Positions 1-32,000 of a stretch of 32,000 bases of DNA are shown in pieces (the stretch's first letter is position 1; each line of letters starts with the position of its first letter). Made by a program: the position numbers and the translations under genes. The notes under the pieces were generated by a model. That model was not told the DNA's origin and did not search any database. It saw only the letters and a list, made by a program, of their open reading frames with translations. Source of the stretch: Wolbachia endosymbiont of Dirofilaria (Dirofilaria) immitis (lineage in GTDB: Bacteria; Pseudomonadota; Alphaproteobacteria; Rickettsiales; Anaplasmataceae); NCBI RefSeq assembly GCF_013365455.1, contig NZ_CP046578.1, forward strand, positions 1-32,000. The letters are read 5' to 3'.

Positions 1-9771: not shown

Positions 9772-11049
9772 ATGCATGATATAAGATATATTCGAAAGAA
9801 ACCTAAGGAGTTCGAAAAGATGATGAAGGACAGGGGGATTAAAGAGTTTACTGTGAGTGAAATATTAGAAATTGATCATGAGAAAAGATCATTGACTGCT
9901 AAACTGCAAGATTTGAATAGGCAACTTAATGAAATCACAGAAAAAATAAAGAGGCTTAAAATGAGTAAGGATCCTTGTAGAGAGCAGATAGAGTTGTCAA
10001 AGAGTATTGCAAGTGAGATAAAGGTGATTAGCTCAAAGGAACAAATAGAGAAGGACAAGTTAGTGAATATCTTATCTAATTTACCAAATATTCCTATGCA
10101 AGATATACCAATGGGTAAAGATGAGGATTCTAATTTAGAGGTGAGGAAATATGGAGAAAAAAGAAAATTTGATTTTATAGCAAAGCCTCATTATAAGCTT
10201 GGGGAAAGATTGAATTTGATAGATTTTAAACAGGCAACGAAAATTTCTAGATCAAGATTTGCAGTGTTGAAAGGGCAATTAGCCAAACTTGGACGAGCAT
10301 TAGTGAATTTTATGCTTGAAATGCATATTAATGAATTTGGCTATACTGAAGTGTATCACCCAGTTTTAGTGAAGAGTGAAGCGATGTATAATGTTGGCCA
10401 GCTGCCGAAATTTTCTGATGATTCATATTTAACCACTGATGAATTAAGATTAATTCCTACAGGTGAAGTTGTTTTAACAAATTTGGTTGCTGATAGAACA
10501 TTAGGAGAAAAAGAACTACCCATTCGATTTACTGCGTATTCAGAGTGTTTTCGTAAAGAAGCTGGCAGTGCAAGGCGTGACACGAGAGGTATGATAAGAC
10601 AACACCAATTTGGTAAAGTAGAGTTGGTGAGTATCACGACTGAAACCGAATCAAATGAAGAACTTGAGCGTATAACAAGTATTGCTGAAGAGATATTAAA
10701 AAGGTTAGAGTTGCCATATAGAGTAGTGCTGCTGTGTAGTGGTGAAATGGGCTTTGCTGTACAAAAGACTTATGACATAGAAATATGGTTGCCTGGGCAA
10801 AATAAATATAGAGAAATATCAAGTTGTTCAAGTTGTGGTGCATTCCAGGCGAGAAGAATGAACACTAAATATTTTTTAGAAGCTGATAAAAAGGTAAAAA
10901 AATATGTTCATACTTTAAATGGCTCAGCTTTAGCTATAGGGAGGACGATTATTGCCATAATGGAAAACTATCAGAATTTTGATGGGTCGATTGTAATACC
11001 AAACGTGTTGCAAAAATATATGGGTAATGATACTGTTATAGGCAAGTAA
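9772..11049 (+). CDS. serS: seryl-tRNA synthetase
   Basis: 425 aa with an N-terminal coiled-coil arm. Class II aaRS core blocks are FRKEAGSARRDTRGMIRQHQFGKVE and HTLNGSALAIGRTIIAIMENYQ. Confidence 0.94.
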   Translation: MHDIRYIRKKPKEFEKMMKDRGIKEFTVSEILEIDHEKRSLTAKLQDLNRQLNEITEKIKRLKMSKDPCREQIELSKSIASEIKVISSKEQIEKDKLVNILSNLPNIPMQDIPMGKDEDSNLEVRKYGEKRKFDFIAKPHYKLGERLNLIDFKQATKISRSRFAVLKGQLAKLGRALVNFMLEMHINEFGYTEVYHPVLVKSEAMYNVGQLPKFSDDSYLTTDELRLIPTGEVVLTNLVADRTLGEKELPIRFTAYSECFRKEAGSARRDTRGMIRQHQFGKVELVSITTETESNEELERITSIAEEILKRLELPYRVVLLCSGEMGFAVQKTYDIEIWLPGQNKYREISSCSSCGAFQARRMNTKYFLEADKKVKKYVHTLNGSALAIGRTIIAIMENYQNFDGSIVIPNVLQKYMGNDTVIGK

Positions 11050-11084
11050 TAGTTTAAATATATGGAAAAACGAGGGAATCAAAG

Positions 11085-12356
11085 ATGAAGGTTCTGGTAG
11101 TGGGTTCTGGTGGACGTGAACATGCTTTACTTTGGGCTCTTAAAAAATCTCCTATCTTAACTGAATTATATGTTGCTCCTGGACGTTCAGCTGTGAAAGA
11201 TCTTGGTGTTCTTGTGAATATAAATATAAAAAAAACAATTGATGTTACACGATTTTGCAAAAGAGAAAATATAGAGTTGGTTATCATTGGTCCGGAACAA
11301 CCAATAATTGATGGTCTTGCTAACAACTTAGTTGCGGAGGGAATAAATGTTTTTGCTCCAAGTCAAGCTGCTGCAAAACTTGAAGCATCAAAGTCCTTTA
11401 CTAAGGAGTTGTGTAAACAATATGGTATACCAACTGCTAGATATGAGCATTTTGTTGATGAGGGATTAGCTAAAAACTTTGTACTCAGTAATAAAATAAA
11501 ATTTCCACTTGTGATAAAAGCAAATGGGATTGCGGCAGGGAAAGGTGTTATAATTTGCAATACAAAAAATGAAGCTTTTTCAGCAATAGATTCTATGTTG
11601 GTAGGAAAGAAATTTGGTGAGTCAGGTGAAGAGATAGTTATAGAGGAGTTTTTAGTTGGAGAAGAAGTGAGTTTTTTTGTTCTTGTTGATGGGTTGAAAG
11701 CAGTGACTTTTGGATGTGCAAAGGATTATAAGAGAGCTGGTGAAAATGATGATAGTCAGAACACTGGAGGTATGGGGTCGTACTCATCACCTTCAATTAT
11801 AAGTAAGGATATGGAAAAAAAAATTATCCAAAGGATAATATATCCTACAGTTCAAGCGCTGACTAATATGGGAACCCCTTATCGGGGAGTGCTTTTTGCT
11901 GGCTTAATGATTTGTAAAGATGACCCAAAACTTCTTGAGTATAATGTTAGATTTGGTGATCCAGAAATACAATCTATTTTACCTAGGTTTGACAAAAATT
12001 GTGATTTGTTAAAATTGATGTTATCGGTTGCAGAAGGAAAATTAAGTGCCAAAGTGGTGAAACTAACCAGTAAAGCTATAGTTTGTGTAGTTGTTGCAAG
12101 TAAAGGTTATCCAGGTAATTACCAGATAGGAGAGGTGATTAAAGGGTTGGATAAGATTGAGAGTATTCCTGGTATATTAGTATTTCATGCTGGCACTAAG
12201 TTGGATGAAAACGGTAATTGGATTTCTGATGGCGGAAGAGTATTGAATATAGTGGGAGAGGGAGACACTTTAGAGGAGGCTAGAAGTAAAGTGTATTCAG
12301 CGTTAAATTTTCTGCAGTGGCCAGGAGGATTCTTCAGGTATGATATTGGTAGTTAG
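11085..12356 (+). CDS. purD: phosphoribosylamine-glycine ligase
   Basis: N-terminus MKVLVVGSGGREHAL, ATP-grasp core (AAGKGV) and C-terminal GGRVLNIVG. ORF is 423 aa. Confidence 0.94.
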   Translation: MKVLVVGSGGREHALLWALKKSPILTELYVAPGRSAVKDLGVLVNINIKKTIDVTRFCKRENIELVIIGPEQPIIDGLANNLVAEGINVFAPSQAAAKLEASKSFTKELCKQYGIPTARYEHFVDEGLAKNFVLSNKIKFPLVIKANGIAAGKGVIICNTKNEAFSAIDSMLVGKKFGESGEEIVIEEFLVGEEVSFFVLVDGLKAVTFGCAKDYKRAGENDDSQNTGGMGSYSSPSIISKDMEKKIIQRIIYPTVQALTNMGTPYRGVLFAGLMICKDDPKLLEYNVRFGDPEIQSILPRFDKNCDLLKLMLSVAEGKLSAKVVKLTSKAIVCVVVASKGYPGNYQIGEVIKGLDKIESIPGILVFHAGTKLDENGNWISDGGRVLNIVGEGDTLEEARSKVYSALNFLQWPGGFFRYDIGS

Positions 12357-12690
12357 TGTATTTATGTATGAAAGTTAGGAATTGAAGATCATTTTTCTTA
12401 AGTTTGTTTTAGTGTGCTAGATATTGGTATGAAAGTGGCAGTAAGATTAAGAAATTTGTAAAAAATATCTAAAAACTTTGTTCGATTTATGGAACTTTCT
12501 TGATAATTTATAGAGGTATATGTTTAGTAGAATAGAAAAATGTGTAGATAAAAAGAAGCGAAAAAAATTAAAGATAAAGTTGTGATCTATGTACTGTATA
12601 TAGGGCATTAAATAATGTGGAGTAATGAGCTGCTGGTTAGATACATCCGGATAAGCTTAAAAGATGATTAAGAATGAGCATTGAAGTACA

Positions 12691-12719
12691 AAAGAAGAGC
12701 ACTGCTAGTGCTTTTCTTT
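12691..12719 (+). terminator. terminator-like hairpin: 13-bp stem with one G.U pair, 3-nt loop, flanked by an A-tract and a T-tract
   Basis: aaagaagagcact-gct-agtgcttttcttt, paired by hand. The GC core gagcac/gtgctt is followed by ttttcttt. It lies ~335 nt downstream of the purD stop, inside an ORF-free spacer. Confidence 0.4.
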
Positions 12720-13094
12720 AGCTATTTAGAGAAAATGCTTGTGTGAAATTGCTCTAAAAGTGGTTAAAATATAAAATTAAAGTTAAAAAAAAAGTGAAAA
12801 AAAGTTTATAAATAACTGGACTAAAAAAAATGACTGAGGTCTAAATCTTTATATATAGCATGTACAAGCATTGGTTAGTGATGAAAGTTATGGTGGTTAT
12901 GATAAACTTAAAGTATACTAACTTGAGAGGAGGATTGAGAAGGTTAAACTAACTATTATGCAGAGTCTATTAGCTCAAGGTAAATTGAGGAGCTAGCCTG
13001 CACTATATATTAAAGCTTTAGAGGAGCTTAGTTTACTTACTCTATTATTTTCTTTATTATCAAATATTGCTTTGAATAATATGGAGGTGGTAAG

Positions 13095-14657
13095 TTGTCA
13101 GTAATTGCTATTATTGATTTTGGTTCACAGTTTACACAGCTTATCGCAAAACAAATCAGAAAAATGGGTGTTTATTGTGAGATATTTTCAAGTAACATCG
13201 ATTTTAGAGAAATGTCGAAATACAGTGGGTTTATTTTCTCTGGAGGACCGCAATCTGTAAATGATAATTATTCTGGGGTAAGTGAGGTAGCATATAAGAT
13301 TATAAAATTTAATGAGACAACAAATGTTCCTATACTTGGGATATGTTATGGACAACAGCTTATTTGTCATTATTTTGGGGCAAGAGTAAGAAGGGAATTC
13401 AAACAGGAGTTTGGTAAAGTTAAGGTGAAAATATTAAAAGAGTCTCCCATTATAAAAGATGCGTGGGATATTAATTCCGAAGTGGATGTGTTAATGAATC
13501 ACATAGACAGTGTTGAAACTGTGCCGAAAGGATTTACTGTTATTGCATCAGGTATAGTAAATCAAACAATTGCAATAATTGTTAACGAACAACGTAAGAT
13601 ATACTGTACTCAGTTTCATCCTGAGGTTAGGCCTACGATGAATGGTAGCAAGTTACTCTCTAATTTCTTGGATATTACAAATTGTAAAAGAGACTGGATG
13701 GTGAAATCACTTGTTGAAAAACAGAAGAGAAGAATCAAGAATTTAGTGGGGGAGAAAAAAGTAGTTGCTGCGGTGAGTGGTGGAGTTGATTCAAGTGTTG
13801 CAGCAACTCTCATGTATAAAGCTATAGGGAAACAATTAAATTGTATTTTTATTGATACTGGATTGTTAAATAAGAGCCAGGCCGTTGCTATGTTAGAGGG
13901 AATTCCGGTAAACTATGTTAATAAATCAAAGTTATTTTTAAGTAAATTGAAGGGAATAACTAATCCGGAAGAAAAGCGAAAAATTGTTGGTAGCACTTTT
14001 ATTGAGGTATTAGAAGAAGAAGCAAAAAAAATAGGTAATGTTGATTTTTTAATGCAAGGTACCATCTATTCTGATGTAATTGAGTCGGGACATTCTTCAG
14101 GGCATGCTAGTATAATTAAATCTCATCATAATGTTGGTGGGTTACCAGAAAAGATGAATCTAAAATTGGTAGAACCTCTACGTTACCTATTTAAAGATGA
14201 GGTAAGAATGCTTGGAAAAGAAATTGGTCTTTCAGATAGAATAATATTTCAACATCCGTTTCCTGGACCTGGGCTTGCAGTGAGGATTATAGGTGAAGTT
14301 GATGAGGAAAAGGTACGGATATTACAAGAAGTGGATGAAATATATATTAATACGATGAGAAATTACGATTTATATAATCAGATATGGCAAGCTTTTACTG
14401 TGCTGCTACCAATAAGAACTGTAGGTGTCATGGGTGATAATCGTACATATGGGTATGTTTGTGTTTTAAGGGCTGTAACATCTTCTGATGGTATGACAGC
14501 TGATGTGTTTCCATTTGAAGATAAAAGTCAGTGTTCATCAATATTTTGGAGTTTTTTACAGAATGTCAGCAACGTAATTGTTAACAGCGTTTCCGGAGTG
14601 AATAGAGTTGTCTATGACCTGACTTCTAAACCACCAGCAACTATTGAGTGGGAATAA
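13095..14657 (+). CDS. guaA: GMP synthase (glutamine-hydrolysing)
   Basis: TTG start preceded by ggaggtgg. GATase motifs are GICYGQQ and FHPEV. The ATP-PPase P-loop is SGGVDSS, and the C-terminal dimerisation block ends PPATIEWE. Confidence 0.94.
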
Positions 14658-15375
14658 ACCTGGAGCTATTTTTTTTCTTTATACAGTGCACTTTCCTTTT
14701 TATACTATTTATAACTTCTATAAGCAATGCAAATGTTAATGAAGAGTATAAATATCCTTTTGGTAATTCTGTATTAAGCCCTTCAAATATTAGGTACACA
14801 CCAACGAGTAAAATAAATAGGATGGCAATTGTTTTTAGACTTGCACTAGATTCAATCAGCTTAGCAGTGTGACTAGATAAAAATATCATTGCTAGTATAG
14901 AAAACGCACACGCTATAACAATTATAGTTATGTTGTAAGTTAGTACTATAGCAGTTAATAGAGAATCAATTGAAAAAATTAGGTCTATTAATGTAATTTG
15001 TAATATAACTAAAAACGGTTGCGATTTAATATCTGTTTTTTTTTCAGATTGCTTACATAAAAAGATGTTGTTCCATAACTCTATGATACTTTTAATAATA
15101 AGAAATAATCCTCCTGCTATCATAAGTAGATCTTTTATTGAAAAATTTAGCGATGCAGCATGAAATATAGGTTTTTGCATTGATAACATGTATGATGTAA
15201 AAAATAGTGTCAAAAGACGTATTAACAGTGCTAGTCCAAGACCTGCAAGACGTACTCTTTTTTTTAGTGTATTTGATATCTTATCTAGAGCTAAAGAAAT
15301 AAAGATCAAATTATCTATGTTAAGTATAGTTTCAAGTAATGTAAGTATTAGTAAAGTTTGAGCTTCGACTAGCAT
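14641..15375 (-). CDS. TerC-family integral membrane protein
   Basis: 244-aa polytopic ORF with the TerC-type motif [17 protein letters not shown]. Its last 17 nt overlap the 3' end of convergent guaA. Confidence 0.75.
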
Positions 15376-15635
15376 TTTAGTTTCTGGTTCAGCTACTTTA
15401 TTCTACAGTAGATATATGAAAATTTGGTGACTTTGTTTGAACTAAGCAGAGGTTAGTGTAAGTCATGGTGCACTTGCTACTTATAGCCTTGGTTATTAAT
15501 ATGTTGTAGTGAATAACTATTTGTTAATGAATTTAAATTTTCTTTCTACTTAAATTAGATTATCTGTGATACATAAATTTATAGGGGTTATTTATTATCT
15601 TTCCTTAGGAACTCACTTGAGTTATGCTGTAAATC

Positions 15636-16160
15636 ATGAATCTTAAGCAAAAAATTAAGTTTTTTTCTCTATCATTTGTAATTTTGTTTTCCCTATGGAC
15701 TATATTATCTGGTTATTTTGAGCTGTTTTTTGTTCTTTGTGGGGTATTTTCTTCTGTATTTACATTGTTTATCTTTAAACGATTAATAAATGTTGAAAGT
15801 ACTTTTAGTCAGATCTTAAGTAATACAAGTAAGTTGTCGTTTTATAAGTTACTGGTAAATTATATACCGTGGTTAGTATATCAGATTATTTTATCGAGCA
15901 TTTATGTAATAAAGAAGGTTTTTCAAACTGAACTTAAGCTCAAACCAATTGTCATCATAAAGAAGTATAAAGGACATGATGATAAAAGTATCACATTATT
16001 TGCGAATTCAGTCACGATCACTCCTGGTACTTTAACTATTGATGTTGCGAGAAAACAGCAAACATACCTGTCTACTATATGCTTGATAGATGAAAGCCTT
16101 GAGAGTGACGTTTCTAAAATAGAAAACGAGGTTTTAAAGATACTAAATTTGACTAAATAG
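15636..16160 (+). CDS. mnhE: multisubunit Na+/H+ antiporter subunit E (MnhE/MrpE)
   Basis: 174 aa with two N-terminal TM helices. The MnhE block is ANSVTITPGTLTIDV. No other mnh/mrp subunit lies beside it. Confidence 0.75.
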   Translation: MNLKQKIKFFSLSFVILFSLWTILSGYFELFFVLCGVFSSVFTLFIFKRLINVESTFSQILSNTSKLSFYKLLVNYIPWLVYQIILSSIYVIKKVFQTELKLKPIVIIKKYKGHDDKSITLFANSVTITPGTLTIDVARKQQTYLSTICLIDESLESDVSKIENEVLKILNLTK

Positions 16161-16845
16161 TTGCTGAATAAAGAGCAGCATCCTTATATTCTCTCACTAG
16201 GACTTTCAAGTATTTCTTTTAGAAGGGACTATTGTTAATGACAAAGTATAAGTAATTGTAAAAATCTTTTAGCCTTAACATGTTGTTTTTATAGTTTTAA
16301 TAGTAATAGCCTTGTTTAAGAGTATATTTCACTAGCCATGTTTACTCTTGTTAGTGATAATATTAGTTTCAGGTTTATTGTTATATAAAGACCCTGGATG
16401 GCCCTGGACTATTCTGGTGATATAGAAAATTTCTGCTTTTGATAAGCAGTGATCAGCATGTTTAATAATTTTTTCTTTCTTCTATTGAGTAATCTAGGGT
16501 TTGCTTATTTTTATGTTTATGACTTGTTTATTCAATTTTCTCTGTTCAACTATAGTAAATAGATTATACTAGTACTTTGTTAAATAAATAATAATATGAC
16601 ACAAATGTGTACTATGTTAGTGTATTTTATATTAATGACTTAATAAGCATTATTGCTGATTTTGCTGTACACATGATGATTTTATTCTGTTTGACAGAGC
16701 GTAAAAACATAAAGTCTGTGGTTCATCTATAACAGAGAAAATTTATTAGAATAATATTTTCTATTTTGTATAAAATGGGTGTTTTCATTGTTAGCTATTT
16801 TGTTAACATTAGTTCTTACATAAGTTTTAAATTGACTGTATTGCA

Positions 16846-17418
16846 GTGAGGAAGATAAAGCTCGGAGTACTGATTTCAGGTAGGGGGTCAAACATGCAGG
16901 CCCTGATAAAGGCAGGCCAAGATCATGATTTTCCTGCAGAAGTTGTATGTGTTATCACAAATGATAATAAGGCAGCTGGCTTAAAGATAGCAAAGCAAGC
17001 AGAAATCTCAGCATTTGTTGTTGAGAATAATCCACTTGATGCTGATAAAATTCATGAAATACTTGTGCAACATAAAGTTCATTTAGTTTGCCTTGCAGGG
17101 TTTATGAGGATTCTAAAACCAGACTTTCTAGCTAAATGGCATAACAAGGTTGTAAATATTCATCCTTCTTTGCTTCCGTCTTTTAAAGGTTTAAGTGCTC
17201 AAGAGCAAGCTCTAAAGGCAGGTGTCAAAATTACAGGTTGTACTGTACATTATGTTACTCCTGAGGTTGATGCTGGAACTATAATAGCCCAAACTGCTGT
17301 ACCAGTGTTGCCGAATGACGATATTCAAAGTCTTTCAGAACGCATTCTAATTGAAGAGCATAAGTGTTACGTGGAAGCAGTGAGGTTAATAGCGGAAAAT
17401 ATTAATCATTCATCTTAG
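16846..17418 (+). CDS. purN: phosphoribosylglycinamide formyltransferase
   Basis: GTG start. Motifs VLISGRGSN, LAGFMRIL, NIHPSLLPSFKG and EVDAGTIIAQ. Confidence 0.92.
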   Translation: MRKIKLGVLISGRGSNMQALIKAGQDHDFPAEVVCVITNDNKAAGLKIAKQAEISAFVVENNPLDADKIHEILVQHKVHLVCLAGFMRILKPDFLAKWHNKVVNIHPSLLPSFKGLSAQEQALKAGVKITGCTVHYVTPEVDAGTIIAQTAVPVLPNDDIQSLSERILIEEHKCYVEAVRLIAENINHSS

Positions 17419-18725
17419 ATACTTCTTCCAACTTTAACAAAAAACAAATTTTCAGGATCCAGCAAAGAGCTTGCTAACTTGTTTACTTCTTCTAATTTAA
17501 TATTATTAATGATATTTGCATAATTGTTTATGTGATTGACATCTCTATTATTTATTTGCATGTCATTGAGCAACATTGCTGTATTTGTATTATTGGATAG
17601 GGAAAAGACTAGGTTATTTATTAGGCTGTTTTTTACATCCTTGAATAATTGCTCATTAATTCCTTCTTTTTTTACCCTGCTCAGTGTGTTTTTCACTGTT
17701 GATATAGCTTTGTTAGCAGTAGAGTTATCAGTACTCATAAATCCAATTATAGTATTTCCATGTTTATTGGAAATAATGCTCATGTTAATACTGTAGGTAA
17801 TACCTAGGTTTTGCCTTAACTTTTTCATCATTACTGAATTCAACTCCATGCCGCCAAGAGCATTAATTAAGACAACAGCGTTATGATAATTAGGATCTTC
17901 ATAAGTTATGCCTTTTTGAGCGAAAAGTATTATACTCTGTGGTATATTTATAAAAATGATCTTACTTTTTGCAGGTCCAAAATCATTTTTTATAGGTATT
18001 TTTCTAACTTTTGATCTTTTTGGTGGTAGCTTAGATAAATATTTATCTAATAATATGCTAATTTCTTCTTTTGTTGTACAACCAACAACACTAATAACTA
18101 TGTTGTCTCTTGCGAAATTATGTTTTATGTATGTTAGGACATCGTCTCTGGTAATGCTCATTATAGTGTCAAAAGTTCCGTATTCGCTGTTTGAGTAAGG
18201 GTGCTTTTTAAACAGCAGCATATTTAATTTCTTAGTAGCGATAAAATAAGGGTTTTTTTCTAGGTTATTAAAATTAACTTTAGCTTTTTCAAAAATTCTA
18301 TTTAACCCTTCAGGATTAACTTTAGGACGCATTATAGCGTCGCTTAGTAGCGAGATTGCGTCTTCTAAATTTTCAGATAAGGTATTTAATGAAACTCTAA
18401 ATGCTTCTAGACTAGTGCTAAAGCTTAGACTTATTCCTTTATTTTCAAGCTTTTTTGCAAAACTTTTGGAGTCATTTTTTCCTGCTCCTTCTTGAATCAC
18501 GAGAGAAGTAAACCAAGTGAGTCCCTGTTTTTCTATATTCTCATATGCATAGCCTGCATCTTTAAATGATATATTTAATGAAACCTTTGGTAGATCATAA
18601 TTTTTAACAAATAAAAACTTAAGTCCTTTATAAGTAGTAACCTCTTCTATGTTGAGGCTGCTACTTGCTTGTAAGTTAGAGCCTAAAAAGAAAAAAAGTA
18701 GAAATATAAGTTTACTTGTTTTCAT
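17415..18725 (-). CDS. M16-family peptidase-like protein, non-catalytic partner (no HxxEH motif)
   Basis: M16 fold-length ORF with a signal-peptide-like N-terminus, MKTSKLIFLLFFFLGSNLQASS. At the zinc-motif position it reads GLTWFTSLVIQEGAG. The ORF opens at GTG 18734, but ATG 18725 has an aaggtgg Shine-Dalgarno 5 nt upstream. Confidence 0.8.
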   Translation of the reverse strand: MKTSKLIFLLFFFLGSNLQASSSLNIEEVTTYKGLKFLFVKNYDLPKVSLNISFKDAGYAYENIEKQGLTWFTSLVIQEGAGKNDSKSFAKKLENKGISLSFSTSLEAFRVSLNTLSENLEDAISLLSDAIMRPKVNPEGLNRIFEKAKVNFNNLEKNPYFIATKKLNMLLFKKHPYSNSEYGTFDTIMSITRDDVLTYIKHNFARDNIVISVVGCTTKEEISILLDKYLSKLPPKRSKVRKIPIKNDFGPAKSKIIFINIPQSIILFAQKGITYEDPNYHNAVVLINALGGMELNSVMMKKLRQNLGITYSINMSIISNKHGNTIIGFMSTDNSTANKAISTVKNTLSRVKKEGINEQLFKDVKNSLINNLVFSLSNNTNTAMLLNDMQINNRDVNHINNYANIINNIKLEEVNKLASSLLDPENLFFVKVGRSI

Positions 18726-20052
18726 TATTACCACCTTTTGGTAACAAACGACCGATTAACTTATCAGTAGAAAAGATAGTACGAATTTTACTATTTACGT
18801 TGTCTAAATCAACGTCGTTAATCTTGTTATATGAAATATCTATTTCATTGAGTGGAATACCAAGTGCTAGACGTGGTATATAAAATATTGCTATGTTAGT
18901 TAAGTCAGATAGCTTATCAAGTTGTTCCGTTTTGTATTTAAACTTTGCACTTTGTAACTCCTCACTTGTTATTCCTTCAGAAGTGAAATTGTTGATAGCA
19001 TTATCTAGTTCTCTTTCAATAATATCTAACTTCATCCCGCTTTTTGGAACTATTTCAATATCAATATAGCCATCACTAAGAGCTAAACTATTATAGTATG
19101 CATTTGCTGAAACTGCGATACCTTTATCTAGAACTAGGTCTTCATATAGCTTGCTAGACTTACCACCCCCTAAAATGTTGACTGCTAAATCAACAGCAAA
19201 GGTTTCATCTGTGTGCTTAAATAGAGGAACACGGTAGCGGAAATATAAAACAGGTTCTTTTACTTCAGTGCTTTTTAAAGTTACTGATAAATTTGCATTG
19301 TGTGTTGGATCTTGATTCGGGTAATGTCTAATTACAGGCTTAGCTTTAATTTTCCCATATTTTTCTTCTGCTAATCTTACTACTTCATTGAATTCTACAT
19401 CCCCAATAACTATCAGTATTGCATTATTTGGTTGATAATAGTTGTTATGAAATCTTATTATGTCATCTTGATTGTAAGTTTTAATATCACTTTCCCAACC
19501 AATGACAGATCTTCCATAGCCAGTACGATAAAATGCACTGTTCATTTCTTCCCATAGTAGATTATTAGGATGGTTATCGAATCTCATCTTCCTTTCTTCT
19601 AACACAATATTTTTTTCTCTATCTATTTTGTCTTGAGTAACATTAAAATTACCCATTCTATCTGCTTCAACTTCCATTACTAATGGTAAGTCTTTTTTGA
19701 GAGCTAATTCGTAGTAACAGGTATATTCCCTAGTAGTAAATGCATTGAATTGTGCTCCAATGCTGCCCATAATTGATTTTATGTCTTTAAATTTTCCTGT
19801 AGTTTCAAACATTAAATGTTCAAGATAGTGAGCCAACCCTGCTTTGCCAATCGGATCATCCATTCCTCCAACTTTATATATTACTGCATGTAAAACAGCT
19901 GGAATTCGGTGATGAGATATGACATAGATATCTAATTTATTATTAAGTCTAGCATACTTTATATTATATTCTGTACTTGTAGTTTTCAAAGGGATTAAAC
20001 AAGTAAAAAAAAATATAGATGACATAAAGAAGTTAAAAAATTTGTGAAGCAT
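18712..20052 (-). CDS. M16-family zinc metallopeptidase (catalytic subunit)
   Basis: Inverted zinc motif HYLEHLMFE (HxxEH) followed by a downstream glutamate block. The N-terminus is hydrophobic. ORF is 446 aa. Confidence 0.85.
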   Translation of the reverse strand: MLHKFFNFFMSSIFFFTCLIPLKTTSTEYNIKYARLNNKLDIYVISHHRIPAVLHAVIYKVGGMDDPIGKAGLAHYLEHLMFETTGKFKDIKSIMGSIGAQFNAFTTREYTCYYELALKKDLPLVMEVEADRMGNFNVTQDKIDREKNIVLEERKMRFDNHPNNLLWEEMNSAFYRTGYGRSVIGWESDIKTYNQDDIIRFHNNYYQPNNAILIVIGDVEFNEVVRLAEEKYGKIKAKPVIRHYPNQDPTHNANLSVTLKSTEVKEPVLYFRYRVPLFKHTDETFAVDLAVNILGGGKSSKLYEDLVLDKGIAVSANAYYNSLALSDGYIDIEIVPKSGMKLDIIERELDNAINNFTSEGITSEELQSAKFKYKTEQLDKLSDLTNIAIFYIPRLALGIPLNEIDISYNKINDVDLDNVNSKIRTIFSTDKLIGRLLPKGGNNENK

Positions 20053-20091
20053 TACTCTAAGCCTAATATAGTTGAACCTAAAACTATAACT

Positions 20092-20571
20092 TTACCTTTC
20101 TTTATTCTGCTTTGGAATAAGCTTATCATGTATGTACCATCTATATAGCAATATAAACATTCCACAAGCTATATATATATCTGCTAAGTTAAAAGCTGGC
20201 CAGTACCAATTGCCAGTATGAAAATATATAAAATCATATACAGCTCCCCAATAGATCCTATCAGCTACATTTCCAATTGCTCCACCAACCATAAGGGAAA
20301 AACTGAAATAAGTTAGTTTATCATTAGACTTATGTATCAAATATATAAGTATACTAATTATTATTATTGAAAATGTTGAAAAAAAAAGGTTACTATGCGG
20401 TAAAGTGCTAAACATTCCAAAACTAATCCCTGTATTCCATACTTCAACTAGTTTTATAAAGCTAGAAACTTCAATTGACTCTCCCTTATTAATCAATGAA
20501 TTTGTGTACAGTTTGCTAATCTGATCAGCTGATACCATGATTAGTATGGCAATTAAGCATAATTTTTTCAT
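20092..20571 (-). CDS. lspA: lipoprotein signal peptidase (signal peptidase II)
   Basis: 159 aa with four TM segments. Motifs NTGISFGMF, GGAIGNVADR, VYDFI and FNLADI. Confidence 0.92.
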   Translation of the reverse strand: MKKLCLIAILIMVSADQISKLYTNSLINKGESIEVSSFIKLVEVWNTGISFGMFSTLPHSNLFFSTFSIIIISILIYLIHKSNDKLTYFSFSLMVGGAIGNVADRIYWGAVYDFIYFHTGNWYWPAFNLADIYIACGMFILLYRWYIHDKLIPKQNKER

Positions 20572-21503
20572 AAGTTTGCTCTCAACTGATAGGCTTTAAG
20601 TATATCATGACTTATTTGTTTTGTTAATTCATCAATACTATGAAATCTTTTTTCTGACCTAATAAATTTTAAAAGTTGTATGTTGACCTTACAATCATAT
20701 ATGTCTCCATTAAAGTCAAATATATGCATTTCTATTATGGGCTTTCTTAAGTCCTTAAACGTAGGCCTCATACCAATGTTGACCACCCCATATAGCCAAT
20801 TTGGTGGATTGATGTCAGAAAATGCTACTTTAGCATAATATGTACCAAATTTGGGTTTTATCATGCAATCTTCTATCGCAATGTTTATAGTTGGAAATCC
20901 TATTTTCCTACCTCTGTGTGCACCTTCTGCTACAATACCAGAAACTTGATAAGGTCTGCCAAGTAACTTATTAGCAGTTTCTATTTCGCCTTTTTGTATA
21001 TGTTCTCTGATTAAAGAAGAAGAACAAACTTTTCCGTTAATCATTAATGGTTCCAATTTAGCTAAAGAGTACCCGTATGTTTTAGAACGTTTTTTTAAAA
21101 TTAATATATTACCTAATCGGTTATAACCAAAAGTGCAACTTTCCCCAACAACTATGTGTTTTGCACTGTATCTATCTATTAAAATCTTGCTAATGAAGTC
21201 GTTGAAACTTACTTGAGCAAAGCCTTTATTAAAGTTGATAATATATAAGTAATCTATATTGTAGTTGCTGATTAGCTCTTTTTTCTGTTCTTGGCTTATT
21301 AATCTAAAATTATTTTTGTTAAATAGGACAGTTGATGGGTGAGGCTCAAAAGTTAAAATTGCAGAGGGTAATTTTCTTTCCTGAGCTGTCTTTTTTAGAG
21401 AAGAAATTGCAAACTTATGTCCTAAATGCACACCATCGAAATTTCCAAAAGCTAATGCTACGCTGCTCTTTATCTCTTGCTCAAAGTCATAAATAACTTT
21501 CAT
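20568..21503 (-). CDS. ribF: bifunctional riboflavin kinase / FAD synthetase
   Basis: N-terminal GNFDGVHLGH, followed by GFPTINI and a C-terminal riboflavin-kinase block (IEMHIFDF..). Its stop overlaps the lspA start by 4 nt (ATGA). Confidence 0.92.
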   Translation of the reverse strand: MKVIYDFEQEIKSSVALAFGNFDGVHLGHKFAISSLKKTAQERKLPSAILTFEPHPSTVLFNKNNFRLISQEQKKELISNYNIDYLYIINFNKGFAQVSFNDFISKILIDRYSAKHIVVGESCTFGYNRLGNILILKKRSKTYGYSLAKLEPLMINGKVCSSSLIREHIQKGEIETANKLLGRPYQVSGIVAEGAHRGRKIGFPTINIAIEDCMIKPKFGTYYAKVAFSDINPPNWLYGVVNIGMRPTFKDLRKPIIEMHIFDFNGDIYDCKVNIQLLKFIRSEKRFHSIDELTKQISHDILKAYQLRANL

Positions 21504-21571
21504 ATAATTTGATGTTTTATAAATATTTCTTATATATAATAGCTATATTTTATAAACTACGGAGGTAAATC

Positions 21572-21943
21572 GTGAAAAATACTAAAGGAAAGGTTATAAT
21601 ATACGTAAGGCAATACTGTCCATTTTGTGAGAAAGCAAAAGAGTTACTGGACAAAAAAGGGGTAGAGTATGAAGAGATTGATGTACTCAAGAATTCAGAT
21701 TTGTTTGATGATATAAAATCAAAATATAATGTTAAAACGGTTCCACAAATCTTTATTAATGATAAAAATGGCAATTGTATGCACCATATTGCTGGATGTG
21801 ACGAATTGATGAATCTTGAAAAAGAAGGGAAATTAGATGATATGTTAAATAATAATGAAGATCATATTGATGTCATAACCTATACAAGTAGCAGTTATGA
21901 ATGTGAAGAATATGTTATACCACCAGATGATAGTTTTATGTAA
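21572..21943 (+). CDS. grxC: dithiol glutaredoxin with an insertion and an acidic C-terminal extension
   Basis: GTG start after ggaggt. Active site is CPFC, with TVPQIFI and AGCDEL blocks. At 123 aa it is longer than the ~85 aa usual for Grx3-type proteins. Confidence 0.85.
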   Translation: MKNTKGKVIIYVRQYCPFCEKAKELLDKKGVEYEEIDVLKNSDLFDDIKSKYNVKTVPQIFINDKNGNCMHHIAGCDELMNLEKEGKLDDMLNNNEDHIDVITYTSSSYECEEYVIPPDDSFM

Positions 21944-22051
21944 TTTCTTATCTCATTTTCATTGTCGTTCAGTACACGAATGGAAAGTTGGTGTGCTCGC
22001 TTAAGCTATTTTTAATAGATTAAAATACAATTTATTTAGTAATTTTTTTTA

Positions 22052-22936
22052 GTGAGCAAAAAAATGAGAAGGAATGTTTTAATTGTTAACAAGAATTTAA
22101 TTAGTGTTGAACTAGTTAATAAGCAAGATTTAGAAAATTTCATTAAGATTTTCACAGTGCTTAATAAACACATAGCAGCAAGAACACTTTTTACAGAAGA
22201 AGTGAGAATAGAATATAAGCAATATAATAGTATAGAGGTTGTTAATTTGCTAAAAAGTTCAGGTTTTATGTATCATGACGTTGAAAATATATTAAATCAC
22301 TTGAGTAAACATGGAGTAGAGCTGCCGAACAGTGTTGTAGCATACACTCTCTTTTCTGCATACAATAGTAAACTTGAAGCTAAGGATGTAGCATTTTCCC
22401 TTTTTAAAAATTCTCCACGATTTAACATCAGGGTAAATAAAAACATCTTTATAATAACTCCTATGAATGAGGAGAATTTAAAGTTGAATTCACAAAATAG
22501 CAAAATGTTCATAGAGTTATTAAAGAGTGAGAAAAATATGTATGATTGTGTAGTGGGAGAGAATACTATTAGTGTAGTAGTACATTCCAAAATACATCAG
22601 GTCATAAATTCAATTGTAAGATCACTGATAAAGTCTTGCTTTTTAGCACAAGAGGAAGAAGTAAAGCTCAAAGAGAGACTGAAACAACTTGCTTTTAAGG
22701 ATCAAGCTTTCGTTGAATATTCTAGTATAAAAGCCATAAATAGATACCCACACAATCATCCTTTAAAAAGATATAAAAACATTACTAAAGACATAGAAAA
22801 CATTTTGTATAATTTTGTAATAAATGAGAATAGTGAATTTACTGTAGAGCAACTAAATAAGTTGAGCTTAGAGGTTTCTCCTGATACTCCAAGAATTATT
22901 ACTAAAACTATAGATAAACTTGTTAAGTTCCACTAA
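22052..22936 (+). CDS. hypothetical protein (orphan; no motif recognised)
   Basis: Uninterrupted 294-codon ORF in a window where non-coding DNA is dense in stops. GTG start at 22052, or ATG at 22064. I recognise no family motif. Confidence 0.55.
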   Translation: MSKKMRRNVLIVNKNLISVELVNKQDLENFIKIFTVLNKHIAARTLFTEEVRIEYKQYNSIEVVNLLKSSGFMYHDVENILNHLSKHGVELPNSVVAYTLFSAYNSKLEAKDVAFSLFKNSPRFNIRVNKNIFIITPMNEENLKLNSQNSKMFIELLKSEKNMYDCVVGENTISVVVHSKIHQVINSIVRSLIKSCFLAQEEEVKLKERLKQLAFKDQAFVEYSSIKAINRYPHNHPLKRYKNITKDIENILYNFVINENSEFTVEQLNKLSLEVSPDTPRIITKTIDKLVKFH

Positions 22937-22982
22937 GTTACTTTAATATTATTTTTGTTATGGCACGGAAATAGCTCTAAAA

Positions 22983-23492
22983 TTAGAAAGCCTTAAATCG
23001 CCAGAATTTCTCTTTACCTTTACTAATTCCAATTCTTGGGGTACAGATATAATTTGGTTTAAGATGAGACTCATAAACACAAAATTCATGGCTTATAGTG
23101 AGATCTTGGTTATTATGTTCTTTTGTAATATTTAATCTTTTGCATAGTATTCCTGGCCCGTTTAAGTTTACCTCAGGCGGTTCAATGAGCTTCAATCCTC
23201 GTATTAACACTGCGGCTGGAAATCCTTCTGTCTCTGTTACAATGTTTAAACAGTAATGCATTCCATATGTGAAATATACATACGAAAACCCTGGCATGCC
23301 AAACATTACTGAAGTTCGGTTAGTGTAGCCTCGTGCTGCATGACAAGCTGGGTCATCTATTCCTATATAGGCTTCAACTTCAGTTATTATCCCACTAAAG
23401 CTAGAAAACTTTAGTGTTTTTCCTAATAACTCTCCAGCTACAATTAAAGTTGGCTGCTCATAAAAATTTCTTGGTAGTATTATATTATTCAT
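22983..23492 (-). CDS. mpg: DNA-3-methyladenine glycosylase (Mpg/AAG family)
   Basis: Blocks [64 protein letters not shown] and AAVLIRG. The ORF track starts at TTG 23522, inside a hairpin. ATG 23492 ([11 protein letters not shown]) is the more likely start. Confidence 0.88.
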
Positions 23493-23495
23493 TGT

Positions 23496-23537
23496 AACAG
23501 TATAAGTTGCTTGCAAATGCAAGCAACTTATACTGTT
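23496..23537 (+). terminator. perfect 19-bp-stem hairpin (4-nt loop) with a T-tract on the + strand
   Basis: aacagtataagttgcttgc-aaat-gcaagcaacttatactgtt followed by tttcttattt, every pair checked by hand. It sits 8 nt after the stop of the 343-aa ORF and 3 nt before the mpg ATG. Confidence 0.45.
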
Positions 23538-23545
23538 TTTCTTAT

Positions 23546-24577
23546 TTAGTTAAGAGGATATATACATCTCTGAGAAACAGGAGCTTGATGTTCTTGCGGT
23601 TTGTCTACACCTGTTACGTTTGTTGAAGGGTGATGCAAAATTTTGACTAATTCAGAACTTTTTTGTTGTAGTTGTGGCAATTGTGATGCTAATGCTTCAT
23701 ATAGGAATTTTGCTTCACATTTCTTGCCTACTTTTACCTCTTTATTTGCACGTAATTGTTCTTCAGTGATACTATTGCTCTTGATAAGCCTTATAGAACC
23801 ATCATCGTTGATGTTAATTTTAATATTACATTCTTTTTCTCCAGCATACCATTTTATAGTCATTTGATATGATCCATTGATCACCTCATAAACTCTTTTT
23901 CCACTATCATTAATGTAGCAACATGCTCCTCTTGTTTTTTTTTGGTTAGGGTAGCAGAATGTGATTGTTTTTACGTTATATTTTTTACATATATTACCAC
24001 TTAGAAGTTTAGTTACATTTACTTCTTTTTCACTATCATTCAATGTAACTCTTATGGAAGGATAAACAAGATTGTTTTCCCTTTTGGCTTCTTTGAGCCT
24101 TATAGATCCTATAGTGTTGTTTGCTATACTTTTAGATATCTCTCTTTTGATTTGTTCAGCTATTTTACCTGTAATATCTCTGCCATTATATTTATTTTTA
24201 CCACGAGCAAAGGGCTTTTGATTTGTGATATTAGTAGAAAGGTTGTTCTGCAATAAAAAGAACTTATTCCATGCTTCATCATTATCAAGAATAATACTAC
24301 GCTCACTTTTATCTAGTGTTAATTCAGATGTATTCTGAGTGCTCAAGTCACTAGGAAATTCTTCTTTTACAGTTATATCGGAATTATCACCACTTACCCT
24401 TTTATTGTTCAGGGAGGTAAGATACTCTTCTTGCTTTTTTTTGTTCGCTTTTAAGGCTGTCTTATTGGAAGAAGATTCTTCCACCATAAGTGCATAGGGA
24501 CTTTCAACTTTTCCCTTAATTGTGGAACAGATAGCTTTCCAAAGTTTTCTAATCTTGTCTAACATATACTCCTCCAT
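23546..24577 (-). CDS. hypothetical protein (orphan) with a polar low-complexity N-terminal half and a Cys-containing C-terminal domain
   Basis: Uninterrupted 343-codon ORF. The second ATG (24565) is preceded by ggaggag. GSIRL occurs twice, with PSIRV between the two copies. No known family motif recognised. Confidence 0.55.
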
Positions 24578-24635
24578 TAGTATTGATATATAACTAGTAT
24601 AAAAGCATTATATCAGTTAGTCAATATTGAAGCTG

Positions 24636-25566
24636 TTAGTATTGAAGGCTCAAATGTTTTTCTGCTTGATTAGTTAAAACGCGTCCCCTTGGTATGTGCT
24701 TTATGAAATTGATTTTTGTAAGATAAGACTCCACTGTTTCTTTAATATTATCGCTATCCTTAGATAGTGTGATGAATATAGTGTCAATTCTCCAATAGGT
24801 CCTGAGGTACTAAATAAATTAGATATTAGCTAATATCTAATTTATTTAGTTTCATTTTATTTATGCCCAATTTTGATAGTGCGGAGTCAGCAATTTCATG
24901 GATAATTTTTTTATCGTTTTCTGTTTTAACAAAATTCCTTGTTTTTTTGAGTAATCTTGAAGCAATTCTTGGAGTATCATGTGTACAGCAAGCAATTTCT
25001 TTGTATTATATCTTTCCTGATTTCAGCAGAAAAAATTTTGTGCATCTTTTTATAGTTTTAGTCAGCTATTCGAAGGAAGAAAGCTCAAGGTGTAAAGGGA
25101 TGCTAAAACGATTACTTAACAAGGTGGGAAGTAGTCAAGTCATGTTGTTGTTCCGGTCAACGTAAAGGTGGTGGTTCTATCCTCAAGTGCAAGTGAATGA
25201 ACTTCTTCAATGCTATGGTTTGGTCTATAGACTTTGCTGGTAGATAGAACACATCTTCTACATTTAAAGTAGTGAACGCTGCAGCTAGATTTCTAGTTTT
25301 ATTAGGTAAAGGATCAGAGATTGCACGAAAACCAACTCTTGATTTTTTAGAAACAATTTGTACTAAAATTATTTTTCCAACCCTCTGGCTAACCAGAGTA
25401 ACAGAATGTGATTAAAGCTTCAGTTTTTGTCTGTTCAGCGTTTGTAAGTACTCTTAAATTTGTGTATTCAGTCTTTTTATTCAATAAAGTCATCAAGCCG
25501 TTCAGGCCTAATATTTAAATTGTGTACATTTTGAGTATATTCTTTACCATATGGTATCGATTTCAT
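24636..25566 (-). pseudogene. ruvB: ruvB (Holliday junction branch-migration ATPase) pseudogene
   Basis: Manual three-frame translation gives colinear RuvB blocks from start to stop. In order: [14 protein letters not shown]; NAEQTKTEAL/HILLL; a degenerate Walker A ARGLEK/GKIILVQIVSKK..GFRAISDPL; FTLTGTTT* (TGA where Arg is expected); NRFSIPLHLE; [18 protein letters not shown]; GPIG; [42 protein letters not shown]. The path needs at least 5 frame changes and crosses at least 6 premature stops. Confidence 0.9.
24809..24850. repeat. perfect 42-bp palindrome (21+21, no spacer) inside the ruvB pseudogene
   Basis: actaaataaattagatattag|ctaatatctaatttatttagt. All 21 pairs were verified position by position. 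The pairing breaks at 24808/24851. Confidence 0.95.
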
Positions 25567-25570
25567 AATA

Positions 25571-26135
25571 TTATATTGAAAATTCCTTAAGTGCTATACG
25601 AATAATCTCTTTGGTATCTGAGTTTGGCGATTTGTTTCGTATTTTACTGTATAGTAGACTTTCATTTTTACCAAAGATTGATTAAAGCTGATACAGCAGC
25701 TTCTTTAATTAGATAAAAGTTTCTATTATTTAGTTATTTATTTCCAGTTTATTCACTTTGCTACTTAGTTCAGTGATAATTAGATTTATGAATTTTAAAC
25801 CAAGTCCACTTATTGTAACTTTATTCTCACTCATAATTGCTAAGAACAGCTGCTCTGGAGTTAGTTTACTTCAAAATTAACATATTGCGGATTCTATAGC
25901 TAACACCACTCACTTTAACTAGTTGTAAGCACTGCTACCCTTTTTTGCTTGTAGAGCCGTATAGTTGAGTAATATTTATTTGCGTAGATTTTAATAAAAA
26001 GCTTAACTTTGCTTTAGAGTTTGCCTCTTACTTAGAAAAACTAGAAAGCCACGTGACACAATTAAACACAAGACATCAACTATGTAGCACCCTCTCTGTC
26101 ACTTTGACCTGTACAGGTTGAAGGTAATTAAACAT
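25571..26135 (-). pseudogene. ruvA: ruvA (Holliday junction DNA-binding subunit) pseudogene
   Basis: Colinear RuvA-like blocks are spread over three frames. In order: MFNYLQPVQVKVTE; IVDV..; VKLFIKIYANK..LY; LVKVSGVSYRI; [35 protein letters not shown] (HhH region); KEAAVSALINL(+1)[21 protein letters not shown]. The stop lies 4 nt before the ruvB ATG, which is the classic ruvAB operon spacing. Confidence 0.8.
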
Positions 26136-26317
26136 CCTTACTTTCATGATAAGAGGATTGGAAAAGTTTGTCAAGTGTTTTTTTATTTGTAGCTAGAGAG
26201 ATCTGGATGCTAGTTAGTTACTTATGTGATTTCCTTCTTATGAGTCTGTGTTTATGTTATTATCCCATAATAATGAGGAATTTGTAGAAAGTTACTGTAA
26301 ACTCATGTATTTTAACT

Positions 26318-29149
26318 ATGATAGTCGAAAGTGTGTGGTGTATGGAAGATTTCATCAGAATTAAGGGTGCAAGAGAACATAATCTGCAAGGTGTAGATGT
26401 TGATATACCAAAAAATAATCTAGTTGTTATCACTGGACTGAGTGGTTCTGGTAAATCTAGTCTTGCGTTTGACACGATTTATGCAGAAGGTCAACGTCGG
26501 TACGTTGAGAGCTTATCAACCTATGCGCGCCAATTTCTTAACATCGAGGATAAACCAGATGTTGAATCAATTACGGGTCTCTCCCCAACAATATCCATTA
26601 ACCAGAAATCGATCTCAAAAAGTCCAAGATCAACAGTTGGAACTGTTACTGAAATTTATGATTATCTACGCTTAATGTATGCCCGAATAGGGGTTCCTTA
26701 CTCACCTGTAACTGGACTACCAATAAGGAAACAAACTATATCTCAAATTGTAGATGCTATAATGGCGTTACCTTTAGAAACTAAAGTATATATTCTTGCT
26801 CCCATTGTACGTGATAGAAAGGGGGAACATCTCAAAGAGATATTGGAAATTAGAAGGCAAGGTTATGTAAGACTAAAAATAGATGGTAGAATGCATGATA
26901 TAAGTGACCTACCCAAGCTTGATAAAAGTAAAAGGCATGATATCTTTGTGATTATAGATAAGGTATCAATATCAGATGATATAGGAAATAGATTGCCAAG
27001 TAGTATAGAATCGGCATTAAGACTTGGTCATGGGTTAATATATGTAGAAATAATAGACTTACCTAATGATCGTGATTCCGAGTATAAAAATGGTCATATA
27101 CTAACCTTTTCGGAGAATTTTACATGTCCGGAGTCCGGTTTCACTCTTAGAGAAATAGAGCCAGGGTTCTTTTCTTTTAATAGCCCCTATGGGGCGTGTG
27201 GGTTATGTAATGGACTTGGTAAGAAGCTAAGTGTTGATATAAAGCTAATAGTGCCGGATGAAACGCTTTCAATATCTAAAGGCGCTTTAAGGCCATTGGG
27301 GCCAATATTCTATCAAACACACAAAAATTATGGATTTCTAAAGGATGCAATCCTGTTACTAGCTGAAAATTATAAATTTAGTCTTGATGTCTCATGGAAG
27401 AATATAGATCAAAAAGTGAAGGATGTAATACTTTTTGGTTCTAGAGAAATGGGATTTCAAGGTTTGGTCAATATTCTAGAATGTCAGATAGATTATGATA
27501 AAACACTTATTGAGCGATATTGCTCTATTGCTTACTGTAAGGAATGTACTGGTTATAGATTGAGAAAAGAAGCACTTACGGTAAAAATTGATGAAAAGCA
27601 CATAGGTGAAATATCTAGGTTTAGTATTGATGAATCTCTTAAATGGTTTGAAAATTTGCCGAGTAAACTTACAGAACAACAGAAGCAAATCTCAATTAAG
27701 ATATTAAATGAAGTGGTTAAGAGGCTGATCTTTTTGAGAAATGTAGGGTTGAATTATCTTACACTTGACCGTGAGTCTAGTACTCTATCTAGTGGCGAGA
27801 GCCAGAGAATTAGGCTTGCTTCGCAAATAGGTTCTGGTTTAACAGGAGTACTGTATGTGCTTGATGAGCCTTCAGTAGGTCTTCATCAATATGATAATTA
27901 TCGATTAATTACCACACTCAAAAACTTAAGAGATATAGGTAATACTGTAATTGTTGTTGAACATGATGAAGATACAATAATGGCTGCTGATTATGTAATT
28001 GATATTGGTTATGGAGCTGGTATAAATGGAGGAAGAATCATTGCAGAAGGAACACCAGATCATCTGCAGAAGAGCTCAAAGAGTATAACAGGGCAATATT
28101 TAAGTGGAAGGAGAAAAATTTTAATTCCAAAGAGAAGAAAACAAACAACTCAGTTTATTAAAGTAATTAACGCGTGTGAGAATAATTTAAAGAATATAAG
28201 CGTTGAGTTTCCTATAGGAAATTTTATTTGTGTTACTGGAATATCAGGGGGAGGGAAATCGAGTTTAGTTATAGAAACACTATATAAATATTCAGCATAT
28301 AAAATATATCATTCATCTGTAAAGCATGGTAGGTGTGATAAAATAGAAGGCCTTGAGTATATAGATAAAGTTATAGAAGTCGACCAGTCACCAATTGGTA
28401 AGACTCCCACATCAAATCCAGCAACATATGTAGGTGTCTTTACTCATATAAGAAATTGGTTTGCAGGGCTTCCGGAATCAAAAGCACGGGGTTATAGCAT
28501 AAACCGATTTTCATTTAATGCTAAGGGAGGAAGGTGCGAAGCATGCAAAGGTGATGGACATCTAAAAATAGAAATGCATTTTCTACCAGATGTTTATGTG
28601 AAATGTGAACAGTGTAAAGGTCAGCGATATAATCGGGAGACATTAGAGGTCACTTATAAAGGTAAGTCAATTTTTGATGTGCTTGATATGACTATAGATC
28701 AAGCCTGTGATTTTTTTGAAAACCTTCCAATGATAAAAGAAAAATTGGTTTCTTTGCAGGAAGTAGGGCTTGGATATGTAAAACTTGGACAGTCATCGAC
28801 AACGTTGTCTGGGGGAGAAGCACAGCGGATAAAGCTATCTAAAGAGCTATCTAAACGATTTACTGGTAGGACATTATATATTCTTGATGAGCCAACAATT
28901 GGACTACACTTTGAAGATGTAAATAACTTACTGAAAGTGCTTCATAAATTGGTTGATTTAAAAAACACTGTTATAGTTATCGAGCATAATTTACATGTTA
29001 TAAAAAATGCAGATTATATAGTAGACATCGGACCAGAGGGTGGAGTAAAAGGCGGGGAAGTGGTTGCTAAAGGCACTCCAGAAAGTATAATAGATATACC
29101 AGAGAGTATTACAGGTAAATATCTTAAATCATACTTGTCAACGGTATAA
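26318..29149 (+). CDS. uvrA: excinuclease ABC subunit A
   Basis: N-terminus IRIKGAREHNL. Two Walker A motifs (GLSGSGKSSLAFDT, GISGGGKSSL), two LSGGE signatures and CxxC zinc modules are present. The true start is probably ATG 26342 (MEDFIRIKG..). Confidence 0.95.
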   Translation: MIVESVWCMEDFIRIKGAREHNLQGVDVDIPKNNLVVITGLSGSGKSSLAFDTIYAEGQRRYVESLSTYARQFLNIEDKPDVESITGLSPTISINQKSISKSPRSTVGTVTEIYDYLRLMYARIGVPYSPVTGLPIRKQTISQIVDAIMALPLETKVYILAPIVRDRKGEHLKEILEIRRQGYVRLKIDGRMHDISDLPKLDKSKRHDIFVIIDKVSISDDIGNRLPSSIESALRLGHGLIYVEIIDLPNDRDSEYKNGHILTFSENFTCPESGFTLREIEPGFFSFNSPYGACGLCNGLGKKLSVDIKLIVPDETLSISKGALRPLGPIFYQTHKNYGFLKDAILLLAENYKFSLDVSWKNIDQKVKDVILFGSREMGFQGLVNILECQIDYDKTLIERYCSIAYCKECTGYRLRKEALTVKIDEKHIGEISRFSIDESLKWFENLPSKLTEQQKQISIKILNEVVKRLIFLRNVGLNYLTLDRESSTLSSGESQRIRLASQIGSGLTGVLYVLDEPSVGLHQYDNYRLITTLKNLRDIGNTVIVVEHDEDTIMAADYVIDIGYGAGINGGRIIAEGTPDHLQKSSKSITGQYLSGRRKILIPKRRKQTTQFIKVINACENNLKNISVEFPIGNFICVTGISGGGKSSLVIETLYKYSAYKIYHSSVKHGRCDKIEGLEYIDKVIEVDQSPIGKTPTSNPATYVGVFTHIRNWFAGLPESKARGYSINRFSFNAKGGRCEACKGDGHLKIEMHFLPDVYVKCEQCKGQRYNRETLEVTYKGKSIFDVLDMTIDQACDFFENLPMIKEKLVSLQEVGLGYVKLGQSSTTLSGGEAQRIKLSKELSKRFTGRTLYILDEPTIGLHFEDVNNLLKVLHKLVDLKNTVIVIEHNLHVIKNADYIVDIGPEGGVKGGEVVAKGTPESIIDIPESITGKYLKSYLSTV

Positions 29150-32000: not shown

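Follow-up and report, generated by a model that had tools for sequence, protein, structure and literature searches.

It has been known from the literature since 2012-2014 that ruvA and ruvB are pseudogenes in the Wolbachia of the dog heartworm and that homologous recombination has collapsed in supergroup C. Darby et al. 2012 described recombination-gene pseudogenes in wOo, including RecA and RecG (PMC3514676). Homologous recombination was subsequently reported to be inactivated in supergroup C by Badawi et al. 2014 (PMC4224334), who scored priA, recA, recF, recG, recO, recR, ruvA, ruvB and ruvC as pseudogenes in wDir, and ruvA, ruvB, ruvC, recA, recG and recFOR as pseudogenes in wOo (PMC4224334 Table 1). 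Comandatore et al. 2015 related the loss of recombination to two features of wDi, its frozen synteny and its GC skew (PMC4703054). In addition, Lefoulon et al. 2020, who presented the CP046578 genome (PacBio CCS), found that 5-9 recombination genes were lost in supergroup C (PMC8116671). For supergroup C genomes, a frozen gene order and strong GC skew have previously been attributed to this collapse.

wDimm, the Wolbachia endosymbiont of Dirofilaria immitis, resembles obligate endosymbionts such as Buchnera in that it is inherited strictly vertically and selection on its recombination and repair functions has been relaxed. Buchnera is without recA (Dale et al. 2003, as cited in PMC4224334 and PMC4703054), and such relaxation has been associated with a gene order that is frozen and with strong GC skew (PMC4703054). 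However, recombination genes are usually gone altogether in ancient insect symbionts, whereas complete gene remnants are still readable in wDimm.

Functional RuvAB occurs in arthropod and supergroup D/F Wolbachia (WD_1113/WD_1112 in wMel, Wbm0251/Wbm0252 in wBm, and locus L005 in wMoz, the Wolbachia of Mansonella ozzardi). The wDimm locus has the same gene order and the same downstream neighbours as these operons, i.e., a conserved hypothetical protein and mpg, and 72-73% nucleotide identity to them, at a length of 1500 nt versus 1547-1556 nt. Functional operons are uninterrupted, keep the Walker A and Walker B motifs and the Arg of GATTR, and are maintained by purifying selection, whereas none of these features is found in the wDimm remnant.

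In this study, we analyzed a window of 32,000 nt of wDimm, a supergroup C Wolbachia with a genome of 920,122 bp. The ruvAB pseudogenes previously scored in wDir and wOo (PMC4224334, PMC3514676) represent the same locus in the same organism, and do not differ in kind from what is described here. Those studies give presence or pseudogene calls only; our additions are modest and comprise a lesion map on a complete assembly, a comparison with wOo and the Onchocerca-clade assembly L035, dating of constraint loss by codon position, and a near-balanced indel spectrum.

The ruvA-ruvB remnant and its neighbours

Minus-strand positions 26135..24636 of wDimm are, with high confidence, a unitary, non-functional remnant of a single ruvA-ruvB operon at its ancestral syntenic position. 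The ruvA pseudogene (25571..26135, minus strand) was delimited by frameshift-aware alignment to RuvA of two intact Wolbachia loci, L005 and L007; it begins with an ATG at 26135 and ends with a TAA at 25573..25571. The ruvB pseudogene (24636..25566, minus strand) begins with an ATG at 25566, its last sense codon ends at 24639, and its TAA is at 24638..24636. The two reading frames are separated in wDimm by the four nucleotides TATT, whereas ruvA and ruvB of intact Wolbachia overlap at ATGA. An initial annotation, made from the letters and an ORF list, had described a full-length ruvA-ruvB operon in the ancestral arrangement, decayed to pseudogenes, with the ruvA stop 4 nt before the ruvB ATG. 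Its coordinates proved exact, and homology, lesions and synteny all bear out the description.

Three-frame translation and motif mapping placed conserved RuvB blocks in three different minus-strand frames. They include an 11-residue block (25512..25480), FTLTGTTT (25166..25143), RFSIPLHLE (25110..25084), a 10-residue block (24978..24949), GPIGE (24802..24788) and IPRGRV (24695..24678). Every block that had been called still readable from the letters was recovered in this translation.

The remnant is flanked by intact genes. Divergent from ruvA is uvrA (26342..29149, plus strand; 935 aa, QKX02012), which has the Pfam UvrA domains. Directly downstream of ruvB is a gene for a Wolbachia-specific hypothetical protein (23546..24565, minus strand), annotated with 339 aa; the corresponding 343-aa ORF extends to 24577, and the annotated start lies 4 codons later. 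No Pfam domain was found in this 339-aa protein. Its homologues were found only in Wolbachia and adjoin ruvB in intact genomes, which makes it a marker of the syntenic site; the closest, with 85% identity, is in L035. It is followed by mpg (22983..23489, minus strand), coding for an intact 3-methyladenine DNA glycosylase of 168 aa (Pfam PF02245, E 1.6e-51). UvrA has 86.5% amino acid identity between wDimm and wOo, with uvrA divergence of 9.4/5.9/21.5% at codon positions 1/2/3, and Mpg is 91% identical to that of wOo. Both wDimm genes match their wOo orthologues end to end, and the flanking repair genes are intact, as initially proposed.

Protein numbering between glutaredoxin (QKX02008) and UvrA (QKX02012) leaves exactly three slots, which would be taken by a 294-aa ORF, Mpg and the 339-aa hypothetical protein. 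This implies that the gap 24578..26341 is free of annotated proteins.

The gene order at the wDimm site is uvrA, ruvA-ruvB, conserved hypothetical protein and mpg. Next to the intact ruvA-ruvB genes, a homologue of the hypothetical protein follows in L005, and mpg follows in L007. Because its neighbours are the same as in these intact Wolbachia, the remnant occupies the ancestral single-copy site. Both intact references were drawn from a RuvB profile search of genome contigs, which was based on an alignment that included the repaired wDimm sequence and returned 34 loci, none of them from wDimm, wOo or wOv.

Lesions in ruvA and ruvB

The homology of the ruvB remnant was evident in several searches. 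A stitched RuvB translation had 49-55% identity to Wolbachia RuvB in a protein-collection search (E down to 7e-85), and tblastn with five Wolbachia RuvB queries matched it in each of the three minus frames, as linked HSPs (E 3e-43 to 2e-49). We also aligned the DNA with Wolbachia RuvB P0001 using a frameshift-aware dynamic-programming alignment written for this analysis. In this alignment 184 of 304 codons were identical, end to end over 25566..24639. The repaired translation matched RuvB_N (PF05496, 82.4 bits), AAA_lid_4 (PF17864, 54.3 bits) and RuvB_C (PF05491, 45.2 bits), all above the curated cut-offs; these matches indicate descent from RuvB, not function.

Relative to RuvB P0001, ruvB contains 10 frameshifts, five in-frame stops and 18 missing codons. 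The stops are TAA at 25479, TGA at 25470, TAG at 25391, TGA at 25142 and TAG at 25068, five being the number on the optimal path, since the count varies with the alignment path chosen. A protein-level alignment represented the missing codons as an 18-codon in-frame deletion; at the DNA level they are better read as a 52-nt deletion, which takes out the DFCLDILVGEG segment, plus two 1-nt deletions. No uninterrupted frame of about 325 codons is present, and the longest minus-strand ORF within the remnant is 44 aa.

Several lesions fall in the ATPase motifs. The destroyed Walker A motif (25358..25398, minus strand) reads SG*P/RVGKIIL instead of GPPGLGKTTL, with +1 frameshifts at 25398 and 25385 and the TAG at 25391; a +1 insertion was detected in the same alignment column of this region in wOo. 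The Walker B motif IDEIHRL has become L/SKVYRP after a +2 frameshift, with DEIH replaced by SKVY. In the GATTR motif (FTLTGTTT*), a TGA at 25142..25140 on the minus strand stands in place of the Arg codon; at this codon wOo has CGC (Arg) and L035 has CAC (His). Downstream, at 24790, GPIG is followed by a +2 insertion.

The ruvA remnant (26135..25571) has about 6 frameshifts and 1-2 stops in the frameshift-aware alignment to Wolbachia RuvA, with 112 of 178 residues identical. An internal TAG lies at 25937, and a TGA at 26078 is path-dependent. In addition, an 8-nt deletion and an 8-nt insertion were detected, and an uninterrupted frame of about 190 codons is absent. The repaired RuvA translation had 59% identity to wMoz RuvA by BLASTP (E 2e-59), and a Pfam search with it returned nothing at E<=0.001. 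The identification of ruvA is based on this identity to Wolbachia RuvA and on synteny, i.e., its position directly upstream of the ruvB remnant.

With these lesions, neither remnant can yield a working protein, and the ATPase motifs of RuvB are lost. The damage described in the initial annotation was confirmed: the broken ruvA, the TGA in place of the GATTR Arg, the destroyed Walker A and the +2 insertion after GPIG were all located. With regard to ruvB, its figure of at least 5 frame changes was an underestimate by comparison with the 10 found here, and its figure of at least 6 stops compares with five on the optimal path.

Sister genomes and loss of constraint

Comparison of the locus with sister genomes, which had been proposed as a check, revealed ruvA-ruvB remnants at the same syntenic site in wOo (L037, HE660029; a complete genome) and in L035, with mostly different lesions. 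Both have the layout uvrA, about 2 kb without a long ORF, the hypothetical protein and mpg. The wOo remnant has 7 frameshifts and 1 stop in ruvA, and 12 frameshifts and 4 stops in ruvB. L035 has many of the wOo lesions, together with a deletion of about 340 nt that fuses ruvA codon ~157 to ruvB codon ~74.

Shared disabling mutations were sought in two MAFFT alignments. Twelve indels are common to wOo and L035. Between wDimm and these two genomes, at most three single-base indels fall in the same column (columns 73, 139 and 803), all within poorly aligned stretches; they are not established as shared events, and their placements are not robust. An indel at column 1257 was also considered as ancestral and rejected, because it is present in wDimm and wOo but not in L035 and is thus homoplasy in an A-run. 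None of the wDimm stop codons is common to wOo or L035, and the stops at RuvB codons 30, 33, 59, 159 and 184 correspond to sense codons or deleted positions in both.

Timing was assessed by binning substitutions by codon position in the frame of the intact genes; for branch-specific changes, sites at which both intact references agree were used. Intact L005 and L007 differ at 8.3/4.5/29.1% of positions 1/2/3, the signature of purifying selection. In contrast, the ruvAB remnants of wDimm and wOo differ almost uniformly (25.2/23.0/28.2%, chi-square p=0.19), whereas five flanking genes of the same two genomes retain a strong position effect (9.4/6.7/22.0%, p=5e-49). The wDimm-specific changes (15.7/14.0/15.5%, p=0.77) and the wOo-specific changes (9.6/7.8/10.0%, p=0.50) are likewise uniform, and both terminal branches are neutral. 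Changes common to wDimm and wOo are not uniform (7.0/3.3/11.5%, p=5e-5); on the stem branch ruvAB was still under purifying selection. Given uniform changes on the terminal branches and a purifying signature in the shared ones, constraint on ruvAB was probably lost at about the wDimm/wOo split.

This timing makes it misleading to regard the remnant as too recent to have been erased, as the initial annotation did. Its persistence is explained by a small net loss of DNA, since 1500 nt are left of about 1550.

A single first hit in the common ancestor is not the only way to account for these data. Nearly all indels and all stops are lineage-specific, the only same-column candidates are the three in poorly aligned stretches, and the shared-derived substitutions carry the signature of purifying selection, as would be expected if ruvAB had been inactivated independently in the Dirofilaria and Onchocerca Wolbachia soon after their split. 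By these criteria, two rapid parallel losses would fit about as well as one ancestral hit. However, we consider independent inactivation rather unlikely overall. No constraint is detectable on either terminal branch, and any functional period after the split was therefore short. In addition, the recombination pathway as a whole no longer functions in either lineage (PMC4224334), and one ancestral event such as loss of recA is more economical (PMC4703054). An ancestral first hit might have been regulatory, a missense change, or relaxation after recA loss; a regulatory or missense hit would leave no common indel.

The decay of ruvAB belongs to a general loss of homologous recombination across supergroup C, in which recA, recFOR, recG and ruvABC are all pseudogenized. 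Once RecA-dependent strand exchange was gone, ruvAB would have been left without a substrate, and constraint was plausibly lost near the split of the Dirofilaria and Onchocerca Wolbachia. Each lineage would then have gained its own indels and stops, with little net loss of DNA. Because recA, recF, recO, recR, recG, ruvC and priA are also pseudogenes, there is no recombination pathway for RuvAB to serve. The loss of RuvAB function initially proposed was right at its core, but it is not an isolated loss, and its biological context was wrong. In particular, the suggested effect on antigenic variation by gene conversion concerns Anaplasma-type pathogens and is not relevant to a Wolbachia.

Indel balance and other readings of the locus

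The remnants have changed little in length. That of wDimm is 1500 nt and that of wOo 1545 nt, compared to 1547-1556 nt in intact operons, so that 96% and 99% of the original length, respectively, have been kept at a pairwise divergence of about 0.31 neutral substitutions per site. There is a near balance between insertions (14 in wDimm, 11 in wOo) and deletions (15 and 13, respectively). GC content of the wDimm remnant is 32.0%, versus 36.7-38.2% in intact orthologues. Lineage-specific substitutions number 181 in wDimm and 109 in wOo; measured in this way, the neutral rate of evolution in wDimm is about 1.7 times that in wOo.

A strong deletional bias is considered general for bacteria. The ruvAB remnants could be viewed as a natural experiment, on a small scale, in how DNA decays neutrally in a bacterium without recombination, and they raise the tentative, and on balance doubtful, possibility that supergroup C is without such a strong bias, should the pattern extend genome-wide. 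If it did, a weak deletional bias could explain the long pseudogene-filled spacers of supergroup C Wolbachia, and might itself follow from loss of RecA and RuvABC. The initial annotation had suggested that loss of RuvAB could contribute to the build-up of decaying DNA; the small net loss in the ruvAB remnant, a single locus, would be compatible with this. The pseudogene pair also provides a well-preserved, datable local yardstick of neutral mutation spectrum, indel balance and relative rate in symbionts that are drug targets in heartworm disease and onchocerciasis.

The remnant would have a different meaning if it were a dead duplicate and an intact ruvAB elsewhere in wDimm still provided branch migration. 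This is very unlikely, because the remnant occupies the ancestral single-copy position and has the same neighbours as in intact Wolbachia. Moreover, searches with repaired and intact RuvB queries found no intact RuvB from wDimm, wOo or wOv in a protein collection that holds their proteomes. RuvB of wDimm or of Onchocerca Wolbachia was also absent from the 21 clusters, one of which bears the name Ehrlichia, that were listed at 72% or higher identity to Wolbachia RuvB. In supergroup C, published surveys by BLAST and KEGG found the ruv genes as pseudogenes or not at all. Neither the protein database nor these surveys (PMC4224334 Table 1) gave evidence of an intact second ruvAB.

Still less probable is co-option of the unitary remnant, in which it would act as a regulatory RNA, its surviving ORF fragments would encode small peptides, or the 100-aa antisense ORF at 24863..25165 would be in use. 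Some transcription has been reported for almost all gene models of wOo, including pseudogenes (PMC3514676), and gene callers placed short ORFs in the L035 and L036 remnants. However, pseudogene protein products were not detected in wOo (PMC3514676), and the ORF fragments are not the same between lineages. The antisense ORF was rejected as a gene and is spurious; stops break it up in wOo and L035 and also in intact Wolbachia. At every codon position the remnant has diverged at least as much as the third positions of neighbouring genes, and no sub-segment conserved well above the neutral level was seen. No Rfam family or tRNA match was found for the remnant, or anywhere in the window.

That the frameshifts and stops are sequencing or assembly errors in intact genes, such as long-read homopolymer indels, is scarcely credible: the assembly was made from PacBio CCS reads (PMC8116671) and several indels are single bases in A/T runs, but indel errors could not make five substitution-derived stops, a 52-nt deletion or an 8-nt insertion, change Walker A and B residues, or give about 40% amino acid divergence and uniform codon-position divergence, while flanking genes of the same assembly are intact, an earlier independent wDir draft was also scored with ruvA and ruvB as pseudogenes (PMC4224334 Table 1), and the locus is also broken in wOo and L035, which were sequenced independently.

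Elsewhere in the window, a six-frame Pfam search of the 1.37-kb spacer 5977..7343 gave no signal. The ORF list had suggested a truncated sodium:alanine symporter at the window end, but the part of this gene that the window contains is intact. RibF (QKX02007) is also encoded in the window.

Tempo of decay in the ruvAB remnants

The ruvAB remnant of the Dirofilaria immitis symbiont wDimm (window 24636..26135) was compared with the same neutral sequence in the complete genome of wOo (L037:4385-5929). We counted 181 lineage-specific substitutions in wDimm versus 109 in wOo, and 29 and 24 indel events, respectively, with insertions and deletions occurring in nearly equal numbers in both lineages. 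The lower substitution and indel counts of wOo agree with the published suggestion that this symbiont evolves unusually slowly. In addition, a deletion of approximately 340 nt was detected in another Onchocerca-clade assembly (L035:9150-9200), which fuses the remnants of ruvA and ruvB directly, at codon ~157 of the former and codon ~74 of the latter. The deleted segment is retained in wOo, and the deletion is therefore younger than ruvAB pseudogenization.

The gene downstream of ruvB

Downstream of what remains of ruvB lies a gene (window 23546..24577, minus strand) that encodes a member of a Wolbachia-only protein family of about 300-350 aa, in which a Pfam domain search found no domain. Its homolog adjoins ruvB in intact Wolbachia genomes. 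The gene is intact in supergroup C, with divergence of 8.0, 7.7 and 22.3% at codon positions 1, 2 and 3, and is under purifying selection there despite its dead upstream operon partners. Given that the gene is constrained while upstream ruvAB is dead, it would need its own promoter, and this predicted promoter must lie either within the ruvB remnant or beyond its downstream end.

Damaged ruvB elsewhere in Wolbachia

Genome contigs were scanned with the peptide patterns DNIKETVE and IRPERLDDF, both of which are present in the window. The scan returned no wDimm, wOo or wOv locus, and such reduced supergroup C genomes were seemingly outside the scanned collection. Damaged ruvB genes were observed outside supergroup C in a 1.15-Mb contig of the metagenome-assembled genome Wolbachia sp. 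C61_2 (L031:10001-10975; 12 frameshifts, 83% amino-acid identity), in wTis (L021:10001-10977; one frameshift and one stop) and in wPpe (L020:10001-10983; one +2 frameshift). Such ruvB lesions seem to recur in the genus, reflecting either independent decay or assembly error in these three drafts.

Other spacers and ribF

Besides the ruvAB gap, the window contains five ORF-free spacers of 0.7-1.4 kb each (2724..3430, 5977..7343, 12357..13094, 16161..16845 and 29150..30289). A six-frame Pfam search of the largest, 5977..7343, gave no signal, and neither tRNA genes nor Rfam families were found across the whole 32 kb. Should these spacers represent decayed genes, their decay is further advanced than that of ruvAB.

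In wDimm, ribF is intact (window 20568..21503; 311 aa, both domains present), whereas in two Onchocerca-clade assemblies (L036:9135-9996 and L038:9135-9995) it is split into two ORF calls, one of 111 aa (FAD_syn) and one of 157 aa (Flavokinase), and the corresponding region of the wOo record carries no gene call. It appears that ribF is broken solely in the Onchocerca lineage.
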